Shown: positions 1-64,000 of the stretch, piece after piece | How the letters are laid out: the number at the start of each line of letters is the position of its first letter | Position numbering within the stretch: the stretch's first letter is position 1 | Source: Escherichia coli | Lineage (GTDB): Bacteria; Pseudomonadota; Gammaproteobacteria; Enterobacterales; Enterobacteriaceae | Assembly (NCBI RefSeq): GCF_009931435.1 | Contig: NZ_CP043414.1 | DNA: 64,000 nt | Strand: one strand, 5' to 3' | Position numbers and translations under genes: made by a program | The notes under the pieces: generated by a model | The model's input: only the letters and a program-made list of their open reading frames with translations | The model's database searches: none | What the model was told of the DNA's origin: nothing

Positions 1-214
1 GGAAGTCCGGCGCGCTTTATACCACAAATACGTCGTGGACACCAATAATTGTTGGCGCTGTGTACAGCATCAGACGATGAATTTTCTATTATAGAAAACG
101 TTCAGTGGCACGTTTGGCGAAATTCAGAATGATTCTCAATTTGCCCGGGTGTGATACCATTGACGACACTTACATATATATTGTCGGTATCACCGACGCT
201 GATGGACAGAATTA

Positions 215-1009
215 ATGGCTATCTCAATCAAGACCCCAGAAGATATCGAAAAAATGCGCGTCGCTGGCCGACTGGCTGCCGAAGTGCTGGAAATGATCGA
301 ACCGTATGTTAAACCGGGCGTCAGCACCGGCGAGCTGGATCGCATCTGTAATGATTACATTGTTAATGAACAACACGCGGTTTCTGCCTGCCTCGGCTAT
401 CACGGCTATCCGAAATCCGTGTGTATCTCTATTAATGAAGTGGTATGCCACGGTATCCCTGACGACGCCAAGCTGCTGAAAGATGGCGATATCGTTAACA
501 TCGACGTCACTGTAATCAAAGATGGTTTCCACGGCGATACCTCAAAAATGTTTATCGTCGGTAAGCCAACCATCATGGGCGAACGTCTGTGCCGCGTAAC
601 GCAAGAGAGTCTTTACCTGGCGCTGCGCATGGTAAAACCGGGCATTAATCTGCGCGAAATCGGTGCGGCGATTCAGAAATTTGTCGAAGCAGAAGGCTTC
701 TCCGTCGTTCGTGAATATTGCGGACACGGTATTGGTCGCGGCTTCCACGAAGAACCGCAGGTGCTGCACTATGACTCCCGTGAAACCAACGTCGTGCTGA
801 AACCGGGGATGACCTTCACCATCGAGCCAATGGTCAACGCGGGCAAAAAAGAGATCCGCACCATGAAAGATGGCTGGACGGTAAAAACCAAAGATCGCAG
901 CTTGTCTGCACAATATGAGCATACTATTGTGGTGACCGATAACGGCTGCGAAATTCTGACGCTACGCAAGGATGACACCATCCCGGCGATAATCTCGCAC
1001 GAAGAATAA
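215..1009 (+). CDS. map: methionine aminopeptidase
   Basis: 264-aa ORF with the type I MetAP fold sequence; followed by an intrinsic terminator; synteny with glnD. Confidence 0.95.
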   Translation: MAISIKTPEDIEKMRVAGRLAAEVLEMIEPYVKPGVSTGELDRICNDYIVNEQHAVSACLGYHGYPKSVCISINEVVCHGIPDDAKLLKDGDIVNIDVTVIKDGFHGDTSKMFIVGKPTIMGERLCRVTQESLYLALRMVKPGINLREIGAAIQKFVEAEGFSVVREYCGHGIGRGFHEEPQVLHYDSRETNVVLKPGMTFTIEPMVNAGKKEIRTMKDGWTVKTKDRSLSAQYEHTIVVTDNGCEILTLRKDDTIPAIISHEE

Positions 1010-1013
1010 GATG

Positions 1014-1038
1014 AAGCCGGCGAATGCCGGCTTTTTTA
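1014..1038 (+). terminator. rho-independent terminator after map
   Basis: GC stem AAGCCGGC/GCCGGCTT with 4-nt loop followed by a T-run, 5 bp after the map stop. Confidence 0.75.
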
Positions 1039-1052
1039 ATACGATAATTTAA

Positions 1053-3743
<2,691 letters not shown>

Positions 3744-3773
3744 TGTGTTTACTGATATGAAAAGAGTTTAACA

Positions 3774-4598
3774 ATGCAGCAGTTACAGAACATTATTGAA
3801 ACCGCTTTTGAACGCCGTGCCGAGATCACGCCAGCCAATGCAGACACCGTTACCCGCGAAGCGGTAAATCAGGTGATCGCCCTGCTGGATTCCGGCGCAC
3901 TGCGTGTAGCGGAAAAAATTGACGGTCAGTGGGTGACGCATCAGTGGTTGAAAAAAGCGGTGCTGCTCTCTTTCCGTATTAATGATAATCAGGTGATCGA
4001 AGGGGCAGAAAGCCGCTACTTCGACAAAGTGCCGATGAAATTCGCTAACTACGATGAAGCACGTTTCCAGAAAGAAGGCTTCCGCGTCGTGCCACCAGCG
4101 GCAGTGCGTCAGGGCGCGTTCATTGCCCGTAACACCGTGCTGATGCCGTCTTACGTCAACATCGGCGCATATGTTGATGAAGGCACCATGGTTGATACCT
4201 GGGCGACCGTCGGTTCCTGTGCGCAGATTGGTAAAAACGTCCACCTTTCCGGTGGCGTGGGTATCGGCGGCGTGCTGGAGCCGCTGCAGGCTAACCCGAC
4301 CATTATTGAAGATAACTGCTTCATCGGCGCACGCTCTGAAGTGGTTGAAGGGGTGATTGTCGAAGAAGGTTCCGTCATCTCTATGGGCGTATACATTGGT
4401 CAGAGCACCCGTATTTACGACCGTGAAACCGGCGAAATCCACTACGGTCGCGTTCCGGCGGGGTCTGTGGTTGTGTCAGGTAATCTGCCGTCGAAAGATG
4501 GCAAATACAGCCTCTACTGTGCGGTTATCGTTAAGAAAGTTGACGCGAAAACTCGCGGCAAAGTTGGTATTAACGAACTGCTGCGTACCATTGACTAA
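3774..4598 (+). CDS. dapD: 2,3,4,5-tetrahydropyridine-2,6-dicarboxylate N-succinyltransferase
   Basis: 274-aa ORF with hexapeptide-repeat left-handed beta-helix sequence; synteny. Confidence 0.95.
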
Positions 4599-4910
4599 AA
4601 GTATGTACACGGGCAGCACGACGCTGCCCGATTGCTTTCTGGTTCAGAATAATTCGTCCTACTCATTCTTCTTCCCCTTTTTTAAATACTTTTTCATCTT
4701 GTTTCGGACTGTCATGTAATTCGCAAAACAAAGATAAATGTGCTAATCCATCCCATGGAATATCGCCAGAATAAAGCAGGTAATTTTTTGATTTTTACGC
4801 CATGATAGAAGTCTGGAAGAAAAAGGCTTTCTGCGATCACAGTCGAGCCGGGCGGGCCAGGCCAAATGCTAAAATAAGCACAATTTACTGACTCATTTTG
4901 AGGTAACGCT

Positions 4911-5297
4911 ATGTACGACAATCTGAAAAGTCTGGGTATTACCAATCCTGAAGAAATTGATCGTTACAGCCTCCGGCAGGAAGCCAACAACGATATTCTG
5001 AAAATCTATTTCCAGAAAGACAAAGGCGAGTTTTTCGCCAAGAGCGTGAAATTTAAATATCCACGTCAGCGCAAAACGGTCGTCGCTGATGGTGTGGGTC
5101 AAGGTTATAAAGAAGTACAGGAAATCAGCCCGAACCTGCGGTATATCATTGATGAACTTGATCAAATCTGCCAGCGTGACCGCAGCGAGGTCGATCTTAA
5201 GCGTAAGATCCTCGACGATTTACGTCACCTGGAATCAGTCGTCACTAACAAAATCAGCGAGATTGAAGCCGATCTGGAAAAACTGACGCGTAAATAA
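4911..5297 (+). CDS. yaeH: UPF0325/DUF3461 family protein YaeH
   Basis: 128-aa ORF recognised as YaeH; conserved neighbour of cdaR. Confidence 0.85.
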
Positions 5298-5309
5298 TGT
5301 CATTCTGTG

Positions 5310-5342
5310 GGCCGGGTAAAGTCTCACCCGGCTGTAATTTTG
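5310..5342 (+). terminator. candidate intrinsic terminator after yaeH
   Basis: stem GCCGGGT...ACCCGGC followed by TGTAATTTT. Confidence 0.45.
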
Positions 5343-5350
5343 TAATCGAC

Positions 5351-6508
5351 CTACCGCTCTTCATCTAGTTGCAGCGCCACATACAGCAGCAACCTGTCAT
5401 CAAAATTGCCCAAATCAAGCCCGGTCAGTTCCGATATACGATTAAGCCGATACTCAAGAGTATTACGATGAATAAACAACGCCTTTGACGTTGCCAGCGG
5501 TTGCACATTGTGGCGAAACCACGCCGCCAGCGTTCGCCGCAGCAAGCCGTTATTGTCCATCGCTTTCAGCCGCGCCAGCGGTCGCGCCAGTTCGTTGGCC
5601 TGCCAGTCGCCACGCAAACTGTCTAGCAACACAGGCAACATCAAATCCTGATAAAAATAGCAGCGACTTTCGGGCATCCGCTGTTTACCCACCACCATCG
5701 TCGTTTTCGCCGTACGATAAGAGCGGGCAATACTGCCTGGTCCGGTAAAATAGTTACCCAGCGAAACGCGAAAACGTAGCTGACCATACTCTTTCATGCG
5801 GGCAATCAGTTGTTCAACTCGCTTACGATGATCTTCTGCATCCCAGCGCCCAAACGAATTCAACGCCGGTTTCAACACCACCATTTCGGTCAGTGAAACA
5901 ATCGCCACCAGATTATTACGCTCGGGCGTAGTCAGCGCGTTTTGCAGTTGCTGTAACTCCGCCATTGCGCTATCCACGCCAAGTTGACCGCTATCGACCT
6001 CAACAATAGCCACCACTCGCGGTTGATTGAGATCGATCCCCAACCGTTGCGCCCATTCAGTGAGTGCGGGAGTATTCTCCTCCGCCTGAATCAGGTTCAT
6101 CACCAACTCTTCCCGCAAACGGCTATCCTGCGCCAACAGATGCATCAACCGCGACTGTTCCAGCATCATTTCAGCCGTCATGCAGACCAGTTCGCCATAT
6201 TTACGCAGATTCTCTGGTTCACCAGTCAGGCCGATTACGCCGACAATTTCACCTTCCAGCCGTAATGGTAGATTAATCCCCTGCCGCACACCGTGCAGAT
6301 GACGTGCCACCGCGTCATCGATATCGACGACTCGTCCCTGTGAAAGTACCAGCAATGCACCTTCGTGCAATTCACCAATACGCTCACGATCGCCGCTGCC
6401 GATAATACGCCCGCGGGCATCCATTACGTTAATATTGGTATCAATGATGCGCATGGTGCGCGCCACGATATCCTGCGCCATTTTGGTATCAAGATGCCAG
6501 CCAGCCAT
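5351..6508 (-). CDS. cdaR: carbohydrate diacid regulator (CdaR/SdaR)
   Basis: ORF 5351..6526; start placed at MAGWHLDT (385 aa); C-terminal PucR-type HTH. Confidence 0.9.
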   Translation of the reverse strand: MAGWHLDTKMAQDIVARTMRIIDTNINVMDARGRIIGSGDRERIGELHEGALLVLSQGRVVDIDDAVARHLHGVRQGINLPLRLEGEIVGVIGLTGEPENLRKYGELVCMTAEMMLEQSRLMHLLAQDSRLREELVMNLIQAEENTPALTEWAQRLGIDLNQPRVVAIVEVDSGQLGVDSAMAELQQLQNALTTPERNNLVAIVSLTEMVVLKPALNSFGRWDAEDHRKRVEQLIARMKEYGQLRFRVSLGNYFTGPGSIARSYRTAKTTMVVGKQRMPESRCYFYQDLMLPVLLDSLRGDWQANELARPLARLKAMDNNGLLRRTLAAWFRHNVQPLATSKALFIHRNTLEYRLNRISELTGLDLGNFDDRLLLYVALQLDEER

Positions 6509-6627
6509 AAGTCCTCCGTTATGCACGGCTTAGCATAAGGAAGTACGTAACGTACGGCATTGTGCAAATGCCCAAAGGATGAGGAAGATGTATGGAGTTG
6601 TGGTGAAGTTCACAGATTGTAAGGAGA

Positions 6628-6655
6628 ACCCCTTCCCGTTTTCAGGAAGGGGTTG
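6628..6655 (-). terminator. stem-loop downstream of degP
   Basis: perfect 10-bp palindrome AACCCCTTCC/GGAAGGGGTT 8 bp after the degP stop; no clear U-tract. Confidence 0.4.
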
Positions 6656-6662
6656 AGGAAGA

Positions 6663-8087
6663 TTACTGCATTAACAGATAGATGGTGCTGTCGCCGCGCT
6701 GAATATTCAGTGCCAGCACAGACGGTTTGCTGTCGAGAACTTTACGCAGTTCAGCGATGTTTTTCACTGCCTGCTGGTTCGCACCAATAATCACATCACC
6801 TTTCTTCAGGCCGATCTGCGCAGCTGGAGTGCCCGTTTTCACGTTGTTCACCACCACGCCCTGATCTTTGCCTTTGTTGCTCATCTCAGCGCCTTCAATG
6901 CCGTTGAAGATGGTGCTGGAATCAACCTGATTCTGGCTGCTCTGCTGCAGTTCCAGGTTCACGTTAACCTGCTTCCCGTCGCGCAGTAAGCCCAGGGTCA
7001 GTTTGCTGCCTACCGGCATAGTGCCCACCTGAGCACGCAGTGCGGCAAAGCTGCTGATTGGCTTACCGTTCAGTGAGGTGATCACATCACCCGCTTTAAT
7101 GCCCGCTTTCGCGGCGGAAGAATTCGGCAGAACCTGGCTTACGAAAGCACCGCGCTGGGCGTCAACTTTCATCGCTTTCGCCAGATCGGAGTTCAGCTCA
7201 GTCCCCATAATACCCAGCTCACCGCGTTTCACCTGGCCGTATTCCACCATCTGCGAGGTCAGGTTTTTCACCATGTTACTCGGGATAGCAAAACCGATAC
7301 CGATGTTGCCGCCGTCCGGTGCGAGGATCGCGGTGTTGATACCGATCAGTTCGCCGTTCAGGTTAACCAGCGCACCACCGGAGTTACCACGGTTGATCGC
7401 AGCATCGGTCTGGATGAAGTTTTCATAGTTTTCGGCATTCAGACCGCTACGCCCCAGCGCAGAGACAATCCCGGAAGTTACCGTCTCACCCAGACCAAAC
7501 GGGTTACCAATTGCTACGGTGTAATCACCCACGCGCAGTGCATCAGAATCCGCCATCTTAATTGCGGTCAGATTTTTCGGGTTCTGGATCTGGATCAGCG
7601 CGATATCAGAGCGCGGATCTTTGCCAACCATCTTCGCGTCGAACTTACGACCATCGCTCAGCTGGACTTTAATCACCGTCGCGTTATCAACAACGTGGTT
7701 GTTGGTGACGACATAGCCTTTATCGGCATCAATGATGACGCCGGAACCCAGCGCCATGAATTTCTGTTGCTGGCCGCCGCCATTACCGCCCTGGCCCCCC
7801 TGGCAGAACGGAGAGCTCTGGAACGGAGAACCTTCCTGGCAGAACGGAGAATCATCACCGAAGAACTGCTGGAAATTACGCGGCATACGCGGCGTATTAA
7901 CGGTTGTGCTACCTTCTACGTTAATGCTGACCACTGAAGGCATCACCTTTTCGAGCATCGGTGCAAGGCTTGGCATCTGCTGGGCTGTCGTTGCTGAAGA
8001 AGTCTCAGCCGCCGTTGCAGAGAGCGGAGATAACGCCAAACCTAAACTCAGAGCCAGTGCACTCAGTGCTAATGTGGTTTTTTTCAT
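6663..8087 (-). CDS. degP: periplasmic serine endoprotease DegP/HtrA
   Basis: 474-aa ORF with signal peptide, trypsin-like catalytic region (GNSGGAL) and two PDZ domains. Confidence 0.95.
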   Translation of the reverse strand: MKKTTLALSALALSLGLALSPLSATAAETSSATTAQQMPSLAPMLEKVMPSVVSINVEGSTTVNTPRMPRNFQQFFGDDSPFCQEGSPFQSSPFCQGGQGGNGGGQQQKFMALGSGVIIDADKGYVVTNNHVVDNATVIKVQLSDGRKFDAKMVGKDPRSDIALIQIQNPKNLTAIKMADSDALRVGDYTVAIGNPFGLGETVTSGIVSALGRSGLNAENYENFIQTDAAINRGNSGGALVNLNGELIGINTAILAPDGGNIGIGFAIPSNMVKNLTSQMVEYGQVKRGELGIMGTELNSDLAKAMKVDAQRGAFVSQVLPNSSAAKAGIKAGDVITSLNGKPISSFAALRAQVGTMPVGSKLTLGLLRDGKQVNVNLELQQSSQNQVDSSTIFNGIEGAEMSNKGKDQGVVVNNVKTGTPAAQIGLKKGDVIIGANQQAVKNIAELRKVLDSKPSVLALNIQRGDSTIYLLMQ

Positions 8088-8132
8088 GTATTTCAGTCTC
8101 GATTAACAGATAACGCAAAATTGCTGTGTTCT

Positions 8133-8160
8133 TCAGATTCGTTTTATAGCGCGAAGTTCC
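8133..8160 (-). promoter_or_regulatory. sigmaE-type promoter upstream of degP
   Basis: on the minus strand GGAACTT, 16-bp spacer, TCTGA, about 45 bp upstream of the degP start; GTAAA-type CpxR half-sites lie further upstream. Confidence 0.55.
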
Positions 8161-8216
8161 GAACTAAAGTTTCTGCAAAAGGTAAAAATTTATTGTTCGT
8201 CTTTACAAAAGCCTGG

Positions 8217-9734
8217 TTATTGTTCTACGGCCATCAGACGTCGGTATTCATCCCAGGCATAGAGGTCGGTCATACCGCTGATATAATCCTGCAGCAGGCG
8301 GCAACGGTAATAATATTCCCATAGCGGAAACTCAGGAGAATCTGACGGTAATTTACTGACAGCCTCGACATAGGCCAGCCGATGGCGCGTCGAGAGTTTG
8401 TGGAATAAGCGCGATTCAATAGGGAAACGTTTCACCCGTTCTTTTTCTACCAGTTCAGTAAAGTCTGATAACGACAGGCTTAATAAAGGGCGATAAATCT
8501 CTAATAATCCGCTAATGACCCGATAGCCCTGCAATTCAAGCTGCTCGACATCTGGATGGCTAAACACATGTTTTACAGCGACATTTTTATATAGCTTTAG
8601 AAGATCGCTGCATTCGCTGGCATCTTCCAATAATGCATGATTAAACGTTCCGGCGAAAATCGCAGGCAGATTATCAATAAATCGTTGTGCCGCGTAGGGT
8701 ACCAGTTTATTTAGGGTGTTTACCCGTAAATACATAAAAAACTGATCTTCCGTACTGCGGCTTAAACTATTTGAGCGTGATTTTTCCCAGGCATTTTCAA
8801 CCACCAGCGAAAAGAGCGAACCTTTCTCATGCTGGCCCCACGCTTCGTGCAAATGATGATAAAGCTGCTCAACGCTGAATATTCTTTTCTCTACCGCATC
8901 TTCAAGATCTGCCACACAATAGGAGATGTCGTCGGCAGCTTCCATAATCCACGTTAATGGAAAACGACTGTAAAGCGCCAAATTAAGTTCTTTACGCAAC
9001 CGGGCAATATAGGCTTCTTCAGAAAGATAATAACCCGGCTTTTTCATTAAATAGTGATGTGTCTCAGGCGTTTCACCACGCCACCACGCCGGACGAGTAT
9101 ATTTTAAAATACCGCCAACCTGTGCCCAGGTGAGATTCATCCGCATCAATGTATGCACCAGACGAATGCCTTGTGCATTCCCCTCAAAATGACATAAGTC
9201 CTGACGTATTTTGCGCCGCAGCTCGTTAAGCGGTTCTTCCCCGTCCCGTAAACGTAGTGCTGCCACGCTGCAGCGATCGTCAGTCAGAGGCTGGCTTTCG
9301 GCATCAGCCGGATACAAACGCTGGCGAAACCAGTCATTTATCGCCGCTTCGCCAAAATGGCCAAACGGCGGATTGCCGATATCGTGCATCAGGCATGACA
9401 TCTCAACAATACTTTCAAAAGGGCCGGTCAGTTCATCCAGACCATACTCTTCCAGTAATTTAAGCTCTTTCAGACGGCTTAAAATTTCTTTGGCGATGTA
9501 GCGCCCCACCTGCTGGACTTCCATTGAATGGGTAAGACGCGTGCGCACGGCGGCATTTCGCTCCAGCGGAAAAACCTGGGTCTTTTGTTGCAGACGACGA
9601 ATTGCCGGAGAGTTGATAATACGCCCGCGATCGCTCTCAAAGATTCGCAGGATCTCATGTTCGGTTTTAACGCCCTGTGGTGAACGGTAACGACGATGCC
9701 AGTTTATTTTTTTTCGGAAATCAATCTGTGCCAT
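8217..9734 (-). CDS. dgt: dGTP triphosphohydrolase
   Basis: 505-aa ORF with HD-domain motifs ([10 protein letters not shown]). Confidence 0.93.
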
Positions 9735-9817
9735 GTCCTCTCCCGCGTGAGAAATACGCTTCCCCGTAAGCGCATGGTAAACTATGCCTTCAAATCGGGC
9801 TTATCGCGAGTAAATCT

Positions 9818-10516
9818 ATGAAAATCGGCATCATTGGTGCAATGGAAGAAGAAGTTACGCTGCTGCGTGACAAAATCGAAAACCGCCAAACTATCAGTCT
9901 GGGCGGTTGCGAAATCTATACCGGCCAACTGAATGGAACCGAAGTTGCGCTTCTGAAATCGGGCATCGGTAAAGTCGCTGCGGCACTGGGTGCAACTCTG
10001 CTGTTGGAACACTGCAAGCCAGATGTGATTATTAACACCGGTTCTGCCGGTGGCCTGGCGCCAACGCTGAAAGTGGGCGATATCGTTGTCTCGGACGAAG
10101 CACGTTATCACGACGCGGATGTCACGGCATTTGGTTACGAATACGGTCAGTTACCTGGCTGCCCGGCTGGCTTCAAAGCTGACGATAAACTGATCGCTGC
10201 CGCTGAGGCCTGCATTGCCGAACTGAATCTTAACGCTGTACGTGGCCTGATTGTCAGCGGCGACGCTTTCATCAACGGTTCTGTTGGCCTGGCGAAAATC
10301 CGCCACAACTTCCCGCAGGCCATTGCTGTAGAGATGGAAGCGACGGCAATCGCTCATGTCTGCCACAATTTTAACGTCCCGTTTGTTGTCGTACGCGCCA
10401 TCTCCGACGTGGCCGATCAACAGTCTCATCTTAGCTTCGATGAGTTCCTGGCTGTTGCTGCTAAACAGTCCAGCCTGATGGTTGAGTCACTGGTGCAGAA
10501 ACTGGCACATGGCTAA
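9818..10516 (+). CDS. mtnN: 5'-methylthioadenosine/S-adenosylhomocysteine nucleosidase
   Basis: 232-aa ORF recognised as Pfs/MtnN. Confidence 0.95.
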
Positions 10517-11309
10517 GTCACTGTTCAGGGCGCTGGTCGCCCTGTCTTTTCTCGCCCCTCTGTGGCTCAACGCCGCACCGCGCGTCATCACGCTTTCACC
10601 CGCCAACACTGAACTTGCTTTTGCCGCCGGGATCACGCCGGTTGGGGTCAGCAGTTATTCCGACTACCCTCCACAAGCGCAAAAGATTGAGCAGGTTTCA
10701 ACCTGGCAGGGGATGAATCTCGAACGCATTGTGGCCCTTAAACCCGATCTGGTGATTGCCTGGCGTGGAGGTAATGCCGAGCGGCAGGTTGGCCAGTTAG
10801 CTTCGCTGGGAATAAAAGTGATGTGGGTCGATGCGACAAGCATTGAACAAATTGCCAATGCGTTACGTCAACTGGCCCCCTGGAGTCCACAACCAGACAA
10901 GGCCGAACAAGCCGCACAATCCCTGCTGGACCAGTACGCACAATTGAAAGCGCAATATGCTGATAAACCTAAAAAACGTGTTTTTCTGCAATTCGGCATT
11001 AATCCGCCATTTACCAGTGGAAAAGAGTCGATTCAAAACCAGGTACTCGAAGTTTGTGGCGGAGAAAACATCTTTAAAGACAGCCGGGTTCCCTGGCCGC
11101 AAGTTAGCCGCGAACAGGTGTTAGCACGCGCGCCACAGGCGATTGTCATTACAGGCGGACCGGACCAAATTCCTAAAATCAAACAATACTGGGGTGAACA
11201 GCTCAAAATTCCCGTTATTCCTCTCACGAGTGACTGGTTTGAACGTGCAAGCCCACGTATTATCCTCGCTGCACAACAGCTCTGTAATGCGCTTTCACAG
11301 GTAGATTAG
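10509..11309 (+). CDS. btuF: vitamin B12 periplasmic binding protein
   Basis: ORF 10482..11309; start placed at MAKSLFRAL with signal peptide (266 aa); overlaps mtnN 3' end by 8 nt. Confidence 0.9.
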
Positions 11310-11346
11310 CGCCTGATCTTTTCAGGTGCTCAGTGGGGATTGAACA

Positions 11347-11970
11347 ATGCTCGTCTATTGGCTGGATATAGTCGGCACAGCGGTATTTGCCATCTCCGGC
11401 GTTTTGTTAGCCGGAAAATTGCGTATGGACCCTTTTGGTGTTCTGGTACTGGGCGTGGTTACCGCAGTAGGCGGCGGGACAATTCGCGACATGGCGCTGG
11501 ATCACGGCCCGGTCTTTTGGGTGAAAGATCCCACCGATCTGGTTGTTGCAATGGTGACCAGCATGCTGACGATCGTGCTGGTGCGCCAGCCAAGACGCTT
11601 ACCGAAATGGATGTTGCCGGTGCTGGATGCCGTTGGTCTGGCGGTGTTTGTCGGCATTGGCGTGAATAAAGCCTTTAATGCGGAAGCCGGTCCGTTAATC
11701 GCGGTTTGTATGGGCGTCATTACTGGCGTTGGCGGCGGGATCATTCGTGATGTACTGGCCCGCGAAATCCCCATGATTTTACGCACAGAAATCTACGCAA
11801 CGGCCTGTATTATCGGCGGTATTGTCCACGCTACGGCTTATTACACATTTTCCGTACCACTGGAAACAGCCAGTATGATGGGCATGGTCGTGACGCTATT
11901 GATTCGGCTGGCGGCTATTCGTTGGCATCTTAAGCTACCGACGTTTGCGCTGGATGAGAATGGGCGTTGA
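11347..11970 (+). CDS. yadS: UPF0126 inner-membrane protein YadS
   Basis: 207-aa hydrophobic ORF with duplicated glycine-rich motif (GGGTIRD / GGGIIRD). Confidence 0.85.
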   Translation: MLVYWLDIVGTAVFAISGVLLAGKLRMDPFGVLVLGVVTAVGGGTIRDMALDHGPVFWVKDPTDLVVAMVTSMLTIVLVRQPRRLPKWMLPVLDAVGLAVFVGIGVNKAFNAEAGPLIAVCMGVITGVGGGIIRDVLAREIPMILRTEIYATACIIGGIVHATAYYTFSVPLETASMMGMVVTLLIRLAAIRWHLKLPTFALDENGR

Positions 11971-11979
11971 AGAGAGAAG

Positions 11980-12006
11980 ATGTGCCGGATAGTTTATCCG
12001 GCACAT
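11980..12006. terminator. hairpin between convergent yadS and erpA
   Basis: 11-bp inverted repeat ATGTGCCGGAT/ATCCGGCACAT with 5-nt loop; no strong U-tract. Confidence 0.4.
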
Positions 12007-12016
12007 GAACAACAGA

Positions 12017-12361
12017 TTAGATGCTGAAGGAAGAACCGCAACCGCAGGTGCTTTTCGCGTTCGGGTTGGTCACGATGAAACGAGAACCTTCCAGACCTTC
12101 GGTATAGTCAACGGAACCGCCGACCAGATATTGCAGGCTCATCGGGTCAACCACCAGGCCAACGCCCTGTTTTTCGATGGTCATATCGCCTTCGTTCACC
12201 TGATCATCAAAGGTGAAACCATACTGGAAGCCGCTGCAACCGCCACCGGTGATATACACGCGTAATTTCAGATTCGGGTTATCTTCGTCAGCGATCAGGC
12301 TTTTAACTTTGTTGGCTGCTGCGTCGGTAAACTCCAGCGGCAGTGCTACGTCATCACTCAT
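12017..12361 (-). CDS. erpA: iron-sulfur cluster insertion protein ErpA (A-type carrier)
   Basis: ORF 12017..12394; start placed at MSDDVALPL (114 aa); C-terminal CGCGSSF motif. Confidence 0.92.
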
Positions 12362-12442
12362 ATTTTGCTCCAAACGACATCGGCAATTGGGCAAATTCTA
12401 ACCCAATAATAATCGCCATTATCTAATACCCTGGTATTTCGT

Positions 12443-13882
<1,440 letters not shown>

Positions 13883-14088
13883 TCATACAAATAAGATGAC
13901 GGCATTTTACTCGCACGTTCCATGAAAATCCTTTGCAAAGCGTAATGTTTCAAATGTACAAAACTTTTATACTCTACGAAATCAGGATTGCACCAGCAGA
14001 AGCAACCTGACGTTTGACGAGTATTTAACTTGTTATGAATAAAATAGAATAGCAGCCATTCACTTTTTCTACGAATCAGGAACCCTCC

Positions 14089-15369
14089 ATGAGTAAGTCT
14101 GAAAATCTATACAGCGCAGCGCGCGAGCTGATCCCTGGCGGTGTGAACTCCCCTGTTCGCGCCTTTACCGGCGTGGGCGGCACTCCACTGTTTATCGAAA
14201 AAGCGGACGGCGCTTATCTGTACGATGTTGATGGCAAAGCCTATATCGATTATGTCGGTTCCTGGGGGCCGATGGTGCTGGGCCATAACCATCCGGCGAT
14301 CCGCAATGCCGTGATTGAAGCCGCCGAACGTGGTCTGAGCTTTGGCGCACCGACCGAAATGGAAGTGAAAATGGCGCAACTGGTGACCGAACTGGTGCCG
14401 ACGATGGATATGGTGCGCATGGTGAACTCCGGCACCGAAGCGACGATGAGCGCCATCCGCCTGGCCCGTGGTTTTACCGGTCGCGACAAAATCATTAAAT
14501 TCGAAGGTTGCTACCACGGTCACGCTGACTGTCTGCTGGTAAAAGCCGGTTCTGGCGCACTCACTTTAGGCCAGCCAAACTCGCCGGGCGTTCCGGCAGA
14601 TTTCGCCAAACATACATTAACCTGTACTTATAACGATCTGGCCTCTGTACGCGCCGCGTTTGAGCAATACCCGCAAGAGATTGCCTGTATTATTGTCGAG
14701 CCAGTAGCAGGCAACATGAACTGTGTTCCGCCGCTGCCAGAGTTCCTACCGGGTCTGCGCGCACTGTGCGACGAATTTGGCGCATTGCTGATCATCGATG
14801 AAGTGATGACCGGTTTCCGCGTGGCGCTGGCTGGCGCGCAGGATTATTACGACGTGGTGCCAGACCTCACCTGCCTGGGCAAAATCATCGGCGGTGGAAT
14901 GCCGGTAGGCGCATTCGGGGGTCGTCGTGATGTGATGGATGCGCTGGCCCCAACCGGTCCGGTCTATCAGGCGGGTACGCTTTCCGGTAACCCGATTGCG
15001 ATGGCAGCCGGTTTCGCCTGTCTGAATGAAGTCGCGCAGCCGGGCGTTCACGAGACGCTGGATGAGCTGACAACACGTCTGGCAGAAGGTCTGCTGGAAG
15101 CGGCAGAAGAAGCGGGAATTCCATTGGTCGTTAACCACGTTGGCGGCATGTTCGGTATTTTCTTTACCGACGCCGAGTCCGTGACGTGCTATCAGGATGT
15201 GATGGCCTGCGACGTCGAGCGCTTTAAGCGTTTCTTCCATATGATGCTGGATGAAGGTGTTTACCTGGCACCGTCAGCGTTTGAAGCGGGCTTTATGTCT
15301 GTGGCGCACAGCATGGAAGATATCAATAACACCATCGATGCTGCACGTCGGGTGTTTGCGAAGTTGTGA
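14089..15369 (+). CDS. hemL: glutamate-1-semialdehyde 2,1-aminomutase
   Basis: 426-aa ORF, class III aminotransferase sequence. Confidence 0.95.
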
Positions 15370-15382
15370 TCCAGCATGGTTT

Positions 15383-15470
15383 GTCGGATGCGGCGTAAAC
15401 GCCTTATCCGACCTACAGATCAGGACCGTTTGTAGGCCCGATAAGACGCCACAGCGTCGCATCGGGCATC
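15383..15470. repeat. REP pair (BIME) in the hemL-fhuB intergenic region
   Basis: GTCGGATGCGGCGTAAACGCCTTATCCGACCTAC and inverted GTAGGCCCGATAAGACGCC...GCATCGGGCATC match the REP consensus. Confidence 0.8.
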
Positions 15471-15526
15471 CGTTGCCGCGTAAAAGCTTTATCCATCCAG
15501 GAGTTAAGGGCCGTTATATGGAAAAA

Positions 15527-17509
15527 TTAACGGCTCTGCTTTCTCAACAAATAGATAAAATACGGCGCGCCGATAAAGGTCGACAGCAGCCCCGCTGGGA
15601 TCTGGAATGGAAACAGCACCATCCGCCCACACCAGTCAGCGAACACCAGCAACAATCCCCCTACCAGCGCCGAAATCACGATGTGCGGCATCGTCCGTCG
15701 AAAGCCCATCATCCGTGCGATATGCGGTGCCATCAGGCCAACAAAACTCAACGGCCCGATGGTCATTGTCGCGGTCGCCGTCAGGCAAGCCGCCAGCAGC
15801 AGTAGCGCAATTCGCGTCGGCGTCAGCGCCATTCCCACGGCTCGTGCGGTATCACCTCCCAGCGGTAAAATGGTCAGCCAGCGGCGGCACAGCGGGGTAA
15901 TCGCCAGCAAAATCACCATCACAATTCCGGTGCGCCAGACCTGCGCCTCGGTCGCGTTGTAGGTCGAACCGGAAATCCAGGTCAGCACTTGCGCCATTCG
16001 CGGGTCACCACTTGCCTGCAACATCATCAAAAGCATGGTGAACGCAGTACTTAAGGCCATCCCCGCCAGTAACATGCGGTGTGGGGAAAATCCACCGCGC
16101 CCGGCAGCGATCATAATGATCAACAGCGTCACCGCCGCGCCGAGACTGCCCGCGGGTAACAGCCAGCCAAAGGCATTACCCGGCACCAGAAACAGCATCA
16201 ACACCACACCAAACGCCGCGCCTGAACTAATCCCCAGCACTTCGGGGCTTGCCATCGGGTTTCCGGTCAGCCGCTGAATAATACAGCCCGCCACTGCCAG
16301 CATGATGCCCGCAAACAGTGCCGCCATAATTCGCGGCCAGCGCCAGGGCATTAAATCATCGAGCAGCGCCCCGCTCGCCCACGTCCAGCCGTGCGCATCA
16401 CGACCAAACGACAGCGCCACCACCACAGCAATTATCAGCAGCACACCGCCAGCAAGGGCAAACGCCAGCACATGTTGGCGTTCAGTCGCGACACGATCGT
16501 TGGCCTTCATATCCGGCGCACTGATGCTGCGTAAACGCGGCAGCAGCCACAGTAACAGCGGCGCACCTATCAACGCCGTCACCGAACCGGTAGAAACTTC
16601 CATCCACACGCGAGTCAGCCAGAGGATGATTTGATCGGAAAGCCAGAGGATCAGCGCACCAATCAGTGACGCCAGCAGCAGTCTTGGCAGCAGACGCCGC
16701 GCCCCCAGCATTTTTGCCAGCAGTGGCGCGAACAACCCGATAAAGCCGATAATCCCCACCGCGTTCACCAACAGAGCACTGATGACTATCGCCAGCGACA
16801 GCGCCGCCAGACGCGCGAGCGATAAGGCCAGCCCGAGATTACGCGCCACGCCATCATCAAGCCCCATCAGGGTTAATGGACGAAGTAGCAGTAACGTCAG
16901 CATCACGCCGCCCAGCAGCTGTGGCCATAAACGCTCAACGCCGCCCCAGTCGGTTTGCGTCAGCGTTCCGGTACTCCACAGGAACATGCTTTGCAGCTGG
17001 TCGTGATGGAAGATAACCAGTAGCTGATTAATTGCCCCACAATAAAGGCTCACCACCAGCCCCGCGAGGATCAGTGTTACCGGCGAAAGCCGTTTCCCCC
17101 ACGCGACGCCAAAGACAATTAAGCCAACAACGCAAGCCCCCGCCAATGCAGCAAACTGGCTCGCCATAGCACCAGGGATCGCCCAGAGCGTGGTGACGGT
17201 AATCCCCAGTTGCGCGCCTGTAGCAACGCCCAACGTCGTCGGCTCCGCCAGCGGGTTACGCAGCACTTGCTGAAATAGCACGCCCACCAGCCCCAGACCC
17301 GCGCCCACCAGCAGCGAAATCGCCAGACGCGGCAGCAAGCTGTAGTGAAAAATCATCTGCTCGATGACATCGATATCCGGCGACCAGGTGGCCTGCACCC
17401 ACTGGCTACGCGGCAGCGCCTGCGAGAAGTTCATCCAGGTTAGCATCGCTGCGGCAATCACCAGCAGCGCCAGCAATAACGCCGGGAAAAGCGCAATACG
17501 TTTACTCAC
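15527..17509 (-). CDS. fhuB: ferric hydroxamate ABC transporter permease
   Basis: 660-aa ORF with internally duplicated FecCD-type permease halves; last gene of fhuACDB. Confidence 0.95.
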   Translation of the reverse strand: MSKRIALFPALLLALLVIAAAMLTWMNFSQALPRSQWVQATWSPDIDVIEQMIFHYSLLPRLAISLLVGAGLGLVGVLFQQVLRNPLAEPTTLGVATGAQLGITVTTLWAIPGAMASQFAALAGACVVGLIVFGVAWGKRLSPVTLILAGLVVSLYCGAINQLLVIFHHDQLQSMFLWSTGTLTQTDWGGVERLWPQLLGGVMLTLLLLRPLTLMGLDDGVARNLGLALSLARLAALSLAIVISALLVNAVGIIGFIGLFAPLLAKMLGARRLLPRLLLASLIGALILWLSDQIILWLTRVWMEVSTGSVTALIGAPLLLWLLPRLRSISAPDMKANDRVATERQHVLAFALAGGVLLIIAVVVALSFGRDAHGWTWASGALLDDLMPWRWPRIMAALFAGIMLAVAGCIIQRLTGNPMASPEVLGISSGAAFGVVLMLFLVPGNAFGWLLPAGSLGAAVTLLIIMIAAGRGGFSPHRMLLAGMALSTAFTMLLMMLQASGDPRMAQVLTWISGSTYNATEAQVWRTGIVMVILLAITPLCRRWLTILPLGGDTARAVGMALTPTRIALLLLAACLTATATMTIGPLSFVGLMAPHIARMMGFRRTMPHIVISALVGGLLLVFADWCGRMVLFPFQIPAGLLSTFIGAPYFIYLLRKQSR

Positions 17510-18399
17510 GCTTTACCTCCAATAGCATTATCCAGAATACGCACAAAATGCATTGCCGAGAGCGTCGCACCATAAAACCAGACTGCGGGGACGCGCTGAA
17601 AGCGTCCGGCACGGACAAACGGCATGGCCTGCCACAGCGGGGTTGCCATTAGTGCGTCCATGTCTCTGCTGTTGTCGTGATCAAAACAGAGCACATCAAC
17701 GTCCTTATACGCTGCCAGACGATCGATACTGACGGCAGTACTGCCCCAGAAGTTGGTTTCTCCTTGCCAGGCATTTGGGATGCCGTACTCATCGAGAATT
17801 TCCTGGAACAGGCTGTTCGGGCCGAAGACCAGCATATGGCGCGGATCGATAAGTGTCGTCAGCAATAACGGGCGCGCACCACGCTTCACAAAGCGGGGTT
17901 TCATGCTGCGGATAAAGTCTTCATAGTGCGCTAAATGCGTTTCCGCTGCGCTTTGCAGGTTAAGTAAATCTGCCATTTCCGTCAGTGACTTACGCGCCAT
18001 CGCCAGCGGCTGTTTGCCGTCGCTGAAGTTAAATCCGCGCCCAGGCGCAATGCGTGCCAGCATTTCTGGTGAAGGGCCATACCCTGCCGACCAGACCATA
18101 AACGACGGTTTCATTTCGGTCAGCAGTTCAAGGTTAGGTTCTGTCCGCAAACCAACGTCAATCACTGAATCCGGCAATGGTGGCTCGCTGACCCACAGGC
18201 GATAGTTGATGGTATCCGCCACGCCGTAAGGTACGATGCCGAGCGCCAGCAGTAATTCCACCGGCAACCACTCCAGCGCCACAATACGATTGGGATCAAT
18301 AGCCGCCGCGCGGGCGGTATTCATCTGCCATAACAACGGAGAAAGCGCCATCGCTGTTAACAGTCGACGGCGCGTAATTAGAGGTAAGCTGCTCATCAA
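17506..18399 (-). CDS. fhuD: ferric hydroxamate periplasmic binding protein
   Basis: 297-aa ORF with signal peptide; its stop overlaps the fhuB start (ATGA); exact start (18399 or 18396) uncertain. Confidence 0.93.
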   Translation of the reverse strand: MMSSLPLITRRRLLTAMALSPLLWQMNTARAAAIDPNRIVALEWLPVELLLALGIVPYGVADTINYRLWVSEPPLPDSVIDVGLRTEPNLELLTEMKPSFMVWSAGYGPSPEMLARIAPGRGFNFSDGKQPLAMARKSLTEMADLLNLQSAAETHLAHYEDFIRSMKPRFVKRGARPLLLTTLIDPRHMLVFGPNSLFQEILDEYGIPNAWQGETNFWGSTAVSIDRLAAYKDVDVLCFDHDNSRDMDALMATPLWQAMPFVRAGRFQRVPAVWFYGATLSAMHFVRILDNAIGGKA

Positions 18400-19193
18400 T
18401 AAACAAAACTCACAGGTGCAGCACCCGCCGGATGCGGCAAAATACCCATCGGGATGCCATAAATCATTTCGAGGGTTTCGCCGCGCATAATTTCCGCAGG
18501 CGTTCCCTGAGCAATCATTTCACCGCCGCGCAGGGCGACCAGATAATCACAGTAACGCGCAGCCATATTGATATCGTGCAGCACGGCAATGACCGTCAGG
18601 CCACGCTCCTGACTTAAACGATGCACCAGCGCCAGCACATCAACCTGGTGGGCGATATCCAGCGCCGAGGTCGGTTCGTCGAGCAACAGACAACGGCTAT
18701 CCTGCGCCACCAGCATGGCGATCCACGCCCGTTGACGTTCGCCGCCAGAGAGGCTATCGACCAGCCGATGCGCCAGCGGTTTTAAGCCAACCAGCGAGAT
18801 AGCCTCTTCGACCTTTTCGCGATCTGCCGCGCCAAAGCGCCCCAGCGCGCCATGCCACGGGTAACGACCAATCGCCACCAGTTCACGCACCGTCATCCCT
18901 TCTGCCGGAGGAAGCTGCTGCGGCAAATAAGCCACTTTGCGAGCAAACGCTTTGCTGCTCCAGCTTTCCAGCGGCTGGGCATCAAGAAGAATCTCCCCTT
19001 CTGACGGTGGCTGATGGCGGCCCAACATTTTTAACAGCGTGGATTTACCAGAGCCGTTGTGACCAATCAGACCGGTCACTTTCCCGGCAGGAAAGGTTAA
19101 CGACAGCGGATGCAAAAGCGTGCGCCCGGGCACACGAAAGGAGATATTACGCAGTGCAAAAGTGGTATCGGAATGATTCGTGTATTCCTGCAT
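18396..19193 (-). CDS. fhuC: ferric hydroxamate ABC transporter ATP-binding protein
   Basis: ORF 18396..19235; start placed at MQEYTNHSD (265 aa); Walker A GHNGSGKST and ABC signature LSGGERQR. Confidence 0.93.
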   Translation of the reverse strand: MQEYTNHSDTTFALRNISFRVPGRTLLHPLSLTFPAGKVTGLIGHNGSGKSTLLKMLGRHQPPSEGEILLDAQPLESWSSKAFARKVAYLPQQLPPAEGMTVRELVAIGRYPWHGALGRFGAADREKVEEAISLVGLKPLAHRLVDSLSGGERQRAWIAMLVAQDSRCLLLDEPTSALDIAHQVDVLALVHRLSQERGLTVIAVLHDINMAARYCDYLVALRGGEMIAQGTPAEIMRGETLEMIYGIPMGILPHPAGAAPVSFVY

Positions 19194-19243
19194 AACAGCC
19201 AACTTGTGAAACGGGCACGGAAATCCGTGCCCCAAAAGAGAAA

Positions 19244-21487
19244 TTAGAAACGGAAGGTTGCGGTTGCAACGACCTGACGTTCTGCGCCCCAGAAGCAGCC
19301 ATAGGTATTAAAGCAGCTGGCGACGTATTCACGATCGAACAGGTTGTTGACATGCAGCGCCACGTTGGAGCCAGCCATGCCGACCCGCGCCAGATCATAA
19401 CGCACTAACGCATCCACGACCGTATAACTTCCCACTTTAAAGGAGTTAGCCGGATCACCATAGCTGGAGCCAGTATAACGACCACCAGTACCCAGCGTCA
19501 GGCCAGAAAGCGGACCATCAAAGAAGGTGTAGTCAGCCCACAGCGAAGCCATATGTTTTGGCACCTGCGCAGGCGTATTGCCTTTATAGGTAGTGTCGGT
19601 GGTGTATTCTGCATCGGTGTAAGTATAAGAACCAACTACGTTAACACTCGCCGACAGCGCCGCTTTCGCTTCGATTTCTACGCCACGCGCGCGGATTTCA
19701 CCACCTTCAACCGAGAAGAAGGAACCCTCAGGGTCCGCCATCAGGTTGTTGGTTTTAGTGAGATTATACACAGCACCAGTAACCACAATTGGGCGATCTT
19801 CCGGTACATATTTCACGCCGACCTCATACTGCTTACCTTTAGACGGCGCAAAAATATTACCATCCTTCCCAACTTGTGAAGAAGGTTCAAACGATTCGCT
19901 ATAGCTGAAGTAAGGTGTTACACCATTATCAAACAGGTAGTTAACACCACCACGCCAGGTAAACTGTTTGTCATCACGTTTATCGGTCGTCCCTTCAACG
20001 CGGTTATGAGACTCTTGATCCGCCCAGTCATAACGACCGCCCAGGGTGACCAGCACTTTATCCCACTGCGCCTGATCCTGAACATAAACACCCGTTTGTT
20101 TCTGCTTATTCAGAATGCGGTAAGGGCCGGAGTTTGCCGGATCTTTCGCATTGAAGTCGAAATCGGTATTCACCGGATTGTACAGATCGAGCAGCGGTAC
20201 GGAGTCGTCGTAACCAAACCAGGCGTTGATGTCATTACGCATACGCATAAAGTCGACACCGGTCAGCAGAGTGTGGTCGATATCGCCAGTGGCAAACTTG
20301 CTCTGCAACTGGGTATCAACGGAGAAGTTTTGCAGCTTCTCATCATCAACGACGTATTTACGTGCCAGGTAGTGACCTTTATCGGCTGGCGCTAAAGCGG
20401 CACACTGTTTGCTGTAAGCATTCGCCGGATCGGAGCAGACGCCGTAACCATAAACGCTGTTTTGCGAGGTTTTGTTTTCAGCAAAGCGCAGGTTCTGACG
20501 CACAGTAAAGGTGTCGTTAAATTCGTGATCGAAGCTGTAGCCCACCATCTTCTCATTACGAGAATAGGTGTTGTTCTTCGCCCCTTCGTTAAAATCTGTC
20601 GGCAGACGCTTACCGTTCGGCAGCGGCTCAACGGTTCCCTCTTTCGGCAGCCAGCCGTAATAACCGGTTTCCGGCTCGTTCTGGAAGTAAGAAAGGAAGG
20701 TGAAATTGGTTTTATCATCCGGACGCCAGGTAAACGCTGGCGCAATGGCATAACGCTGCTCTTCCGCGCCCTTTTGCTGGGCATTGGCAGAGCGCGCCAG
20801 TCCGGTCAGACGATAAGAGTAAACGCCGTCATCATCCAGCGCATCGCTAAAGTCGAAACCGGTCTGGAACAGGCTGTCTGTGCCCGCTTTAAATTGGATT
20901 TCTTTCAGCGGTTCGGTGGTTGGGCGCTTGCTGACCATATTTAACAGGCCGCCAGGGCTACTTTTACCGTAAAGAACAGAAACAGGGCCACGCATAATTT
21001 CAGCGCGTTCCAGCATATACGGGTCAATAACTGCATCGTTATAGAAGTTGCCTTGCAACTTCAGACCATTCAGATAGTTATTCTGGCTTTGGCCTTCTGC
21101 TGCAAAACCACGAATAATCAAATGATCATAAGTGTTTGATGCACCACGCGTACCGACCGAAACGCCTGGCGTATAGCTAAGCGCTTCTTTTACTGACTTA
21201 GGCTGATGCAGCGCCATTTCTTCGGCAGTGACAACAGAAATTGACTGCGGCACTTTTTGAATCGGTGTATCGGTTTTGGTGCCGGTAGCGGACTGTCGCG
21301 CCGCAATAGTTGCAGCTGGCCCCCATGCGCTTTCTTGCGGCGCTGGTGCAGCGGTAACGGTGATAGTGTCTTCTTTCGGTTCAACCGCTGCCTGTGCATA
21401 AACAGACATGCCGCTAACCGCTGTGGCTACTACAACTGCGATTTTACGCAGTGAGTGTTTTGGCTGAGCAGTTTTGGAACGCGCCAT
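19244..21487 (-). CDS. fhuA: TonB-dependent ferrichrome outer-membrane transporter (phage T1/T5/phi80 and colicin M receptor)
   Basis: 747-aa ORF with signal peptide, TonB box and C-terminal aromatic residue. Confidence 0.95.
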   Translation of the reverse strand: MARSKTAQPKHSLRKIAVVVATAVSGMSVYAQAAVEPKEDTITVTAAPAPQESAWGPAATIAARQSATGTKTDTPIQKVPQSISVVTAEEMALHQPKSVKEALSYTPGVSVGTRGASNTYDHLIIRGFAAEGQSQNNYLNGLKLQGNFYNDAVIDPYMLERAEIMRGPVSVLYGKSSPGGLLNMVSKRPTTEPLKEIQFKAGTDSLFQTGFDFSDALDDDGVYSYRLTGLARSANAQQKGAEEQRYAIAPAFTWRPDDKTNFTFLSYFQNEPETGYYGWLPKEGTVEPLPNGKRLPTDFNEGAKNNTYSRNEKMVGYSFDHEFNDTFTVRQNLRFAENKTSQNSVYGYGVCSDPANAYSKQCAALAPADKGHYLARKYVVDDEKLQNFSVDTQLQSKFATGDIDHTLLTGVDFMRMRNDINAWFGYDDSVPLLDLYNPVNTDFDFNAKDPANSGPYRILNKQKQTGVYVQDQAQWDKVLVTLGGRYDWADQESHNRVEGTTDKRDDKQFTWRGGVNYLFDNGVTPYFSYSESFEPSSQVGKDGNIFAPSKGKQYEVGVKYVPEDRPIVVTGAVYNLTKTNNLMADPEGSFFSVEGGEIRARGVEIEAKAALSASVNVVGSYTYTDAEYTTDTTYKGNTPAQVPKHMASLWADYTFFDGPLSGLTLGTGGRYTGSSYGDPANSFKVGSYTVVDALVRYDLARVGMAGSNVALHVNNLFDREYVASCFNTYGCFWGAERQVVATATFRF

Positions 21488-21508
21488 TGGTATATCTCTG
21501 ATGTAAAG

Positions 21509-21558
21509 TGAATGATAACGTAAACGAGAATGATTATTATAAAGATGAGATAATATTC
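21509..21558 (-). promoter_or_regulatory. Fur box(es) in the fhuA promoter
   Basis: GAGAATGATTATTATAAAG and GATGAGATAATATTC resemble the Fur consensus GATAATGATAATCATTATC, 25-70 bp upstream of the fhuA start. Confidence 0.6.
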
Positions 21559-21705
21559 GAAACGCTGGCGGGTTCGCAAGCGGTACGCAATCTGAGCATT
21601 CCTGAGGGGTTAATAAACAATCAGATGAAAAGAAAGGGTTAATACTTTGGGTAGGATGTTATTTTACCGGATGGCGACTCGCCATCCGGTATGTCAGCTT
21701 AGACG

Positions 21706-24240
21706 TTAATTACTACCAAACATATCCTTGATCCAACCTGCTACGCCGTCACTGTCTTTCTGCTCTTGCTGAGCAGGTTGCTGTTGCGGCTGTTGCTGCG
21801 GCTGAGAAGACTGATCAAACGGATTGCCTGACGGTTGCTGCTGAATCTCACTCTGCTGGCACAGCGATTGCGGATCGCTGGTCCAGACCGGCAAGACACG
21901 CATGCCACCGCTGCAAACAAAGTTGCCGTCGTAGTCCACGCCCATATCTGCAATATCTTCTGGTGGAACAAGATTCAGCGGTGTTGGCGTCTGGTTAGCC
22001 AGATAACGCTGATAAATCGACATTGCCCCGCTGGCTCCATACAGTTTGGTCGGCTGGTTGTTATCACGGCCTACCCAGGTGATGGTCACCGTGCTGCCGT
22101 CAATGCCCGCAAACCAGGTATCTACGTTGTTGTTGGTAGTACCCGTTTTCCCTGCCAGATGCAGATTTGGATATTTCGCCCCAAGCTGACGTCCCGTACC
22201 GCGTTGTACTACCTGCTGCATGGTCCATAGTGTCAGATACGCCGCCTGAGCCGGAACAGCGCGTTCCGCCTGCGGGAAGCTCTGATACAGTACCTTGCCA
22301 TCTTCCGCGATTACCGAACGCAGCGCAGAAAGCGGTGCTCGGTTACCACCACTAGCGATGGTCTGGAACGCCTGCGCCACTTCAATTGGCGTTAAGTTCA
22401 ACGCCCCCAGCAGCATTGCCGGAACCGGATGCAGCTGATCTTTCGGTACGCCCAGTTTAATCCAGGTATCCGTAACCGCAGGCAGACCCAGCGCCATCCC
22501 CAGATTCACCGTCGGCACGTTCATCGAACGTGTCAACGCATCCACCAGCATCACTCTGCCACTTTCGCTATAACGACGGTCATCGTTCTGCGGTGACCAG
22601 ACCTGGCCATTCGGCTGACGCAGCGCGATTGGCGCATCGGCAATCCACGTGTTCAGGCGATAGATTTTCGGCTGGCTTAAGGCCGTCAGATAAGTCGCTG
22701 GTTTTGCAAGAGAACCAATCGAACGACGCGCCTGCATCGCACGGTTGTAACCCGCAAACTGCGGCTCAGAACCACCGACCATCGCACGAACTTCACCACT
22801 AAAGCGGTCGACGACCACAATCGCGGTTTCAAGATCGCTCAACTTACGCTGTTTCTTCAGTGCCGGAATGCCTTCCACGGCGGCTTTTTCTGCCGCGTCC
22901 TGGGCCACCGAGTCAAAGGTTGTGAAGATCTTCACGCCGGAGAGATCTTTTACCTTATCGCCCAGTTTTGCCTGCAACTCCTGACGCACCAGCTGCATAA
23001 AGGCTGGCTGTGGAGAGATTACCCCACCGCGCGGCTGAACGCCCAGCGGACGTGCACTCAACATGTCATAGAGCTCTTGATCAATAATCTGCTGTTGTTG
23101 CAGCAGACGCAGTACCAGATTACGTCGCTCCAGCGCCAGTTTCGGGTTACGCCACGGGTTATAGATCGACGCCCCTTTCACCATACCAACCAACAGCGCC
23201 TGCTGGTCGAGACTCAGCTCTTCTACCGGGCGACCAAAGTAGTACAGGCTCGCCAGCGGGAAACCGCGGATTTCGTTGTCGCCGCTCTGACCGAGATACA
23301 CCTCGTTCATATACAGCTCAAGAATGCGGTCTTTGCTGTAACGCGCATCCATAATCAGCGCCATGTAGGCTTCGTTAGCTTTACGCCAGTAAGAACGTTC
23401 GCTGGAGAGGAACAGGTTTTTCACCAACTGTTGCGTCAGCGTACTCGCTCCCTGCACCGTGCGTCCGGCGGTCAGGTTTGCCAGCACCGCTCGTCCGATG
23501 GAGTAGAGACTGATCCCATCATGCTCGTAGAAATGACGGTCTTCAGTCGCCAACAACGTATCCACCAGCAAATCCGGGAACCCACTGCGCGGCACAAACA
23601 GACGCTGCTCGCCGTTTGGTGAGGAGATCATGGTGATCAGGCGCGGATCAAGACGGAAGAAACCGAACTGACGGTTGTTCTCCATATTGACGATGGTCGC
23701 CAGATGATCGCCATCAAAGGTCAGACGTGCACGCACCTGCCCTTCTTTACTGTCCGGGAAATCAAACGGACGGCGGATCATTTCAATGCTGTTGGCCTGC
23801 ACGGTAAATTCGCCAGGACGGGTCATTTTCGACACCTGACGATACTGGGTCGCCTCCAGCAGTTTCACCATCTCGTTTTTGCTGATGGTCATGTCTGGCT
23901 CAAGGTTGACCATTCGGCCATAAACAGCCGCAGGCAATTGCCAGACTTTGCCATCAATACGGCTACGAATTTTTTGATCGAGATAAACGCCGTAAATGGC
24001 GATCAGCACGGCAAAAACGATAGCAAGTTTTAGCAGTAGCCATAGCCAGCCGCGTTTGCCACGAGGCTTACGCCCTTTGCCTTTGCCCTTACCTTTGCGC
24101 GGCATCGGTTCTTCATCCTCATAGTCATCATAATCGTCGTAATCATCGTCATCTTCATAACGACGACGGCTTACCTTTTGTTTGACCGGACGCGTCGGTT
24201 TCCCTTTGCGTCCAATTGGCTCGCGGTCATTCCCGGCCAT
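21706..24240 (-). CDS. mrcB: penicillin-binding protein 1B (glycosyltransferase/transpeptidase)
   Basis: ORF 21706..24255; start placed at MAGNDREP (844 aa); acidic then Lys/Gly-rich N-terminus, TM helix, TG and TP domains. Confidence 0.95.
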
Positions 24241-24333
24241 GCTTTTTCTCCGCAATATTCAGGCGCAAAAGCCCGATTTTCTGTTCTTCTGTAACAAGAC
24301 AGAAGAAGATATCTCTCAAATTTACTTTGGTCT

Positions 24334-26763
24334 TCATGAATACTTTTTCGTCCGTCGCGTCGGTGCGGTATTTGCCGGATCATCCGGCCAGACGTGTTTG
24401 GGATAACGCCCTTTCATCTCTTTTTGCACCTCGCGATACGCACCTTTCCAGAAGGCGCTCAAATCTCGTGTGATTTGCAGCGGCCTTTGGGCAGGAGAAA
24501 GCAACTCCAGCACCAGCGGCACACGCCCCTGGGCGATCGTCGGATTGGTGGCCTCGCCAAACATCTCCTGCATTCTCACCGCCAGCGCGGGCGGGTTATC
24601 TTCATGGTAACGAATGGCGATCCGGCTCCCCGTCGGCACAGTGTAATGCGCAGGCAATTCACTATCCAGACGTTGCTGCATCCCCCAATCAAGTAATCCG
24701 CGTAGCGCCTGATAAATATCGAGTGATTTCAGGCCGCGTAGCGAATGTACGCCTGCCATATGCGGCAGTAGCCACGTTTCCAGCGTCGCCAACAAACTTG
24801 CATCATCAACCGCTGGCCAGTCATATTCCGGCAACCACTTTGCGGCGCATAACAAACGCAAGCGTAGCTGTTCCGCTTCCGCCGTCCAGTTGAGCACGCT
24901 TAAACCTTTATCACGAATGCCGTTAAGCATTGCCTGATGCAACTCGTCTTCCGAGGGTTTCGCCAGCGGCTGCACTTTCACCGTCAACTGACCGATTTGC
25001 AGCCGACGCCACGCTTTCAGCGTACCTTGCGCATCATCCCACTCCACAGTGTCAGACTGCTGTACCAACTGCGGACAGCGTTGTACTAATTCATCGATAT
25101 CGACCGGTAGCGCCAGTAAAATCCGCGCATCCGGCGAGGCGCTGCCCTGCAATAATAACGGTGCGATCAACCATTCGTGGCGGCTTAGCGCATCGTCGGC
25201 ATCGAGCATTGCCCCCATGCCGTTTGCCAGTTGATAGCGTCCATCTTGCCCACGGCGACGAGCAATGCGATCGGCATACGCCCCGGCAAGTAGCGGCGCG
25301 ATAAGAGAACTGTCTGCCTCACCGCCGCGTACGTTTAAACGTTTTAACAGTTGCTGGCTACGTTGCTGCCAGGCAGGTTGATTGCGCGAAAACGCCACAT
25401 CCAGATCGATATTGCCCATCCGTGGTGGCTCTTCGAGAATAGCGGCAATTTTTGCAGCGGTAGCAGCTTCGTCGTCGCTCCTTGCGCTCACCAGCATTGC
25501 CGCTAAACGCGGATCGTTACCCAGCGTCGCCATTTTCTGCCCTTTCGTGCTTAGCCGTTCACCGTCCATCGCCCCCAGCATCCGTAACAGGCGTTTCGCG
25601 GCCTGTAAATTCACGGCTGGCGGTTGATCCAGCCAGCTCATCTGCGTCGGATCGCTGCATCCCCATTGCAGTAATTCCATCAGCAAACCGGAGAGATCGC
25701 TTTGTAAGATTTCCGGTTCACTTTGCGCGGAGGCGCGTTCTGCTTGTTCTTTGGCGATTAAATGTAAACAGATCCCCGGCTCCAGACGTCCGGCACGCCC
25801 GGCGCGTTGCGTCATTGATGCCTGGCTAATGCGTTGGGTAATCAGCCGCGTTAGCCCCGTGCGCGGATCAAAGCGCGCCACACGTTCCTGAGCACAATCC
25901 ACCACCAGACGAATACCTTCGATGGTTAAACTGGTTTCAGCAATATTGGTTGCCAGCACCACTTTGCGCATCCCTTCTGGTGCCGGAAGGATCGCTTTTC
26001 GCTGATCGTTCAGCGACAACGCGCCATACAGCGGGCAGAGCAACACATCACTACCGATGCGCGAAGCTAGTTGTTCCTGAACGCGCTGAATTTCTCCGAC
26101 ACCAGGTAAAAATAACAGTAATGAGCCGCTTTCCTGATGCAGCAATTCGGCGGTGGCAACCGCCACGGCTTCATCAAAACGCTGATGAGCGAGCAGCGGT
26201 AAATATCGGCGTTCAACCGGAAATGAGCGCCCTTCTGAGATGACGACGGGCGCTTCTGGCAGCATCTGCTGCAAGCGGTCATTGTCCAGCGTAGCCGACA
26301 TAATCAGTAGTTTAAGGTCATCACGCAGACCTTGTTGCACATCGAGTAACAGCGCCAACGCCAGATCCGCCTGCAAGCTGCGCTCATGAAACTCATCGAG
26401 GATCACCAATCCAACGCCGCTCAGTTCAGGGTCACGCTGGATCATGCGCGTCAACACGCCTTCGGTAACTACTTCCAGGCGAGTATTTGGCCCGACACAG
26501 TTTTGCGCGCGCATCCGGTAGCCTACCGTATCACCTGTTTTTTCGTTAAGCAGTTCCGCCAGTCGTTGCGCAACGTTACGCGCCGCCAGGCGACGCGGCT
26601 CCAGCAGGATAATTTTTCCGTTAATGCCGGGATGCGCCAGCAGTTGCAGCGGCAGCCAGGTTGATTTCCCGGCCCCGGTCGGCGCACTTAATAACACCTG
26701 CGGTGCACCATCGAGGGCAGCAAGTAACTCAGGTAAGACGGCGGCAACGGGCAACGACGACAC
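24334..26763 (-). CDS. hrpB: ATP-dependent RNA helicase HrpB (DEAH-box)
   Basis: ORF 24334..26808; start placed at the GTG at 26763 (VSSLPVAAV, 809 aa); motifs GAGKST and DEFH. Confidence 0.9.
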   Translation of the reverse strand: MSSLPVAAVLPELLAALDGAPQVLLSAPTGAGKSTWLPLQLLAHPGINGKIILLEPRRLAARNVAQRLAELLNEKTGDTVGYRMRAQNCVGPNTRLEVVTEGVLTRMIQRDPELSGVGLVILDEFHERSLQADLALALLLDVQQGLRDDLKLLIMSATLDNDRLQQMLPEAPVVISEGRSFPVERRYLPLLAHQRFDEAVAVATAELLHQESGSLLLFLPGVGEIQRVQEQLASRIGSDVLLCPLYGALSLNDQRKAILPAPEGMRKVVLATNIAETSLTIEGIRLVVDCAQERVARFDPRTGLTRLITQRISQASMTQRAGRAGRLEPGICLHLIAKEQAERASAQSEPEILQSDLSGLLMELLQWGCSDPTQMSWLDQPPAVNLQAAKRLLRMLGAMDGERLSTKGQKMATLGNDPRLAAMLVSARSDDEAATAAKIAAILEEPPRMGNIDLDVAFSRNQPAWQQRSQQLLKRLNVRGGEADSSLIAPLLAGAYADRIARRRGQDGRYQLANGMGAMLDADDALSRHEWLIAPLLLQGSASPDARILLALPVDIDELVQRCPQLVQQSDTVEWDDAQGTLKAWRRLQIGQLTVKVQPLAKPSEDELHQAMLNGIRDKGLSVLNWTAEAEQLRLRLLCAAKWLPEYDWPAVDDASLLATLETWLLPHMAGVHSLRGLKSLDIYQALRGLLDWGMQQRLDSELPAHYTVPTGSRIAIRYHEDNPPALAVRMQEMFGEATNPTIAQGRVPLVLELLSPAQRPLQITRDLSAFWKGAYREVQKEMKGRYPKHVWPDDPANTAPTRRTKKYS

Positions 26764-26836
26764 AAAACGCTCCAGAGGGTTAACATTCTTCGCGCCACAT
26801 TGTAGCATCGCGGTAATGCATAACCGAGTACCTCAC

Positions 26837-28086
<1,250 letters not shown>

Positions 28087-28263
28087 TAGAGTAAGTAACT
28101 GGTTAATTTACATTCTGGTCGCGTGCGCAAATACGCTTTTCCTCACACAGTTGTCAAGTGTTACGTTTAGATAATTGCTATCCGGAAAAGCTTCTGCTAT
28201 TTATAGCGGCCTCATTTTTCCCCCGAACATGGGGATCGATAGTGCGTGTTAAGGAGAAGCAAC

Positions 28264-28719
28264 ATGCAAGAAGGGCAAAACCGTAAAACATCGTCCCTGA
28301 GTATTCTCGCCATCGCTGGGGTGGAGCCATATCAGGAGAAGCCGGGCGAAGAGTATATGAACGAAGCCCAGCTGGCGCACTTCCGTCGTATTCTGGAAGC
28401 ATGGCGTAATCAACTCAGGGATGAAGTCGATCGCACCGTTACACATATGCAGGATGAAGCAGCCAACTTCCCGGATCCGGTAGACCGTGCAGCCCAGGAA
28501 GAAGAGTTCAGCCTCGAACTGCGTAACCGCGATCGCGAGCGTAAGCTGATCAAAAAGATCGAGAAAACGCTGAAAAAAGTGGAAGACGAAGATTTCGGCT
28601 ACTGCGAGTCCTGCGGTGTTGAAATTGGTATTCGTCGTCTGGAAGCGCGCCCGACAGCCGATCTGTGCATTGACTGCAAAACGCTGGCTGAAATTCGCGA
28701 AAAACAAATGGCTGGCTAA
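28264..28719 (+). CDS. dksA: RNA polymerase-binding transcription factor DksA
   Basis: ORF 28246..28719; start placed at MQEGQNRK (151 aa); C4 zinc finger [25 protein letters not shown]. Confidence 0.95.
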
Positions 28720-28746
28720 TTACAGCCGTTCCATCACGTTTACCAC

Positions 28747-28776
28747 AGGCGGGAAATGCTCCCGCCTTATTTTTTG
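28747..28776 (+). terminator. rho-independent terminator after dksA
   Basis: stem AGGCGGGA/TCCCGCCT with 5-nt loop followed by TTATTTTTT; overlaps the 5' end of the gluQ ORF. Confidence 0.75.
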
Positions 28777-29682
28777 TTCAACGAGATGACAGACACACAC
28801 TATATTGGCCGCTTTGCCCCCTCTCCTTCCGGCGAGCTTCATTTTGGCTCTCTGATTGCCGCGCTTGGAAGCTTTCTACAGGCTCGCGCCCGGCAAGGTC
28901 GCTGGCTTGTTCGCATTGAAGATATCGATCCGCCTCGTGAAGTTCCCGGTGCCGCAGAGACCATCCTGCGCCAGCTGGAACATTACGGTTTACACTGGGA
29001 CGGCGATGTTCTCTGGCAATCGCAACGTCACAACGCCTATCGCGAAGCACTCGCATGGTTACATGAGCAAGGGTTAAGTTATTACTGCACCTGCACGCGC
29101 GCACGTATTCAAAGCATTGGCGGTATTTACGACGGTCATTGCCGGGAGTTGCATCATGGGCCAGAAAACGCTGCTGTACGTATTCGCCAGCAGCATCCGG
29201 TCACCCAGTTTACTGACCAGCTGCGCGGCATTATTCATGCCGACCAAAAACTGGCGCGGGAAGATTTTATTATTCATCGTCGTGATGGTCTATTTGCCTA
29301 TAACCTGGCGGTGGTCGTTGACGATCACTACCAGGGCGTGACAGAAATTGTTCGTGGCGCGGATTTGATCGAACCCACGGTGCGCCAAATCTCGCTGTAC
29401 CAGCTTTTTGGCTGGCAGGTGCCAGATTACATTCATTTGCCACTGGCACTTAATCCACAAGGCGCTAAACTTTCCAAGCAGAATCATGCGCCTGCGTTGC
29501 CAAAAGGCGATCCTCGGCCGGTGTTAATCGCGGCACTTCAATTTCTGGGCCAGCAGGCAGAAACACACTGGCAGGATTTCAGCGTCGCGCAAATTCTCCA
29601 GTCAGCCGTCAAAAACTGGCGGCTCACCGCAGTGCCTGAGTCGGCAATTGTAAATTCAACATTCTCAAATGCGTCATGCTGA
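28756..29682 (+). CDS. gluQ: glutamyl-Q tRNA(Asp) synthetase
   Basis: 308-aa ORF from the ATG at 28756, which lies inside the dksA terminator; alternative in-frame ATG at 28786 (MTDTHY); class I aaRS HIGH-like motif ([10 protein letters not shown]). Confidence 0.85.
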
Positions 29683-29741
29683 GCTATGATTAGCCGCTAT
29701 TTTTTTGTCCTGAATGATGTTTGACACTACCGAGGTGTACT

Positions 29742-31139
29742 ATTTTTACCCGAGTCGCTAATTTTTGCCGCAAGGTGCTAAGCCGCGAGGAAAGCGAGGC
29801 TGAACAGGCAGTCGCCCGTCCACAGGTGACGGTGATCCCGCGTGAGCAGCATGCTATTTCCCGCAAAGATATCAGTGAAAATGCCCTGAAGGTAATGTAC
29901 AGGCTCAATAAAGCGGGATACGAAGCCTGGCTGGTTGGCGGCGGCGTGCGCGACCTGTTACTTGGCAAAAAGCCGAAAGATTTTGACGTGACTACTAACG
30001 CCACGCCAGAGCAAGTGCGCAAACTGTTCCGTAACTGCCGCCTGGTGGGTCGCCGTTTCCGTCTGGCTCATGTGATGTTTGGCCCGGAGATTATCGAAGT
30101 TGCGACCTTCCGGGGACATCACGAAGGTAACGTCAGCGACCGTACGACCTCCCAACGCGGGCAAAACGGCATGTTGCTGCGCGACAACATTTTCGGTTCC
30201 ATCGAAGAAGACGCCCAGCGCCGCGATTTCACTATTAATAGTCTGTATTACAGCGTGGCAGATTTTACCGTCCGTGATTACGTTGGCGGCATGAAGGATC
30301 TGAAGGACGGCGTTATCCGTCTGATTGGTAACCCGGAAACGCGCTACCGTGAAGATCCGGTACGTATGCTGCGCGCGGTTCGTTTTGCCGCCAAATTGGG
30401 CATGCGCATCAGCCCGGAAACCGCAGAACCGATCCCACGCCTGGCTACCCTGCTGAACGATATTCCTCCTGCACGCCTGTTTGAAGAATCGCTTAAACTG
30501 CTACAAGCGGGCTACGGTTACGAAACCTATAAACTGTTGTGTGAATACCATCTGTTCCAGCCGCTGTTCCCGACCATTACCCGCTACTTTACGGAAAATG
30601 GTGACAGTCCAATGGAGCGGATCATTGAGCAGGTGCTGAAGAATACTGACACGCGTATTCATAACGATATGCGCGTCAACCCGGCGTTCCTGTTTGCCGC
30701 CATGTTCTGGTATCCCCTGCTGGAAACAGCACAGAAAATCGCGCAAGAGAGCGGCCTGACTTATCACGACGCTTTCGCGCTGGCAATGAACGATGTGTTA
30801 GACGAAGCCTGCCGTTCACTGGCGATCCCGAAACGGCTAACCACTTTAACGCGTGATATCTGGCAGTTACAGTTGCGCATGTCCCGCCGTCAGGGTAAAC
30901 GCGCATGGAAATTACTCGAACATCCGAAGTTCCGTGCCGCTTATGACCTGCTGGCACTGCGTGCTGAAGTAGAACGCAACGCCGAGCTACAACGTCTGGC
31001 GAAATGGTGGGGTGAGTTCCAGGTTTCCGCGCCGCCGGACCAAAAAGGGATGCTTAACGAACTGGATGAAGAACCGTCACCGCGTCGTCGTACTCGTCGC
31101 CCGCGCAGACGTGCGCCGCGCCGTGAGGGCACCGCATGA
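29742..31139 (+). CDS. pcnB: poly(A) polymerase I
   Basis: ORF track opens at the TTG at 29721; no ATG near the 5' end; start placed at the ATT codon at 29742 (IFTRVANF), as reported for E. coli pcnB; nucleotidyltransferase GGGVRD motif. Confidence 0.85.
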
Positions 31140-31612
31140 CAGTGGCGTATATTGCTATCGGCAGCAATCTGGCCTCTCCGCTGGAGCAGGTCAATGCTGC
31201 CCTGAAGGCAATAGATGACATTCCTGAAAGCCGCATTCTTGCCGTTTCTTCGTTTTACCGCACCCCACCACTGGGGCCGCAAGATCAACCCGATTACTTA
31301 AACGCAGCCGTGGCGCTGGAAACCTCTCTTACAGCTGAAGAACTCCTCAACCACACACAGCGTATTGAGTTGCAGCAAGGTCGCGTCCGCAAAGCTGAAC
31401 GCTGGGGACCGCGCACGCTCGATCTTGATATCATGTTGTTTGGTAATCAGGTCATAAACACTGAGCGCCTGACCGTTCCGCACTATGATATGAAGAATCG
31501 TGGATTTATGTTGTGGCCGCTGTTTGAGATCGCGCCGGAACTGGTGTTTCCTGATGGTGAAACGCTGCAAGCAAGACTCACTACTTTCCCTCCCTGCCCA
31601 CAGCACTGGTAA
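31136..31612 (+). CDS. folK: 2-amino-4-hydroxy-6-hydroxymethyldihydropteridine pyrophosphokinase
   Basis: 158-aa ORF recognised as HPPK; start overlaps the pcnB stop (ATGA). Confidence 0.93.
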
Positions 31613-32115
31613 ACCACATTTCTGGAAAAGCGTATTGGGTAATGCAATGTTGTATAATATTATTTTATAGTTTCAATGAATTAATTCTCTCTCCCCCATC
31701 ATAAAAATCACAAAAAAACAGCATTAAACATATAATTACGGCAAATATATTTTCATTACCTATATTAACTTTTCTCTTTATAAGAGGTTTTTAATGATAA
31801 TGAACCAGTTTATTCTGGGTACTATGCCTCACTCCCGGTATTAGCACTGGATAGCGCTTAACTGGATTCTGTCAGGCTGGGACGGGGCAACAAGAGCATA
31901 CAACGACCAGTCCTTAACGCGTGATTATTAATTTCTACAGCGTATCATCATATTATTTAAATCTGCCCAACCTCACCAAATACATTCATAAAATGCATAA
32001 TGATAATAAATCATAAAATACATTCACCGAAGATATTTCTCTTTAAAGAGCGTGACATTTATAATAAGTATTGGTGAGAAAAATCACCCCCATTAATTTT
32101 TATAAGGATATTCCC

Positions 32116-32685
32116 ATGTTAAAAAAAAGTGCTATTGCTGCGGCATTAGTGATGTTCACCACTTCTGCTTTCGCGCTGGATGGCGGTCAATTAGATTTCG
32201 CGGGTTTGGTGAGTGACAACACTTGCGTCTTGCACGTCAACGGTGGCGCCCAGGACGGTCAGATTACCCTGCAAACCGCCACAACCACTGAAGTTAATCA
32301 GGCCGGTGTTGTCCAACTTGCCAGCCCTGGCGCAAAACCGGAAGCCTTCTCTATTACGATCGATTGCTCGGACGATCCACAGGGCGCCTCTGCCAATCTG
32401 AGCATGGGTTCCGTGTTCTTCAGCAACAGTCAGGGCACTCTGAACAACGATCTCTCCATTAGCCAGGCGGCTACCGGGGTCGCGATTGCCATTCACTACC
32501 TTACCGATGCCACTACCTACGAACAGATGAGAGTGAACGACAGCACTGATGTTAAAAACCTGCTGTTTACCAACGGCAAAGCGGTTTACAACTTTAAAGC
32601 GTCATATGTAAAACAGGCAGCAACAGTTAACGCAACGGCAGGTTATGTCAAAACCAACGCCGCTTATACAGTGACTTACCAGTAA
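32116..32685 (+). CDS. yadN: fimbrial major subunit, YadN family
   Basis: ORF 32071..32685; start placed at MLKKSAIAAALVMFTTSAFA (signal peptide); C-terminal ...YTVTYQ donor-strand motif; first gene of the operon next to folK; appears to be a divergent allele. Confidence 0.8.
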   Translation: MLKKSAIAAALVMFTTSAFALDGGQLDFAGLVSDNTCVLHVNGGAQDGQITLQTATTTEVNQAGVVQLASPGAKPEAFSITIDCSDDPQGASANLSMGSVFFSNSQGTLNNDLSISQAATGVAIAIHYLTDATTYEQMRVNDSTDVKNLLFTNGKAVYNFKASYVKQAATVNATAGYVKTNAAYTVTYQ

Positions 32686-32742
32686 ATATCTGCATCACCC
32701 GACAGCCCACGGGCTGTTGGGTCACTCAATAAGGATAGTGTT

Positions 32743-33486
32743 ATGACCAGGATGTGTCAGTTTATTGTTTCCACTGCTTTCGTCGCATCGACAGCCGTTT
32801 TCAGCCTCACCGCGCAAGCAGATATTGTGCTTTCCGGTACGCGCATTATTTATAATGCCGACCAGAAAGACGTCACATTGCGCATGGAAAACAAAGGTGC
32901 CCGCCCACTATTAGTTCAGACCTGGATTGATACCGGCAGCGAAAATGCCGACCCCAGCACACTGAAAGTGCCTTTTACCGTGACGCCGCCGGTTTCCCGC
33001 GTTGATGGTAAAAAAGGCCAAACGGTTAAAATTGCCTGGAGCGCCAGCCAGACCCTTCCAGCCGATCGCGAAAGCGTTTATTGGTTCAATGCGCTGGAAG
33101 TTCCCCCCAAGATGAACGATGCCGATGCCAAGGGAAAAAACATTCTGCAATTGGCTTTCCGTACCCGTATCAAGCTGTTCTATCGCCCAACCGGCCTGGC
33201 GGGTAACCCGGCTGATGCACCAAAACAGTTAACCTGGCGTCTCCAGTCTTCAGCCGGAAAAGTGGTGTTGCAGGCAACAAACCCAACGCCTTATCACGTC
33301 TCATTCAGCAGTATTACCCTTGCCTCAGGCGGTAATAAATATACCGTGGAAAGCAGTATGGTCGAGCCCAAAAGCAGTGCGGAAATGGTGGTAAAAGGCG
33401 CTCCCCGTTCTGTGTCTGGCGCAACAGTTGAGTACTCAGCCATTAATGATTTTGGCGGTGGCATTGACGGCAAAGTCAAACTTTGA
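32743..33486 (+). CDS. ecpD: PapD-like periplasmic fimbrial chaperone
   Basis: 247-aa ORF with signal peptide and chaperone N-domain sequence (DIVLSGTRIIY...LLVQTWID); symbol by synteny (yadV/ecpD). Confidence 0.8.
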   Translation: MTRMCQFIVSTAFVASTAVFSLTAQADIVLSGTRIIYNADQKDVTLRMENKGARPLLVQTWIDTGSENADPSTLKVPFTVTPPVSRVDGKKGQTVKIAWSASQTLPADRESVYWFNALEVPPKMNDADAKGKNILQLAFRTRIKLFYRPTGLAGNPADAPKQLTWRLQSSAGKVVLQATNPTPYHVSFSSITLASGGNKYTVESSMVEPKSSAEMVVKGAPRSVSGATVEYSAINDFGGGIDGKVKL

Positions 33487-33518
33487 TGCCCACAGACGAG
33501 ATCGGCTGAGATCGTACA

Positions 33519-36125
33519 ATGAAGATCCCCCACGATGGCAAAAGAATTCAACGATCGCCGCTCGCTTGCCTGATTGCGTGTAGCCTGCTGCCCTGCACAC
33601 AAAATGTGTGGGGGGCAAACGAGACCGTTGAGTTTGATAACACGTTCCTGATGGGCGCAGGTGCCAGAGATATTGATGTCAATCGTTACAGCAAAGGTAA
33701 CGCAACATTGCCGGGGCGCTATGACGTCAGCGTGTTTATTAATAACCAGGCCAGCGCCAATCTGAAAATCGAGTTTATTGAATTAGACCCTGAACACGCT
33801 GCTCAGCCCTGTATCTCCACCAACACATTATTACAACTGCATATTCGCCAGCCAGAAAAGTTAGCGGATAACGCAATTTTGCAAAAACGCGAAAATGCTG
33901 CGCAGGATTGCCTGAACGTAGAGGTTGCTATTCCGCAATCGAGCGTCGCTTACAATAGCAACGATCAGCGGCTTGATATCAGCATGCCGCAAATCTGGCT
34001 GCAGAGAACCTATGCCAACTATGTCGATCCGTCGCTGTGGGATGAAGGCATCAATGCCGCAATGCTCTCTTACACCCTTAACGGCTGGCGCAGTGAATCC
34101 CCCAATCAAACCACAGAAACCAGCTACGCCGGACTGATGGGCGGTATCAATTTATGGGGATGGCATTTTCGCTCACATGGTAACTATTCGTGGGACAAAG
34201 AAGACGGCGGCAGTTTTGAATTTCAGGATAAATATCTGCAACGCGATATCGCCGCGCTCCGCTCTCAGCTGGTAATGGGTGAAACCAATACCACAGGAGA
34301 AACCTTCGACTCGGTGCCTATTCGCGGGCTGCGACTCTATAGCGAAAGCCGCATGTTGCCCCCTACGCTGGCGTCGTATGCGCCTGTTATCCGTGGCGTG
34401 GCAAACTCTAACGCGAAAGTCACGATCACCCAAAACGGTTATAAAATTTATGAAACGACCGTGCCGCCTGGTCCATTCGCGATTGACGATCTCACGCCGG
34501 CAGGGTTCGGCGCCGATCTCGAGGTGACCATCACCGAATCGGACGGTTCAAAACGTACGTTTAGTCAGGCTTATTCATCGGTGATCCAGATGATGCGTCC
34601 CGGCGTGGGCAAATGGGATATCAGCGCCGGTGAGGTCAATAAAGCGGAACTCCAGGATAAACCTAACCTGCTGCAAGGTACCTACTATTACGGGTTGAGT
34701 AACACCTTCACCGGCTACACCGGCCTGCAAATGACCGATAACGGTTACTGGGCCGGTTTATTAGGGGTGGGCATGAATACATCGCTGGGCGCTTTCTCCT
34801 TCGATGTTACTCAGTCTCATGCCGAAATTCCTGACGATAAAACCTATAGTGGACAGAGTTACCGTGTTTCATGGAACAAATATTTCGCCCCGACCGAAAC
34901 CTCACTCAACATTGCCGCCTATCGCTACTCCACTGAAAACTATCTGGGGCTGAACGACGCGTTAACGCTGATTAATTCTGCCAACCATCCTGATGAAGAA
35001 GGCTATTCGGGGATTGTCAGTTATGCACGCATGAAAAATCAGTTCAGCGTTAGCATTAATCAAACGTTAAAAAGTGATGAACGTGACTATGGCTCTTTCT
35101 ATGTGAATGGCACATGGACAGATTACTGGGTAACCAACGAATCACAGAGCAGTTTTGCCTTTGGCTACAGCAATGCCTTTAACTGGGCGAGCTACAGCGT
35201 CAGCCTGCAACGGACATACGATGAAGACAATAAGAAGGATGACTCGATTTATCTGAGTGTGACCATTCCGCTTGATAAACTGCTTGGCCGCGATAGCCAT
35301 CAGGGCGGGTTCAAAACCCTGAACACCAGCGTTAACAGCGACATGAAAGGGAGCTCACAATTTAACGCCAATGCCTCGGGCTACAGCCAGGATAATCGCT
35401 GGAGTTACAGCGTGAATACCGCCTATAACGTGCAGAAAAACAGCGACAGCCTGAAAAGTATCAGCGGTTATACCAGCTATGAGTCGCCGTGGGGAACATT
35501 TTCAGGCTCAGCCTCCACCAGCAGCGATCGCTCACGTCAGTATGGGCTCAGCACCGATGGCGGTTTTGTACTCCACCGCCACGGTCTGACCTTCAGTAAC
35601 GACAGTTTTACCGACTCTGACACGTTGGCGCTGATCAACGCCCCGGGTGCAAAAGGCGCGCGCATTAACTTTGGTAACAGCACCATCGACCGTTTTGGCT
35701 ACGGCGTGACCAGTTCACTGTCACCGTACCGGGAAAATACCGTCGCGCTCGATGTTAACGATCTGGATAACGACGTGGAGCTCAAAAACACCAGTAGCGT
35801 CGCCATTCCGCGCCAGGGTTCCGTCATTTTCAGCCACTTTGACACCGATACCGGGCGCTCCGCCATTCTCAATTTACTGCGTAGCAACAATCAGCCCGTG
35901 CCGTTTGCTTCCGATATTACCGACGAAAAAGGGACCTCTATCGGGACCGTCGGTCAGGGCAGTCAGGCATTTGTACGCGGCATTGCCGACAGCGGTGAAC
36001 TGACGGTCACCTGGTATGAGAAAAATAGTCGCCAGCAGTGCCGTATTCATTATCAGATACCGTCATCACCCACCATGACCGGTAAAACCATCGTACTCAA
36101 CGGCGTGCCATGCACCCAGCAATAA
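33519..36125 (+). CDS. htrE: fimbrial outer-membrane usher
   Basis: 868-aa ORF, size and sequence typical of FimD/PapC ushers; symbol by synteny. Confidence 0.85.
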   Translation: MKIPHDGKRIQRSPLACLIACSLLPCTQNVWGANETVEFDNTFLMGAGARDIDVNRYSKGNATLPGRYDVSVFINNQASANLKIEFIELDPEHAAQPCISTNTLLQLHIRQPEKLADNAILQKRENAAQDCLNVEVAIPQSSVAYNSNDQRLDISMPQIWLQRTYANYVDPSLWDEGINAAMLSYTLNGWRSESPNQTTETSYAGLMGGINLWGWHFRSHGNYSWDKEDGGSFEFQDKYLQRDIAALRSQLVMGETNTTGETFDSVPIRGLRLYSESRMLPPTLASYAPVIRGVANSNAKVTITQNGYKIYETTVPPGPFAIDDLTPAGFGADLEVTITESDGSKRTFSQAYSSVIQMMRPGVGKWDISAGEVNKAELQDKPNLLQGTYYYGLSNTFTGYTGLQMTDNGYWAGLLGVGMNTSLGAFSFDVTQSHAEIPDDKTYSGQSYRVSWNKYFAPTETSLNIAAYRYSTENYLGLNDALTLINSANHPDEEGYSGIVSYARMKNQFSVSINQTLKSDERDYGSFYVNGTWTDYWVTNESQSSFAFGYSNAFNWASYSVSLQRTYDEDNKKDDSIYLSVTIPLDKLLGRDSHQGGFKTLNTSVNSDMKGSSQFNANASGYSQDNRWSYSVNTAYNVQKNSDSLKSISGYTSYESPWGTFSGSASTSSDRSRQYGLSTDGGFVLHRHGLTFSNDSFTDSDTLALINAPGAKGARINFGNSTIDRFGYGVTSSLSPYRENTVALDVNDLDNDVELKNTSSVAIPRQGSVIFSHFDTDTGRSAILNLLRSNNQPVPFASDITDEKGTSIGTVGQGSQAFVRGIADSGELTVTWYEKNSRQQCRIHYQIPSSPTMTGKTIVLNGVPCTQQ

Positions 36126-36141
36126 TGTTCCAGGAGAGGAA

Positions 36142-36714
36142 ATGAGAGCTTTTTTACTACCGCCCCTGCTGCTGCTGACGTCGCTTTGTCTGCGCCCCGC
36201 ACTGGCAACCGATCTTTCGGTGAACTTTACCGCGACCATCAAAGAGACGACCTGTGCCATGACGCTCAACGCATTGAATGGGGCCAATATCAGCGGTGAT
36301 ACCGCAACAAATAACTATTATCTGGATCTGCCTGATATGGGTGTTTCAGACATTGTGAATAAATCGTCACTGTCGGAGGCTAATTTTAAAATCCTTGCCA
36401 GCAATTGTAATAACTATATTTCCGGCCTGTCGATGACCCTCAATGGCGCAGTCAGCAGCTATACAGATTCGTTAATCGGTAATGACCAGACCGTTTCCGG
36501 ACATACCAACTATGTTGGTCTTGGTATTAAACGTATGAACGCTGATGAAAATCTCCGCTTTAAACTCAACGGTAGCCAGCGAGTTACCTGGACGAATGAT
36601 GAAATAAGTAATGGATTAGATCTTACAGCCATGCTTCGTCAGACCACCACCGGGAATACGATCACCACAGGCCAATTCCAGGCCAAAGTGACTTTCGTCT
36701 TTACCTACCAATAG
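36142..36714 (+). CDS. yadM: fimbrial minor subunit, YadM-like
   Basis: 190-aa ORF with signal peptide and C-terminal VTFVFTYQ. Confidence 0.75.
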   Translation: MRAFLLPPLLLLTSLCLRPALATDLSVNFTATIKETTCAMTLNALNGANISGDTATNNYYLDLPDMGVSDIVNKSSLSEANFKILASNCNNYISGLSMTLNGAVSSYTDSLIGNDQTVSGHTNYVGLGIKRMNADENLRFKLNGSQRVTWTNDEISNGLDLTAMLRQTTTGNTITTGQFQAKVTFVFTYQ

Positions 36715-36719
36715 CAGGT

Positions 36720-37322
36720 TTGTTTATGAATTATCACAATATAACCTTTGTCTTGCTGCTGTGCTTTGGATATATCGCCATCGGCCACGCCGCCAGTAGC
36801 TCTATGGACGTTACGGTACGTGCTAAGGTCACTGCCAGTACCTGCACGGCGGAATTACGCGATGCGCAGGATCAGCAAGCCACCACCATCGCTATTGGCG
36901 ATGTCTATCTCAACGAGCTTTCCGCTAAATCGAAATACCAGAACTTCAGCCTGGTGTTTTCAAACTGCGAAGGGTTAGCAAAGGATCAGGCAAAAGTTGT
37001 GCTTTCTGCACAGACGGGCTGCGATGGCGCTTCCAGTACCGGTGGCGGATACCGTAATGCACTGACGACGGCGGACGATGATGCGGCAACCGGTGTTGCG
37101 GTTGAAGTGTGGACGACCAATCAGCCAGAAGGTCAGGGCAGCATTCAGCTTAATTGTAAAACCAAACCGACCAGTATTGTTGATTTAGCTGCGGCAACAG
37201 GCTCGAATATTGTCCAATGGCCGCTCAGTGCCCGGATTGTAGTAGCTTCCGATAACACCATCGCTGATGTACGCGCCGGGCAATTCTCCACTAATGCAGT
37301 CTTTTCTGTGACCTATGAGTAG
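36720..37322 (+). CDS. yadL: fimbrial subunit, YadL-like
   Basis: 200-aa ORF with signal peptide, Cys pair and C-terminal VFSVTYE. Confidence 0.75.
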   Translation: MFMNYHNITFVLLLCFGYIAIGHAASSSMDVTVRAKVTASTCTAELRDAQDQQATTIAIGDVYLNELSAKSKYQNFSLVFSNCEGLAKDQAKVVLSAQTGCDGASSTGGGYRNALTTADDDAATGVAVEVWTTNQPEGQGSIQLNCKTKPTSIVDLAAATGSNIVQWPLSARIVVASDNTIADVRAGQFSTNAVFSVTYE

Positions 37323-37895
37323 ATGATTATGAAAACAGTTATCTACATGATTGCGTTTTGGTTTTCTTACAACGTCATTGCAGCCAGTACCAATATTAAT
37401 ATGACTGCCAATATCATCAGCACCAGTTGCCGGGTCACGCTCGACAATAATGGAAATATTGATTTAGGCACAGTGGATTATAGCTATCTGAATAATAATA
37501 CCTCTGTCGATCGCGTCTATTCTGGCGGGCACCCCTTTTATATTACCGTCAGCGACTGCGCGCAGGTAGCGGGGAAAAATCCGGCCCACCTGACCGTCAG
37601 CTTTACGCCTTTGGCAGGCACCCTTGCGCCAACCAACCTCCAGGTATTCGCCAACCAGCAGGTCAACGGTGCAAAAAATGTCGGCGTGGTTATTTTATCG
37701 ACCGAGGACGCACAGCATATTTTCAATGTGCTCGACACGCGTGGTCAACCGCAAAGTATTTACCCCGTGACGCCCGAAACGATCGCTAACGCGACATACC
37801 ACTTTTACGCTCGGATGCAAAAAATTGACCCTACACAAGCGGTAACCAGCGGCGTGGTAAAAGCGAGCGTATTTGTTGGGGTTTATTATGAATAA
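37323..37895 (+). CDS. yadK: fimbrial subunit, YadK-like
   Basis: 190-aa ORF with signal peptide and C-terminal FVGVYYE; start abuts the previous stop. Confidence 0.75.
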   Translation: MIMKTVIYMIAFWFSYNVIAASTNINMTANIISTSCRVTLDNNGNIDLGTVDYSYLNNNTSVDRVYSGGHPFYITVSDCAQVAGKNPAHLTVSFTPLAGTLAPTNLQVFANQQVNGAKNVGVVILSTEDAQHIFNVLDTRGQPQSIYPVTPETIANATYHFYARMQKIDPTQAVTSGVVKASVFVGVYYE

Positions 37896-37921
37896 TCTAT
37901 ATCACTCTCAAGGATGAAGAG

Positions 37922-47812: not shown

Positions 47813-50203
47813 ATGGCAATTAACAATACCGGCTCGCGACGATTACTCGTCACGCTAACAGCCCTATTTGCAGCGCTTTGCGGGCTGTATCTTCTCATTG
47901 GCGGAGGCTGGTTGGTCGCGATCGGCGGCTCCTGGTACTACCCTATCGCTGGCCTTGTGATGCTCGGCGTCGCCTGGATGCTGTGGCGCAGCAAACGCGC
48001 CGCACTTTGGCTTTACGCGGCATTGCTGCTTGGCACCATGATTTGGGGCGTCTGGGAAGTGGGTTTCGATTTCTGGGCGCTGACGCCGCGTAGCGACATT
48101 CTGGTCTTCTTTGGCATCTGGCTGATCCTTCCGTTTGTCTGGCGTCGCCTGGTCATTCCTGCCAGCGGCGCAGTTGCCGCGTTGGTGGTCGCGCTGTTGA
48201 TTAGCGGTGGTATCCTCACCTGGGCCGGATTTAACGATCCACAGGAAATCAACGGCACCTTAAGCGCTGATGCTACACCTGCCGAAGCTATCTCCCCCGT
48301 TGCCGATCAAGACTGGCCTGCCTATGGTCGCAATCAGGAAGGTCAACGCTTTTCACCACTGAAACAAATTAACGCTGATAACGTCCACAAGCTGAAAGAA
48401 GCCTGGGTGTTCCGTACAGGCGATGTGAAACAGCCGAACGATCCGGGCGAAATCACCAATGAAGTGACGCCGATTAAAGTAGGCGACACGCTTTACCTGT
48501 GTACCGCTCACCAGCGTTTGTTTGCGCTCGATGCCGCCAGCGGCAAAGAGAAATGGCATTACGATCCTGAGCTGAAAACCAACGAGTCTTTCCAGCATGT
48601 AACCTGCCGTGGTGTCTCTTATCATGAAGCCAAAGCAGAAACTGCTTCGCCGGAAGTGATGGCGGATTGCCCACGTCGTATCATTCTTCCGGTCAATGAT
48701 GGTCGCCTGATTGCACTCAACGCCGAAAATGGCAAGCTGTGTGAAACCTTCGCTAATAAAGGCGTGCTCAACCTGCAAAGCAACATGCCGGACACCAAAC
48801 CGGGTCTGTATGAGCCGACTTCACCACCGATTATCACTGATAAAACCATCGTGATGGCGGGTTCCGTCACTGATAACTTCTCAACCCGCGAAACGTCTGG
48901 CGTGATCCGTGGTTTTGATGTCAATACCGGGGAGCTGTTGTGGGCCTTTGATCCAGGCGCGAAAGATCCGAATGCGATCCCGTCTGACGAACACACCTTT
49001 ACCTTTAACTCGCCAAACTCGTGGGCACCTGCGGCCTATGACGCGAAGCTGGATCTGGTGTATCTGCCGATGGGTGTGACCACGCCAGATATCTGGGGCG
49101 GTAACCGCACCCCAGAACAGGAACGTTATGCCAGCTCGATTCTGGCGCTGAATGCCACTACCGGGAAACTGGCGTGGAGCTATCAGACCGTTCACCACGA
49201 CCTGTGGGATATGGATCTTCCGGCACAGCCAACGCTGGCAGATATCACCGTTAATGGTCAAAAAGTTCCGGTTATTTACGCTCCAGCGAAAACCGGCAAC
49301 ATTTTTGTGCTTGATCGCCGCAATGGTGAACTGGTGGTTCCGGCCCCGGAAAAACCGGTGCCGCAAGGCGCAGCGAAAGGTGATTACGTTACCCCTACTC
49401 AACCGTTTTCTGAACTGAGCTTCCGTCCGACGAAAGATTTAAGCGGTGCGGATATGTGGGGCGCCACCATGTTTGACCAACTGGTGTGCCGCGTAATGTT
49501 CCACCAGATGCGTTATGAAGGTATTTTCACCCCGCCATCTGAACAGGGTACGCTGGTCTTCCCGGGTAACCTGGGGATGTTCGAATGGGGCGGGATTTCC
49601 GTTGATCCGAATCGTGAAGTGGCAATTGCCAACCCAATGGCGCTGCCGTTCGTTTCGAAACTGATCCCACGCGGTCCTGGCAACCCGATGGAACAGCCGA
49701 AAGATGCCAAAGGCACCGGTACGGAATCCGGCATTCAGCCACAGTACGGCGTACCGTATGGCGTTACGCTCAACCCGTTCCTTTCACCGTTTGGTCTGCC
49801 GTGTAAACAGCCAGCATGGGGCTATATCTCGGCCTTGGATCTGAAAACCAACGAAGTGGTGTGGAAGAAACGCATTGGTACGCCGCAGGACAGCATGCCG
49901 TTCCCGATGCCCGTTCCGGTGCCGTTCAATATGGGTATGCCGATGCTGGGCGGGCCAATCTCCACGGCGGGTAACGTGCTATTTATCGCCGCTACGGCAG
50001 ATAACTACCTGCGCGCTTACAACATGAGCAACGGTGAAAAACTGTGGCAGGGCCGTTTACCGGCGGGTGGTCAGGCAACACCGATGACCTATGAAGTGAA
50101 TGGTAAGCAGTATGTGGTGATCTCCGCAGGCGGTCACGGTTCATTTGGTACGAAGATGGGCGACTATATTGTGGCTTATGCGTTGCCGGATGATGTGAAT
50201 TAA
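47813..50203 (+). CDS. gcd: PQQ-dependent membrane glucose dehydrogenase
   Basis: ORF 47795..50203; start placed at MAINNTGSRR (796 aa); N-terminal TM helices plus PQQ beta-propeller. Confidence 0.93.
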   Translation: MAINNTGSRRLLVTLTALFAALCGLYLLIGGGWLVAIGGSWYYPIAGLVMLGVAWMLWRSKRAALWLYAALLLGTMIWGVWEVGFDFWALTPRSDILVFFGIWLILPFVWRRLVIPASGAVAALVVALLISGGILTWAGFNDPQEINGTLSADATPAEAISPVADQDWPAYGRNQEGQRFSPLKQINADNVHKLKEAWVFRTGDVKQPNDPGEITNEVTPIKVGDTLYLCTAHQRLFALDAASGKEKWHYDPELKTNESFQHVTCRGVSYHEAKAETASPEVMADCPRRIILPVNDGRLIALNAENGKLCETFANKGVLNLQSNMPDTKPGLYEPTSPPIITDKTIVMAGSVTDNFSTRETSGVIRGFDVNTGELLWAFDPGAKDPNAIPSDEHTFTFNSPNSWAPAAYDAKLDLVYLPMGVTTPDIWGGNRTPEQERYASSILALNATTGKLAWSYQTVHHDLWDMDLPAQPTLADITVNGQKVPVIYAPAKTGNIFVLDRRNGELVVPAPEKPVPQGAAKGDYVTPTQPFSELSFRPTKDLSGADMWGATMFDQLVCRVMFHQMRYEGIFTPPSEQGTLVFPGNLGMFEWGGISVDPNREVAIANPMALPFVSKLIPRGPGNPMEQPKDAKGTGTESGIQPQYGVPYGVTLNPFLSPFGLPCKQPAWGYISALDLKTNEVVWKKRIGTPQDSMPFPMPVPVPFNMGMPMLGGPISTAGNVLFIAATADNYLRAYNMSNGEKLWQGRLPAGGQATPMTYEVNGKQYVVISAGGHGSFGTKMGDYIVAYALPDDVN

Positions 50204-50215
50204 GATTGACTCATA

Positions 50216-50359
50216 TTGCTGACAAAGTGCGCTTTGTTCATGCCGGATGCGGCGAAAACGCCTTATCCGGCCTACTAAAACTCGCAAATTCAATAAATTG
50301 CAGAGTTCACGTAGGCCTGATAAGCGTAGCGCATCAGGCAGTTTTGCGTTTGTCAGCAG
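50216..50359. repeat. REP pair (BIME) in the gcd-cueO intergenic region
   Basis: GCCGGATGCGGCGAAAACGCCTTATCCGGCCTAC and inverted GTAGGCCTGATAAGCGTAGCGCATCAGGC; flanked by inverted 10-mers TGCTGACAAA / TTTGTCAGCA. Confidence 0.8.
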
Positions 50360-50404
50360 AATAATGCCCGGAGAGATCCGGGCATATTTCCGAATACGGT
50401 CTTT

Positions 50405-51955
50405 TTATACCGTAAACCCTAACATCATCCCCGTATCTTCATGCTCCAGCAGATGGCAGTGCGCCATATATGCATGTTCTTTCGGGGCGTCATGATTAAA
50501 CTTCACCAGGACTTCGCTGACATTACCTTCTACCTTAACGGTATCTTTCCAGCCTGCGCGATGCGTCGCTGGCGGTTTGCCATTTTCCGACAAGATACGG
50601 AACTGCGTACCGTGGATATGGAACGGATGCAGCATCATGTCGCCCACGCCAGAGATAACCCAACGCTCGTACTGCCCTTTTGCTGCCGCAAACATCGGCT
50701 TGTTCATATCAAACGCCTGACCGTTGATTTTATTGGCATGGTGGAAATCGAACTTCCCGTCGTGGTTCATATGATTCATATTGCCGTGCCCCATATGGCC
50801 CATCATCTGGCTGTGGTCCATCCCGGCCATCGCCTGATCGCCATATTTCTCCATCAGCATCTGCATACCAATCATATCGAGCATCGGGTCCATAGAGAGT
50901 TGCAGCTTGCGTACCGTTAATCCATCCAGCGAAGGTAACGCTGGCAGGCTACCTAACGCGTCAGGTAAGGCACCTGAAGCACTAATGGAAATCGGCTGGA
51001 TCCGCATTACCGGATGCGGCTTGTCAAACGGTGCAATTGCCATTCCCATCTGGCTGACCGGTAGCGTCACCAGATCAAAGGGTTTGTTGTCGTTAACCTC
51101 CACCAGCACTTCGAAACGCTCGCCCATCAGCACCGGCAGCTCGCTCACCTTCACTGGTTCAGGTAGCAGACCACCGTCGCTGGCAATCACATACAGCGGG
51201 CGATTGTCACTGGTAGCGAAATTGAGCGAGCGGGCGTTACAGCCATTGAGCAAACGCAGGCGCAGCCAGCCGCGCGGGGCGGCGTGTTGCGGGTAGATAG
51301 CACCGTTGGTCAGCAGCGTATCGCCAAACCAACCCACGGCAGCGGTCATCACATCCAGTTGATAATCAATCTGCCCGTCAGCGTTAAATTTTTTATCCTG
51401 CACGATCACCGGGACATCATCGATACCCCACTGTTTTGGCAGCATTAATTTTAGAATCTCGTCATCTTCAATCACTACCAGCCCCGCCAGCCCCATCGCC
51501 ACCTGTCGCCCGGTTTTGCCATGTTGATGCGGATGGAACCAGCAGGTAGCGGCAGGTTGATCAACGTTCAACGTCACCGTACGCTTGCCACCTGGCGGAA
51601 TAATTCCCTGCGGGCCGCCGTCGACTTCACCCGGTACTTCCAGCCCGTGCCAGTGCAACGTCGTTTCTTCCGTCAGTTGGTTATAGATATCAACCGTTAC
51701 CGCTTTGCCGCGCTGTAATTTCACCGCCGGCCCCAGCAGATTGCCGTTATAGCCCCAGGTAGTTGCCGTTTTTCCGGCAAAGGTGGACTGGCCTGTGCCA
51801 ACAGTTAACTGAATACGATTGCGGGCATCAGTCGTGAGCAAATCAGGGATCGGTAACGTTGGACGCTCCGCCGCAAATACTGCGCGGCTCCACAGCGGCA
51901 AGGCTGAAGCTACGCCCAGCGCAATGGAATATTTCAAGAAATCACGACGTTGCAT
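50405..51955 (-). CDS. cueO: multicopper oxidase CueO (Tat-secreted)
   Basis: ORF 50405..51994; start placed at MQRRDFLK (twin-arginine signal); copper-binding HxH motifs and Met-rich segment. Confidence 0.93.
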
Positions 51956-52120
51956 AGTTATTTCCTTATTCTTAAGCAGGCGAAACAAAATCAAACGTTG
52001 AGCATAGTCCTTCCCCTTACGGGAAGGTCAAGCCGCAGACACAATTTAATCAACAATAATGGTCGTCGCCTCGCTCGCAGTGTGCTAACGTTTATCTTCT
52101 TTAAGCCCCTGGTAGAAGCA

Positions 52121-52468
52121 ATGAAGACGTTTTTCAGAACAGTGTTATTCGGCAGCTTGATGGCCGTCTGCGCAAACAGTTACGCGCTCAGCGAGTCTGA
52201 AGCCGAAGATATGGCCGATTTAACGGCAGTTTTTGTCTTTCTGAAGAACGATTGTGGTTACCAGAACTTACCAAACGGGCAGATTCGTCGCGCACTGGTC
52301 TTTTTCGCCCAGCAAAACCAGTGGGATCTCAGCAACTACGATACCTTCGACATGAAAGCCCTCGGTGAAGACAGCTACCGCGATCTCAGCGGCATCGGCA
52401 TTCCCGTCGCTAAAAAATGCAAAGCCCTGGCTCGCGATTCCTTAAGCCTGCTTGCCTACGTCAAATAA
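52121..52468 (+). CDS. yacC: uncharacterised periplasmic protein YacC
   Basis: ORF 51950..52468; start placed at MKTFFRTVLFGSLMAVCANSYA (signal peptide; 115 aa). Confidence 0.85.
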   Translation: MKTFFRTVLFGSLMAVCANSYALSESEAEDMADLTAVFVFLKNDCGYQNLPNGQIRRALVFFAQQNQWDLSNYDTFDMKALGEDSYRDLSGIGIPVAKKCKALARDSLSLLAYVK

Positions 52469-52573
52469 TCCCTGATACCTTTTTGTAGAAATATTGACCG
52501 TGCATCCGCGGTCAATGTTAGCTATTATGTTGCGCCCTTTTTTTACGGGTGTTAACAAAGGAGGTATCAACCC

Positions 52574-53440
52574 ATGGCCGAAAAAAAACAGTGGCATGAA
52601 ACGCTACACGACCAGTTTGGGCAGTACTTTGCGGTAGATAACGTTCTGTATCATGAAAAGACCGATCACCAGGATCTGATCATTTTTGAGAACGCTGCAT
52701 TTGGCCGCGTAATGGCGCTGGATGGCGTAGTACAAACCACCGAGCGCGACGAGTTTATCTATCATGAGATGATGACCCACGTTCCGCTATTAGCCCACGG
52801 TCACGCGAAACATGTGCTGATTATCGGCGGCGGCGACGGTGCCATGCTGCGTGAAGTGACCCGACATAAAAACGTTGAGTCAATCACGATGGTGGAAATC
52901 GATGCGGGTGTCGTGTCGTTCTGCCGTCAGTATCTGCCCAACCATAACGCCGGTAGCTACGACGATCCGCGCTTTAAACTGGTGATCGACGATGGCGTCA
53001 ATTTCGTTAATCAAACCAGCCAGACCTTTGATGTCATTATCTCCGACTGCACCGATCCTATCGGTCCCGGCGAAAGTCTGTTCACCTCAGCATTTTATGA
53101 AGGCTGCAAACGTTGCCTGAATCCAGGCGGTATTTTTGTCGCACAGAACGGCGTCTGCTTTTTACAGCAGGAAGAGGCCATTGACAGCTATCGTAAACTC
53201 AGCCATTACTTCAGCGATGTTGGCTTTTATCAGGCGGCAATCCCGACCTATTACGGCGGCATCATGACCTTTGCATGGGCGACAGATAACGACGCCTTAC
53301 GCCATCTCTCAAGCGAAATTATTCAGGCGCGTTTTCTCGCCTCTGGCCTGAAATGCCGTTATTACAATCCGGCAGTCCATACGGCAGCTTTTGCCTTACC
53401 TCAGTATCTGCAAGACGCACTGGCCTCACAGCCGTCCTAA
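52574..53440 (+). CDS. speE: spermidine synthase
   Basis: 288-aa ORF with aminopropyltransferase motifs (GGGDG). Confidence 0.95.
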
Positions 53441-53455
53441 GGAGAAGATAAGAAA

Positions 53456-54250
53456 TTGAAAAAACTGAAACTGCATGGCTTTAATAATCTGACCAAAAGT
53501 CTGAGTTTTTGTATTTACGATATCTGCTATGCCAAAACTGCCGAAGAGCGCGACGGTTATATCGCTTATATCGATGAACTCTATAATGCCAACCGCCTGA
53601 CCGAAATTCTGTCAGAAACCTGTTCCATTATCGGAGCCAATATTCTTAACATCGCCCGCCAGGATTACGAACCACAGGGTGCCAGCGTCACTATTCTGGT
53701 GAGTGAAGAACCGGTCGACCCGAAACTTATCGACAAAACAGAACACCCTGGACCACTGCCAGAAACGGTCGTTGCCCATCTCGATAAAAGTCATATTTGC
53801 GTACATACCTATCCGGAAAGCCATCCTGAAGGCGGTTTATGTACCTTCCGCGCTGATATTGAAGTCTCGACCTGCGGCGTGATTTCTCCGTTGAAGGCAC
53901 TGAATTACCTGATCCACCAGCTTGAATCCGATATCGTGACCATTGATTATCGCGTGCGCGGTTTTACCCGCGACATTAACGGTATGAAGCACTTTATCGA
54001 CCATGAGATTAATTCGATTCAGAACTTTATGTCCGAGGATATGAAGGCGCTGTATGACATGGTGGATGTGAACGTCTATCAGGAAAATATCTTCCATACA
54101 AAAATGTTGCTTAAAGAGTTCGATCTTAAGCACTACATGTTCCACACTAAACCGGAAGATTTAACCGACAGCGAGCGCCAGGAAATTACCGCTGCGCTGT
54201 GGAAAGAAATGCGCGAGATTTATTACGGGCGCAATATGCCAGCTGTTTAA
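53456..54250 (+). CDS. speD: S-adenosylmethionine decarboxylase proenzyme
   Basis: 264-aa ORF starting at TTG (MKKLKLHGF); pyruvoyl-enzyme cleavage region. Confidence 0.93.
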
Positions 54251-54287
54251 CGGCTCTGGCGGAGCTCGCAGGCTCCGCCAGATTTAT

Positions 54288-54650
54288 CTACTTCTGCTGC
54301 ACAAAATCGCGATAAGCCGCCACTACCTGCAAGAAGTCCTCAACGCCGCACAGCGACAGGCTTTCCTCGTCGTAGTAGTTCATCCCCTCTTCCATTTCAT
54401 CGCCAGCGAATTCCAGTTGATTGGCGCGAACCATCACCTCTTCACCGTCCATCCACAGGGTGTATTCATGCCCTGCCCGCTGCCAGGAACGTTCGCTGCC
54501 TTTGAGCGTGCGCGCTGCGTCTTCCACTTCGTCAAGCAAGGCCAGGTTTTCTTTCACCTCTTCATTAAACCAGTGCCCGATGACTTCATGCCCCATGGAC
54601 ATGCGCACCTTTACCACTCCGGTTACATCGCGCAGAAATTCGTAATCCAT
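54288..54650 (-). CDS. yacL: UPF0231 protein YacL
   Basis: ORF 54288..54698; start placed at MDYEFLRDV (120 aa). Confidence 0.85.
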
Positions 54651-54752
54651 AGTGTGTTCCTCTGCTCCCGGCAATGCGCCGAAATCGCATTGCGCCATTG
54701 ATTTAATTATCGCAGCCTTATCGGAGAAAAACAGCGGAACGGCGATGGTTTA

Positions 54753-54790
54753 GAAATAAAAAATGCCCGGGAATCTCATTCACCGGGCAT
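54753..54790 (-). terminator. rho-independent terminator after acnB
   Basis: stem ATGCCCGG/CCGGGCAT with a minus-strand T-run (TTTTTATTT), ~35 bp after the acnB stop. Confidence 0.65.
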
Positions 54791-54824
54791 TGTCTCGTTT
54801 ATGCGCAGCGGGTGCGCTTACTTA

Positions 54825-57422
54825 TTAAACCGCAGTCTGGAAAATCACCCCATCCGCTTTTTCGGTGTACTGAGAAAGCTGGTTGAAGTTCAGATAACGA
54901 TAAGTATCAACGGCTGTTTTATCTACCTGCGCCACGTAGGTCTGGTACTCTTCCGGCGTCGGCAGTTTGCCAATCAGCGCCGCAACAGCAGCCAGTTCCG
55001 CAGAAGCCAGGAAGACGTTCGCGCCAGTCCCCAGACGGTTCGGGAAGTTACGGGTAGAGGTGGAAACCACCGTCGCACCGTCCGCTACACGCGCCTGGTT
55101 ACCCATACACAGGGAACAGCCAGGGATCTCGATACGCGCACCACTCTTACCGAAGACGCTGTAGTAGCCTTCTTCGGTCAACTGCGCGGCGTCCATACGC
55201 GTTGGCGGTGCCACCCACAGGCGGGTCGGCAACTGACCTTTGTGCGCATCCAGCAGTTTACCGGCGGCACGGAAGTGACCGATGTTGGTCATGCAAGAAC
55301 CGATAAACACTTCGTCGATCTTCTCGCCCTGTACCGCAGACAGCGGACGTGCGTCGTCCGGGTCGTTCGGTGCACAGAGGATTGGCTCTTTGATATCAGC
55401 CAGATCGATATCGATTACTGCTGCGTATTCTGCATCAGCATCGGCTTCCAGCAGCTCAGGATTCGCCAACCATTTTTCCATACCCTGAATACGGCGTTCC
55501 AGGGTACGACGATCGCCATAACCTTCCGCGATCATCCACTTCAGCAGGACGATGTTAGAGTTCAGGTATTCAATGATCGGCTCTTTGTTCAGCTTGATGG
55601 TACAACCGGCAGCAGAACGCTCGGCGGACGCATCGGTCAGCTCAAAGGCCTGCTCAACTTTCAGATCCGGCAGACCTTCGATTTCCAGAATGCGACCAGA
55701 GAAGATGTTTTTCTTGCCTTTCTTCTCAACGGTCAGCAGACCTTGTTTGATCGCATACAGCGGAATGGCGTGTACCAGATCGCGCAGGGTGATGCCTGGC
55801 TGCATTTTGCCTTTGAAGCGAACCAGAACGGATTCCGGCATATCCAGCGGCATTACGCCTGTTGCAGCTGCAAATGCCACCAGACCAGAGCCCGCCGGGA
55901 AAGAGATACCGATCGGGAAACGGGTATGGGAGTCACCGCCAGTACCGACGGTATCCGGCAGCAGCATACGGTTCAGCCAGGAGTGGATTACGCCATCACC
56001 CGGACGCAGCGACACACCGCCACGGTTCATGATGAAGTCCGGCAGCGTGTGGTGCGTGTTCACGTCAACTGGTTTCGGATAAGCCGCTGTGTGACAGAAA
56101 GACTGCATCACCAGATCAGCCGAGAAGCCCAGGCACGCCAGGTCTTTCAGTTCATCACGGGTCATTGGGCCGGTGGTGTCCTGGGAACCTACAGAGGTCA
56201 TTTTCGGTTCGCAGTACGCCCCCGGACGAATGCCTTTCACGCCGCAGGCACGACCGACCATTTTCTGCGCCAGCGAGAAGCCGCGATCGCTCTCAGCGAC
56301 ATCTTTCGCCTGACGGAACACATCGCTCTGCGGCAGGCCGAGTGCTTCACGTGCTTTGGTGGTCAGGCCACGCCCGATAATCAGCGGAATACGGCCACCT
56401 GCTCGCACTTCATCAATCAGCACGTCGGTTTTCAGTTCGAAGGTCGCCAGCAGTTCGCCGGTTTCGTGGTTACGCACTTCACCTTTGTACGGGTAAACGT
56501 CAATCACGTCGCCCATGTTCAGGTTAGAGACGTCGACTTCGATTGGCAGTGCACCCGCGTCTTCCATCGTATTAAAGAAGATTGGTGCAATTTTACCACC
56601 GAGGCACAAACCACCGCCGCGTTTGTTCGGTACATGAGGAATGTCTTCACCCATAAACCACAGCACGGAGTTAGTCGCAGATTTACGTGAGGAACCGGTA
56701 CCCACAACGTCACCCACATAGGCCAGCGGGAAACCTTTCTGTTGCAGAGCTTCGATTTGCTTGATCGGACCAACAACACCCGGCTGATCTGGCTCAATAC
56801 CTTCACGCGCGTTTTTCAGCATCGCCAGCGCGTGCAGTGGGATATCCGGGCGCGACCACGCATCCGGTGCCGGAGAGAGGTCATCGGTGTTGGTTTCGCC
56901 AGTTACTTTGAAGACGGTAACGGTCAGTTTTTCAGCCAGCGCCGGGCGATTCAGGAACCATTCGGCATCCGCCCAGGACTGCATTACCTGCTTCGCATAT
57001 TCGTTACCTGCTTTCGCTTTCTCTTCTACGTCATAGAAGTTATCGAACATCAGCAGCGTGTGAGAAAGTGCTTTGGCAGCGATCGGTGCCAGTTTGGCAT
57101 CATCCAGCGCGTCGATCAGCGGATGAATATTATAACCACCCTGCATGGTGCCCAGCAGTTCGATGGCTTTTTCCGGAGTCAGCAGTGGGGATTTAGCTTC
57201 GCCTTTGGCGACAGCAGCCAGGAAGCCTGCTTTGACATAGGCGGCTTCATCGACGCCAGGGGGAACACGGTTGGTTAACAGATCTAACAGGAATTCTTCA
57301 TCGCCCGCGGGCGGGTTTTTCAGCAGCTCTACAAGTGCGGCCATTTGGTTTGCATCCAGGGGTTTGGGCGCAATCCCCTCAGCGGCACGCTCAGCTACGT
57401 GCTTACGGTATTCTTCTAGCAC
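54825..57422 (-). CDS. acnB: aconitate hydratase B / 2-methylisocitrate dehydratase
   Basis: ORF 54825..57575; start placed at the GTG at 57422 (VLEEYRKHV) preceded by AGGAGAA; 865 aa; Fe-S ligand cysteines. Confidence 0.93.
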
Positions 57423-57776
57423 GACGGTTCTCCTCGCTCTCATTGTCATAGTGCGGCAGGCGATTCTCTTCACGCTCCTGTGAGACAGCAGTTTGTAGGG
57501 TAAATGCCCAGTACCGCAACGGGCAGAATAGCAGGATTTTGACGATGTGTTAATCTGTTTACAAAAAAGCAACATAAAAAAGTGGCTGAATCGTTAAGGA
57601 TAGTCTAGAGATTGTTTCCCTCCGTAAAAACCTCGTTAATTCGCATGGTGATAATCACCTTTCTCAACGAATCCCAAGATTAGTCAAAATTTAAACTACC
57701 GCCTCTTTATACTCGGATTCATAGCACCTGCGGGTGGCAGTTCGCCGACCATTGCGATTTCCTTGAGATCCGAATT

Positions 57777-59522
57777 ATGAAAATGACTTTGCCGTTTAAA
57801 CCCCATGTGCTGGCGCTAATTTGCAGTGCCGGGCTTTGTGCCGCCTCTGCCGGGCTATATATAAAAAGCCGCACAGTGGAAGCGCCTGTGGAAGCGCAAT
57901 CGACACAACTGGCTGCGCCTGACATCACCGCAGTTACGCTTCCTGCAACGGTTTCCGCACCGCCCGTAACGCCCGCCGTCGTTAAAACCGCATTCAGCAC
58001 TGCGCAAATAGATCAATGGGTTGCACCTGTCGCGCTGTACCCCGACTCTCTGCTTTCACAAGTGTTAATGGCATCAACCTATCCGACAAACGTTGCGCAA
58101 GCAGTGCAATGGTCGCACGATAATCCACTTAAACAAGGCGATGCTGCTATTCAGGCGGTATCTGACCAGCCGTGGGACGCCAGCGTCAAATCGCTGGTGG
58201 CTTTTCCGCAATTGATGGCGTTAATGGGCGAAAACCCGCAGTGGGTGCAAAATCTTGGCGACGCATTTCTGGCGCAACCACAGGACGTAATGGACTCGGT
58301 ACAGCGGTTGCGGCAACTGGCGCAACAAACCGGCTCGCTGAAGTCATCAACCGAACAGAAAGTTATTACCACAACGAAGAAAGCTATACCGGTAAAACAG
58401 ACAGTCACGGCTCCCGTCATACCATCCAATACCGTTACAACTGCCAACCCTGTCATTACAGAGCCTGCAACAACCGTCATTTCCATTGAGCCCGCCAATC
58501 CTGATGTGGTCTATATTCCCAACTACAACCCAACCGTGGTTTACGGGAACTGGGCCAATACTGCGTATCCGCCGGTTTATCTGCCACCACCAGCCGGAGA
58601 ACCGTTTGTTGACAGCTTTGTGCGCGGATTCGGCTATAGCATGGGCGTTGCTACCACGTACGCACTATTCAGCAGCATCGACTGGGACGATGACCATCAT
58701 CATGACGATGATGATTATCACCACCACGATGGCGGTCATCGTGACGGTAATGGCTGGCAACACAACGGCGACAACATCAATATCGACGTCAACAATTTCA
58801 ACCGTATCACCGGTGAGCATCTTACTGATAAGAACATGGCATGGCGGCACAATCCAAACTACCGTAATGGTGTGCCCTATCATGATCAGGATATGGCAAA
58901 GCGGTTTCACCAAACCGATGTCAACGGCGGCATGAGCGCCACGCAGTTACCTGCTCCAACACGCGACAGCCAGCGTCAGGCGGCAGCAAGTCAGTTTCAG
59001 CAACGAACACACGCCACACCCGTCATTACGCGAGATACACAACGTCAGGCGGCGGCACAGCGATTTAATGAAGCGGAACACTATGGGAGCTATGACGACT
59101 TCCGCGAGTTCAGCTGTCGCCAACCACTGACCCAGCAACAAAAGGACGCCGCTCGTCAGCGTTATCAGTCGGCCTCTCCTGAGCAGCGCCAGGCAGTCCG
59201 CGAGAGAATGCAGACTAACCCGCAGAACCAGCAGAGAAGAGAAGCGGCACGTGAGCGTATTCAGTCAGCCTCGCCTGAGCAGCGCCAGGCGGTTCGCGAG
59301 AAAATGCAGACTAACCCGCAGAACCAGCAGCGAAGAGAGGCAGCGCGTGAGCGTATACAATCAGCATCACCTGAACAACGTCAGGTTTTTCGGGAGAAAG
59401 TTCAGGAGAGCCGCCCACAACGTCTAAACGACAGTAACCGTACTGCCCGATTGAATAACGAGCAACGGTCAGCAGTACGCGAACGTCTCTCTGAGCACGG
59501 AGCAAGGCGACTGGAAAGGTAA
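57777..59522 (+). CDS. yacH: DUF3300-family secreted protein YacH
   Basis: 581-aa ORF with signal peptide, Asp/His-rich segment and C-terminal tandem repeats; divergent from acnB. Confidence 0.8.
   Translation: MKMTLPFKPHVLALICSAGLCAASAGLYIKSRTVEAPVEAQSTQLAAPDITAVTLPATVSAPPVTPAVVKTAFSTAQIDQWVAPVALYPDSLLSQVLMASTYPTNVAQAVQWSHDNPLKQGDAAIQAVSDQPWDASVKSLVAFPQLMALMGENPQWVQNLGDAFLAQPQDVMDSVQRLRQLAQQTGSLKSSTEQKVITTTKKAIPVKQTVTAPVIPSNTVTTANPVITEPATTVISIEPANPDVVYIPNYNPTVVYGNWANTAYPPVYLPPPAGEPFVDSFVRGFGYSMGVATTYALFSSIDWDDDHHHDDDDYHHHDGGHRDGNGWQHNGDNINIDVNNFNRITGEHLTDKNMAWRHNPNYRNGVPYHDQDMAKRFHQTDVNGGMSATQLPAPTRDSQRQAAASQFQQRTHATPVITRDTQRQAAAQRFNEAEHYGSYDDFREFSCRQPLTQQQKDAARQRYQSASPEQRQAVRERMQTNPQNQQRREAARERIQSASPEQRQAVREKMQTNPQNQQRREAARERIQSASPEQRQVFREKVQESRPQRLNDSNRTARLNNEQRSAVRERLSEHGARRLER
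59154..59410 (+). repeat. ~96-bp in-frame tandem repeat (about 2.7 copies) within yacH
   Basis: units start at 59154, 59250 and 59346; encode ...QSASPEQRQAVRE(R/K)MQTNPQNQQRREAARERI... Confidence 0.85.
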
Positions 59523-59532
59523 ATTACAGACG

Positions 59533-64000: not shown

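Follow-up and report, generated by a model that had tools for sequence, protein, structure and literature searches.

Escherichia coli K-12 carries yaeI between dapD and yaeH, and the 64,000-nucleotide stretch of E. coli DNA analysed here (the window) joins the same two genes without it. How did this gene-free junction arise, and how ordinary is it? The left end of the window holds map (215-1009), glnD (1071-3743), dapD (3774-4598) and yaeH (4911-5297), all on the + strand, followed downstream of yaeH by cdaR, degP and dgt on the − strand; apart from the lack of yaeI, the arrangement is that of K-12 read as the reverse complement. Two genes border the junction:

3774-4598, + strand: dapD (tetrahydrodipicolinate N-succinyltransferase), the left flank; a 274-aa ORF, named from the RefSeq annotation of matching E. 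coli loci.
4911-5297, + strand: yaeH (DUF3461), the right flank; Pfam PF11944, E = 2.4e-55, and named yaeH in matching genomes.

The gap between them, 4599-4910, measures 312 bp. A tblastn search with K-12-type YaeI as the query returned no match at E <= 1e-3 anywhere in the 64-kb window, while DapD and YaeH, searched alongside, matched at 100%; the ~270-aa ORF expected of a phosphodiesterase YaeI (NF008460/PF00149) between dapD and yaeH is not there. A first, sequence-only reading of this DNA had described a 312-bp gap without yaeI, and that description is confirmed. Its statement that K-12 yaeI sits between yaeH and dapD on the opposite strand was right in position and wrong in orientation: yaeI runs in the same direction as both neighbours, and is a minus-strand gene only in K-12 numbering, of which the window is the reverse complement. 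In our reading, a presence/absence polymorphism of long standing exists at this junction; the 312-bp spacer is the form that most E. coli carry, and is very likely the decayed scar of a two-gene insert composed of yaeI and a second gene, here termed geneX.

The missing gene is real, yet the window type is a common E. coli allele. The dapD-yaeH locus is found in 5,424 of 5,426 complete E. coli genomes. A single copy of the spacer core (window 4640-4770), at 93-100% identity, occurs in 3,338 of the 5,426 (61.5%), and yaeI occurs in 2,084 (38.4%), K-12 among them. Together these counts account for 5,422 of the 5,424 genomes with the locus, so that one allele all but excludes the other, and most genomes have the yaeI-free form. 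Strains of the yaeI-free type include O157:H7, O55:H7, IHE3034 and ZH063; yaeI occurs in the K-12 derivatives. The sequence-only reading had conceded that its claim would fall if this spacer were standard in most E. coli, and the census (3,338 genomes against 2,084 with yaeI) places it there. K-12 thus represents the minority state at dapD-yaeH, and a gene missing relative to K-12 is no anomaly at this junction; for biology overall, the observation carries little weight. The yaeI-free allele is visible, though unannotated, in thousands of public genomes, and our literature search found no paper on a presence/absence polymorphism at dapD-yaeH; yaeI itself is named in the literature only in passing, in a sigma-70 SELEX table (PMC3946193) and in a T7 Tn-seq hit list. 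Where yaeI is present, its alleles are unusually divergent: searched against the E. coli genomes with the K-12-type copy (L001, 1753-2565), 261 of the 2,084 lie at 90-95% and 75 of the 2,084 at 80-90% nucleotide identity to the K-12 allele. Core genes are typically much more similar than this, which suggests that the haplotypes are deep or that alleles were imported from other Escherichia species.

The likely parent of the spacer is visible in other genomes. In Escherichia sp. MOD1-EC7003 (L014), dapD and yaeH are 1,710 bp apart, and the gap holds yaeI together with a 236-aa ORF, geneX. The intact arrangement dapD-yaeI-geneX-yaeH recurs in ‘E. coli’ GF43 (L083), where geneX is annotated as a hypothetical protein, in E. 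albertii (L092-L094), in Pseudocitrobacter cyperus (L095) and at one further locus (L097); geneX without yaeI is found at L099, and its product there is a protein that NCBI names from Enterobacter sp. kpr-6. GeneX encodes a 235-245-aa protein without family assignment. Its homologues at 55-94% identity, drawn from several genera, all end in CEPVPWGIA[KR]IKQVIF (12 aligned homologues), and remoter homologues at 34-38% identity keep the E-x-V-P-W core of this motif. YaeI belongs to NCBIfam NF008460 (phosphodiesterase YaeI; 531 bits for the K-12-type protein) and Pfam Metallophos PF00149, with a weak Tat-signal match and partial similarity to LpxG. Outside Escherichia it is rare in enteric bacteria, where a few homologues reach 64-69% identity; its next relatives, at 55-58% identity, are in Verrucomicrobia, a distribution consistent with horizontal acquisition.

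The intact cassettes of MOD1-EC7003, GF43, E. albertii and P. cyperus occupy the same insertion point between dapD and yaeH as the window spacer, and the two share homology in the terminator, at the 3′ end of geneX and between geneX and yaeH; both genes are intact in the cassette, whereas both are gone from the window save for the geneX tail. From dapD to yaeH, the window spacer is made up of the following parts:

4610-4640, + strand: intrinsic-terminator-like hairpin with an interrupted T-rich tail, ATTGCTTTCT; from a terminator scan and RNA folding.
4634-4740, no strand assigned: AT-rich segment found only in the yaeI-free allele; 107 bp, 33.6% G+C.
4741-4791, + strand: geneX 3′ remnant, reading C, stop, SIPWNIARIKQVIF and then TGA; the last 16 codons, with an in-frame TAA at 4744-4746.
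4792-4910, + strand: conserved yaeH upstream region (putative promoter and 5′ UTR), corresponding to the geneX-yaeH intergenic region of the cassette.

At 4741-4788, the motif that ends geneX can be recognised. A tblastn comparison aligned the geneX tail here with 12 of 16 identities (E = 2e-5 locally, 0.005 against the whole window); upstream of 4741, no similarity to geneX reached significance. The tail lies on the + strand immediately upstream of yaeH, in the position and orientation that geneX has in the cassette, and its frame is both truncated and interrupted. At the DNA level, MOD1-EC7003 and E. albertii (L093) match the segment from 4738/4741 to 4910 at 91% identity, across the 3′ end of geneX and the DNA between it and yaeH. 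For cassette loci of other genera, identity over 4753-4910 is 74-80%, and this stretch has its homologue downstream of geneX in every cassette locus. Because the tail is conserved in geneX across genera and the DNA downstream of it is homologous as well, the tail is native to geneX and the window holds its remnant. In most E. coli, a 16-codon gene fragment now adjoins the yaeH upstream region.

That upstream region itself has changed little. Positions 4792-4910 are 99% identical to K-12-type loci, and among 19 typical yaeI-free spacers only 4 columns in 118 nt vary; a GAGG at 4900-4903 stands 7 nt before the yaeH ATG. We read these 118 nt as the putative promoter and leader of yaeH. A sigma-70 holoenzyme binding site has been mapped in the K-12 yaeI/yaeH spacer (PMC3946193); our promoter scan of 4500-5000 returned no sigma-70-like site, and the hexamers were not located.

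Comparison with the K-12 type (L001; dapD-yaeI-yaeH, b0166-b0164-b0163) indicates a replacement and not a simple insertion or deletion. The flanking genes and the dapD terminator hairpin are the same, and the 150 bp upstream of yaeH are 99% identical; the left flank is common through the terminator, ending in GCTGCCCGATT, to 4633, and the right flank is common from ~4761, beginning with ATATCRCCAGAATAAAG. Between these limits, the K-12 type has ~840 bp comprising the 813-bp yaeI, and the window has ~127 bp (4634-4760) that K-12 lacks, 107 bp of them the unique AT-rich DNA. Of geneX, K-12-type loci keep only VNFITRIKQVIF and a stop, ~12 codons that look like the first few codons of geneX fused to its last nine. 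As the K-12 type retains nine end codons and the window 16, and the breakpoints differ, the two alleles are separate deletion products of the cassette, and deletion alone cannot turn either into the other.

The outgroups place both E. coli alleles in context. A YaeH scan of GTDB species representatives yielded 80 loci, a set that Salmonella and E. fergusonii did not enter. In this set, dapD and yaeH are 109-125 bp apart, without yaeI, in more than 70 further species of Enterobacteriaceae, from Citrobacter, Klebsiella, Enterobacter, Raoultella, Kosakonia, Cedecea, Atlantibacter, Mangrovibacter and other genera. The short spacers resemble one another, having in common the conserved block TTCGTTAATTATTC and a GCGGG..CCCGC terminator followed by T7. 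Like the window, this typical ~110-bp spacer is gene-free, with dapD and yaeH adjacent and in the same direction, but its terminator and yaeH upstream region differ from those of the window; visual comparison shows a resemblance only in the ~14 nt that precede the ATG, around the ribosome-binding site, and BLAST detected no similarity between the window spacer and the ~110-bp outgroup spacers. It follows that the window spacer does not preserve the ancestral state of the enterobacterial junction. Within the genus, the same scar is present at 94.9% identity in Escherichia sp. E1V33 (L008), a separate GTDB species representative, and both E. whittamii and the type strain of E. albertii have alleles with yaeI only. 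The polymorphism is thus old, or recombination through the very conserved flanking genes has moved it. Two of the surveyed loci have longer gaps without yaeI, of 2,590 bp in Enterobacter wuhouensis (L055) and 649 bp in Enterobacter sp. BIGb0383 (L063); other DNA has been inserted there, and the junction may thus be a recurrent insertion site.

Taken together, a model for the junction emerges. In an ancestor within or before Escherichia, a dapD-yaeH spacer of ~110 bp would have been replaced by a cassette of yaeI and geneX. We infer the number and order of the deletion events that followed, which would have generated three derived forms: i) yaeI alone, with geneX cut to ~12 codons, which is the K-12 type and accounts for 38% of E. 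coli; ii) geneX alone, as seen in another genus; and iii) neither gene, the window type, at 61% of E. coli. What the window would retain is the dapD hairpin, taken as functional; ~107 bp of AT-rich, indel-prone DNA, taken as non-functional; the last 16 geneX codons, broken by a stop; and the native geneX-yaeH region, which would supply the promoter and ribosome-binding site of yaeH. So read, the junction offers a clear example of a two-gene insert decaying through independent deletions, and it draws attention to a partner gene of yaeI, uncharacterised and absent from K-12.

The sequence-only reading had offered a choice between a clean deletion and an ancestral gene-free state, and neither is right as stated, given the geneX remnant and the ~127 bp that are absent from K-12. 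Were the 312-bp spacer original in Escherichia, with yaeI (alone or together with geneX) inserted later in K-12-like lineages, its status as the majority allele, its presence in a second Escherichia species representative (L008) and the patchy, seemingly horizontal distribution of YaeI, with next relatives in Verrucomicrobia at 55-58%, would all follow readily. We nevertheless hold this to be very unlikely. A spacer that predates the cassette should not contain the 16 terminal geneX codons, interrupted by a stop, since this tail is intrinsic to geneX in other genera. Nor should its right-hand ~160 bp (4753-4910) be the native downstream region of geneX in the cassettes of those genera; where the junction is truly gene-free, as in more than 70 other species, the spacer is ~110 bp long and unrelated. 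Still less probable, to the point of being barely tenable, is a clean, recent deletion of yaeI from a K-12-type dapD-yaeI-yaeH locus. The flanks that K-12-type loci have in common with the window, up to GCTGCCCGATT and from ATATCRCCAGAATAAAG, are what such an event would leave, but a deletion cannot create the ~127 bp (4634-4760) that the K-12 type lacks, which include geneX codons 221-227. The allele is, moreover, old, being present in 3,338 genomes at 93-100% identity and in another Escherichia species, and the short direct repeats that the sequence-only reading proposed to look for do not, by inspection, flank the breakpoints.

A third alternative is that yaeI was replaced by a functional product of the spacer, whether a small RNA or a lysine-rich micro-protein. 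The protein candidate is a single feature:

4659-4715, − strand: 18-codon ORF, MTVRNKMKKYLKKGKKNE followed by a stop; identified by translation and judged a chance ORF.

The existence of this lysine-rich minus-strand ORF had been reported correctly, although its coordinates (4717..4661) were off by 2 nt and should read 4715..4659; it was also said to have no obvious ribosome-binding site, and indeed no Shine-Dalgarno sequence is found in the 20 nt upstream. We compared 19 typical yaeI-free spacers (11 distinct, 309-314 bp), in which the first 13 codons are nearly invariant and the block 4678-4742 varies little (5 variable columns in 65, in a small sample of related sequences). This conservation is what speaks for a product, and the low variation in 4678-4742 could hint at constraint. 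The frame, on which the earlier reading had suggested a conservation check, is not conserved: indels of 1-5 nt in the C/T run, not multiples of three, switch the frame after codon 13 and produce three different C-termini, with ORF lengths of 16-40 aa across the typical spacers and 44 aa in the aberrant spacer of E. coli BS-04. An ATG ORF of at least 18 codons arises in 90% of shuffles of the spacer, and no gene is called at this position in 9 public assemblies. On the RNA side, a scan of the whole window at Rfam 15 gathering thresholds returned nothing in 4599-4910, and the sole match under permissive settings, sroE, fell on the terminator hairpin at 22.7 bits, against a cut-off of 51; the region 4500-5000, as above, yielded no sigma-70-like promoter. 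With neither a ribosome-binding site nor a frame conserved among strains, we judge the 18-codon ORF to have arisen by chance as the opposite strand of a pyrimidine-rich tract, and not to be a gene; a functional replacement of yaeI is, in our view, very unlikely.

On the reading of the spacer as a decayed cassette scar, the segment that is least readily explained is 4634-4740. The sequence-only reading had noted an AT-rich stretch in the gap, which is borne out by a G+C content of 33.6%, as compared to 52.1% for the whole window; the segment is absent from K-12-type loci. We searched for its origin by Smith-Waterman alignment to the yaeI/geneX islands of six loci, on both strands, with mono- and dinucleotide shuffles as controls. 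DNA alignment to the cassette recovered only short T-rich runs, such as 15 of 17 nt matching yaeI codons 39-44, at p ~0.02-0.04, and yaeI codons 28-60 appeared as a source in one of six targets at p ~0.02 under permissive scoring; an nhmmer profile built from five cassettes did not match the segment. Our own frameshift-tolerant protein-to-DNA chaining method pointed to the 5′ end of geneX at p ~0.03-0.04, picking out FVLLILLPL (4653-4679, residues 8-16) and LNTFSSCF (4682-4705, residues 28-35); by the same method, YaeI was not significant (p ~0.13-0.18), nor were reversed profiles. Neither the geneX nor the yaeI reading survives correction for multiple testing, and the two assignments overlap on the same bases and are mutually exclusive. 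The segment is probably decayed cassette DNA, which is the simplest reading, but could alternatively be foreign “filler” DNA inserted during the deletion; we take it to be non-functional. Its C/T-rich tract at ~4666-4683 is a hot spot of length variation, and in 19 genomes the spacers of 309-314 bp differ almost only there. The BS-04 locus (L091, 1397-1693) departs further, with a 297-bp spacer whose left part is rewritten and T/C-rich and in which a 28-bp deletion removes the start of the geneX tail; this could reflect genuine variation or an error of long-read assembly.

Left of the AT-rich segment, the hairpin after dapD that the sequence-only reading had seen is present at 4610-4630, where CGGGCAGC and GCTGCCCG enclose the 5-nt loop ACGAC. 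The stem (4610-4617 paired with 4623-4630) has 8 pairs, 7 of them G-C, with a predicted energy of -21 kcal/mol (z = -2.9 against shuffles). This G+C-rich stem-loop stands directly after the dapD stop codon, is common to the window and the yaeI-bearing alleles, and most likely terminates dapD transcription. The U-tract, on the other hand, differs: in the window, ATTGCTTTCT is interrupted, with 6 T in 10, whereas the yaeI-bearing alleles have ATTTTTTT with an uninterrupted T7. Given this interruption, termination efficiency may differ between the window allele and the yaeI-bearing alleles.

A more far-reaching proposal concerns the cassette itself. YaeI and geneX might form a functionally coupled, horizontally mobile module. 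Rather than reflecting neutral decay, its four states (both genes, yaeI alone, geneX alone, none) would then be kept as a trans-species polymorphism in Escherichia by a trade-off, in which, for example, modification of the envelope or LPS is balanced against susceptibility to phages. YaeI would then be an LpxG-like metallophosphoesterase with a predicted Tat signal peptide, and geneX a Cys/His-motif protein, for which a confidently predicted structural model matches no solved fold. We offer this as a speculation with a slim chance of being correct.

Several observations fall outside these questions. Over window positions 1-12000, the best identity to any of the 5,426 complete E. coli genomes is 98.2-98.7% over 12 kb, and the best-matching flanks come from yaeI-bearing genomes, although the window is without yaeI. 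At this level of identity, the window derives from a lineage with no close representative in that set, such as a divergent E. coli clade or Shigella. A few matches fall on records labelled as plasmids (three for dapD-yaeH, two for the spacer core and one for yaeI), which may be mislabelled replicons or captured chromosomal segments. Elsewhere in the window, two Rfam matches exceed their thresholds: the HtrA 5′ UTR thermometer upstream of degP (8082-8127, − strand, 77 bits) and the ES036/CssrF sRNA (50277-50318, + strand, 41.3 bits).

Follow-up and report, generated by a model that had tools for sequence, protein, structure and literature searches.

The 129-bp intergenic region between dgt and degP described here is almost certainly the classical envelope-stress control region of Escherichia coli degP (htrA). 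It is the K-12 degP promoter itself, carried by another E. coli strain, and it is a recorded CpxR target with nothing new about it. The region lies on an E. coli chromosome, in a stretch of 64,000 nucleotides that was analyzed as a whole and is called the window below, and it is the only gap ahead of degP. The sequence, the geometry, the identity with K-12, and the conservation were computed here, and the mapped start, the σE and Cpx dependence, the σE occupancy, and the listing of the CpxR sites were taken from published papers. The degP promoter is a founding example of both σE-dependent transcription and Cpx regulation, and fusions of degP to lacZ serve as standard reporters of envelope stress. 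The regulatory architecture was recognizable from the sequence alone, and the biology gains nothing new from it. Two side points may be of mild use: the minority spacer allele in K-12, and a conserved TATAAA in the spacer that coincides with a second start in related genera.

The genes around the intergenic region are as follows.

8217 to 9734, minus strand: dgt, encoding the dGTPase (open reading frame list; NCBIfam NF003429, 895.6 bits; RefSeq annotation in K-12 and in a strain that is 100% identical).
8219 to 8217, minus strand: the stop codon of dgt, at which the intergenic region starts.
6663 to 8087, minus strand: degP (htrA), 474 amino acids, with its ATG at 8087 (open reading frame list; RefSeq annotation).
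6526 to 5351, minus strand: cdaR, the third minus-strand open reading frame after dgt and degP (open reading frame list).

The degP product scores 935.5 bits against the equivalog NF008189 (NCBIfam serine endoprotease DegP; cut-off 720). With a 601-bp query around the site, matches were obtained in 5424 of the 5426 complete E. coli genomes, and dgt and degP are annotated on either side of the site in all of the matching genomes. Three of the 5424 matches to the promoter region lie on records labeled as plasmids, which may be misassigned replicons or plasmid-borne chromosomal fragments.

Compared with K-12 MG1655 (NC_000913, 180755-180883), 127 of the 129 intergenic bases are the same, and both differences fall in the spacer of the σE promoter, at positions −25 and −24 (window 8152-8151), which read GC in the window and AG in K-12. 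The window carries the majority allele, as 4016 of the 5424 complete E. coli genomes are identical to it across the 80 nt from 8200 to 8121, and the AG form of K-12 belongs to the remaining 1408. Because most other genera have GCG at these positions in the alignment, the AG allele would be the derived one, suggesting that the K-12 reference probably carries a derived minority spacer allele.

Apart from the stretch 31561-39271 described below, the window and K-12 124.8-189.7 kb are collinear and share 91-97.6% identity. The K-12 gene yaeI (~840 bp, K-12 184257-185069) has no counterpart at window 4634-4760, where only ~127 bp separate the yaeH-side and dapD-side matches. For the 7.7 kb from 31561 to 39271, megablast gave no match with the fimbrial operon found at this place in K-12, yadC-yadK-yadL-yadM-htrE-yadV-yadN, and the stretch is either a divergent or a replaced fimbrial allele. 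The window has ~120 bp more than K-12 between panC and rpnC (40940-41058), and ~115 bp that K-12 has between hrpB and mrcB are absent from it (24324-24337). In addition, the plus strand at 50277-50318 gave an Rfam match to the ES036 (CssrF) sRNA (RF02751, 41.3 bits; gathering score 37.6).

Downstream of the dgt stop codon, the minus strand of the region 7900-8500 reads ...CCAGGCTTTTGTAAAGACGAACAATAAATTTTTACCTTTTGCAGAAACTTTAGTTCGGAACTTCGCGCTATAAAACGAATCTGAAGAACACAGCAATTTTGCGTTATCTGTTAATCGAGACTGAAATACATG. The original prediction had placed σE −35 and −10 elements on this strand, separated by a 16-bp spacer, and both are base-accurate. The elements of the core promoter and of the transcribed leader are listed below, with positions relative to the start in parentheses.

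8160 to 8154 (−33 to −27), minus strand: the σE −35 element GGAACTT, identical to the consensus of Rhodius 2006.
8153 to 8138, minus strand: the spacer CGCGCTATAAAACGAA, exactly 16 nt, with the GC/AG polymorphism at 8152-8151 and TATAAA at 8148-8143.
8137 to 8133 (−10 to −6), minus strand: the σE −10 element TCTGA.
8127, minus strand: the transcription start (+1, A), transferred from the K-12 start at NC_000913 180844 via the alignment of the window with K-12.
8082 to 8127, minus strand: the HtrA 5′-UTR RNA thermometer, matched by Rfam RF02700 with 77 bits (gathering score 52).

Rhodius 2006 (PMC1312014) describes σE promoters with GGAACTT at −35, TCAAA at −10, and a purine at +1, a spacer of 15-19 nt with a strong preference for 16, and a discriminator of 5 or 6 nt. 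The paper also reports UP-like stretches rich in A and T ahead of the −35 element, with peaks at −48/−49 and −57/−58. For the degP promoter, GGAACTT is the exact consensus, whereas TCTGA agrees with TCAAA in just three of the five positions (T, C, and the final A). Over the 30 nt preceding the −35 element, the A+T content is 73%. The degP promoter fits the σE class in every testable feature except a perfect −10. Of all genes induced upon overexpression of rpoE, degP responded most strongly (by 56-fold in the array data and by 64-fold in qRT-PCR; PMC2731931), and in Salmonella a σE ChIP-seq peak with a consensus motif was found at htrA (PMC4577112).

A single degP start is given for K-12 by Kim 2012 (PMC3415461, supplementary file 2), at NC_000913 180844 with a UTR of 40 nt, and the sequence upstream of it ends ...GGAACTTCAGGCTATAAAACGAATCTGAAGAACA, also written ...TCTGAAGAACA. 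The supplements of Mendoza-Vargas 2009, which hold transcription start data, have no entry for degP. This start, as measured in K-12, corresponds to A8127 in the window, which follows the 5-nt discriminator AGAAC and lies 6 nt past the last base of TCTGA, within the 6-8 nt that had been predicted. Between the −10 element and the degP start codon lie 45 nt, and the start leaves a 40-nt UTR, in line with the earlier claim that the promoter lies at the right distance from degP.

The range originally assigned to the promoter, 8133-8216, begins directly after the stop codon of dgt and closes with the final A of TCTGA, and it omits both the start at 8127 and the distal CpxR site degP2. The RNA thermometer at 8082-8127 also went unmentioned. 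The RF02700 match is full length (model 1-46 of 46), and its first base is A8127, the same base as the mapped start, which it supports independently. The thermometer hairpin has a 5-nt loop and a bulged C, and in it UUUU pairs with GAGA of the Shine-Dalgarno sequence (8100-8097). The minimum-energy fold recovers this hairpin, which is weak (−3 kcal/mol, z = +0.87). The weak fold was set aside as an argument against a thermometer, because only marginal stability is to be expected of an RNA thermometer, given how it works, and because the covariance score is far above the threshold. The HtrA 5′-UTR thermometer has been documented in Salmonella (PMC5602114).

Three CpxR features were located upstream of the core promoter.

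8182 to 8206 (−79 to −55), minus strand: the proximal CpxR element GTAAAGACGAACAATAAATTTTTAC, 25 bp, the first 15 nt of which are the literature site degP1.
8206 to 8192 (−79 to −65), minus strand: degP1 (htrA), GTAAAGACGAACAAT, a known CpxR site (PMC9600279 Table S1).
8342 to 8356 (−229 to −215), minus strand, inside dgt: the distal CpxR box degP2, GTAAATTACCGTCAG (PMC9600279 Table S1).

Both degP1 (htrA) and degP2 are among the 41 known CpxR sites (PMC9600279 Table S1), and both 15-mers were found verbatim in the window. GTAAA is present at 8206-8202 on the minus strand, 42 nt upstream of the −35 element, and a second copy, in inverted orientation, occupies plus-strand positions 8182-8186, 22 nt upstream of the same element. 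The proximal dyad reads GTAAA-GACGA-ACAAT-AAATT-TTTAC, in which the outer pentamers are inverted copies of each other and the invariant CAATA lies at the center. The predicted CpxR half-sites are present, and degP1 is listed in the literature; their arrangement is an inverted pair around the conserved CAATA and not the canonical direct repeat. Against GTAAA-N5-GTAAA, degP1 has three mismatches, all in the second half (ACAAT vs GTAAA), and degP2 has two.

The dgt gene of strain AR216.2b (NZ_CP043942.1) is interrupted by an IS903B element, beyond which the sequence matches the window again from 8355, right at the degP2 box.

Published descriptions have degP regulated by both σE and CpxR. The expression of degP was 26.6-fold higher in cpxA24 and 32.4-fold higher when NlpE was overexpressed (PMC9600279 Table 1). 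The envelope-stress control ascribed to degP from the promoter sequence is matched by responses of 56-fold to σE (PMC2731931) and 27-32-fold to Cpx induction (PMC9600279). Overexpression of CpxR alone did not induce degP, which was attributed to its σE dependence, with σE being limiting (PMC2731931). This failure under limiting σE is consistent with CpxR acting jointly with EσE, and the coupling between CpxR and the polymerase at degP is not simple.

Consensus scans of the 64-kb window were not a source of evidence for these sites. The scanning for σE and CpxR sites that was proposed along with the original prediction was carried out with consensus patterns and did not discriminate. For GGAACTT-N16-TCAAA with up to two mismatches, 7 matches were obtained against 5.1 expected, and for GTAAA-N5-GTAAA with up to two mismatches, 64 against 46.6 expected, degP1 with its three mismatches not being among them. 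Both counts are near background, and scans of this kind were rejected as evidence. The pattern GGAACTT-N16-TCNNA has a single occurrence in the window (0.09 expected), and 9% of shuffles contain it at least once. The exact GGAACTT-N16-TCTGA also occurs once in the 64 kb, against 0.11 expected; this count is circular, the TCTGA in the pattern being degP's own sequence. A full-text literature search with the promoter sequence returned a primer in a Chlamydia paper as its sole match.

Motif counts alone are barely above chance. If they were the only evidence, the motifs could be chance resemblances, with degP transcribed by read-through from dgt or from elsewhere. The background-level counts of the consensus scans agree with such an origin, as do the generic scan of 7950-8450, which detected no σ70 promoter and no terminator between dgt and degP, and the long Salmonella transcripts that begin inside dgt (PMC5602114). 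Against it, the mapped K-12 start falls on the predicted base, and published data report σE occupancy by ChIP (PMC4577112) and 56-fold induction (PMC2731931). The conservation of the region, described below, also speaks against it, since it is precisely the −35 and −10 blocks that hardly vary between genera, in surroundings that do.

For the conservation analysis, one genome per species was scanned for relatives of DegP, and 80 loci in about 30 genera of enterobacteria were obtained. The 160 nt preceding degP were aligned as 75 distinct sequences, and each column was scored against the window. The values for the blocks, all over the 75 distinct sequences, are given below in order along the minus strand, with CAATA placed at the center of the dyad.

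Segment after the dgt stop codon: 0.54.
TTGTAAAG (−81 to −74): 1.00.
CAATA: 1.00.
TTTTTAC (−61 to −55): 0.98.
Linker from TTTTTAC to the −35 element: 0.64.
GGAACTT: 0.97.
TCTGA: 0.97, by column.
Discriminator: 0.51.

The −35 element has only two variants, GGAACTA in the Enterobacter cloacae group and TGAACTT in Kosakonia and relatives. At −10, 65 of the 75 sequences have TCTGA, 6 have TCTTA, and 3 have TCTCA, such that the pattern TCTNA is found in 74 of 75. The spacer is 16 nt almost everywhere and 17 nt in a few orthologues. In several genera, 5-8 additional bases are present between the −10 element and the conserved leader, indicating that the promoter and the leader are separate modules. 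The proximal site degP1 is invariant across genera, whereas the distal site degP2 is kept only within Escherichia; outside Escherichia degP2 is variable, and it was rejected there as a conserved element. The contrast between conserved motif blocks and variable linkers is the strongest computed evidence that the motifs are functional.

The site is raised above chance by its intergenic position, the mapped start, and the cross-genus conservation. Chance resemblance with read-through is already refuted by the mapped start together with the conservation pattern, and we regard it as having practically no probability.

The A/T-rich sequence that is conserved ahead of the −35 element, and TTTTTAC in particular, could be read differently, as an UP element for the α subunit or as a site for another factor, and not as a CpxR half-site. 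The A/T-rich peaks at −48/−49 and −57/−58 reported for σE promoters in Rhodius 2006 (PMC1312014) fit an UP element, as does the 73% A+T in the 30 nt above the −35 element, and the match to the CpxR consensus is statistically weak. Conversely, the invariant TTGTAAAG at −81 to −74 is out of the reach of an UP element, and the 15-mer starting at this block is the literature CpxR site (PMC9600279), with degP showing a Cpx response of 27-32-fold (PMC9600279). An UP element also needs no inverted GTAAA pair, yet the pair is present. An UP element in place of the CpxR half-site is improbable. The two roles are compatible with each other, and TTTTTAC could serve as an UP element in addition.

The spacer of the σE promoter raises a further alternative, in which a σ70-type promoter lies beside the σE promoter, uses TATAAA in the spacer, starts at the G of TCTGA (8134, 47-nt UTR), and is activated by CpxR, either in place of EσE or in addition to it. 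TATAAA (8148-8143) is exact in 59 of the 75 distinct sequences, which exceeds what a σE spacer needs. In Salmonella, a start with a 47-nt UTR has been reported as constitutive (PMC5602114), and by geometry it is the G of TCTGA. In Klebsiella pneumoniae, a start falls on the same G (207608, 25 reads), and another degP start lies 8 nt after TCTGA (207617, 11 reads). Counted from a start at 8134, the 25-bp CpxR element would cover −72 to −48, with its center at about −60.

Several observations speak against this σ70-type promoter. Only 180844 is given for degP in the K-12 dataset (Kim 2012), and the σ70 consensus scan of 7950-8450 returned no promoter, no −35 element being recognizable. TATAAA occupies −14 to −9 relative to a start at 8134, 2 nt further upstream than the canonical −10 hexamer, and the lack of degP induction by CpxR overexpression was ascribed to σE dependence (PMC2731931). 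A σ70-type promoter would, moreover, supplement the σE promoter and not replace it. An overlapping promoter of this type at degP is plausible, and its presence as described, with activation by CpxR, is a tentative possibility. The fuller version, in which the σE and σ70-type promoters are interleaved on 35 bp and the CpxR dyad signals mainly via Eσ70, is in our view rather doubtful. If it were true, the two envelope-stress pathways would reach degP via different holoenzymes and not through synergy between CpxR and EσE. Interleaved promoters in E. coli would then refine a textbook promoter and would not constitute a new type of system.

The preferred reading therefore remains the classical σE and CpxR control of degP, which would operate as follows. 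EσE would initiate at A8127 from GGAACTT/TCTGA, 40 nt ahead of the degP ATG. Misfolded outer-membrane proteins cause σE to be freed from its anti-sigma factor RseA, a step that belongs to established pathway knowledge. Phosphorylated CpxR, the response regulator of CpxAR, would bind the 25-bp element at −79 to −55, and possibly also the weaker site inside dgt, and its binding would increase degP transcription upon protein misfolding in the periplasm or at the inner membrane. We infer that CpxR contacts the σE holoenzyme, and not a separate σ70 promoter. The 40-nt leader would fold as the HtrA thermometer, masking the ribosome-binding site at low temperature.

Among known systems, the σE regulon promoters described in Rhodius 2006 share with the window the perfect −35 element, the 16-nt spacer, the 5-nt discriminator, the purine start, and the A/T-rich upstream region. 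The degP promoter of the window differs from them in having TCTGA and not TCAAA at −10, and in carrying an upstream response-regulator site in addition.

For the canonical CpxR promoters, such as that of cpxP (GTAAAACAACGTAAA), the site is a direct repeat, GTAAA-N5-GTAAA. Promoters of the cpxP type share with degP the perfect first GTAAA, the position upstream of the core promoter, and the strong Cpx induction. In contrast to these promoters, the second half-site of degP is degenerate, the element is a 25-bp dyad and not a simple direct repeat, and it sits above a σE promoter.

For Salmonella enterica htrAp3, GGAACTT-N16-TCTGA, the 45-nt distance to the ATG, the 40-nt UTR from the same A, and the thermometer hairpin are all the same as in the window. 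The start at A8127 is the equivalent of the start of the Salmonella 40-nt UTR, and the transcript with this UTR (htrAp3) was stress-only in the first study (PMC5602114). The degP promoter of the window is orthologous to htrAp3. Salmonella htrA differs in having two further starts, one with the 47-nt UTR and one with a 215/449-nt UTR from inside dgt (PMC5602114), whereas only one degP start is present for E. coli K-12 in the Kim 2012 dataset.

Finally, the K-12 degP promoter lies at the same locus, between the same flanking genes, as that of the window, and it agrees fully with the latter in the −35 and −10 elements, the CpxR element, the start site, and the 5′ UTR, the GC of the window in place of the AG of K-12 in the spacer being the sole point of difference.

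Follow-up and report, generated by a model that had tools for sequence, protein, structure and literature searches.

Translational coupling is best documented for gene pairs whose stop and start codons lie at spacings of -4, -1 and -8, and these three spacings are enriched genome-wide (PMC12548453). Reinitiation pairs with the motifs NTGA at -4 and TRATG at -1, together with a class at -8, have been described by Huber et al. 2019 (PMC6728339) and Huber et al. 2023 (PMC10666635) and reviewed by Brown and Wade 2025 (PMC12548453); some of them carry a Shine-Dalgarno (SD) sequence inside the upstream gene. When premature stop codons were placed in native E. coli -4 pairs, four of five proved to be coupled (PMC6728339). 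Of the two standard models of coupling, one is unfolding of RNA (PMC12548453, PMC6728339), and data on depletion of the ribosome recycling factor, discussed in PMC10666635, have been read as counting against reinitiation as the main mechanism. At a functional level, subunits of complexes are encoded by 30.4% of the E. coli pairs spaced -8 to +10, versus 6.8% of distant pairs (PMC10666635). In E. coli K-12, fhuACDB has been described as an operon, and a cryo-EM paper on FhuCDB remarks on its overlapping nucleotides (PMC8660799). For pcnB-folK of the same strain, Mohanty and Kushner 2006 described a dicistronic mRNA and drew the ATGA overlap (PMC1636475, Fig. 3).

Here we analysed a stretch of 64,000 nucleotides of Escherichia chromosome (hereafter the window) in which neighbouring genes on the same strand share these motifs, spacings and arrangement. 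The PGAP annotation of E. coli R32_14_1F (98.8% identical over 7 kb) supplied the CDS ends. In the window every ORF so transferred is intact, and each overlap motif coincides with these CDS ends. A sequence-only reading of the window had listed five overlapping junctions. Reading of the sequence confirmed a stop-start overlap at every one of them, with the motifs at fhuD/fhuB, pcnB/folK, yadG/yadH and mtnN/btuF lying exactly where that reading had put them, in agreement with the transferred annotation; the length at fhuC/fhuD had to be corrected. A sixth overlap, of 8 nt between yadW and erpA, had been overlooked. All six junctions belong to the motif class NTGA / TRATG / NTGNNTRR between same-strand neighbours (Table 1).

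Table 1. Coordinates in the window of the overlaps, the fhuCDB coding sequences and the associated signals
Feature	Position	Strand	Remarks
fhuD stop / fhuB start, GTGA	17509..17506 (GTG 17509..17507, TGA 17508..17506)	-	spacing -4
fhuC stop / fhuD start, TGATG	18394..18398 (TGA 18398..18396, ATG 18396..18394)	-	spacing -1
pcnB stop / folK start, ATGA	31136..31139	+	spacing -4
yadG stop / yadH start, ATGA	45336..45333	-	spacing -4
mtnN / btuF, ATGGCTAA	10509..10516	+	spacing -8
yadW / erpA, ATGAGTGA	12354..12361	-	spacing -8
fhuB CDS, 660 aa, GTG start	15527..17509	-	NCBIfam FhuB equivalog 1-660/660, 1413 bits, cut-off 1107
fhuD CDS, 296 aa, ATG start	17506..18396	-	NCBIfam FhuD equivalog 552 bits, cut-off 252
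fhuC CDS, 265 aa, ATG 19193	18396..19193	-	NCBIfam FhuC equivalog 1-265/265, 578 bits, cut-off 433
Hairpin GGGCACGG-ATTT-CCGTGCCC	19213..19232	-	in 50-nt fhuA-fhuC spacer, terminator-like, conserved
GGAGG, SD of fhuB	17516..17520	-	within fhuD Gly-Gly codons, 6 nt before GTG
GAGGG, SD-like motif of folK	31125..31129	+	within pcnB, 6 nt before ATG
GGGAG, SD of yadH	45348..45344	-	duplex -8.2 kcal/mol

The gene identities given by the sequence-only reading proved sound. The fhu genes stand in the order A-C-D-B on one strand, FhuC, FhuD and FhuB match their equivalog profiles above the curated cut-offs over their full length, and the BtuF equivalog profile is matched over 1-265/266. The end coordinate of that reading, 19235, marks the first TTG in the maximal ORF, and fhuC itself starts at ATG 19193. 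The downstream starts are real, in that the overlapped codon is the start codon of the gene, with support for fhuD, fhuB, folK, btuF and yadH: the btuF, yadH and fhuB products align to their equivalog profiles from position 1 or 2, and the PDB chains of HPPK open at residue 2 of the folK ORF of the window. The yadH gene opens with ATGATG, and use of the second in-frame ATG (45333..45331) would give a spacing of -1 instead of -4, an ambiguity like that of fhuD that had been passed over; yadH overlaps yadG whichever ATG is used.

We compared these numbers with chance. Overlaps are found in 6 of the 35 co-directional pairs of the window, every one at -1, -4 or -8 (three at -4, all RTGA; one at -1, TGATG; two at -8). 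By crude arithmetic, with 12 spacings sterically possible from -1 to -20, the probability that all six land on these three is (3/12)^6 = 2.4e-4. The bare motif is cheap, an NTG being present at -4 in 12 of 53 annotated stops and a start codon at -1 in 7 of 53; the signal beyond chance is that real, conserved genes start at the motifs. Pairs spaced -8 to +6 number 7 of 35 (20%), versus 24% in E. coli K-12 (PMC10666635); tightly spaced pairs are therefore about as frequent in the window as usual, and it is typical, not exceptional, in this respect.

To define the fhuC/fhuD junction, the start of fhuD was compared in 80 loci of Enterobacteriaceae, from Escherichia to Klebsiella and Raoultella, with FhuD identities of 72-98%. 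The sequence across the junction is TTGATGA, in which the ATG directly abuts the fhuC stop, and the sequence-only reading had left the start ambiguous between 18399 (TTG) and 18396 (ATG), with an overlap of 4 nt (18396-18399). Every locus (80/80) has the ATG at -1, whereas a start codon at -4 is found in only 31/80, the TTG being confined to loci in which fhuC ends in TAT followed by a TGA stop. This comparison settles the start on ATG 18396 and thus gives an overlap of 1 nt (TGATG) and not 4: the 4-nt overlap holds only for a TTG start, and with the ATG the shared base is 18396 alone. The motif T[GA]ATG is itself kept in 80/80 loci (stop TGA in 55, TAA in 25), beside fhuD codons 2-8 that are just 30-50% conserved. 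The fhuD start has no SD, the best duplex (-2.2 kcal/mol) lying 11 nt away, and alignment of 42 fhuC/fhuD junctions gave no conserved RNA structure (consensus -1.0 kcal/mol, no covarying pair).

At the fhuD/fhuB junction, [AG]TGA is kept throughout (80/80 loci), as is an RTG start for fhuB. The SD of fhuB forms a duplex of -10.6 kcal/mol with the anti-SD, and its GGAGG is kept in 69/80 loci. The first codon of the fhuD Gly-Gly pair is GGA in 69 loci and GGG in 11, never GGC or GGT, and for the last Ala of fhuD all 77/77 cases use GCG or GCA and none uses GCC or GCT. Both fhu junctions, the two compared across species, are thus invariant in the 80 loci, their synonymous sites being constrained (GCR Ala, GGR Gly), and their conservation is judged from the alignments to exceed neutral expectation.

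SD content differs among the six junctions. The duplex energies are -6.2 kcal/mol for folK and -5.6 kcal/mol for erpA, with yadH as given in Table 1, whereas btuF, like fhuD, has no SD at a usable distance. On average the overlapped genes do not stand apart from the other genes of the window (-5.9 vs -5.4 kcal/mol). A scan of Rfam at gathering thresholds identified no known RNA element at the junctions; its two hits, the HtrA thermometer and ES036, lie elsewhere.

Taken together, these data are best explained by short stop-start overlaps of an ordinary kind between co-transcribed neighbours of an Escherichia chromosome, at which the downstream gene would depend on translation of the upstream one, a reading to which we give a probability of roughly 85%. 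A single transcript is plausible for fhuACDB and pcnB-folK, which the K-12 literature cited above describes as an operon and a dicistronic mRNA; the sequence scanned for promoters (15300-21800) bears no sign of internal ones. NTGA junctions arise easily, the start codon supplying three of their four bases, and the overlaps may be retained as the ribosome that ends the upstream gene already sits on the downstream start. Such a ribosome could reinitiate there or, failing that, hold the site open, and so link the amounts of the two proteins. The sequence-only reading had taken overlap to imply coupling. This stands to the extent that -4, -1 and -8 are the best documented classes; it is not automatic, since bioB/bioF overlaps and yet initiates de novo. 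Dependence on upstream translation is nevertheless a likely prediction for these pairs. As fhuD and btuF have no SD, reinitiation is favoured for them, while fhuB, yadH and folK, with SDs, may also be initiated independently. For folK, whose upstream gene pcnB begins with a weak ATT in the transferred CDS, strict coupling would tie an essential gene to a poorly translated one, which argues for some independent folK initiation. The enrichment of complex subunits among closely spaced pairs fits fhuCDB and yadGH. Our literature search retrieved no study showing upstream-translation dependence for these pairs and no paper on fhuD/fhuB translational coupling, and none of the six genes is present in the TRAINSPOTTER and TetRP supplements (start-site profiling, N-terminomics).

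The two fhuCDB junctions probably work differently. From fhuC to fhuD, with no SD, no conserved structure and only the invariant U(G/A)AUG, termination-reinitiation is the most likely mechanism, and FhuD synthesis would most likely depend on ribosomes terminating fhuC. From fhuD to fhuB, the RUGA overlap and a GGAGG apparently kept by selection on synonymous sites point to SD-assisted reinitiation, possibly accompanied by de novo initiation. Upstream of fhuC, the spacer hairpin (MFE -20.1 kcal/mol, z = -4.2) varies in 74 sequences by an A-U to G-C change of one stem pair in 18 and a G-C to A-U change of the closing pair in 5, and it is followed by a T-rich tail in most genera; it marks off fhuA from the closely packed fhuCDB genes. 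A bolder and rather doubtful proposal is that the hairpin throttles read-through, giving more outer-membrane receptor than ABC transporter, and that fhuC/fhuD is an obligate SD-independent reinitiation site, with FhuD made in strict proportion to fhuC termination. If true, fhuC/fhuD would provide a clean, naturally occurring test of 70S reinitiation independent of an SD. Upstream of fhuA, no Fur box matching the 19-nt consensus with at most 3 mismatches was found; a candidate Fur-like site with 14/19 matches (CTTTATAATAATCATTCTC, 21544..21526, minus strand) was identified by eye.

Among the other explanations, the one that survives best, though we regard it as improbable, is that the overlaps are passive by-products of compaction and mutational ease, free 30S subunits initiating de novo at their own sites with no coupling. 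It is consistent with SDs of fhuB, yadH, folK and erpA within the normal range for genes of the window, with bioBF, where initiation is de novo despite the overlap, and with the commonness of NTGA motifs by themselves (the 12/53 stops counted above). However, it does not account for fhuD and btuF, which have no usable SD and yet encode functional binding proteins, nor for the invariance of U(G/A)AUG and RUGA in 80/80 loci while adjacent codons drift; moreover, coupling was seen in 4/5 of the native E. coli pairs examined.

Somewhat less probable still is coupling by RNA unfolding, in which local structure hides the downstream start until upstream ribosomes melt it. This model is one of the field's two standard ones, and in the MFE fold of fhuC/fhuD from the window the fhuD AUG does lie within a small hairpin. 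However, single-sequence folding gave all six junctions stabilities no better than those of shuffled controls (z from -1.66 to +1.05), and the absence of a consensus structure at fhuC/fhuD likewise led us to reject structure-mediated coupling.

That internal promoters drive the downstream genes, making co-transcription and coupling immaterial, is very unlikely. A complex operon does lie nearby, the passage of PMC4161252 on this region placing the pcnB-folK unit within ligT-sfsA-dksA-yadB-pcnB-folK; however, the same passage makes no mention of a folK-only unit, and pcnB-folK is described as a dicistronic mRNA (PMC1636475). Between 15300 and 21800, 7 promoter-like matches were found versus 4.4 +/- 2.3 in shuffled sequence (a weak, consensus-only scan), and none of those on the minus strand, which is the coding strand, lies inside fhuC or fhuD; internal promoters were rejected on these grounds. 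Finally, a fhuD start at TTG 18399, with a 4-nt fhuC/fhuD overlap, is hardly credible: this TTG (18399..18397) is the first start codon of the fhuD ORF and would yield a canonical NTGA motif, but either a TAC codon at the end of fhuC or a TAA stop removes it, the ATG at spacing -1 is the start in both PGAP and the K-12 table, and the TTG was rejected on its 31/80 occurrence versus 80/80 for the ATG.

Under the preferred reading of ordinary overlaps with predicted coupling, the practical consequences are modest. Fixing the fhuD start at ATG 18396 is a matter of annotation hygiene. Deletions, insertions or CRISPRi in fhuC, fhuD, pcnB, yadG, mtnN or yadW are likely to hit translation of the downstream gene as well as its transcription, and caution is advisable in engineering. 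For studies of coupling, fhuC/fhuD, which has no SD, and fhuD/fhuB, where the SD appears selected, offer a natural contrast within one operon.

The comparison with known systems gives the same picture. All six pairs are found, with the same distances, in the published K-12 table (PMC10666635, supplement). Measured against the NTGA, TRATG and -8 reinitiation pairs of the literature, those of the window show no structural difference, and the ABC-transporter pairs fit the complex-subunit enrichment of that class; dependence on upstream translation is what we infer here. The bioB/bioF pair of E. coli shares the 4-nt operon overlap; in the reporter, its bioF initiates de novo despite a weak SD and is uncoupled (PMC6728339). 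In the pcnB-folK pair of K-12 (Mohanty and Kushner 2006, PMC1636475), both the ATGA overlap and the ATT with which pcnB starts are as in the window; the last ~15 FolK residues of the window differ from those of K-12 and of the PDB sequence, which has no bearing on the junction. Compared with fhuACDB of K-12, the gene order is unchanged and the two junctions again lie at -1 and -4. The window is a divergent Escherichia allele, which shares 98.8% identity with the best complete E. coli genome and whose FhuD is closest to that of Escherichia sp. E1V33; its junctions are unchanged. These six overlap pairs are therefore already known and catalogued, ordinary and of low interest.

The closest complete genome, NZ_CP074749.1 (E. 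coli R32_14_1F), was used for gene order and annotation transfer: 53 of its PGAP-annotated CDSs were placed on the window by blastn, and all 53 are intact ORFs, in the order map-glnD-dapD...mtnN-btuF-yadS...hemL/fhuB-fhuD-fhuC-fhuA...pcnB-folK...yadH-yadG...aceF. A 7-kb stretch around the overlapping genes matched 5,425 of 5,426 complete E. coli genomes (best match, 98.8%), and the nearest relatives of FhuD were found in Escherichia sp. E1V33 (98%), followed by E. whittamii and E. coli (97%). On the basis of these genome matches, intact CDSs and FhuD relatives, the window is an Escherichia chromosome segment, and the gene names of the sequence-only reading are correct. Two genes of the reference are missing from the window: yaeI, located between dapD and yaeH in the reference, has left only a 312-nt spacer (4599-4910), and a gene for a tetratricopeptide-repeat protein, which the reference carries between speD and yacL (19213-20304 of the reference locus), is absent at 54251-54287. 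The only Rfam matches at the gathering threshold were the HtrA 5' UTR thermometer and the ES036 sRNA.

The sequence confirmed, with small corrections, that adjacent genes overlap at their stop and start codons. Overlaps of 4-8 nt had been claimed at five junctions; four are exactly as stated, but fhuC and fhuD share 1 nt when fhuD starts at ATG. The end coordinate 19235 proved to be the first TTG of the maximal ORF, fhuC starting at ATG 19193. The yadW/erpA overlap had been missed. The yadH gene opens with a tandem ATGATG (45331-45336, -), two candidate starts, the first ATG lying at spacing -4 and the second at -1 relative to the yadG stop. The yadW (21 codons, 12354-12419, overlapping erpA by 8 nt) and yadX (15 codons, 13876-13923, ending 11 nt before clcA) genes are both 100% identical to the reference and look like upstream small ORFs placed to influence erpA and clcA translation.

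Features of the gene junctions and Rfam matches in the window (spacing, downstream start relative to upstream stop; SD, Shine-Dalgarno sequence; energy, anti-SD duplex of the downstream gene; K-12 distances from PMC10666635)
Feature	Position	Strand	Spacing	Energy (kcal/mol)	K-12 distance	Remark
fhuC stop TGA	18398..18396	-
TTG in fhuD frame	18399..18397	-				would give a 4-nt overlap
ATG in fhuD frame	18396..18394	-	-1	-2.2	-1 (fhuC-fhuD)	overlap is single base 18396 (TGATG); SD 11 nt away, none usable
fhuB SD GGAGG	17520..17516	-		-10.6		embedded in fhuD; 6 nt from GTG
fhuD/fhuB overlap GTGA	17509..17506	-	-4	-10.6	-4
pcnB/folK overlap ATGA	31136-31139	+	-4	-6.2	-4
yadG/yadH overlap ATGA	45336..45333	-	-4	-8.2	-4
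mtnN/btuF overlap ATGGCTAA	10509-10516	+	-8	-2.8	-8 (mtn-btuF)	SD 13 nt away, none usable
yadW/erpA overlap ATGAGTGA	12354-12361	-	-8	-5.6	-8
Hairpin GGGCACGG-ATTT-CCGTGCCC	19232..19213	-				MFE -20.1 kcal/mol, z = -4.2; 11 nt after fhuA stop
HtrA 5' UTR thermometer	8082-8127	-				upstream of degP; Rfam, 77 bits
ES036 (CssrF) sRNA	50277-50318	+				downstream of gcd; Rfam, 41.3 bits

The minus-strand sequence of the fhuC/fhuD junction reads ...TAT TGA TGA GC..., and the fhuD start had been left ambiguous between positions 18399 and 18396. The junction was compared among 80 Enterobacteriaceae loci encoding FhuD relatives (72-98% identity; one genome per species), from Escherichia, Citrobacter, Salmonella, Enterobacter, Klebsiella, Raoultella, Kosakonia, Kluyvera and other genera, in each of which fhuC, fhuD and fhuB were located by tblastn. 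An ATG was found at spacing -1 in all 80 loci (TGATG in 55, TAATG in 25), whereas a start codon at -4 was present in only 31, exactly those in which the last fhuC codon TAT is followed by TGA; it is gone when this codon is TAC or the stop is TAA. Moreover, conservation is only 30-50% in fhuD codons 2-8, against an invariant junction. Because of this pattern, we assign the fhuD start to ATG 18396 and reject TTG 18399, which by this comparison is a side effect of a Tyr codon standing directly before a TGA stop. The same 80 loci all carry [AG]TGA at the fhuD/fhuB junction (GTGA in 35, ATGA in 45). The last fhuD codon, Ala in 77 loci, is GCG or GCA without exception, and neither GCC nor GCT occurs; Gly four codons upstream is encoded by GGA (69 loci) or GGG (11) but never by GGC or GGT, and GGAGG precedes the fhuB start in 69 of the 80 loci. 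This constraint on synonymous sites indicates selection on both the fhuB start codon and the SD embedded in fhuD.

An NTG is present at -4 of 12 of the 53 annotated stops of the window and a start codon at -1 of 7; the bare overlap motif is thus uninformative, the non-random part being that real genes start there. Six of the 35 co-directional neighbour pairs overlap, all at -1, -4 or -8. By our own crude arithmetic, the probability that six overlaps fall on these 3 of the 12 sterically possible spacings (-1 to -20) is about (3/12)^6 = 2.4e-4. In bacteria and archaea, the commonest spacing is -4, followed by -1 and -8 (PMC12548453; PMC10666635). The window is typical, since 7 of its 35 pairs (20%) lie between -8 and +6, compared to 707 of 2,987 unidirectional pairs (24%) in E. 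coli K-12 (PMC10666635). All six pairs are listed in the supplementary K-12 table of that study with identical distances; the literature already contains both the phenomenon and these particular examples.

Independent initiation from internal promoters had been named as the observation that would speak against coupling. A consensus scan of 15300-21800 yielded 7 promoter-like sites, not above the shuffle level (4.4 +/- 2.3), and neither fhuC nor fhuD contains one on its coding strand. In K-12, pcnB-folK is a dicistronic, Rho-terminated mRNA, drawn with its ATGA overlap (PMC1636475), and it forms a transcription unit within ligT-sfsA-dksA-yadB-pcnB-folK (PMC4161252). The scan and the K-12 literature point, weakly, away from internal promoters.

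RNA folding did not exceed dinucleotide shuffles at any of the six junction regions (z -1.66 to +1.05), and 42 diverse fhuC/fhuD junctions, once aligned, gave essentially no consensus structure (-1.0 kcal/mol, without covarying pairs). For fhuD and btuF, the simplest reading would be that the ribosome that has just terminated on the upstream gene reinitiates; fhuB, yadH, folK and erpA would use SD-assisted reinitiation, possibly supplemented by de novo initiation. By annotation transfer, pcnB starts at ATT (29742-29744, +), with GAGGTG 4 nt upstream; this non-canonical start is a known peculiarity of the gene. Under strict coupling, folK would therefore depend on a gene that is itself weakly translated, and for this reason the SD of folK may be important. 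In PDB chains of the E. coli folK enzyme, the first residue corresponds to residue 2 of the window ORF, which agrees with a start at the ATG of ATGA. FolK of the window differs from E. coli K-12 and the PDB entries in its last ~15 residues (31565-31612, +), at equal length (158 aa); this variant is probably shared by the closest reference genome, as its folK CDS is 98.95% identical. From their sequences (MSSLPLITRRRLLTAM... for FhuD), FhuD and BtuF are predicted to be secreted with cleaved signal peptides, so that the start codon could not be read from their mature N-termini.

The fhuA and fhuC genes do not overlap but are separated by a 50-nt spacer (19194-19243). Its stable hairpin is kept in 74 distinct Enterobacteriaceae sequences, in which base changes in the stem compensate each other (A-U to G-C in 18; closing pair G-C to A-U in 5) and is followed in most genera by a T-rich tail; no Rfam family matched it. 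The motif AAGTTGG is conserved 6-14 nt ahead of the fhuC ATG, at the distance expected for an SD. The hairpin is probably an intra-operon terminator or attenuator, or an mRNA 3'-end stabiliser, that would set expression of the receptor apart from that of the closely packed transporter genes. Upstream of fhuA, a Fur-box-like sequence, CTTTATAATAATCATTCTC (21526-21544, -), agrees by eye with 14 of 19 positions of the 19-nt consensus and overlaps a promoter-like match; a Fur consensus search at up to 3 mismatches did not detect it.

Our literature search returned no paper on translational coupling in fhuCDB. Premature stop codons combined with mRNA normalisation showed that four of five native E. 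coli -4 pairs are coupled, bioB/bioF being the exception; SD removal in the four decreased reinitiation by at least 60% and abolished it in one (PMC6728339). These experiments fit the reinitiation reading but also limit it, and the literature is unsettled on reinitiation versus RNA unfolding and on 30S versus 70S particles (PMC12548453; PMC10666635). Translational coupling of these pairs, which had been taken as implied by the overlaps, is a reasonable but unproven interpretation. The pcnB/folK and mtnN/btuF pairs are functionally unrelated. The fhuC/D/B and yadG/H genes encode ABC-transporter subunits, and the overlap at fhuC/D/B agrees with a remark by the authors of the FhuCDB cryo-EM study (PMC8660799); both groups fit the known 4.5-fold enrichment of complex subunits in E. 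coli gene pairs with close spacing (PMC10666635).

Follow-up and report, generated by a model that had tools for sequence, protein, structure and literature searches.

Fur Operator of the fhuACDB Promoter

The 19-bp sequence TATAATAATCATTCTCGTT, located at positions 21523-21541 (minus strand) of the analysed Escherichia coli window, a 64-kb stretch of DNA, is almost certainly the Fur operator of the fhuACDB promoter, by which the operon is repressed with iron and from which it is released when iron is scarce. The match itself, the strength of its score, its identity with the K-12 site and its conservation are direct observations. The operator is already known and belongs to textbook biology, and there is nothing novel in its presence here. 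The box is centred at 21532, 45 bp upstream of the fhuA ATG, with ATAATnATTCTC as its core, TATAATAAT as its left half and ATTCTCGTT as its right half. The preliminary description had placed Fur-box-like sequences 25-70 bp upstream of the fhuA start; with the A of the ATG at 21487, the interval 21509-21558 lies 22-71 bp upstream, which agrees with that distance.

The genes under the control of this site are ordered on the minus strand as fhuA, then fhuC, fhuD and fhuB. The first of them, fhuA (19244-21487), encodes the ferrichrome outer-membrane transporter of 747 aa (NCBIfam equivalog NF007465, 1472 bits against a cut-off of 803). Next come fhuC (18396-19193, minus strand), the ABC ATPase of 265 aa, for which the ATG start was confirmed (NF007863, 578 bits), fhuD (17506-18396, minus strand), the periplasmic binding protein of 296 aa (NF007864, 552 bits), and fhuB (15527-17509, minus strand), the permease of 660 aa (NF007865, 1413 bits). 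All four exceed their NCBIfam equivalog cut-offs, so the site controls iron-acquisition genes. The start of fhuD overlaps the stop of fhuC by 1 nt and the coding sequences of fhuD and fhuB overlap by 4 nt; such tight gene spacing supports the co-transcription of fhuACDB. Upstream of fhuA lies mrcB (21706-24255), and the spacer between the two genes has 218 bp (21488-21705).

The 50-nt spacer between fhuA and fhuC (19194-19243, minus strand) contains the hairpin GGGGCACGGAtttCCGTGCCC, followed by GTTTCAC, which may act as an attenuator within the operon or as a stem that stabilises the mRNA. Another, strong hairpin, ACCGGATGGCGA-GUC-GCCAUCCGGU, with a stem of 12 bp, is located at 21666-21691 (minus strand), directly past the mrcB stop codon and within the poorly conserved distal spacer (-24.9 kcal/mol, z = -5.65, without a U tract).

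Weight-Matrix Scoring and Consensus Counting

The Fur weight matrix was built from 15 experimentally supported K-12 sites, with fhuA left out, and was symmetrised; it holds 20.2 bits of information. The coordinates of the training sites are those of footprinted or gel-shifted sites in Tables 3 and 4 of Chen et al. 2007 (PMC2189734), and the sites were reconstructed by correcting the offsets between NC_000913.2 and NC_000913.3 via the distances to gene starts. The matrix includes the 19-mers of yoeA, gpmA, ryhB, sodA, fecI, entC, fhuF, cirA, fepD-entS, exbB, fepA-fes and fecA, to which the best position within each of the fepB, fur and tonB footprints was added. The consensus of the symmetrised matrix is AATGATAATAATTATCATT (also given as AATGATAATnATTATCATT).

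Scoring with this type of matrix, the check that the preliminary description had proposed, gives 20.98 bits for the fhuA box, the top score within the 64-kb window, in which the second-best position reaches 17.6 bits. Among 200 dinucleotide shuffles of the window, the mean maximum is 12.3 bits and the highest 19.5 bits, and none of the 200 reaches 20.98 bits. When 5000 shuffles were made of the 218-bp spacer and of its proximal 100 bp, 0.02% reached this score in each case. In leave-one-out scoring, the 15 true sites span 7.0-28.0 bits, and the value falls inside this range.

The main site is accompanied by weaker positions in the same register. A weak secondary match is located 6 bp upstream (21529-21547, minus strand; 2.4 bits, centre -51), and a marginal third in-register position is found at 21517-21535 (minus strand; -0.4 bits, centre -39). 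The local maxima of the matrix score occur at -57, -51, -45, -39 and -33, and this recurrence every 6 bp is expected of a hexamer-phased Fur architecture. The 50-bp interval contains six NATWAT hexamers, compared with 0.22 expected from the window density. The matrix scores are -5.8 bits or lower for all centres in 21542-21558 and between -7 and -25 bits for centres in 21509-21522. Thus, of the 50 bp described as Fur-like, the middle part (21523-21541) is upheld and both ends are without matrix support. Similarly, the two overlapping matches exist as consensus matches with a 6-bp offset, but they represent one strong site with weak in-phase neighbours rather than two comparable boxes.

The counting of matches to the classical 19-bp Fur consensus, GATAATGATAATCATTATC, was tried and rejected as a test. 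The best consensus matches in 21509-21558 are 14/19 at 21526-21544 (minus strand) and 13/19 at both 21520-21538 and 21526-21544 (plus strand), and the 14/19 and 13/19 matches overlap, lying 6 bp apart. A count of at least 14/19 is also found at six other positions of the window, several of them intragenic, with the best one (15/19) at 58707-58725. The 7-1-7 form of the consensus is matched at 11/14 or better by ten 15-mers of the window. Mismatch scoring with either the 19-mer or the 7-1-7 form is no better than chance, and the fhuA site is not unique by it. Such counting would not establish the site, and therefore the weight matrix was used. The lesson for the method is that a matrix of proven sites separates the fhuA box from the 64-kb background, which consensus counting cannot do.

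Other Fur-like matches were observed in the window. The second-best matrix site, with 17.6 bits, is the near-palindrome ATTCAGAATGATTCTCAAT at 122-140 (centre 131), in the intergenic region between rpsB and map, the gene of methionine aminopeptidase, whose ATG (215) the site precedes by 84 bp. K-12 has the same sequence at 189590. A site as strong arises anywhere in about 4% of the window shuffles, and when the text of Chen et al. 2007 (PMC2189734) was searched together with Table 4, which lists strong Fur clusters, neither map nor rpsB was found in it. Two matches of 11.1 and 7.8 bits, 6 bp apart, are found at 31993-32017; the spacer that holds them is AT-rich and separates folK from a gene for a StaA-like fimbrial major subunit (32071-32685), and this pair could be a product of chance in AT-rich DNA. 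Intragenic matches occur at 62900-62918 (14.0 bits), inside an aceF-like open reading frame (61226-63124), and at 58701-58725, a segment which includes the window-best classical consensus match. Both are probably due to chance, since the shuffles average 0.28 sites of at least 14 bits per window.

Correspondence with the K-12 Site and Classical Fur Operators

Chen et al. 2007 (NAR 35:6762; PMC2189734) listed the fhuA site of K-12 with a score of 19.5 bits, in a cluster of three walkers within 31 bp; its coordinate is 167439 and its position -45, and its flag, G, denotes a gel shift. In the same work, the K-12 fhuA oligonucleotide was shifted by 150 nM purified Fur. The matrix used here gives 20.98 bits at K-12 coordinate 167439 as well, and the K-12 site shares the 19-mer, the distance to the ATG and the flanks, with mrcB upstream and fhuCDB downstream. 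In the alignment to K-12 MG1655, 97% of the bases are identical over 320 bp. The stretch between about -115 and the ATG differs solely by C21547 (T in K-12), whereas the distal spacer toward mrcB carries several SNPs. Because of the C21547 substitution, the -51 walker, which has 6.8 bits in K-12, is reduced to 2.4 bits here. The third in-register position, at -39, agrees with the cluster of three walkers reported for K-12 (PMC2189734).

The regulatory data for the gene point in the same direction. Gerken et al. 2020 (PMC7315122) observed that the fhuA transcript is strongly up, i.e., derepressed, in a delta-fur strain, and the Fur-2 iModulon of Gao et al. 2023 (PMC10164565) includes fhuA, fhuC and fhuD. 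The PfhuA promoter of PMC3621691 was discarded as evidence, as it is that of Vibrio cholerae. The iron-repressed expression of fhuACDB, which had been proposed at the outset, is therefore well founded: the site is identical to the gel-shifted K-12 site, fhuA is derepressed in the delta-fur background, and the box is conserved in 57 of 57 orthologues.

The classical Fur operators, such as those of iucA (aerobactin), fepA-fes, entC, cirA, fecA and fhuF, are, like the fhuA box, 19-bp AT-rich palindromes with the consensus AATGATAATnATTATCATT. They also share with it the arrangement in clusters of 6-bp register and the position upstream of an iron-uptake gene; as in these operators, the fhuA box would lie on or beside the -10 element and the start site. 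Unlike these operators, fhuA has a single strong site with marginal neighbours and with a degenerate left half, TATAATAAT, that also forms the TATAAT hexamer.

Conservation of the Promoter Region

The orthologous promoters were collected from species-representative genomes, which were searched with a degenerate pattern for the first nine fhuA codons. A coding-sequence pattern was chosen because it avoids a bias toward the operator. The search resulted in 57 matches encoding FhuA-like N-termini, from Escherichia, Salmonella, Citrobacter, Klebsiella, Raoultella, Kluyvera, Kosakonia, Phytobacter, Trabulsiella, Yokenella, Enterobacter, Superficieibacter and others. In each of these 57 enterobacterial promoters of fhuA, a site scoring 16.8-21.2 bits is centred between -43 and -48. 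The box has the form YATAATAATMATTMTCGTT in the orthologues, with one Escherichia lineage having a slightly different right half, CACTCTCATT.

The mean identity to the window sequence was calculated for each segment from a MAFFT alignment of the 57 orthologues. It amounts to 26% in the distal spacer, 69% in the distal HypT site (21640-21626), 64% in the region between this site and the -35 hexamer (21625-21580), and 65% from the -35 hexamer through TATTAT to the Fur box (21579-21542). The Fur box (21541-21523) reaches 92%, and the block downstream of it (21522-21509) reaches 99.6%. At the level of individual elements, the TTGC and TATTAT motifs, as well as the right half of the Fur box, are 80-100% conserved, and positions 21549-21543, between TATTAT and the box, are poorly conserved.

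Within the species, the 401 bases around the site find a match in 5421 of the 5426 complete E. coli genomes, where mrcB and fhuA are the annotated genes, and the promoter-proximal 100 bp are present in one copy each in 5421 of the 5426. The 401-bp segment 21400-21800 as a whole has at least 99% identity in only 14 of the 5421 genomes, most of them showing 95-99%. The differences within this segment cluster in the distal part of the mrcB-fhuA spacer, and for the proximal 100 bp the number of genomes with an identity of 99% or more is 3868.

Candidate Promoters and Proposed Mechanism of Repression

Two candidate promoters are reported for fhuA, because no experimentally mapped transcription start was found in the literature searched and the start given in the HypT paper (PMC6397515) is computational. 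The first candidate has the -10 hexamer TATAAT at 21536-21541 (minus strand), inside the Fur box, which implies a start at 21529. This start follows from the numbering of the HypT sites on the nearly identical Salmonella promoter (PMC6397515), which traces to the computational promoter study of Huerta & Collado-Vides 2003. The second candidate is a sigma-70 promoter with TTGCGA, an 18-bp spacer and TATTAT at 21550-21579 (minus strand), found in a consensus scan with 9 of 12 matches and with a predicted start at about 21543.

With the start at 21529, the Fur box would extend from -12 to +7; transcription from TTGCGA/TATTAT would instead place it at approximately +3 to +21. The box overlaps TATAAT, and no more than 3 bp separate it from the start predicted upstream of it for the conserved TTGCGA-18-TATTAT promoter, this start too being a computational assignment. 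As the box would overlap the core promoter, Fe2+-Fur should block RNA polymerase. Steric occlusion is the most likely mechanism of repression in either geometry and is the standard model in the cited literature; as the transcription start is known from computational assignment, we infer the repression geometry.

According to the proposed course of events, in the presence of plentiful iron, Fe2+-Fur dimers would bind the 19-bp box at -45, and weaker Fur binding would probably spread onto the in-phase hexamers on both sides. The bound Fur would then sit on the DNA that RNA polymerase must contact, leading to the repression of fhuA-fhuC-fhuD-fhuB transcription. When iron becomes scarce, Fur would be released and the operon expressed. 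The sequence AATCATTCTC is expected to be needed for Fur repression.

Putative HypT Site and the Downstream End of the Interval

The downstream end of the interval, which scores negatively on the Fur matrix, resembles the operator of another regulator. Jo et al. 2019 (PNAS 116:3740; PMC6397515) demonstrated HypT binding to, and HOCl-dependent repression of, the fhuA promoter of Salmonella Typhimurium. The sequence TTACGTTATCATTCA at 21509-21523 (minus strand) matches the DNase I footprint of the proximal Salmonella site in 15 of 15 positions, and AACCCTTTCTTTTCA at 21626-21640 (minus strand) matches the distal site in 14 of 15 (PMC6397515). The starts of the two sites are 117 bp apart, as in Salmonella (PMC6397515). 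Thus, the operator pair of Salmonella Typhimurium is retained here in sequence, with an identical proximal copy and the same spacing, and would be a putative target of HypT in this strain. The proximal copy abuts the Fur box, position 21523 being common to both.

It is an even question whether 21523-21509 would act mainly as an operator of HypT, a hypochlorite-responsive LysR-type regulator, rather than as a second Fur box. Together with the distal site at 21640-21626, such an operator would bend the promoter into a loop and, under HOCl stress, repress fhu, adding to the control by Fur and not replacing it. This possibility is favoured by the exact proximal match, the near-exact distal match and the common spacing, by the conservation of 21522-21509, which is above that of the Fur box, and by the strongly negative Fur scores centred there. 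On the other hand, the binding evidence comes from Salmonella protein and DNA, and the GTTATC of this segment is an in-phase hexamer of the Fur type. Moreover, the orthologues with ATTATCGTT in the box gain a walker of 10.5 bits 6 bp downstream of the main site, at -39 to -41; these are Kosakonia, Phytobacter, Yokenella, Trabulsiella odontotermitis and one unclassified Enterobacteriaceae MAG. The phasing of GTTATC and the walker of these orthologues make extended Fur binding over 21522-21509 also plausible.

The block TTACGTTATCATTCAC (21522-21509), which adjoins the Fur box downstream, is thus nearly invariant in the 57 orthologues and yet negative on the Fur matrix. It is doubtful that this block of 14-16 bp has a role other than in Fur control and as the HypT site reported in Salmonella. 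Such a function may be an obligatory second-dimer Fur contact which is missed by the 19-bp model, or a 5'-leader RNA element of the fhuA mRNA. An Rfam scan of 21300-21900 with E<=1 found no RNA family, and therefore no known leader element.

Upstream End of the Interval and the AT-Rich Promoter

The upstream third of the interval, GAATATTATCTCAT (21545-21558), would give the promoter two boxes if it were a separate Fur site, which is improbable. The segment is AT-rich, with NATWAT hexamers at 21555 (minus strand) and 21549 (plus strand), and its TATTAT is conserved; however, no matrix score centred in 21542-21558 rises above -5.8 bits, the stretch 21549-21543 leading up to the Fur box is poorly conserved, and the conserved TATTAT lies 18 bp from the conserved TTGC, in the geometry of a -35/-10 pair. 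The -10-like TATTAT (21555-21550) is more readily explained as part of the promoter than as a Fur box.

It is scarcely credible that the Fur-like matches arise from the AT-richness of a sigma-70 promoter and have no operator function: a perfect TATAAT does lie within the Fur box, TATTAT is also present in 21509-21558, and equal consensus-mismatch counts occur elsewhere in the window, intragenic positions included, but the matrix score is matched by very few of the composition-keeping local shuffles (0.02%), the right half ATTCTCGTT is no -10 element and is well conserved in the 57 orthologues, the identical K-12 sequence is gel-shifted by Fur (PMC2189734), and fhuA is derepressed in delta-fur (PMC7315122).

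Biological Significance

The Fur operator at 21523-21541 indicates that iron and Fur repress fhuACDB in this strain, just as they do in every E. coli, and the value of its identification lies in the correct annotation of the locus. Ferrichrome, albomycin, colicin M, microcin J25 and the phages T1, T5 and phi80 all use FhuA as their receptor. Therefore, the iron status modulates the sensitivity of the cell to FhuA-dependent agents such as albomycin, colicin M and the phages, which is an established relationship.

Follow-up and report, generated by a model that had tools for sequence, protein, structure and literature searches.

Results

The mrcB locus

The window, a 64,000-nucleotide stretch of E. 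coli DNA (contig NZ_CP043414.1 of assembly GCF_009931435.1), carries the mrcB (ponB) coding sequence on its minus strand at 24240..21706, where it encodes the 844-amino-acid alpha form of PBP1B, a bifunctional glycosyltransferase/transpeptidase. RefSeq CDS starts of other genomes align with the ATG at 24240, which is the true start; the alternative TTG start at 24255 given by the ORF lister is a mechanical extension of the frame. The gene is flanked by fhuA (19244-21487) on one side and hrpB (24334-26808) on the other. The neighbors fhuA, hrpB, thpR, sfsA and dksA form the E. coli arrangement, and the same names were found under a 10-kb match.

Judged from its sequence, the gene product is PBP1B (MrcB), a class A penicillin-binding protein. 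The NCBIfam equivalog NF007061 (cutoff 1120) scored 1733.8 bits over residues 1-843, and TIGR02071 (PBP_1b; cutoff 717.75) scored 1248 bits. Pfam domains occur in the order PBP1_TM (residues 1-79), UB2H (113-197), Transgly (209-379) and Transpeptidase (473-714); as PBP1_TM spans residues 1-79, even the N-terminal tail falls within a curated family. The PBP1B chains in the PDB (3VMA, 3FWL and 5FGZ, among others) match from residues 53, 55 or 58 to residue 804, and the N-terminal tail is present in no solved structure. A 231-nt query from the 5′ region of mrcB was matched in 5,424 of 5,426 complete E. coli genomes, and the annotation at this locus is mrcB in 5,424 genomes. No complete E. coli genome exceeded 98.1% identity over 10 kb, which suggests that the window derives from an E. 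coli lineage that is somewhat unusual, or from a very close relative.

The N-terminal 60 residues encoded in the window are identical to the K-12 sequence given in PMC13423804, and the two start codons, the domain order and the neighbors (fhuA beyond one end of the gene, hrpB and thpR beyond the other) are those of K-12 mrcB. The window differs from K-12 by point differences only, such as an isoleucine in place of methionine in SEIQQQ near the C-terminus. Tyr28 is encoded by a synonymous TAT codon that was found in none of the 5,424 genomes using the 231-nt query.

Charge blocks in the N-terminal tail

Residues 1-64 constitute a cytoplasmic tail organized as three charge blocks, basic (residues 1-28), acidic (29-44) and basic (45-64), followed by a transmembrane anchor. 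The first block begins with the alpha-only N-terminal peptide (residues 1-14; 24199..24240, minus strand) and includes a basic segment at residues 9-27 (24160..24216, minus strand); residues 1-28 contain 10 K/R and 2 D/E. The acidic Asp/Glu/Tyr block, E29 to E44 (24156..24109, minus strand), has 13 D/E in 16 residues. The juxtamembrane Lys/Gly/Arg run, K49 to G64 (24096..24049, minus strand), is retained in both isoforms and reaches 16 K/R/G in 17 residues. Immediately downstream, residues 65-87 (23980..24048, minus strand) form the hydrophobic stretch assigned as the transmembrane anchor, which overlaps the Pfam PBP1_TM match.

Composition was tested by shuffling the protein sequence 20,000 times. 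A density of 13 D/E per 16 residues was reached in none of the 20,000 shuffles, the shuffle maximum being 10, and 16 K/R/G per 17 residues was likewise never reached. The content of lysine and arginine by itself, 10 K/R per 17 residues, was reached by 15 of the 20,000 shuffles. An earlier note on this DNA had described an Asp/Tyr-rich acidic run followed by a Lys/Gly-rich run at 24100-24240. Both strings proved exact, with densities beyond all shuffles; as for location, the acidic run and the internal methionine described below lie inside that interval, the basic run (24096..24049) falls just outside it, and mrcB runs on the minus strand.

Two in-frame translation starts

The ATG of Met1, at 24238..24240 on the minus strand, is the start of PBP1B-alpha. 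It is preceded by the Shine-Dalgarno sequence GGAG (24248..24251, minus strand), which is separated from it by the 7-nt spacer AAAAAGC and has a predicted anti-Shine-Dalgarno duplex energy of -6.6 kcal/mol. A second ATG, that of Met46, lies in frame at 24105..24103 on the minus strand, just before the basic run that begins at 24096, as the earlier note had recognized. Its position is the published codon 46 position of the PBP1B-gamma start. The Glu41-Asp42 codons create a Shine-Dalgarno-like GAGGA (24120..24116, minus strand) 10 nt upstream of this ATG, with a predicted duplex energy of -6.1 kcal/mol. Among the 62 in-frame ATG, GTG and TTG codons of the gene, Met1 and Met46 are the only ones with anti-Shine-Dalgarno pairing at or below -6 kcal/mol. 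A scan for promoters and terminators detected no promoter-like site at 23900-24800, leaving a separate gamma promoter without evidence; one terminator-like hairpin was detected in the same interval, a count no higher than in shuffled sequences.

These signals have to be weighed against a reading in which Met46 is an ordinary methionine, short PBP1B arises by proteolysis only, and GAGGA is a by-product of coding for Glu-Asp. A proteolytic form of PBP1B, designated beta, appears in the older literature. Any Glu-Asp pair encoded as GAG GAY will also generate GAGGA, and the 10-nt spacer to Met46 exceeds the textbook optimum, which may make internal initiation weak. Predicted mRNA structure argues for the opposite conclusion. 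In a 30-nt ribosome-binding window, Met46 ranked first and Met1 second in predicted accessibility among the 62 in-frame start-like codons, and, set against every window of the mRNA, the Met46 window fell at the 98.8th percentile. The purine-rich codons of the acidic block and of the Lys/Gly run pair little, which is plausibly why an internal site could recruit ribosomes here.

Retention of the internal start across Enterobacteriaceae

One genome per species was scanned, and 80 Enterobacteriaceae loci were aligned with the window to give 81 N-termini. Residues 1-14 hardly vary (mean majority fraction of 0.987 over the 81 sequences), in agreement with a 2026 study (PMC13423804). The acidic D/E/Y block and the Lys/Gly/Arg block are present in all species aligned, with lengths that vary. 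The tail ahead of the anchor measures 58-68 residues in the 80 species, and all gap columns within the first ~346 residues of the cross-genus alignment are confined to residues 13-53.

Codon 46 is ATG in 70 sequences, GTG (Val) in 7 and a non-start codon in 4, so that 77 of the 81 sequences keep a start. That every Val46 is encoded by GTG carries less weight than it seems to, since GTG is the sole valine codon one mutation from ATG. A GTG internal start is predicted for Klebsiella pneumoniae. GAGGA is present in 69 of the 70 ATG sequences, in 5 of the 7 GTG sequences and in none of the 4 with a non-start codon. Against GAGGA as a by-product of coding, synonymous codon choice at Glu41 is the reverse of that at the adjacent glutamates: Glu41, whose codon forms GAGGA, is GAG in 69 sequences and GAA in 8, Glu43 is GAG in 7 and GAA in 57, and Glu44 is GAG in 14 and GAA in 53, with the proviso that these species are phylogenetically related and counts such as 69 versus 8 are not independent events. 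In 4 of 4 sequences that have no start at codon 46, GAGGA has gone as well, and this joint loss also speaks against an ordinary methionine. The pattern of codon and GAGGA retention fits selection on a putative internal ribosome-binding site.

The four sequences with a non-start codon comprise three Kluyvera-like genomes and Pseudescherichia vulneris. The gamma form has apparently been dropped altogether in the Kluyvera and P. vulneris lineages. Loss of start and Shine-Dalgarno-like sequence together in these few genera predicts the existence of gamma-less species.

E. coli produces alpha-PBP1b and a gamma form made from the second start codon (PMC13423804, Nat Microbiol 2026), seen as PBP1b bands of 94.2 and 88.9 kDa on western blots. 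Knowledge of the two forms dates back to 1984-85; the work cited there is that of Kato 1984, Broome-Smith 1985 and Chalut 2001. The M46L mutation removes the second start, leaves alpha only, and is in use for eliminating gamma (PMC13423804). In E. coli, ribosome profiling with retapamulin (Ribo-RET) recovered the internal start of mrcB as a peak, mrcB being one of three E. coli genes with previously characterized internal starts (10.1101/520783), and the same pair of mrcB proteoforms, again with Ribo-RET signal at the internal start, was found in S. Typhimurium (PMC11005335). Trapping of initiating ribosomes at codon 46 in two species, together with the M46L data, in effect refutes a proteolysis-only origin of the short form, which we regard as very improbable. 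The identification of the internal methionine with the known shorter isoform, made in the earlier note, is thus borne out. The assignment of mrcB as a two-isoform gene that uses in-frame internal initiation is supported: the start codon, the Shine-Dalgarno-like sequence and their retention fit it here, and the products themselves are known from the literature.

Micro-repeats in the tail-coding DNA

The tail had been described as built from short codon repeats. The repeats are real, yet most are imperfect. TRF reported a period of 6 at 24074-24098 in the Lys/Gly region (4.2 copies, 78% matches), and periods of 6, 9 and 12 at 24113-24158 in the acidic region, with 65-80% matches. Perfect tandem duplications are limited to GATx2 (24147..24142, minus strand) and GGCAAAx2, the latter followed by two further bases, GG (24087..24074, minus strand). 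ORFs that overlap the repeats on the opposite strand or in another frame, such as those of 42 amino acids at 23996-24124 on the plus strand and 24030-24158 on the minus strand, were set aside as mechanical products of the repetitive sequence.

Length variation within E. coli

Among E. coli genomes, hits shorter than the 231-nt query by 3, 6 and 9 bp were found, and in-frame deletion alleles of the tail account for ~6% of the 5,424 complete genomes. Two deletions were identified, and both fall exactly on the perfect tandem duplications. Loss of one GAT, which converts DDDD to DDD, was seen in aligned genomes H57, H58 and H60 and occurs in ~179 of the 5,424 genomes. Loss of one GGCAAA unit, which converts KGx4 to KGx3, was seen in aligned genomes H59 and H60 and occurs in 143 of the 5,424. 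The KG deletion site comes 15 nt into the coding region of gamma. The suspicion that the repeats are indel-prone is thereby substantiated, and the tail is not of invariant length across strains or, with its range of 58-68 residues, across the 80 species.

Allele frequencies were estimated with allele-specific queries. The reference length, DDDD with KG4, was assigned to ~5,096 genomes (94%), and DDD with KG4 to 179 genomes (3.3%) at 99% identity or better to the DDD allele. For KG3, a query with the deletion centered gave a clean split between 143 genomes (2.6%; 132 exact and 11 with a mismatch) and the other 5,281, which carry the extra 6 bp. A query with the deletion near its 3′ end had returned 380 genomes at 99% or better, an artefact that arises when a shortened, 92-nt alignment ties with the gapped one. 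Both deletions occur together in at most about a dozen genomes (95-99% identity band). A further genome labelled E. coli in GenBank (E69) is without a whole 9-bp DDY unit and without one KG unit. Strains that carry the deletion alleles include ETEC1738 and N17.

DDD and KG3 are each found on at least two SNP backgrounds; despite this, each deletion allele could represent one old event that has been clonally inherited. KGx3 is the state in most other genera, which makes KGx4 look like an Escherichia-specific duplication and the KG3 of E. coli a secondary loss.

Repeats lying between the two starts raise the possibility of a phase-variable contingency switch, in which a frameshift upstream of Met46 would turn off alpha and leave gamma still being made. 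Logically, such a frameshift would remove alpha only, and length variation at the repeats does exist. The observed variation is of another kind. All indels seen in the coding repeats are multiples of 3: -3, -6, and -9 in LR14, which has both deletions. The sampled length alleles are all annotated as intact coding sequences, and a single length is common to 94% of the genomes. Contingency loci are characterized by a long perfect tract that shifts frame or promoter spacing, and the perfect repeats here have two copies only, far below known contingency tracts. We consider such a switch highly unlikely. It is less likely still that the polymorphism is a sequencing or assembly artefact of low-complexity DNA: the 1-bp difference in an A5 homopolymer of the 5′ UTR in genome H56 does resemble a long-read error, but what is lost in the coding region is always a complete repeat unit of 3 or 6 bp, the individual alleles recur in 143-179 complete genomes that originate in many laboratories and hosts, they occur on different SNP backgrounds, and variation of the same kind is seen between species.

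Discussion

Textbooks already cover mrcB, its low-complexity tail and its two isoforms, and a 2026 publication assigned a function to the alpha-only extension. What is added here is modest and descriptive, namely the population and cross-species figures, with the observations that the micro-repeats of the tail do vary in length among strains and that most Enterobacteriaceae keep the internal start along with its Shine-Dalgarno-like sequence. Taken together, the data are best explained by the 5′ end of mrcB encoding a charge-block tail, with two isoforms made from one mRNA and length variation at micro-repeats, a reading to which we assign a probability of about 0.93.

In this scheme, initiation at Met1, directed by GGAG, yields PBP1B-alpha, and initiation at Met46, by way of the Glu41-Asp42 GAGGA in purine-rich mRNA that is predicted to be unstructured, yields PBP1B-gamma. 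The gamma form has neither the initial basic block nor the acidic one, and keeps the juxtamembrane Lys/Gly patch. Of the 45 additional residues in alpha, residues 1-14 bind FtsA, and FtsA-dependent recruitment brings alpha to the septum or division site (PMC13423804); by this route the extension would carry the enzyme to the site of division. The acidic block may provide a flexible spacer, and the Lys/Gly run a positive-inside patch close to the membrane. Imperfect repeats of 3, 6 and 9 nt that include perfect tandems would be expected to undergo replication slippage, with gain or loss of single units in frame. Length changes of this size are probably tolerated because what matters in the blocks, a linker and a membrane-proximal patch, is composition and charge and not exact sequence.

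The arrangement has parallels in other systems. As in infB and clpB, which are found in the same Ribo-RET sets (Meydan et al., PMC11005335), a single mRNA has two starts in the same frame, both with a Shine-Dalgarno-like element of their own, and the shorter product is without an N-terminal module. In ClpB and IF2 that module is a folded domain, whereas the alpha-only module of mrcB is a disordered cytoplasmic peptide that precedes a membrane anchor. A second likeness, drawn in PMC13423804, is to the class A PBPs of Gram-positive bacteria that bind GpsB, in which a short, basic, disordered cytoplasmic N-terminus likewise serves recruitment to the division site. The sequences are unrelated, however, and the partner of PBP1B is FtsA instead of GpsB; for these Gram-positive PBPs, no two-start arrangement is reported in the text examined.

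It is conceivable, although doubtful, that differences in tail length are non-neutral, either by tuning the reach of the alpha peptide to FtsA or by altering the ratio of alpha to gamma. If they are, lineages would differ in the strength with which PBP1B fortifies the septum. The natural length alleles, which together make up ~6% of complete E. coli genomes, could serve as ready variants for studying the effects of linker length on FtsA-dependent recruitment.

Variation in mrcB and its surroundings among E. coli genomes

Within the collection of complete E. coli genomes, the 5′ end of mrcB, the PBP1B gene, was without a match in only 2 of 5,426 genomes, and 3 of the matches fell on plasmid-labelled records. 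A 231-nt query against the same collection returned no genome matching the TAT codon at Tyr28. The segment of the window from 19000 to 29000 is unusually diverged for E. coli: over these 10 kb, its best match among 5,424 complete genomes is 98.1% identical. At the 3′ end of mrcB, 201 nt were matched at an identity of at least 99% in only 15 complete E. coli genomes. The closest representative of a species other than E. coli was Escherichia sp. MOD1-EC7003 (95.0% identity).

The Gln/Pro-rich C-terminal tail of mrcB ([13 protein letters not shown]; 21745-21800, minus strand) is polymorphic in length. Among the 5,424 complete E. coli genomes, approximately 780 (14%) fell into low-identity bands for this tail, and in the low-identity genomes that were sampled it was shorter by 9 bp, [10 protein letters not shown] being replaced by QPQQQQP. 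Length polymorphism is commoner in the C-terminal tail than at the N-terminus, where in-frame deletions remove one Asp codon or one Lys-Gly unit.

Translation starts of mrcB and sfsA

The spacer between the Shine-Dalgarno sequence of the alpha form (GGAG) and the Met1 ATG (24241-24247, minus strand) contains AAAAA in the window. In a single genome, CH4794, this run is replaced by AAAA, shortening the spacer from 7 to 6 nt; the change may be a genuine variant or a homopolymer sequencing error.

Approximately 3 kb from mrcB lies sfsA (27382-28086, plus strand), a further gene with an internal start in Meydan et al. (10.1101/520783), where that start is reported as verified experimentally.

Loss of the internal start in related species

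At the position equivalent to Met46, the start of the shorter gamma form, three Kluyvera-like loci (L080, L082 and L086) and that of Pseudescherichia vulneris (L075) carry Arg or Ala. The Shine-Dalgarno-like element GAGGA, which lies 10 nt upstream of the Met46 ATG, is likewise absent from all four of these genomes lacking Met46. With both the start codon and GAGGA missing, these four are predicted from sequence to produce no gamma isoform.

Follow-up and report, generated by a model that had tools for sequence, protein, structure and literature searches.

Probable GTG initiation of Escherichia coli hrpB downstream of an in-frame ATG that lies in putative overlapping promoters

Translation of hrpB very probably starts at the GTG codon at 26763..26761 on the minus strand of the window (the whole stretch of E. 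coli DNA that was analysed, 64,000 nucleotides), giving an 809-residue protein that begins (M)SSLPVAAVLPELL..., and not at the ATG that opens the longest open reading frame (ORF) 15 codons further upstream. The GTG had been proposed by a sequence-only reading as the likely start, in frame and exactly 45 nt (15 codons) within the longest ORF; both the coordinates and the sequence proved exact, and the assignment is backed by annotation, mapped transcription start sites (TSSs), a Shine-Dalgarno (SD) sequence, a comparison of 80 species and a boundary in codon periodicity. The GTG start is already known, being that of the standard reference annotation and also that of the form used structurally. 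The coding features of the locus, in window coordinates, are the following.

24334..26808 (-): longest hrpB ORF, 824 aa with an ATG start (ORF listing)
24334..26763 (-): hrpB coding sequence (CDS) from the GTG, 809 aa plus stop, 2430 nt (ORF end and RefSeq annotation of relatives)
26761..26763 (-): hrpB GTG start codon (sequence, cross-species conservation and onset of periodicity)
26806..26808 (-): in-frame upstream ATG, part of both putative -10 elements and very probably not a start codon
26764..26808 (-): apparent extension of 15 codons, read as non-coding promoter and leader DNA (codon-position entropy)
26770..26773 (-): SD core GGAG, within the 28-nt leader at 6 nt from the GTG

Reading frame, annotation and leader of hrpB

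Read on the minus strand from 26808, the apparent extension is ATG CTA CAA TGT GGC GCG AAG AAT GTT AAC CCT CTG GAG CGT TTT, and the sequence from the GTG at 26763 continues GTG TCG TCG TTG CCC GTT GCC GCC GTC TTA CCT GAG TTA CTT. The long form is thus translated as MLQCGAKNVNPLERF, then V/M-SSLPVAAVLPELL, with 14 codons (LQCGAKNVNPLERF) between the ATG (26808..26806) and the GTG (26763..26761). The chance that 14 random codons contain no stop is about (61/64)^14, roughly 0.5, and the long ORF is itself weightless as evidence because an open stretch of this length is expected by chance about half of the time.

RefSeq annotates hrpB as a gene of 2430 nt from the GTG in strains 2013C-4282, DH1, H22 and MG1655, the MG1655 gene being b0148 (NP_414690.4, 162105..164534; RNA-dependent NTPase HrpB). 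Both crystal structures of E. coli HrpB open with MSSLPV, PDB 6HEG comprising 809 aa and 6EUD the same 809 aa with 3 tag residues added. Over its residues 16-200, the long form matches both structures (E about 1e-110), and this close match to the solved E. coli protein identifies the product as HrpB, a bacterial DExH-box (DEAH/RHA) NTPase. The Walker A motif of the RecA1 domain (GAGKS/T) is found in the window HrpB as APTGAGKST, preceded by 26 residues in the GTG form and 41 in the ATG form. Walker A is likewise preceded by 26 residues in the HrpB homologues of Vibrionaceae and Aeromonas, as well as in HrpB of Pseudomonas aeruginosa, where Walker A occupies residues 27-34 and for which RNA-stimulated NTPase activity has been reported (PMC7237152). 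The GTG form therefore has the N-terminus typical of HrpB, with about 26 residues ahead of Walker A and an opening of the type x-x-LP(V/I).

The gene, its divergent neighbour thpR, the 73-bp spacer between them and the GTG start are all as in K-12; the DNA from ATG to GTG is identical, the first 185 residues differ at few positions only, and the two substitutions in the spacer both lie on the thpR side of the ATG. Over a 501-bp stretch (window 26500..27000), identity reaches 99.8% with strain 2013C-4282 (the best match) and about 93.6% with K-12 strains; among 5424 complete E. coli genomes, only 18 match this stretch at 99% identity or more, and most fall between 90 and 95%. The window hence belongs to a divergent Escherichia lineage, yet the part of the spacer between ATG and GTG is the same as in K-12.

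The transcription starts mapped in K-12, together with the neighbouring promoter features, are placed on the window as follows; the function of the promoter hexamers is predicted.

26791 (-): hrpB TSS, transferred from K-12 162077; the putative -10 hexamer ends 8 nt before it
26764..26791 (-): hrpB 5' untranslated region (UTR), 28 nt, transferred from K-12
26799..26807 (-): putative hrpB extended -10, TGcTACAAT (TG 26807-26806, TACAAT 26804-26799)
26780..26808 (+): predicted thpR promoter, -35 TTAACA (26780-26785), 17-bp spacer and -10 TAGCAT (26803-26808), from a promoter scan
26815 (+): thpR TSS, by homology to K-12 162053
26837..27367 (+): CDS of thpR (RNA 2',3'-cyclic phosphodiesterase), the divergent neighbour (transferred RefSeq annotation and ORF end)

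In K-12, the hrpB TSS was mapped to 162077(+) with 92 reads and a 28-nt UTR (Kim et al. 2012, PMC3415461, supplementary file 2), and Cappable-seq independently places it at the same nucleotide (Ettwiller et al. 2016, PMC4782308, supplementary file 1). With the upstream ATG at K-12 162060 and the GTG at 162105, the TSS (window 26791) lies 17 nt downstream of the former and 28 nt upstream of the latter. TSS coordinates were carried from K-12 to the window by an ungapped alignment, identical from ATG to GTG, and given this identity the K-12 start sites are expected to hold for the window's strain. The mRNA would start at 26791, downstream of the ATG, so that the main hrpB transcript would not contain it. 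RNA polymerase would thus start the hrpB mRNA about 8 nt downstream of TACAAT, and the main message would carry a 28-nt leader with GGAG placed 6 nt ahead of the GTG, its first in-frame start codon. A TSS was also mapped in Klebsiella pneumoniae, at 171989, 29 nt before the hrpB start codon at 172018 (Kim et al. 2012, PMC3415461); counted from the printed promoter sequence, the ATG of the upstream motif is there 44 nt from the start codon, and so out of frame.

The GTG shows the arrangement of a canonical SD-led start (an ATG, GTG or TTG on the transcript, with a purine-rich SD at a distance of 5-9 nt before it). The calculated energy of pairing to the 3' end of the 16S rRNA is -6.7 kcal/mol upstream of the GTG versus -2.9 upstream of the ATG, against a background mean of -4.1 kcal/mol for random 20-mers drawn from the window. 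The SD of the GTG is only moderate, about 22% of random window 20-mers pairing as well as -6 kcal/mol; by the same 16S rRNA pairing, no SD precedes the ATG.

The leader also contains a conserved block, ATGTTAACCC, at 26777..26786 (-). Only 5 nt separate its ATG (26786) from the 5' end of the mRNA, and an out-of-frame ORF of 32 codons runs from this ATG across the hrpB start. The block was considered as a small leader ORF and rejected, since some Citrobacter and Enterobacter species have AAG in place of the ATG and the block is the reverse complement of the thpR -35 TTAACA; it is probably not a gene. An Rfam scan of 26650..26950 gave no match, and no known RNA element accounts for the block.

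Conservation of the upstream region across Enterobacterales

The DNA from ATG to GTG is invariant and ungapped across four aligned Escherichia sequences, K-12 included. With a spacer that hardly varies, an alignment within Escherichia says nothing on coding, and hrpB 5' regions were therefore gathered from 80 Enterobacterales species of other genera. At the aligned position, the start codon is GTG in 77 of the 80 species, TTG in two and ATG in one (a Yersinia), and GGAG stands 5-7 nt upstream of it in 79. An upstream ATG that is in frame and open is present in 35 species, in 34 of them at the same 45-nt spacing as in the window, Salmonella and Citrobacter included. In the remaining species, the frame between ATG and start codon is interrupted by an in-frame stop (9/80), the motif's ATG is out of frame (26/80, at spacings of 40-50 nt, mostly 44), the motif is present without an ATG (6/80), or no motif is recognisable (4/80). 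An extension from the ATG is hence impossible in 45 of the 80 species, the frame being stopped or shifted or the ATG or motif absent. These interruptions also occur between close relatives: a TAA stands directly before the GTG in Enterobacter cloacae and E. quasihormaechei, whereas many other Enterobacter have an open frame, and the frame that is open in Kluyvera ascorbata is shifted by 1 nt in Kluyvera genomosp. 1. The comparison indicates that selection acts on the GTG and its ribosome-binding site and not on the upstream reading frame.

Codon periodicity was assessed in a gapless alignment of 44 sequences (43 loci plus the window) that share a 35-nt spacing. Mean column entropies at codon positions 1/2/3 were 0.52/0.19/1.37 over codons 2-16 and 0.57/0.24/1.39 over codons 2-30, as against 0.65/0.54/0.75 over the 45 nt upstream of the GTG. 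Third-position variability therefore sets in exactly at the GTG, from the first codon after it, and the 45 nt before it display no codon periodicity in this alignment. Conservation upstream is block-like, with one block from -46 to -36 (the two -10 hexamers), one from -23 to -13 (ATGTTAACCC, the thpR -35) and one from -10 to -7 (GGAG), and with variable stretches around the TSS and in the spacer between SD and start codon. The pattern of substitutions argues that these 45 nt are conserved as overlapping divergent promoters and as a ribosome-binding site, with a spacing that is a multiple of three by chance, and are not protein coding. The earlier description of the extension as 15 non-conserved codons thus stands only in part: there is indeed no codon pattern, but the DNA itself is strongly conserved in Escherichia, Salmonella and Citrobacter.

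Alternative starts and over-extended predictions

The reading in which the ATG at 26808 is the sole real start, producing an HrpB of 824 residues whose N-terminus is extended by 15, draws on the longest ORF with the preferred start codon, on the open frame with its ATG at the 45-nt spacing in 34 species, and on gene callers, some of which predict such an N-terminus in Escherichia, Shigella, Salmonella and Citrobacter-like sequences. However, this ATG lies 17 nt upstream of a TSS mapped twice in K-12 and has no SD, 45 of the 80 species cannot encode the extension while the GTG and GGAG persist, the 45 nt carry no codon periodicity, HrpB homologues of other families do without the extension, and both crystal structures were obtained from the 809-aa form. 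Exclusive use of the ATG is on these grounds exceedingly improbable, and this reading is already largely refuted.

Use of both codons is most unlikely as well; in this case the main promoter would supply the GTG form, and a longer transcript starting upstream would supply a minor isoform of 824 residues. Cappable-seq reports a further plus-strand TSS at K-12 161665, antisense within thpR and with a score similar to that of 162077 (PMC4782308); a transcript from this site that reached hrpB would carry the ATG, and the window and its closest genera keep the ATG frame open. Yet 161665 is absent from the list of Kim et al. 2012 (PMC3415461), the ATG is without an SD, and nothing selects for the extension, as its frame is repeatedly broken between close relatives. 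That a longer transcript, for example from 161665, could give a rare 824-residue isoform with a 15-residue tail under some conditions in Escherichia, Salmonella and Citrobacter has an even slighter chance of being true. A start further downstream, such as the TTG of codon 4 (26754), is almost inconceivable. TTG is a possible initiation codon and could be served by the same GGAG, but the latter would stand 15 nt upstream, farther than an SD is usually spaced; many species have TTA, CTG or CTT for this leucine, which is thus not kept as a start codon; and coding-type periodicity is already present in codons 2-4.

Initiation by the ribosome at the GTG itself is what these lines of evidence jointly suggest. 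In published N-terminomics supplements and INRI-seq, neither codon gained support from peptides or initiation profiling: the TRAINSPOTTER N-terminomics supplements do not contain hrpB, and INRI-seq has no initiation peak at hrpB 162105, on a template that runs from -30 onward and thus leaves the ATG outside.

Both N-terminal forms occur among predicted proteins in public sets, the longer one as MLQCGAKNVNPLERFV (Escherichia, Shigella), MLQCGAKKVNPVEPFV (Salmonella) and also MLQCSAKNVNPLELFV; these are the output of gene callers and were not counted as independent evidence on the start. An N-terminus in the style of the 824-aa form (MLQCGAKNVNPLERFV... and its Salmonella/Citrobacter variants) is carried by an NCBI Shigella sonnei entry and by a Salmonella cluster of 132 members (P0001, P0060, P0072, P0090, P0108). 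The 824-residue form in public sets is a recurring mis-annotation. As in other longest-ORF artefacts, an in-frame ATG upstream of a true non-ATG start lengthens the predicted protein; unlike the usual case, the spurious ATG of hrpB is itself conserved, so that the extension looks conserved among close genera.

An over-long ORF also occurs next to hrpB. The longest thpR ORF (26624..27367 (+), 247 aa, from an ATG at 26624) overshoots the annotated start at 26837 (176 aa); taken as the gene, it would share more than 130 nt with hrpB. On the other side, the mrcB ORF (21706..24255, 849 aa, TTG start) may overshoot likewise. Both K-12 TSS maps assign to mrcB, the downstream gene that encodes PBP1b, a start at 164235 with a 495-nt leader, which corresponds to about window 24633 (-) if no indels relative to K-12 are assumed; this TSS falls in the 3' part of hrpB, and an mrcB promoter would therefore lie within the hrpB coding sequence.

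A putative bidirectional promoter between thpR and hrpB

The spacer between thpR and the hrpB GTG measures 73 bp and would shrink to 28 bp if the ATG were the hrpB start. This ATG is embedded in the sequence gATGCTACAAT, in which the last T of the -10 lies 8 nt before the mapped hrpB TSS: its TG is the TG of the putative extended -10 of hrpB, and its reverse complement, CAT, closes the thpR -10 TAGCAT, which ends 7 nt ahead of the mapped thpR TSS (K-12 162053(-), 19 reads, 22-nt UTR for thpR/ligT; Kim et al. 2012, PMC3415461). Its place in two overlapping promoter elements would thus account for the conservation of the spurious ATG. The motif gATGCTACAAT is kept in most of the 80 Enterobacterales species, and 76 of them have a TGnTAnnnT motif at a distance of 25-80 nt before the start codon.

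The promoter scan reported a single promoter-like site, the TTAACA/TAGCAT of thpR. The hrpB promoter, with its poor -35, was missed, and its extended -10 was picked by eye and checked against the mapped TSSs; it has the TGn and TATAAT-like hexamer of an extended -10, within the 6-9 nt upstream of a mapped TSS that define this element. From their sequence and the TSS positions, the named hexamers are presumed to be working promoter elements.

TACAAT (hrpB) and TAGCAT (thpR), read from opposite strands, have an overlap of TA, and a distance of 24 bp separates the K-12 TSSs, which places the pair within the definition of bidirectional promoters given by Warman et al. (divergent TSSs 7-25 bp apart, with overlapping -10 elements on opposite strands). 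The bidirectional sigma-70 promoters described by these authors (bioRxiv 10.1101/2020.01.31.928960; PMC12825309) likewise have overlapping -10 elements, with a spacing that is commonly 23 bp; the 24 bp seen here arise because the hrpB TSS lies 8, not 7, nt from its -10. Neither the text nor the supplements of the Warman et al. bidirectional-promoter papers name the hrpB/thpR promoter, the only hrpB entry in a sigma-70 SELEX paper is the hrpB-mrcB spacer, and a literature search on the hrpB start codon, its promoter or thpR returned nothing specific.

Beyond annotation hygiene, the significance of the start codon itself is small, the GTG being already the reference; callers that prefer the longest ORF or an ATG nonetheless still output an 824-residue HrpB, and the locus offers a clean example of a conserved N-terminal extension that calls for a test of codon periodicity and for comparison with mapped TSSs. 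Worth recording is the compact putative thpR-hrpB bidirectional promoter, with its overlapping -10 elements conserved across Enterobacterales, through which the genes of an RNA phosphodiesterase and an RNA helicase may compete for, or share, the binding of RNA polymerase.

Follow-up and report, generated by a model that had tools for sequence, protein, structure and literature searches.

Caballero et al. (2012, BMC Microbiol 12:226; PMC3542578) studied the interval between dksA and gluQ-rs in detail in Shigella flexneri. In their experiments, RT-PCR gave a 1.44-kb product from a dksA-gluQ co-transcript, and a lacZ fusion (pVCDT) that extended from dksA +58 to the gluQ start and lacked the dksA promoters had baseline activity. 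Removal of the intergenic region produced about 10-fold more lacZ activity than the native arrangement, while point mutations that broke the stem of a hairpin in this region produced more than 2-fold more. The difference between the two effects indicates a contribution from something besides the stem, for example the T-tract, the leader, or an effect of the fusion junction. Mfold gave the hairpin a free energy of -14.7 kcal/mol; its loop contains the first AUG of gluQ-rs, and 27 nt beyond this AUG comes the second, before which no obvious Shine-Dalgarno sequence was seen. When GluQ-RS was expressed with the native intergenic region, its N-terminal sequence was TDTQYIGRFAP, the residues that follow the second AUG, and the protein therefore has 298 amino acids. 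In stationary phase, the RNA spanning the intergenic region rose 20-fold, whereas the dksA and gluQ amplicons changed only 1.3-fold; the expression data of that study come from plasmid lacZ fusions and semi-quantitative RT-PCR in S. flexneri.

Two other operons with internal partial terminators were described in the same paper, namely rpsU-dnaG-rpoD, with the T1 terminator upstream of dnaG, and recA-recX, in which read-through is about 10%. In both of these E. coli operons, an intrinsic terminator follows a gene of high expression and precedes one of low expression that lacks a separate promoter, and read-through fixes the ratio of the two. The dnaG gene further resembles gluQ in having an unusual, weak ribosome-binding site. 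The genes at these two loci are unrelated to dksA and gluQ, and the comparison follows the statements of PMC3542578. The preQ1 riboswitches of queuosine genes likewise place a terminator hairpin directly upstream of a gene of the queuosine pathway. Unlike these riboswitches, the gluQ hairpin follows a coding gene and not a promoter, and has no aptamer, Rfam match, or conserved alternative pairing.

We analyzed a stretch of 64,000 nucleotides of Escherichia coli DNA (the window), which covers the usual rpsB-to-aceE region of an Escherichia chromosome. The genes sfsA, dksA, gluQ, and pcnB follow one another in this order on the plus strand (Table 1), so that the locus, its genes, and their order are those of the S. 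flexneri and E. coli dksA-gluQ-rs operon in another Escherichia lineage. The stretch around the hairpin is 99.9% identical to that of E. coli strain RMDEC465, and the dksA-gluQ-pcnB segment (28200-29750) has a 99.9% match in this one complete E. coli genome only, a strain from human stool in Thailand. The identity of the same segment is 90-99% to 5424 of the 5426 complete E. coli genomes, being 95-99% for 1718 genomes and 90-95% for 3705. From the latter number, the window may represent either a divergent Escherichia lineage or a chromosome in which the dksA-gluQ-pcnB segment is unusually diverged.

Elsewhere in the window, two Rfam matches scored above the gathering threshold: the HtrA 5' UTR thermometer upstream of degP (8082-8127, minus strand, 77 bits) and the ES036 (CssrF) small RNA near cueO/yacC (50277-50318, plus strand, 41.3 bits). 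A chaperone-usher fimbrial operon of seven genes occupies about 32100-39200 (plus strand) between folK and panB, and rpnC lies between panC and panD. Judged by the annotation of RMDEC465, the placement of the fimbrial operon and of rpnC is ordinary for this chromosomal region.

Table 1. Positions of the features at the dksA-gluQ locus, numbered from the first nucleotide of the window
Feature	Position	Strand	Basis or remark
sfsA	27382-28086	+	ORF near the hairpin
sfsA-dksA intergenic region	28087-28263	+	Must hold the dksA promoters, which also drive gluQ; inferred from PMC3542578
dksA CDS, 151 aa	28264-28719	+	ORF; annotated as dksA in the 99.9%-identical RMDEC465
dksA stop codon	28717-28719	+	
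Terminator stem-loop, AGGCGGGA-AATGC-TCCCGCCT	28747-28767	+	Sequence, terminator scan, fold
ATG1	28756-28758	+	Inside the 5-nt hairpin loop; start of the 308-aa ORF, which is open to the stop at 29682
Terminator T-tract, TATTTTTTGT	28768-28777	+	Directly 3' of the stem
Short leader, TTCAACGAG	28778-28785	+	Without a functional Shine-Dalgarno sequence; GAG directly abuts the ATG
ATG2	28786-28788	+	18 nt past the foot of the stem; true gluQ start
gluQ (gluQRS/yadB) CDS from ATG2, 298 aa	28786-29682	+	PGAP, PDB alignment, published N-terminus

The sequence-only reading of this DNA had placed a dksA terminator hairpin between the two genes, with the first in-frame ATG of gluQ inside it and the second beyond it, and both the anatomy and the coordinates were confirmed in the sequence and in the fold. 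The terminator scan returned a hairpin of 8 bp, 6 of them G-C, with a 5-nt loop, which begins 27 nt past the dksA stop codon on the same strand. The stem is followed by TATTTTTTG, with 7 T in 9 nt. The hairpin alone has a free energy of -14.5 kcal/mol. Its 86-nt context folds to -21.3 kcal/mol with the hairpin present in both the minimum free energy (MFE) and the centroid structures (ViennaRNA), and this fold has a z score of -3.3, none of 200 shuffled sequences being as stable. By description, it matches the S. flexneri hairpin, which also has an 8-bp stem and the first ATG in its loop. The GC-rich stem with a short loop, the U-tract 3' of the stem, and the position downstream of a stop codon are all as in an intrinsic terminator. 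Together with the published lacZ effects (PMC3542578), the stem and T-tract bear out the earlier identification of the element as the intrinsic terminator of dksA.

The 2.1-kb scan found four terminator-like sites where 2.5 were expected, a count that is not significant by itself; the hairpin at 28747-28767 is individually supported because it is conserved in 11 further Enterobacterales lineages. A terminator-like site on the minus strand (28727-28710) has five pairs, overlaps the dksA stop codon, and has no convergent gene nearby, and we regarded it as a chance match. Since the minus strand carries no T-run for the main hairpin, the hairpin is not bidirectional. In the gap between gluQ and pcnB, a weak hairpin with a T-run was seen at about 29685-29712.

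The MFE fold also contains an extended helix, in which CAUCACGUU (28733-28741) pairs with AACGAGAUG (28780-28788), encloses the terminator, and covers the gluQ start codon, so that ATG2 would be sequestered. We rejected this helix. The leader of the window differs from that of K-12 by one substitution, AACGAG in place of AAAGAG, and the AAAGAG of K-12 and E. albertii breaks the pairing by a single C-to-A change without compensation. No equivalent was found in other genera. The pairing, which occurs in this strain only, is probably due to chance.

The reading that we favor, and hold with high confidence, is that the hairpin and its T-tract form the Rho-independent terminator of dksA, which acts as a partial stop within a dksA-gluQ operon, and that gluQ is translated from ATG2. 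Under this reading, most transcripts from the dksA promoters would end at the hairpin and T-tract (28747-28777), and the minority that read through would be the only source of gluQ mRNA. In this read-through mRNA, the T-tract is also the 5' part of the leader for gluQ translation initiation, and initiation at ATG2 would use a U-rich leader that lacks a Shine-Dalgarno sequence. The output of GluQ would thus be lowered twice relative to the abundant DksA, at transcription and then at translation. The transcription step, comprising the terminator, the co-transcription, and the absence of a promoter of gluQ, was shown in S. flexneri along with the N-terminus of the protein; that N-terminal sequence matches K-12, and the hairpin is matched by its description (PMC3542578). 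We infer that the values measured in Shigella apply to the strain of the window and that the function of the weak ribosome-binding site is to hold GluQ at a low level. A search of the literature for genome-wide 3'-end or read-through data on the dksA-gluQ site found none, and the single mention of dksA in PMC9023263 is an entry in the reference list.

We then compared the interval across gammaproteobacteria. We searched with a degenerate DNA pattern made for the conserved DksA C-terminus and obtained 120 loci; 98 of these, plus the K-12 locus and the window, have gluQ directly downstream of dksA. The window, K-12, and E. albertii were pooled as one Escherichia lineage, giving 12 Enterobacterales lineages with Leclercia, two of Citrobacter, three of Enterobacter, Superficieibacter, Kluyvera, Mangrovibacter, a soil MAG, and Pantoea stewartii. 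The hairpin was present in all 12 lineages, follows the pattern GGCGGGA(G)/(C)TCCCGCC across the genera, and is identical in sequence in E. coli K-12. Its core, GGCGGG...CCCGCC, was intact in 11 lineages, the right arm of Pantoea stewartii being CCGCC. The loop varies freely, with AATGC in Escherichia only and TTTT, TGA, CTT, TTT, CCT, TCAC, TTTAT, TCTT, or CCCT in the others. The dksA stop codon and the hairpin are 16-73 nt apart across the lineages, and the foot of the hairpin is 12-23 nt (median, 20 nt) from the gluQ start. Within E. coli, 5423 of the 5426 complete genomes match the 84-nt dksA-gluQ interval at 95% identity or more, and by these alignments it belongs to the invariant core of the species.

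In the wider set, a stable hairpin with a perfect stem was found in the spacer of 64 of 99 dksA-gluQ loci (the window and K-12 counted), and the spacer of 18 of the 99 is under 35 nt and has no room for a hairpin. In the farther lineages, the sequence of the stem is fully replaced and the hairpin structure is retained: the stem is GGGAGC/GCTCCC in Vibrio, GGGGCGC/GCGCCCC in Pseudomonas and Stutzerimonas, and GGGCGAGA/TCTCGCCC in Shewanella. A structure conserved with free sequence is what would be expected of a generic intrinsic terminator. Enterobacter cloacae, Superficieibacter, Mangrovibacter, and Pantoea stewartii have a poor T-tract, with 3-4 T in 9 nt, and retain the GC-rich hairpin. In these genera, the hairpin may not be a classical intrinsic terminator, and some other role, such as the stability of an RNA 3' end or the binding of a factor, may account for its retention.

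The weakness of the ribosome-binding site was also evident in the comparison. The duplex predicted between the anti-Shine-Dalgarno sequence and the 20 nt before ATG2 has a free energy of -1.8 kcal/mol, as opposed to -9.2 kcal/mol for dksA, which has a strong Shine-Dalgarno sequence, AAGGAG, upstream of its start. The controls were the starts of dksA, sfsA, thpR, and folK and ATG1; those of map, glnD, dapD, mtnN, and hemL were left out because the RMDEC465 coordinates upstream of about 15 kb missed the start codons, probably owing to indels. With the relatives included, the corresponding duplex was between -2.7 and +1.0 kcal/mol in 16 of 17 rows, representing 14 of 15 Enterobacterales lineage groups (13 of the 14 other than that of the window), with Pantoea persica (-6.0 kcal/mol) as the exception. 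In this respect too, the window is the same as S. flexneri, in which the second ATG of gluQ-rs lies 27 nt on, without a Shine-Dalgarno sequence, and begins a protein of 298 amino acids. A gluQ start with no Shine-Dalgarno sequence, spaced roughly 20 nt from the hairpin, is conserved in the majority of the Enterobacterales lineages examined, which is a small addition to the published work.

It is possible that the hairpin does more than end transcription. The element could set both the read-through and a ribosome loading that is independent of a Shine-Dalgarno sequence, with its U-rich tail as a landing site for S1, or it could be the target of a factor that raises read-through in stationary phase. 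The hairpin would then be more than a passive leak, because, in the Enterobacteriaceae lineages, its core and the distance of about 20 nt to the start without a Shine-Dalgarno sequence are kept while the T-tract decays in some genera and the distance to dksA varies. A factor of this kind would fit the 20-fold rise of the intergenic RNA, for which a terminator with a purely constitutive leak gives no explanation. We consider such a dual role speculative and improbable.

A more specific proposal is that the hairpin is the platform of a regulated attenuator, either riboswitch-like or controlled by an antiterminator protein or small RNA, so that read-through is switched on in stationary phase or under stress. 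This possibility was raised by the authors of the S. flexneri study themselves (PMC3542578). It gains from the disparity between the 20-fold rise of the intergenic RNA and the 1.3-fold change of the dksA and gluQ amplicons, although the RT-PCR behind these numbers was semi-quantitative. It also gains from the hairpin core, which does not vary among 11 lineages, including lineages with a decayed T-tract. Against it, a conserved ligand-binding or antiterminator structure upstream of the hairpin was not found. The segment between the dksA stop codon and the hairpin differs in length among the lineages and shows no obvious similarity between genera, and it contains no antiterminator sequence able to pair with either arm of the stem. 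The extended helix of the MFE fold, as described above, is lost in K-12, and the stem is completely replaced outside the family, as for a generic terminator. No Rfam family was matched in the dksA-gluQ interval at an E value of 1 or below, and the same search over 28000-29000 for a riboswitch or other known RNA family gave only a chance snoRNA match inside dksA. On this balance, a regulated attenuator is unlikely, and we return to a partial terminator that leaks as the better account of the hairpin.

It was also proposed, in the sequence-only reading, that gluQ must depend either on read-through from dksA or on an internal promoter. The first part of this statement is upheld by the co-transcription and the baseline activity of the promoterless fusion in S. 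flexneri, and the second found no site in our scans. If gluQ had its own promoter inside or just after dksA, the hairpin would merely end the dksA transcript. A sigma-24 site is predicted for E. coli gluQ-rs in RegulonDB, without experimental support, and few growth conditions were tested (PMC3542578). However, the fusion from dksA +58 through the gluQ start gave only baseline activity, which indicates that gluQ has no promoter of its own, and the RT-PCR product shows that the two genes are transcribed together. Strict and relaxed scans found no sigma-70-like promoter from the dksA start to the gluQ start, and no sigma-E-like site (GGAACTT, a 15-17 nt spacer, and TCAAA) was found in 28100-28800. 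The 18 nt from the hairpin to ATG2 are too few to accommodate a promoter downstream of the hairpin. Consensus scans are weak evidence alone, and the decisive result is the published promoterless fusion (PMC3542578). The absence of an independent promoter site in the scans and the conservation of the arrangement in relatives are both as expected of a leaky terminator, and we consider a separate gluQ promoter very unlikely.

The promoters of dksA were taken from PMC3542578, which cites Kang and Craig (1990). A strict consensus scan of the sfsA-dksA intergenic region (28087-28263) returned no site. At the other end of gluQ, a sigma-70-like site (TTCTCA, a 17-nt spacer, and TATGAT) was seen at 29662-29690 on the plus strand, in the 3' end of gluQ and upstream of pcnB, and may be the pcnB promoter. 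The pcnB CDS begins in the RMDEC465 annotation at ATT, a non-canonical start (window 29742-29744), while the mechanical ORF list has an in-frame TTG at 29721 instead. An AUU start is a known feature of E. coli pcnB.

The product of gluQ was identified as the tRNA(Asp) glutamyl-queuosine synthetase (GluQRS/YadB) by its similarity to the characterized E. coli enzyme. Residues 11-308 of the longer ORF correspond to the 298 residues (1-298) of the PDB chains 1NZJ and 4A91 (E = 2.4e-201). The next matches are the catalytic domains of GluRS, and the motif LHFGS (HXGS signature) is present. We take the 298-residue form in these structures to be catalytically active. Compared with the published S. flexneri and E. 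coli system, the locus in the window has only point differences, and the one in the GluQ protein is Gln5 to His.

The true start codon of gluQ had been called ambiguous, and the terminator had been said to overlap the gluQ start; neither description holds. The published N-terminus (PMC3542578), the conservation of ATG2, the crystallized 298-residue form, and the PGAP annotation of the near-identical RMDEC465, in which gluQRS begins at window position 28786, all show that translation starts at ATG2 and that ATG1 is not the main start. An ATG at the position of ATG2, or within 3 nt of it, was found in all the lineages compared. An in-frame ATG at the position of ATG1 was found only in the four Escherichia sequences; the equivalent loop position has no start codon in 9 of 9 other hairpin-keeping lineages outside Escherichia, and in E. 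fergusonii the hairpin is present with a loop that lacks a methionine codon (PMC3542578). The distances from the foot of the hairpin to the start do not differ by multiples of 3, and the interval is therefore not coding. An extended isoform would be expected to conserve its start codon and extension peptide and to have indels that keep the frame, which the orthologues do not show. A 5-nt loop would contain an ATG in frame with gluQ by chance with a probability of roughly 1.6%, which makes its presence a modest coincidence, and by these comparisons ATG1 is an accident, specific to Escherichia, of a loop whose sequence varies freely. With ATG2 as the start, the terminator lies wholly upstream of the real CDS and overlaps only the over-extended 308-residue annotation.

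The remaining proposal, that ATG1 is a genuine start, sole or alternative, of a 308-residue GluQ with a 10-residue extension, the hairpin acting as a translational occluder, is largely refuted by this evidence and most improbable: ATG1 has an open frame, is retained in E. coli and E. albertii, is the annotated start in K-12 MG1655, and is preceded by the Shine-Dalgarno-like AGGCGGGAA (duplex, -6.3 kcal/mol), and a minor isoform would be compatible with an N-terminal sequence obtained from the predominant band after T7 overexpression, but AGGCGGGAA is the left arm of the stem, so that these bases and ATG1 itself are locked in the hairpin, and the expressed protein begins after ATG2 (PMC3542578).

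The feature is thus ordinary and already known, its mechanism and start codon having been published in 2012 (PMC3542578), and the published picture is unchanged by our analysis. The importance of the result is mainly one of annotation hygiene. The gluQ gene of K-12 MG1655 (b0144; NC_000913.3 159186-160112) is still annotated from the loop ATG, with 927 nt and 308 amino acids, and the experiment, the structures, the comparison of lineages, and PGAP show that it is over-extended by comparison with the 298-residue protein, which is a second small addition to the published paper. The case illustrates that a real gene can be shorter than its longest ORF. For the cell, the locus is a way to obtain a little of a tRNA-modifying enzyme from a transcript that encodes an abundant regulator, through a leaky terminator and then a weak ribosome-binding site. 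If the hairpin did have a dual role or were the target of a factor, it would link the modification of tRNA by GluQ to the stringent or stationary-phase response.

Follow-up and report, generated by a model that had tools for sequence, protein, structure and literature searches.

Comparative evidence for the AUU initiation codon of pcnB in an Escherichia genome

Translation of pcnB, the gene of poly(A) polymerase I (PAP I), almost certainly begins at the AUU codon at position 29742 in the stretch of DNA analysed here, and the predicted product has 465 residues. This stretch, hereafter called the window, comprises 64,000 nt of contig NZ_CP043414.1. The location of the start and the lack of usable alternatives are results of the present analysis, and initiation at AUU as such and the limit that it sets on expression come from published work on E. 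coli K-12.

That pcnB starts with AUU has been known since 2002 and is built into the RefSeq annotation. Later papers, including passages of PMC2939334, credit this start, and the limitation of PAP I synthesis by it, to Binns and Masters (2002), and the AUU start is conserved in Proteobacteria according to papers that cite that work (Mol Microbiol 44:1287). In passages of several papers, infC and pcnB are named as the only two E. coli genes confirmed to be initiated at AUU or at a non-canonical codon. A literature search for pcnB in connection with retapamulin-type initiation profiling yielded no discussion of the gene, and its only mention was in a reference list.

Gene identity and candidate start codons

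The genes dksA, gluQ, pcnB and folK all lie on the + strand in the window, and the order dksA-gluQ-pcnB-folK is conserved, as judged from the open reading frames and from the annotations of K-12 and of the closest genome (L001). When read from the ATT, the window PcnB is 100% identical to the protein of Escherichia albertii NBRC 107761. At the nucleotide level, an 801-nt stretch matches one genome recorded as E. coli with 99.5% identity, and its identity to typical E. coli is about 97%. With the NCBIfam PcnB equivalog model NF008634 (cut-off 702) the protein reaches 997.7 bits, in an alignment that begins at residue 1, and with TIGR01942 (cut-off 305.65) it reaches 525.5, and all models of CCA-adding enzymes stayed under their own cut-offs. 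For the 99%-identical protein cluster P0002 and for the relatives, precomputed annotation gives the domains PolyA_pol, PolyA_pol_RNAbd and PolyA_pol_arg_C (PF01743, PF12627 and PF12626). The alignment with the structures of E. coli PAP I (3AQK, 3AQL, 3AQM and 3AQN) covers residues 28-442 and shows one visible difference (A/V).

In the best-matching genome the RefSeq CDS of pcnB begins on the same ATT (position 1743 of L001, corresponding to 29742 of the window). The RefSeq pcnB of K-12 (b0143; 157729..159126) likewise has ATT as its first codon, and between the gluQ stop and codon 30 the sequences of K-12 and the window do not differ. The two genes share the gluQ-pcnB-folK context, the ATT, the GAGGTG in front of it and a CDS length of 1398 nt. 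They differ in the host only, here an E. albertii-like genome, and there are no differences at the start site.

A mechanical search for open reading frames gives pcnB as 29721..31139, that is, 472 codons of which the ATT is the eighth. The original prediction had stated that this frame opens at TTG 29721 and has no ATG near its N terminus, and this proved correct, with codon 52 (29895) as the first in-frame ATG. The canonical codons that precede it in frame 3' of the ATT are GTGs at codons 12, 29 and 31, and two ATGs located just 5' of the frame (29714 and 29717) are both out of frame. A proposal of 1989 placed the start at ATG codon 52, which corresponds to +1(b) of later work according to passages of PMC2939334. 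The coordinates of the start-site features are collected in Table 1. Two out-of-frame mini-ORFs, 29686-29724 (ATG) and 29714-29761 (ATGATG), were not treated as genes; their ATGs are unconserved outside Escherichia or are part of the TATGAT -10 box.

Table 1. Features at and upstream of the pcnB start, in window coordinates
Feature	Position	Strand	Remarks
TAAACT	29466..29471	+	Agrees with the reported -10 element of the sigma-S promoter pS2 (PMC2939334)
Sigma-70 promoter-like TTCTCA-17 nt-TATGAT	29662..29690	+	gluQ 3' end and just after
In-frame TGA	29715..29717	+	Upstream bound of the pcnB frame; read from sequence
TTG opening the mechanical ORF	29721..29723	+	Within the TTGACA hexamer 29721-29726; judged not to be the start codon
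Shine-Dalgarno GAGGTG	29732..29737	+	4 nt 5' of the ATT (6 nt when counted from GAGG)
ATT (AUU), predicted initiation codon of pcnB	29742..29744	+	Sequence, RefSeq start, conservation
pcnB CDS (poly(A) polymerase I)	29742..31139	+	465 codons plus stop with ATT start; 1398 nt
Codons 1-12, conserved N-terminal peptide	29742..29777	+	Basic, amphipathic; synonymous sites frozen in codons 1-10
GTG codon 12, rival start	29775..29777	+	454-aa product; choice of several automatic gene callers
ATG codon 52, rival or minor start	29895..29897	+	First in-frame ATG; +1(b) in later work

Several observations concern the neighbouring genes and relatives. The pcnB stop and the folK start share 4 nt (ATGA, 31136-31139), and this overlap suggests a possible translational coupling of the two genes. 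Of the 78 species that were compared at the folK start, 38 have ATG and 31 have GTG as the aligned codon. The annotated start of gluQ differs between K-12, where the product has 308 aa (equivalent to ATG 28756), and the PGAP annotation of the closest genome, where it has 298 aa (ATG 28786); an ATG is found at 28786 in 70 of 78 species loci. In a relative with 67% identity (L084, CP043324.1, 1201-2698), pcnB has been called as two ORFs of 316 aa and 150 aa, which suggests a frameshift or a stop, owing either to a pseudogene or to a sequencing error.

Evidence on the start site

Shine-Dalgarno strength was expressed as the energy of the duplex with the 3' tail of 16S rRNA. The ATT at 29742 is the sole candidate start that is preceded by a strong pairing (-9.8 kcal/mol), and the corresponding values are -2.3 kcal/mol for TTG 29721, -0.1 kcal/mol for GTG codon 12 (29775) and -3.7 kcal/mol for ATG codon 52 (29895). 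Passages of two papers call the ribosome-binding site of pcnB poor, whereas the GAGGUG computed here pairs with six consecutive bases of the 16S tail and lies at a normal distance from the AUU.

For the comparative analysis, pcnB loci of 80 Enterobacteriaceae species were used, with one representative locus for each species. An ATT is present at the aligned position in all 80 species, and so is GAGGTG at -10 to -5, and the 4-nt spacer between them is variable. Among 5424 E. coli genomes, 5416 have the same 60 nt around the start as the window, and no E. coli genome was found in which ATG replaces ATT in an otherwise identical 60-mer. Invariance of this degree rules out chance as its cause. On the 3' side of the start, the protein sequence of codons 1-12 is 100% conserved among the 80 species, and codons 2-11 contain five variable sites, each of them a third position with synonymous changes. 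On the 5' side, codon -1 varies non-synonymously (T/N/I/A/P), and indels of 1 nt and 3 nt occur just upstream of the Shine-Dalgarno sequence, so the frame is unpreserved there (alignment A1). Because the frame is broken 5' of the Shine-Dalgarno sequence and the codons 3' of it evolve as coding sequence, translation has to include codon 2 and cannot have begun 5' of the Shine-Dalgarno sequence, and the ATT is the start that remains. The original prediction had placed the beginning of the conserved N-terminal peptide at ATT 29742, with AUU initiation as in E. coli PAP I. The conserved codons 1-12, the variable codon -1 and the 1-nt indels agree with the former, and the RefSeq start, the literature and the comparative and Shine-Dalgarno analyses agree on the latter. 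The low expression that the prediction expected from this start is backed by the K-12 literature.

If translation started at the upstream TTG 29721, the protein would have 472 residues and the ATT would be an ordinary internal isoleucine codon. This TTG does open the reading frame, and some database entries have 472 aa, among them the NCBI Salmonella enterica PcnB cluster P0013; in both Salmonella loci, diarizonae and arizonae (L022 and L023, around 1480), an in-frame ATG is located at the -7 position. We nevertheless consider such a start barely credible for the window, since the TTG lacks a Shine-Dalgarno sequence, a canonical codon at its position is found in only 28 of the 80 species, and the residues that it would add are unconserved. 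Moreover, there is no in-frame ATG, GTG or TTG between the upstream stop and the ATT in 43 of the 80 species. In species other than that of the window, the stop that bounds the frame is located 5 to 59 codons 5' of the ATT (three species at -5 and one at -6), and in-frame stops at -5 to -7 occur in five of the 80. Frame-breaking 1-nt indels between -7 and the Shine-Dalgarno sequence were found in five taxa, namely Enterobacter, Raoultella, Klebsiella indica, Franconibacter and Huaxiibacter. These comparative data practically exclude the TTG. In Salmonella, pcnB may be annotated, or even translated, from seven codons upstream. As a separate observation, TGACAC (in the window part of 29721-29727, with a perfect TTGACA) is kept by many genera, including ones that do not have the TTG.

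A second alternative places the main start at GTG codon 12 (29775), giving a 454-residue protein, and regards the conserved stretch upstream of it as non-coding and regulatory. This GTG is present in all 80 species, many ENA/Logan predictions have 454 aa, and the nucleotide conservation of the 33 nt 5' of it is stronger than protein coding alone requires. Several findings weigh against it and make it very improbable as the main start. It has no Shine-Dalgarno sequence, and the restriction of the variable sites in codons 2-11 to synonymous third positions is that of translated codons. In more distant relatives codons 2-11 have changed, and the frame and a similar amphipathic peptide are retained. 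The curated profile also covers residues 1-11. A minor shorter isoform from the conserved GTG may be produced besides the protein that starts at AUU.

Relatives outside Enterobacteriaceae extend this comparison. Four of them, with protein identities of 67, 62, 62 and 55%, have a GAGG-type Shine-Dalgarno sequence followed by ATT, which heads the similar peptides IFSQIANFCRKV, IFTRVSNFYRHV, ILKRITQLYRSL and IITKVINLYHRL. In L083 the codon aligned to codon 12 is GTC, and therefore a protein of 454 residues could not start at this codon. In another relative that keeps the ATT, the codon chosen by the gene caller is a GTG 12 codons 3' of it. In relatives with identities of 48 and 45%, the homologous basic peptide itself starts on GTG and on ATG, and this beginning of canonically started genes at the same peptide also argues against GTG codon 12. 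The canonical starts of these two relatives fit the statement in passages of the literature that more distant phyla start pcnB on one or another of the canonical codons.

The third alternative adds to the AUU-initiated protein rather than replacing it. Under special conditions, a shorter isoform would be made from ATG codon 52 on transcripts of the sigma-S promoter pS1. According to passages of PMC2939334, pS1 is located 3' of the ATT and works in vitro and, in ppGpp0 cells, also in vivo, and two bands seen in western blots with anti-PAP I were read as a possible second isoform, a possibility raised by the authors. The same source describes the short isoform as doubtful in the view of the authors themselves. 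Since ATG codon 52 is found in only 23 of the 80 species and has a weak Shine-Dalgarno sequence, and since its product would lack the conserved residues 32-51, which are part of the crystallised enzyme (28-442), we regard this isoform as unlikely.

Upstream promoters and the conserved first codons of pcnB

The sigma-70 promoter-like sequence TTCTCA-17 nt-TATGAT is the sole consensus match in 29300-30000 and is strongly conserved in alignment A1 where gluQ is adjacent. It is probably the promoter pB of PMC2939334. For the sigma-S promoter pS2, whose reported -10 element is matched by TAAACT in the window, passages of PMC2939334 place the transcription start at -263 to -265 from the ATT.

The promoter-like block TTCTCA...TATGATTAGCCGCTATTTTTTTG (columns 1-150 of A1; 29632-29720 of the window) is highly conserved in most genera. 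It is exchanged for unrelated sequence in Salmonella, Raoultella ornithinolytica, Klebsiella indica, Kluyvera georgiana, Citrobacter amalonaticus S646 and Intestinirhabdus, and the Shine-Dalgarno sequence and the ATT of pcnB are intact in these taxa. A direct repeat was also noticed, CGCTATTTTTTTG (29695-29707) and CGCTAATTTTTG (29755-29766). Both copies are conserved; one closely follows the -10 box of the promoter-like sequence, and the other falls within codons 5-9 of pcnB.

Synonymous variation is nearly absent from the first codons. The 11 codons from the ATT have a synonymous entropy of 0.186 bits, as compared with a mean of 0.947 for the gene, and this is the lowest value among 420 such segments (rank 1). 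The corresponding 5' codons of folK and gluQ from these loci, 11 for each gene, served as controls and gave 1.08 and 1.03 bits, respectively, about five times the value of pcnB. The frozen block, 29742-29771, includes an invariant rare CGA codon for Arg at codon 4. Nothing else in the locus lacks an obvious explanation, and the block gives a modest lead. Together with GAGGUG it might form an undescribed cis element, such as a context required specifically for initiation at AUU, a binding site for a trans-acting regulator of PAP I synthesis or the conserved core of the internal promoter pS1, though we hold this idea only tentatively and think it rather doubtful.

Candidates for such an element were examined and rejected. 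A hairpin between GGUG of the Shine-Dalgarno sequence (29734-37) and UACC of codons 2-4 (29747-50) has -4.7 kcal/mol and a z of -0.26, and 76 of 200 shuffled sequences fold as well; its pairs hardly vary among the compared loci. A second hairpin that would sequester the Shine-Dalgarno sequence, ACACU (29724-28) with GGUGU (29734-38), has no compensatory pairs, and all 500 of 500 shuffles reach the observed values. A search for Rfam families in 28000-31500 gave sR60 as the sole hit, with an E of 0.4, which is attributable to chance.

At the protein level, residues 1-14 (29742-29783) are basic and amphipathic, with a net charge of +3 and a hydrophobic moment of 0.63, in the top 2% of shuffled sequences. 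Distant PcnB relatives open with similar peptides, such as MIRKLIKVFTRK and MLQFLKKVFHKS. A variable linker (codons 14-31) comes after the peptide, which none of the solved PAP I structures (residues 28-442) contains.

Comparison with known AUU starts and meaning for annotation

The infC gene of E. coli, which encodes IF3, resembles pcnB in having a chromosomal ATT start after a strong Shine-Dalgarno sequence (GGAGG in infC). Passages of the literature state that the weak AUU codon limits infC expression and that IF3 discriminates against it. Unlike pcnB, infC is autoregulated by its own product, and AUU or AUC is reported for it in all bacterial species according to such passages, whereas for pcnB no ATT was seen below about 55% protein identity, where GTG or ATG takes its place. 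The Shine-Dalgarno spacing also differs, being 8 nt in infC and 4-6 nt in pcnB, and the two genes have no in-register downstream motif in common; the only shared motif, CGAGT, lies in another register and looks like chance. Another similar case is ebpA of Enterococcus faecalis, in which a rare ATT initiation codon attenuates expression according to passages of PMC4447247, although this is an unrelated gene from an unrelated organism.

In the mechanism proposed for the window, GAGGUG (29732-37) would position the 30S subunit at AUU 29742, where the initiator tRNA would pair imperfectly with this near-cognate codon, and IF3 would discriminate against such complexes. From what is generally known of this discrimination by IF3, we infer that pcnB would also depend on IF3. 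Weak initiation at AUU would cap PAP I synthesis at a low level. Passages of the literature give AUU initiation in reporter constructs as about 1-2% of that at AUG, describe excess PAP I as toxic, and report that PAP I is kept at a few dozen molecules per cell, with the AUU among the mechanisms.

The predicted lengths of the pcnB product disagree among public databases (P0002-P0120). The NCBI PGAP predictions have 465 aa, starting at the ATT, and those of ENA/Logan mostly have 454 aa, starting at GTG codon 12, or 447-450 aa. Some public predictions have 472 aa, starting at the TTG, and a few are fused to folK (584-630 aa). This matters for annotation quality, since gene callers that give 454, 447 or 472 aa drop or extend the strictly conserved N-terminal peptide of PcnB.

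Follow-up and report, generated by a model that had tools for sequence, protein, structure and literature searches.

The 64,000-nucleotide stretch of Escherichia coli DNA analysed here (contig NZ_CP043414.1, hereafter called the window) carries a long spacer between folK and a fimbrial operon, and the question raised by this locus is whether the spacer is a regulatory device such as a switch or whether its length, composition, repeats and small ORF have another origin. The first-pass annotation was right in placing a long spacer upstream of a fimbrial operon: the 3' end of folK is at 31612 and the fimbrial ATG at 32116, which leaves 503 bp between folK and a divergent yad-type operon. The locus is laid out as follows.

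31136 to 31612, plus strand: folK (HPPK), a housekeeping gene according to the ORF list and the RefSeq annotation, whose stop codon is the left end of the spacer.
31613 to 32115, plus strand: the spacer, 503 bp with 33% GC, a composite of several parts.
32116 to 32685, plus strand: the gene of a yadN-like major fimbrial subunit, the first gene of a seven-gene operon.

The RefSeq annotation was taken from an E. coli genome that is identical across a 651-bp query (window 31550-32200) and in which the same two flanking genes are annotated. To one side of the spacer lie folK, pcnB and gluQ, and to the other the pilin, chaperone and usher genes. Besides the major subunit, the operon encodes four more subunits, a chaperone and an usher, and it ends before panB; its position and layout, from folK to panB, are those of the E. 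coli yad operon as annotated in the identical E. coli genome and in K-12, and the genes called in the fetched related loci gave Pfam Fimbrial, PapD and Usher matches. The yadN-like subunit shares 53% amino-acid identity with K-12 YadN and 88% with a protein of Pseudocitrobacter vendiensis, the subunit's nearest relative in a scan of species-representative genomes, and the structural genes of the window are 93.6% identical to those of P. vendiensis at the nucleotide level. The allele is carried by 14 of 5426 complete E. coli genomes, all of them matching the query with at least 94.5% identity, and an E. albertii contig is collinear with it at 95.7%. The spacer is probably the composite regulatory region of this divergent yad-type chaperone-usher operon, with the fossil of a second subunit gene, A1, and a conserved proximal promoter. 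It is an ordinary allele, so far uncharacterised, of a kind of region that is already known, and its relic and conserved footprint are useful and unsurprising.

The spacer had also been described as strongly AT-rich. This holds for the whole, as its GC content is 33% compared to 52% for the window and no 503-bp stretch in all 64 kb has a lower one. However, the AT-richness is not uniform, since an island with 49% GC (31794-31894) lies between two AT-rich blocks, 31613-31793 with 26% GC and 31951-32115 with 28% GC.

The sequence comparisons establish that the distal part of the spacer (~31707-31894) is what remains, as a fossil, of A1, a second major-subunit gene that stood upstream of the present one, and that the spacer is made up of the former folK-A1 intergenic region, the A1 fossil and the former A1-A2 intergenic region, where A2 is the yadN-like gene. 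The length of the spacer, its GC-rich island and its 16-codon ORF are thus all due to the presence of the A1 relic between two former intergenic regions. The distal features are given below.

31710 to 31894, plus strand: the A1 fossil, comprising promoter, TTTCATTAC box, Shine-Dalgarno sequence, start codon and signal-peptide/early mature region, in which 10 nt are deleted, the frame is shifted and an in-frame stop occurs.
31707 to 31736, plus strand: the relic A1 promoter, ATCACA, an 18-nt spacer and TATAAT.
31794 to 31844, plus strand: the 16-codon ORF MIMNQFILGTMPHSRY, the decayed 5' end of A1, whose ATG is aligned with the A1 start.

In a first comparison by blastn and tblastx, the window resembled the start of A1 from 31770 to 31892. 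A nhmmer profile was built from four Pseudocitrobacter-type A1 regions, from -120 to +200 (P. vendiensis, P. corydidari and the metagenome contigs L005 and L006), and gave only two matches in the whole 64-kb window, one at the start of A2 (E=1e-44) and the other at 31710-31894 (E=1.3e-12). In the latter alignment the A1 -10 region pairs with CATATAAT at 31729-31736, the TATCATTAC box with TTTCATTAC, the A1 Shine-Dalgarno sequence with ATAAGAGG and the A1 start codon with the ATG at 31794. Further along this alignment, a 10-nt deletion in the signal-peptide region shifts the frame, which then runs into a stop (YASLPVLALDSA*LD versus FASLPALALDGGQLD by tblastx and tblastn). Local alignment of the relic gave z-scores of 7-8 against shuffles, and A1 genes fitted it better than A2 genes. 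The region thus has the marks of a fimbrial major-subunit pseudogene: it is collinear with, and significantly homologous to, a gene that is intact at this site in relatives, it has disabling mutations, and synteny is kept. What is left of A1 is a promoter-like region, a Shine-Dalgarno sequence, a start codon and ~100 nt of signal-peptide coding sequence, the remainder of the gene having been deleted. A global alignment of the spacer with the whole folK-A2 interval of P. vendiensis was noisy in the AT-rich DNA and did not fix the right-hand deletion junction.

The relic promoter ATCACA-18-TATAAT scores 10/12 and was the sole sigma-70-like site on the plus strand found by a simple promoter scan. 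It overlaps the nhmmer match and is aligned with TTTACA...TATAA(A/C) upstream of the intact A1 genes, and 31707-31736 is the promoter-like relic of the lost gene. The 16-codon ORF, which the first-pass annotation had placed near 31784, does exist at 31794-31844 and is preceded by a Shine-Dalgarno sequence (AAGAGG at 31782-31787, 6 nt ahead of the ATG), but it is the fossil start of A1 and not a gene. Among six spacer alleles that are 94-99.6% identical (the window, four other E. coli strains and E. albertii), the ORF shows four non-synonymous changes (M3T, M3I, G9S and Y16H) versus one synonymous change, a pattern unlike that of a conserved peptide.

For the proximal part of the spacer, an alignment was made of 14 loci from at least six genera, each represented by the 110-200 bp that precede its chaperone-proximal subunit gene. 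The loci were the window, E. albertii, a third E. coli allele (LHM10-1), K-12, three Pseudocitrobacter species, [Enterobacter] lignolyticus, Salmonella, Citrobacter, Kluyvera and the contigs L005, L011 and L012. The alignment consists of separate conserved blocks amid drifting AT-rich DNA, and the blocks of the proximal ~140 bp are common to the 13 other loci, as expected of the upstream region of a yad-type operon. We infer that these ~140 bp (31976-32115) are the promoter region of the yadN-like gene, with a -10 element at 32060-32065 and a transcription start near G32073. A promoter at this position fits the finding that ~200 bp upstream of yadN are sufficient for H-NS-repressible promoter activity in CFT073 (PMC13245861). 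The elements of the region are listed in their order on the DNA.

31983 to 31988, plus strand: the distal CATTCA box, conserved in the 14-locus alignment and the core of the first copy of an 11-nt direct repeat.
31983 to 31998, plus strand: a palindrome and candidate operator, ATTCA (31984-31988) and TGCAT (31994-31998).
32021 to 32026, plus strand: the proximal CATTCA box, the core of the second copy of the 11-nt repeat, ~-52 to -47 from the predicted transcription start.
32034 to 32040, plus strand: a conserved TATTT(C/T)T block, overlapping the -35 region.
32058 to 32065, plus strand: TTTATAAT, the predicted -10 region of the yadN-like gene, with TATAAT at 32060-32065.
32073 to 32088, plus strand: the hairpin or palindrome GGTGA-GAAAAA-TCACC, 6-7 nt after the -10 and at or near the predicted mRNA 5' end.
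32103 to 32118, plus strand: the Shine-Dalgarno sequence TAAGGAT (32103-32109) and the ATG (32116), where ATAAGGA(T/C)ATT is near-invariant.

TTTATAAT is near-invariant across 13-14 loci and is located 44-60 nt upstream of the ATG; the simple promoter scan missed the -10 at 32060-32065 because of its poor -35. ATAAGGATATT is conserved immediately upstream of the yadN-like ATG. The two CATTCA boxes are 38-39 bp apart in the Escherichia, Pseudocitrobacter, [Enterobacter] lignolyticus and L012 loci. The TGCAT of the window is TGAAT in most loci, which gives the palindrome ATTCA-N5-TGAAT, and 9-10 of its 10 positions are retained in 10 of the 14 loci, as read by eye from the alignment rows. Among the close alleles the substitution density is flat over the sub-blocks (0.06-0.10) and gives no sign, at such depth, of added constraint on the promoter. 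A metagenome scan for the pattern TTTATAATN{33,52}ATAAGGAYATT yielded 120 stretches, none of which encoded a yadN-like relative by tblastn, the pattern being too unspecific in AT-rich DNA.

According to the mechanism that we propose, the palindrome ATTCA-N5-TG(C/A)AT and the second CATTCA box would be candidate regulator sites, and some factor would act at these CATTCA/TGAAT boxes. An AT-rich -35 region and the TTTATAAT -10 would follow, and transcription would start near G32073. None of the consensus sequences of CRP, Fur, NsrR, RcsB, OmpR, TorR, SlyA, Cra and KdgR is known to match the conserved positions of the boxes, and no regulator is named here. Tentatively, the palindrome and the second CATTCA box may form a regulator operator common to the yad-type operons of Escherichia, Pseudocitrobacter, Salmonella, Citrobacter, Kluyvera and [Enterobacter] lignolyticus, and the hairpin might add post-transcriptional control; jointly they might be the input by which a host cue counteracts H-NS at yad promoters. 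We consider this reading possible, though less probable than not. The cross-genus footprint, made of the two CATTCA boxes, the palindrome and the 5' hairpin, provides specific bases to mutate in order to find the factor that relieves repression by H-NS.

The comparison is suggestive of an RNA hairpin at the mRNA 5' end. A stem-loop was folded at this position in 10-11 of 13 loci, with stems of 5-7 bp and free energies of -4.4 to -9.3 kcal/mol (-5.8 kcal/mol for the window), whereas the Citrobacter and Kluyvera loci showed no hairpin at the corresponding position. In the MAFFT alignment 82% of the stem cells are paired, compared to 36-52% in slid controls, and the covariation score was reached by 13 of 500 shuffles. 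The stem of P. vendiensis, GATGA/TCATC, is changed on both sides with pairing kept, which amounts to one full G-C to A-U compensatory pair in a single locus. Elsewhere the stems of L011 and P. vendiensis contain G-U pairs, [E.] lignolyticus has a longer and different stem, Salmonella has GUCA/UGAC, and the loops vary freely, that of L012 being 4 nt long. As RNAalifold gave no consensus structure on the 13-locus alignment, the suggestion is based on per-sequence folds and pair counts only. The transcript would start with this short stem-loop (GGUGA/UCACC), which probably protects the mRNA 5' end, and a strong Shine-Dalgarno sequence would come next; mRNA stabilisation is the most likely role of the hairpin. 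Such 5'-terminal hairpins protect the mRNA 5' end in ompA, and stem-loops of the ompA type reportedly stabilise mRNAs, as Emory, Bouvet and Belasco are said to have found in 1992. Like them, the hairpin of the window is short, is placed at the predicted 5' end and is conserved in position while its loop drifts, but its stem has only 5-7 bp and its 5'-terminal position depends on the placement of the -10.

The repeats reported in the first-pass annotation can be set against these conserved elements. The 11-mer AAATACATTCA is indeed present twice in direct orientation, at 31978-31988 and, one position before the 32017 noted at first, at 32016-32026. By dinucleotide shuffling of the spacer, which served as the chance test for repeats, it is at chance level: exact direct repeats of at least 11 nt occurred in 10% of the shuffles, and the best ungapped direct-repeat score of the spacer was reached by 19% of them. 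The exact 11-mer is lost in sister alleles, in which the second copy reads AAATCCATTCA (RMDEC465, N96 and MFDS) or AAATCTATTCA (E. albertii) and the CATTCA cores of both copies are retained. The imperfect inverted repeat is likewise present, as CTCACCAAATAC at 31972-31983 and GTATTGGTGAG at 32068-32078, which are complementary except for a 1-nt indel and are separated by 84 bp. Yet repeats of equal quality occurred in 100% of the shuffles, and the best inverted repeat of the spacer is below the shuffle mean. Its left arm is listed here for completeness.

31972 to 31983, no strand assigned: the left arm CTCACCAAATAC of the inverted repeat, at chance level and with no sign of function.

The CTCACC of this arm was not found outside the window allele or in other genera, and the right arm GTATTGGTGAG is the 5' half of the local conserved hairpin plus four flanking bases, one of which carries a mutation in strains N96 and MFDS. 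Both the exact 11-mer direct repeat and the inverted repeat of 12/11 nt are thus incidental; the parts of them that belong to conserved elements are the CATTCA cores and the GGTGAG half of the hairpin alone. The suggestion that the repeats are regulator-binding sites therefore survives for the CATTCA cores, which are located in blocks conserved across genera, and not for the 11-mer as such.

Invertible promoters are classic in fimbrial operons, the model being the fimS element of type 1 fimbriae, which is 314 bp long and, like the present arrangement, has a promoter between inverted repeats upstream of the major pilin gene. In the small invertible switch that had been suggested for this spacer, the arms at 31972-31983 and 32068-32078 would recombine, the 84-bp interior with the -10 would flip and turn the operon on and off, and an inverted subpopulation would carry the junction CTCACCAA(A)TAC-TTATTATAAATGTCAC, also given as CTCACCAA(A)TACTTATTATAAATGTC. 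The arms exist and enclose the predicted promoter. However, they are of a quality found in every shuffle and differ by an indel; the left one is not conserved in other genera, and the right one is mutated in N96 and MFDS and belongs to the conserved hairpin. No recombinase gene was found between mrcB and rpnC, and the 84-bp interior is far shorter than the 314 bp of fimS. The comparison of orientations across strains, run on assemblies, showed that 14 of 14 complete E. coli genomes and the fetched E. albertii contig align in one piece and in a single orientation. The features of a fimS-like element, namely conserved flanking repeats, an adjacent recombinase gene and the occurrence of both orientations among the 14 genomes and the E. 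albertii contig, are all lacking, and the switch is very improbable, as is the existence of an inverted subpopulation with the above junction. Many fimbrial operons use a mechanism of the pap type instead, an epigenetic switch that depends on Lrp and on Dam methylation at two GATC sites spaced ~100 bp. The 503-bp spacer contains no GATC, a pap-type Dam/Lrp switch is therefore ruled out, with a probability next to nil, and no papI- or papB-like genes adjoin the operon. Invertible promoters and pap-like switches in fimbrial operons are both discussed in PMC13245861, and the same paper describes Yad fimbriae as not phase-variable, which also speaks against inversion. The relic calls for caution against taking small ORFs or repeats in such spacers for regulatory devices.

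Two further alternatives concern the transcript. As the proximal -35 is poor and the scan called the relic promoter only (ATCACA-18-TATAAT, 10/12), the latter could still contribute a long structured leader: transcription would start at ~31743, the 16-codon ORF, with its good AAGAGG Shine-Dalgarno sequence 6 nt before the ATG, would be translated as a regulatory uORF, and the ~370-nt leader would control the yadN-like gene. The spacer is also more similar to that of E. albertii (95.7%) than are folK (93.5%) and pcnB (92.3%), but recombination mosaicism explains this equally well. The 4:1 excess of non-synonymous changes and the demonstrably frameshifted pilin signal peptide argue against a translated leader ORF, a Rfam scan of 29000-35000 at E<=1 gave no covariance-model match, and other genera retain the proximal promoter blocks without the distal sequence; altogether a long leader seems quite unlikely. 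Somewhat less unlikely, but still doubtful, is that GGTGA-N6-TCACC does not act as an RNA hairpin but as a DNA operator at which a dimeric regulator would repress just downstream of the -10. It is a perfect palindrome, its two halves are 6 bp apart in 8 of the 13 aligned loci, and the sequence between them varies freely, as is typical for operators; it also contains GTGA-N6-TCAC, which matches the CRP consensus core. On the other hand, the GATGA/TCATC of P. vendiensis changes both half-sites and destroys the CRP core with pairing kept, the spacer of L012 has only 4 nt, the stems of L011, P. vendiensis and [E.] lignolyticus either contain G-U pairs or are longer and different, and that of Salmonella is GUCA/UGAC. 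These changes suit a structure better than a fixed protein site and thus argue against a CRP-type operator.

With the proximal promoter as the preferred start of the operon, its control may be compared to that of known yad operons. In extraintestinal pathogenic E. coli, Yad fimbriae are colonisation factors that are induced by serum and repressed by H-NS (PMC13245861), and the yad promoters of both K-12 and CFT073 are repressed by H-NS (PMC13245861, PMC5797941). In K-12, yadN is bound by H-NS, and its expression is raised by overproduction of SlyA or BolA (PMC5797941, PMC4337573). The spacer has the AT-richness of an H-NS target, with 33% GC versus 52%, while the high-affinity H-NS motif TCGATAAATT is not enriched in it, a single match with two mismatches being present. 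It is plausible that H-NS silences the promoter of the spacer; the two AT-rich blocks would be bound by H-NS, and the operon would be silent until counter-silenced. The locus resembles the K-12 and CFT073 yadN operon (yadN-ecpD-htrE-yadMLKC) in its site between folK and panB, in its operon layout and in having an AT-rich upstream region. It differs from K-12 in the length of the spacer (503 bp versus 369 bp) and in the subunit, which is 53% identical, and only weak traces of the boxes can be aligned. As the alignment of the spacer with the K-12 yadN upstream region is otherwise essentially random, H-NS control of the window operon is an extrapolation.

Another related arrangement is that of the two-subunit loci. 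A1 is intact (190-191 aa) in P. vendiensis, P. corydidari and two metagenome contigs, and yad-type loci of Salmonella, Citrobacter and Kluyvera also have it intact. The loci L003, L005, L006 and L007 have the order folK, ~500 bp, A1, ~200 bp, A2 (yadN-like), chaperone and usher. This succession of folK, spacer, A1, spacer, A2, chaperone and usher is that of the Pseudocitrobacter (L003, L005-L007) and Citrobacter loci. Tandem subunit genes also lead the yad-type loci of Salmonella, Citrobacter and Kluyvera (L013-L015), although the gene calls upstream of them comprise pcnB alone in the Salmonella locus, and the Kluyvera contig begins with A1. These two-subunit loci have the A2-proximal promoter blocks in common with the window, whereas A1 is reduced to a ~185-bp fossil in the latter, which also lacks the stem-loop located after A1 in the Pseudocitrobacter loci. 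No intact A1 was found in the complete E. coli genomes, in which an A1 query matches only the single yadN-like gene, at ~70%, and at E<1 no relic of A1 was found in the K-12 spacer. In contrast, the spacer of [Enterobacter] lignolyticus, 702 bp long, contains a separate relic, that of the A1 C-terminus, ~210 bp upstream of A2. A1 has therefore been lost more than once; yad-type loci formerly had tandem major-subunit genes, one of which was lost repeatedly, and this loss is a general reason for the long spacers at the yad-type locus.

The fimbrial structural genes that start with the yadN-like, chaperone-proximal pilin gene (A2) share 93.6% nucleotide identity with those of Pseudocitrobacter vendiensis (window 32093-35683 versus locus L003, 2978-6564), whereas the adjoining pcnB/folK region is only 80.6% identical (window 29888-31569 versus L003 1-1685). 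The block of high identity begins 23 bp upstream of the pilin ATG. Comparison of Escherichia albertii with the window gave the opposite pattern, with 95.7% identity in the spacer and 83-87% in the pilin, chaperone and usher genes. The alignments suggest a mosaic history, in which genera have exchanged fimbrial genes and the Shine-Dalgarno region marks a recombination breakpoint.

The housekeeping genes of the window (hrpB, 24334-26763, and the segment 28870-31568) are only ~93% identical to those of K-12, and the same value was found for 5357 of the 5424 complete E. coli genomes. The top match among these genomes reached 98.8%, and 67 genomes fell in the 95-99% band. From these identities, the source of the window seems to be a divergent Escherichia lineage filed as E. 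coli. A third yad allele of E. coli, carried by LHM10-1 and 8 other genomes, is ~76% identical in nucleotide sequence to the window operon; in its spacer of 404 bp (L004 3618-4021) the proximal boxes are retained, together with a hairpin of 7 bp.

Tandem subunit genes and a stem-loop were found in the yad-type loci of other genera:
L013 1501-3131 (Salmonella), two tandem major-subunit-like genes
L014 1501-3133 (Citrobacter), two tandem major-subunit-like genes
L015 466-2085 (Kluyvera), two tandem major-subunit-like genes
L003 2817-2846 (P. vendiensis), perfect G+C-rich stem-loop GTTGCACGGCAC-AGAAT-CGTGCCGTGCAAC, 3' of the stop codon of A1, the extra upstream pilin gene

The tandem genes are separated by ~445-460 bp, and a conserved, -35-like TGAATTTTACA block lies upstream of the first gene. 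The stem-loop recurs at the equivalent positions of the Pseudocitrobacter-type loci L005 and L007, with a stem sequence that differs by species, and is absent from the window. It resembles a terminator or stabiliser placed between cistrons, behind a major-subunit gene. The folK-pilin spacer of [Enterobacter] lignolyticus (702 bp, L010 799-1500) contains a fossil of an A1-like pilin C-terminal strand (PLTTRFVKTDTTYTLAH, ~1238-1288); the pilin gene that survives lies ~210 bp downstream of it. In this species the upstream subunit gene was lost independently.

The spacer of the window also contains a repeat of two copies, which agree at 14 of 16 positions:
31792-31807, TAATGATAAT(G/A)AA(C/T)CA, across the start codon of the A1 relic
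31998-32013, TAATGATAAT(G/A)AA(C/T)CA, between the conserved boxes

Its core, ATAATGATAAT, resembles a Fur box, but was not conserved in other genera in the alignment of yad-type loci; the repeat is probably due to chance in AT-rich DNA. Within the relic, a G run (31879-31888) is polymorphic in length, reading GGGACGGGG in the window and in strain R32, and GGGACGGGGG in the remaining 4 alleles.

Follow-up and report, generated by a model that had tools for sequence, protein, structure and literature searches.

The inverted repeat framing the REP pair between gcd and cueO of Escherichia coli probably belongs to the outer flanks of a BIME-1 element

The gcd–cueO spacer and the class of its repeat

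The window (the whole stretch of Escherichia coli chromosome that was analyzed, 64 kb in length) contains the convergent genes gcd (plus strand) and cueO (minus strand), which bracket a spacer composed as follows.

47795–50203, plus strand: gcd open reading frame with its stop codon TAA at 50201–50203, annotated as gcd in matching E. coli records
50204–50211, plus strand: 8-nt stretch GATTGACT from the gcd stop codon to the element; conserved at background level only and different in paralogous copies
50212–50364: whole BIME-1 (RIP/RIB-type) unit of 153 nt, comprising left flank, Y REP, L linker, Z1 REP, and right flank
50212–50240, plus strand: left outer flank CATATTGCTGACAAAGTGCGCTTTGTTCA (family consensus CAGATTGCTGACAAAGTGCGCTTTGTTCA)
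50217–50226, plus strand: left arm of the framing inverted repeat, TGCTGACAAA
50241–50275, plus strand: Y-type REP (palindromic unit) TGCCGGATGCGGCGAAAACGCCTTATCCGGCCTAC, its CCTAC end (CTAC tag) towards the linker; columns ∼100% conserved
50276–50310, plus strand: L linker of 35 nt, with the linker motif that is invariant in the family
50311–50340, plus strand: Z1-type REP GTAGGCCTGATAAGCGTAGCGCATCAGGCA, inverted relative to Y, its GTAGG start (GTAG tag) at the linker
50341–50364, plus strand: right outer flank GTTTTGCGTTTGTCAGCAGAATAA (family consensus ATTTTGCGTTTGTCATCAGTCTCA)
50349–50358, plus strand: right arm of the framing inverted repeat, TTTGTCAGCA
50364–50385: terminator-like hairpin ATGCCCGG-AGAGAT-CCGGGCAT, with an extended imperfect stem at 50359–50390
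50405–51955, minus strand: cueO coding sequence with its stop codon at 50405–50407; the encoded protein is 97% identical to E. coli CueO

The components of the original prediction, which had been made from the letters of the window, were an inverted repeat, two inverted REP units, and a second palindrome in the spacer, and all of them are present. The palindrome had been placed correctly at 50364–50385, and the arms do lie outside the two REP palindromes, as had been stated. The arm sequences had also been given correctly, but their positions (50216–50225 and 50350–50359) were off by 1 nt from the actual ones (50217–50226 and 50349–50358). The arm pair TGCTGACAAA/TTTGTCAGCA is a perfect 10-nt inverted repeat with 122 nt between the arms. 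The locus carries one, non-tandem BIME-1 copy, which is 89.6% identical to the family consensus over the whole unit (50212–50364) and ∼100% identical to the family columns in both the Y and the Z1 REP. The linker sequence, GCAAATTCAATAAATTGCAG, agrees with that of the family; it contains an IHF-like core (ATTCAATAAATTG, 50288–50300), 12 of whose 13 positions agree with the IHF consensus WATCAANNNNTTR. At 50277–50318, the Rfam family ES036/CssrF matched with 41.3 bits (gathering score, 37.6). A consensus scan for promoters and terminators across 50000–50600 called nothing, and the K-12 feature table (NC_000913.3) lists no repeat feature for the gcd–cueO spacer. With the A before it included, the stretch GATTGACT looks like a degenerate tandem duplicate of the first 9 nt of the element (AGATTGACT followed by CATATTGCT, 50204–50220; in K-12, AGACTTGCT followed by CAGATTGCT, 405–421 of the fetched piece L003). 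The last codons of gcd (TGCCGGATGATGTGAA, 50184–50199) match the start of the Y REP (TGCCGGATGCGGCGAA, 50241–50256) at 13 of 16 positions, which may be chance.

The object between gcd and cueO is an ordinary, already catalogued BIME-1 (RIP/RIB). The element has reportedly also been named RIP (by Oppenheim in 1993) and RIB (by Boccard and Prentki in 1993), and its outer flanks are said to have been described as "A" and "B" motifs by Gilson et al. in 1991 and by Bachellier et al. in 1994 and 1999. In BIME-1, y and z1 are joined by a conserved L linker containing an IHF site (PMC3333891), and the window element likewise has one Y and one Z1 in inverted orientation, the GTAG/CTAC tags of which face a conserved L linker with an IHF consensus. 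It is also, like BIME-1 in general, a single copy of ∼140–150 bp that is present or absent as a whole; it lies between the convergent genes gcd and cueO. Nothing essential differs; a private T-to-G exchange makes the 10-nt core perfect, and the right terminus has diverged. The conserved span of 153 nt found here agrees with the published BIME-1 size of ∼140 bp (PMC1187871), which exceeds the ∼100 bp of Y, L, and Z1. That the outer flanks are part of the unit is implicit in this size, so the framing repeat does not fall outside the usual description of the composite element.

BIME-1 is, at the same time, a REP-doublet repeat of the REPIN type. The REPINs of Pseudomonas fluorescens (Bertels & Rainey, 2011; PMC3116915; PMC3337134) are also made up of two inverted REPs and a spacer for which one long hairpin is predicted, and they are non-autonomous units thought to be moved by a single-copy RAYT; the E. 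coli RAYT (yafM/tnpA-REP), the gene for which lies outside the window, is present in two-thirds of the genomes of this species (Ton-Hoang, 2012; PMC3333891). In contrast to REPINs, the enterobacterial doublet is asymmetric, Y differing from Z1 with a 1-nt indel (PMC8049555), and BIME-1 has a long linker with an IHF site and conserved outer flanks of ∼25 nt.

The framing arms in the BIME-1 family

Copies for a conservation profile were collected by scanning a single genome of each species for the central linker motif alone, so that the flanks were not used in their choice. The scan yielded ∼100 copies, in Escherichia (coli, albertii, whittamii, and two further species) and in Pseudocitrobacter. 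Among the 82 non-identical ones, the majority-base frequency rose from a background of 30–45% to 65–85% at 50212, reached ∼100% over both REPs and the greater part of the linker, amounted to 58–84% across the right flank, and was back at background after 50364; the arm columns were conserved at 48–80% each. Because conservation rises at 50212 and falls after 50364, the repeated unit comprises 153 nt, and because these limits lie outside the arms, the arms are inside the unit. The bounds also agree with hairpin duplications that abut the element ends at other loci (see below). The family consensus of the unit reads (T)CAGATTGCTGACAAAGTGCGCTTTGTTCA - Y - L - Z1 - ATTTTGCGTTTGTCATCAGTCTCA. Its terminal 16 nt are an imperfect inverted repeat (13/16), of which the 10-mer originally noticed is the inner part (9/10 in the consensus). 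Each arm is the outer neighbor of one REP, and the left and right halves of the element correspond to inverted copies of one sequence that have diverged.

The association of the arms with the element was equally evident from individual copies. The paralogs at ybiA-rhlE, fepA-entD, and sbp-pfkA align with the window from ∼50210 to ∼50359, arms included, at 88–91% identity. When a 159-nt query consisting of arms and REPs was used, places covering at least 80% of it were found in all 5425 matching genomes; where the gcd–cueO element is missing, the best match was a paralog spanning query positions 7/8 to 152/156, again with both arms and at 88–91% identity. Within 839 kb of fetched sequence, the left-flank motif was followed by the Y REP in 53 of 55 occurrences (one exception is a deletion allele, the other the end of a contig), the right-flank motif was preceded by the Z1 REP in 49 of 49, and the two arms were never found joined without REPs. 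The copy at sbp-pfkA is nearly fixed (5311/5425 E. coli genomes), and no empty site was seen there. A search at torZ-cmoB with a divergent "E. coli" contig gave matches of only ∼80%. Half-sites resembling the REP occur in the window away from any BIME-1, at 18427–18438 (GCCGGATGCGGC) and 25126–25135 (CGCATCCGGC).

Taken by itself, the arm pair is only mildly unusual, since 12 distinct inverted repeats that are perfect over at least 10 nt and have loops of up to 150 nt occur in the window, or ∼1 per 5 kb; several of them are terminators. This frequency is what would speak for a chance match. Both flank sequences recur, however, next to BIME-1 at loci unrelated to this one and in other species too, with the conservation per column given above for the 82 copies, which puts the arm pair beyond chance; we assign a negligible probability to coincidence. 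The framing arms are, very probably, part of the conserved outer flanks of one BIME-1 element and travel with it.

Folding was predicted for both nucleic acids. As ssDNA, the unit folds into one hairpin, with the arms as basal 10-bp stem, Y paired to Z1, and the linker at the tip (−40.4 kcal/mol, z = −7.45). The predicted RNA fold (−87.9 kcal/mol, z = −7.25) is analogous, and in it the terminator-like hairpin stays separate. The window element thereby shows the feature by which REPINs are recognized, a doublet that folds as one long hairpin (predicted fold, z = −7.45). The suggestion that the framing repeat may be a structural feature stands to this extent, as a prediction that the arms close the whole unit into one hairpin. 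Across the 38 complete copies, 76% of the cells of the arm helix pair, compared with 23–47% for slid partners. No covariation was detected in this helix among the 38 copies: 500 column shuffles did as well in about half of the trials, and there was no compensatory excess. As shuffled columns pair equally well, the symmetry of the arms is taken to be inherited with the family, and the pairing frequency does not show that pairing is maintained.

Perfect complementarity is a peculiarity of the window allele. The family consensus has a C·T mismatch at pair 9–150, inside the 10-mer; the G at 50356, for which the family has T, is private to the window allele and creates the C–G pair in 1 of the 38 copies. 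The K-12 arms (TGCTGACAAC and TTTGTCATCA) are paired at 8 of 10 positions. The perfect match (10/10) could be viewed as an adaptation to this locus, the T-to-G exchange at 50356 having been selected to stabilize a hairpin in the gcd 3′-UTR or a DNA cruciform; the restriction of the C–G pair to this allele and the high predicted stability of the long hairpin would be in line with that. We consider such an adaptation very unlikely, because the allele is rare (4–6 of about 5460 records are ≥99% identical; 6 of 5468 over the 401 nt from 50100 to 50500), because the family shows no covariation, and because the exchange is a single substitution among the ∼27 differences from the K-12 allele.

Alleles of the spacer and age of the element

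Among 5425 complete E. coli genomes, 2739 contained the full (filled) gcd–cueO spacer, and 2376 (∼44%) an empty allele that has neither the REPs nor either of the arms and keeps the palindrome. The junction of the empty allele reads ...GTGAAGTAA-CC-ATAATGCCCGGAGAGATCCGGGCAT..., that is, TAA-CC-ATAATGCCC. A secondary-deletion allele, with KE48 and Nissle 1917 among its carriers, is found in at most 327 of the 5425 genomes (an upper bound, at least one filled genome having been counted via two joined pieces). It keeps the left flank and joins TTCATGCC directly to CGGAGAGATCC, the deletion lying between ATGCC/GGA in the Y REP and ATGCC/CGGA in the hairpin (here and below, a slash marks the point of the join or cut). 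The hairpin at 50364–50385 is present in the filled, empty, and partly deleted alleles, and also in E. albertii. In strain JNU, the transposase gene of an IS621 (IS110 family) sits in the gcd–cueO BIME-1 beside the Z1 REP (1821–2801 of the fetched piece; right junction, ...ATACA/AGGCCTGATAAG), which fits the reported targeting of REPs by this insertion sequence (Choi, 2003, from the reference list of PMC2817692). The census agrees with the statement, made in PMC1187871 with reference to Bachellier 1997, that isolates either have the whole BIME-1 or lack it.

The original prediction had also considered that the framing repeat may be a target site; the arms would then be a pre-existing palindrome, into the center of which the REP pair had inserted. 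REP dimers "inserted within palindromes" have indeed been described in other species, namely, GTAG-15 of A. variabilis and CGTC-1 of H. neapolitanus (Di Nocera et al, 2013; PMC3733652), which are framed by complementary outer sequences as is the case here, and the arms in the window are perfectly complementary. However, the arms are missing together with the REPs from the 2376 empty-allele genomes, BIME-1 copies at unrelated loci and those of Pseudocitrobacter carry the same arm sequences on either side, and the 839 kb did not contain a palindrome made of the arms only. A pre-existing target is therefore extremely improbable. In two of the three species covered by PMC3733652, framing palindromes unlinked to REPs were likewise not found; whereas the frames are called "targets" there, the empty alleles show that the frame at gcd–cueO is part of the element. 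A comparison of the junction between strains with and without the BIME, which had been proposed as a check, did not give the refuting outcome: arms without the REP pair were not seen, except for the deletion allele of the KE48/Nissle type, which retains the left arm only. As a whole, the interpretation given with the original prediction is partly supported.

The filled alleles are not uniform. Over the 401 nt, K-12 is 92.8% identical to the window, and the ∼27 differences are packed in BIME-1, the adjoining 90 nt being identical. The two copies are <86.5% identical to one another and 88–90% identical each to the family consensus; window-type and K-12-type copies are thus no closer to each other than to paralogs. 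The right terminus of the window copy has diverged (GAATAA versus GTCTCA in the consensus). The C-terminus of Gcd reads ..DDVN in the window and in E. whittamii, and ..DDVK in most E. coli. Gene conversion, or independent re-insertion at the same hairpin, is a possible reason for the two types, given such low identity at the same site right next to 90 identical nt. One old insertion followed by divergence or conversion is nevertheless favored, as both copies are identical in length, as GACT-CA-ATTG is shared with E. whittamii, and as K-12 and E. albertii share variants. The variants shared by the latter two are a C at arm position 10 and CCAGCC in the Y REP, each of which is a minority variant (∼5 of 38 copies).

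In E. albertii, most of gcd is gone, and BIME-1 is retained against the same hairpin (...GTTTTGCGTTTGTCATCAGTCTC/ATGCCCGGAGAGATCCGGGCAT). The left arm of this copy is truncated at ...CAG/ACAACGTGCGC, where a deletion joined CAGGCAAC of gcd to CTGACAAC of the arm at a microhomology. What is left of gcd there (3065–3400, minus strand, of the fetched piece L107) is a fragment without a start, and hpt is directly next to it. E. whittamii has a degenerate BIME-1 copy in a gcd–cueO spacer enlarged by other DNA. This spacer is ∼1.5 kb long (2888–4434 of the fetched piece L068); some of its ORFs look, from their sequence, like the C-terminal part of a protein of the TnpB/IS605-OrfB type (..CPECGADHDRDINAARNI..), and another ORF, of 172 aa, has a start resembling a signal peptide. 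In Citrobacter amalonaticus, looked at as an outgroup, cueO is not adjacent to gcd; a 173-aa ORF lies downstream of cueO. From this distribution, the gcd–cueO element is most likely older than E. coli, and the empty allele is most likely the later loss of the whole unit, since the unit is present in both E. albertii and E. whittamii.

Terminator hairpins at the ends of BIME-1

The second palindrome (50364–50385) is the locus's own terminator-like hairpin and lies outside the repeat. It is located 19 nt past the cueO stop codon, the right end of BIME-1 touches its first base, and its predicted fold is strong on either strand (−19.8 and −22.1 kcal/mol, z ∼ −4.5). In its GC-rich stem of 8–9 bp, its short loop, and its position between convergent genes, it resembles an intrinsic (Rho-independent), possibly bidirectional, terminator. 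It differs from one in that neither strand has a strong T/U-tract: the tails AUAUUUCC and UAUUCUGC have 4 T in 8, below the scan threshold of 5 T in 8, which is why the consensus terminator scan did not call the hairpin. We read it as terminator-like for cueO in all alleles and for gcd, whose 3′-UTR would then contain BIME-1.

Such hairpins were a recurrent neighbor of BIME-1. Direct repeats just outside both ends of the element were found at 15 of 27 independent loci with a complete BIME-1, where ∼0.3 were expected (a repeat was called when its score exceeded the 99th percentile of 702 mismatched-pair controls; the loci include L034, L042, L044, L069, L074, L082, L018/L089, L045, L015, and L049). 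At ∼10 of the 15, the repeat is 17–29 nt long and abuts both ends with a gap of 0–1 nt; it forms a hairpin of its own (−9 to −18 kcal/mol). In most cases, an A-rich run precedes the left copy, and the right copy is followed by a T-tract; one example reads AAAGGGAGCGAAAGCTCCCT, element, GGGGAGCGAAAGCTCCCTTTTTT. Two loci could be compared in both states. The lpdA-yacH site is empty in the window, where a bidirectional terminator, AAAAAAGCGGCTAACCACGCCGCTTTTTTT, occupies 59536–59564. It is filled in 494 E. coli genomes, with a hairpin on both sides of BIME-1 (AGCGGC..GCCGCT, then the element, then AGCGGCTAACAACGCCGCTTTTTTT); the loop of the left hairpin copy differs at four positions. In the yvcK/ybhK-uvrB spacer, the empty alleles have a single hairpin, CCGGAAGAATATTCCGG, and the filled ones have it either on both sides (strains 06-00048 and E69) or, in the K-12 type, on the left only. 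In this comparison, BIME-1 copies usually appeared to sit on terminator hairpins, duplicated on both sides. At gcd–cueO, no flanking duplication was found; the element is complete and has a hairpin on the right only. This one-sided arrangement fits the class of the K-12-type yvcK-uvrB allele.

In Escherichia spp., tandem arrays of three to five BIME-1-like units (Y-L-Z1 with an IHF linker; L094, L095, L098, L099, and L091) were observed as well. There, the next Y REP follows the right flank without a break, or a short local hairpin (GGGTGAGGGATAACCTCAC) recurs between units.

BIME-1 shares with MITEs such as ERIC and the Correia elements that it is short, non-coding, and multicopy, has imperfect terminal inverted repeats, forms a long hairpin, and is co-transcribed with its neighbors; it differs from them in the absence of a target duplication of fixed length and in a core that consists of REP palindromes. 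To our knowledge, there is no cognate insertion sequence with BIME-1 ends. If BIME-1 were a MITE and not a RAYT-handled REP doublet, the arms would be terminal inverted repeats for a classical (DDE-type) transposase, a view to which both the inverted repeat of the terminal 16 nt (13/16) and the direct duplications around many copies elsewhere, resembling target-site duplications, lend some weight. A DDE enzyme cuts with a fixed stagger, however, whereas those duplications vary between 17 and 29 nt, each being as long as the hairpin at its locus, and gcd–cueO has none. A DDE-type origin is thus unlikely.

The arms might instead be the true termini of a mobile 153-nt BIME-1, the target of which would be an (often bidirectional) intrinsic terminator hairpin that is duplicated as a whole on integration. 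At gcd–cueO, the hairpin at 50364–50385 would then be the target, and its left copy would have been lost or never made. We put this forward tentatively, as a scenario that falls somewhat short of being probable. TnpA-REP cleavage requires a C/T dinucleotide (PMC3333891), and each boundary between hairpin and T-tract supplies a C/T step. It is speculation that TnpA-REP would yield the duplication by cutting each strand at the hairpin's 3′ base. How REP/BIME elements insert in vivo has been stated to be unknown (PMC3333891; bioRxiv 10.64898/2026.03.23.713779). No mention of the hairpin-duplication signature was found in the literature examined, and older papers may describe it.

The arms would mark the ends of a unit that is gained and lost as a block, and presumably this unit is handled as a hairpin, with either the REP-associated Y1 transposase (TnpA-REP/RAYT) or replication slippage as the agent. 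In ssDNA or RNA, the arms are predicted to form the basal stem of one long hairpin, which encloses the Y–Z1 pairing and the linker. BIME-1 abuts the gcd–cueO hairpin just as copies elsewhere abut terminator hairpins. Where the element is in place, it may provide a structured 3′-UTR and a putative IHF-binding module for gcd, and for transcripts reading through from cueO.

Most probably, then, the framing repeat at gcd–cueO is nothing more than the usual outer portion of BIME-1; the whole unit with its arms is commonly polymorphic for presence and absence in E. coli. The case warns against reading repeats that frame REPs as targets. If reproducible, hairpin duplication, together with single-hairpin empty sites in thousands of genomes, would offer a concrete target and cut geometry for TnpA-REP. 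This signature would also explain why BIME-1 is found at the 3′ ends of transcription units.
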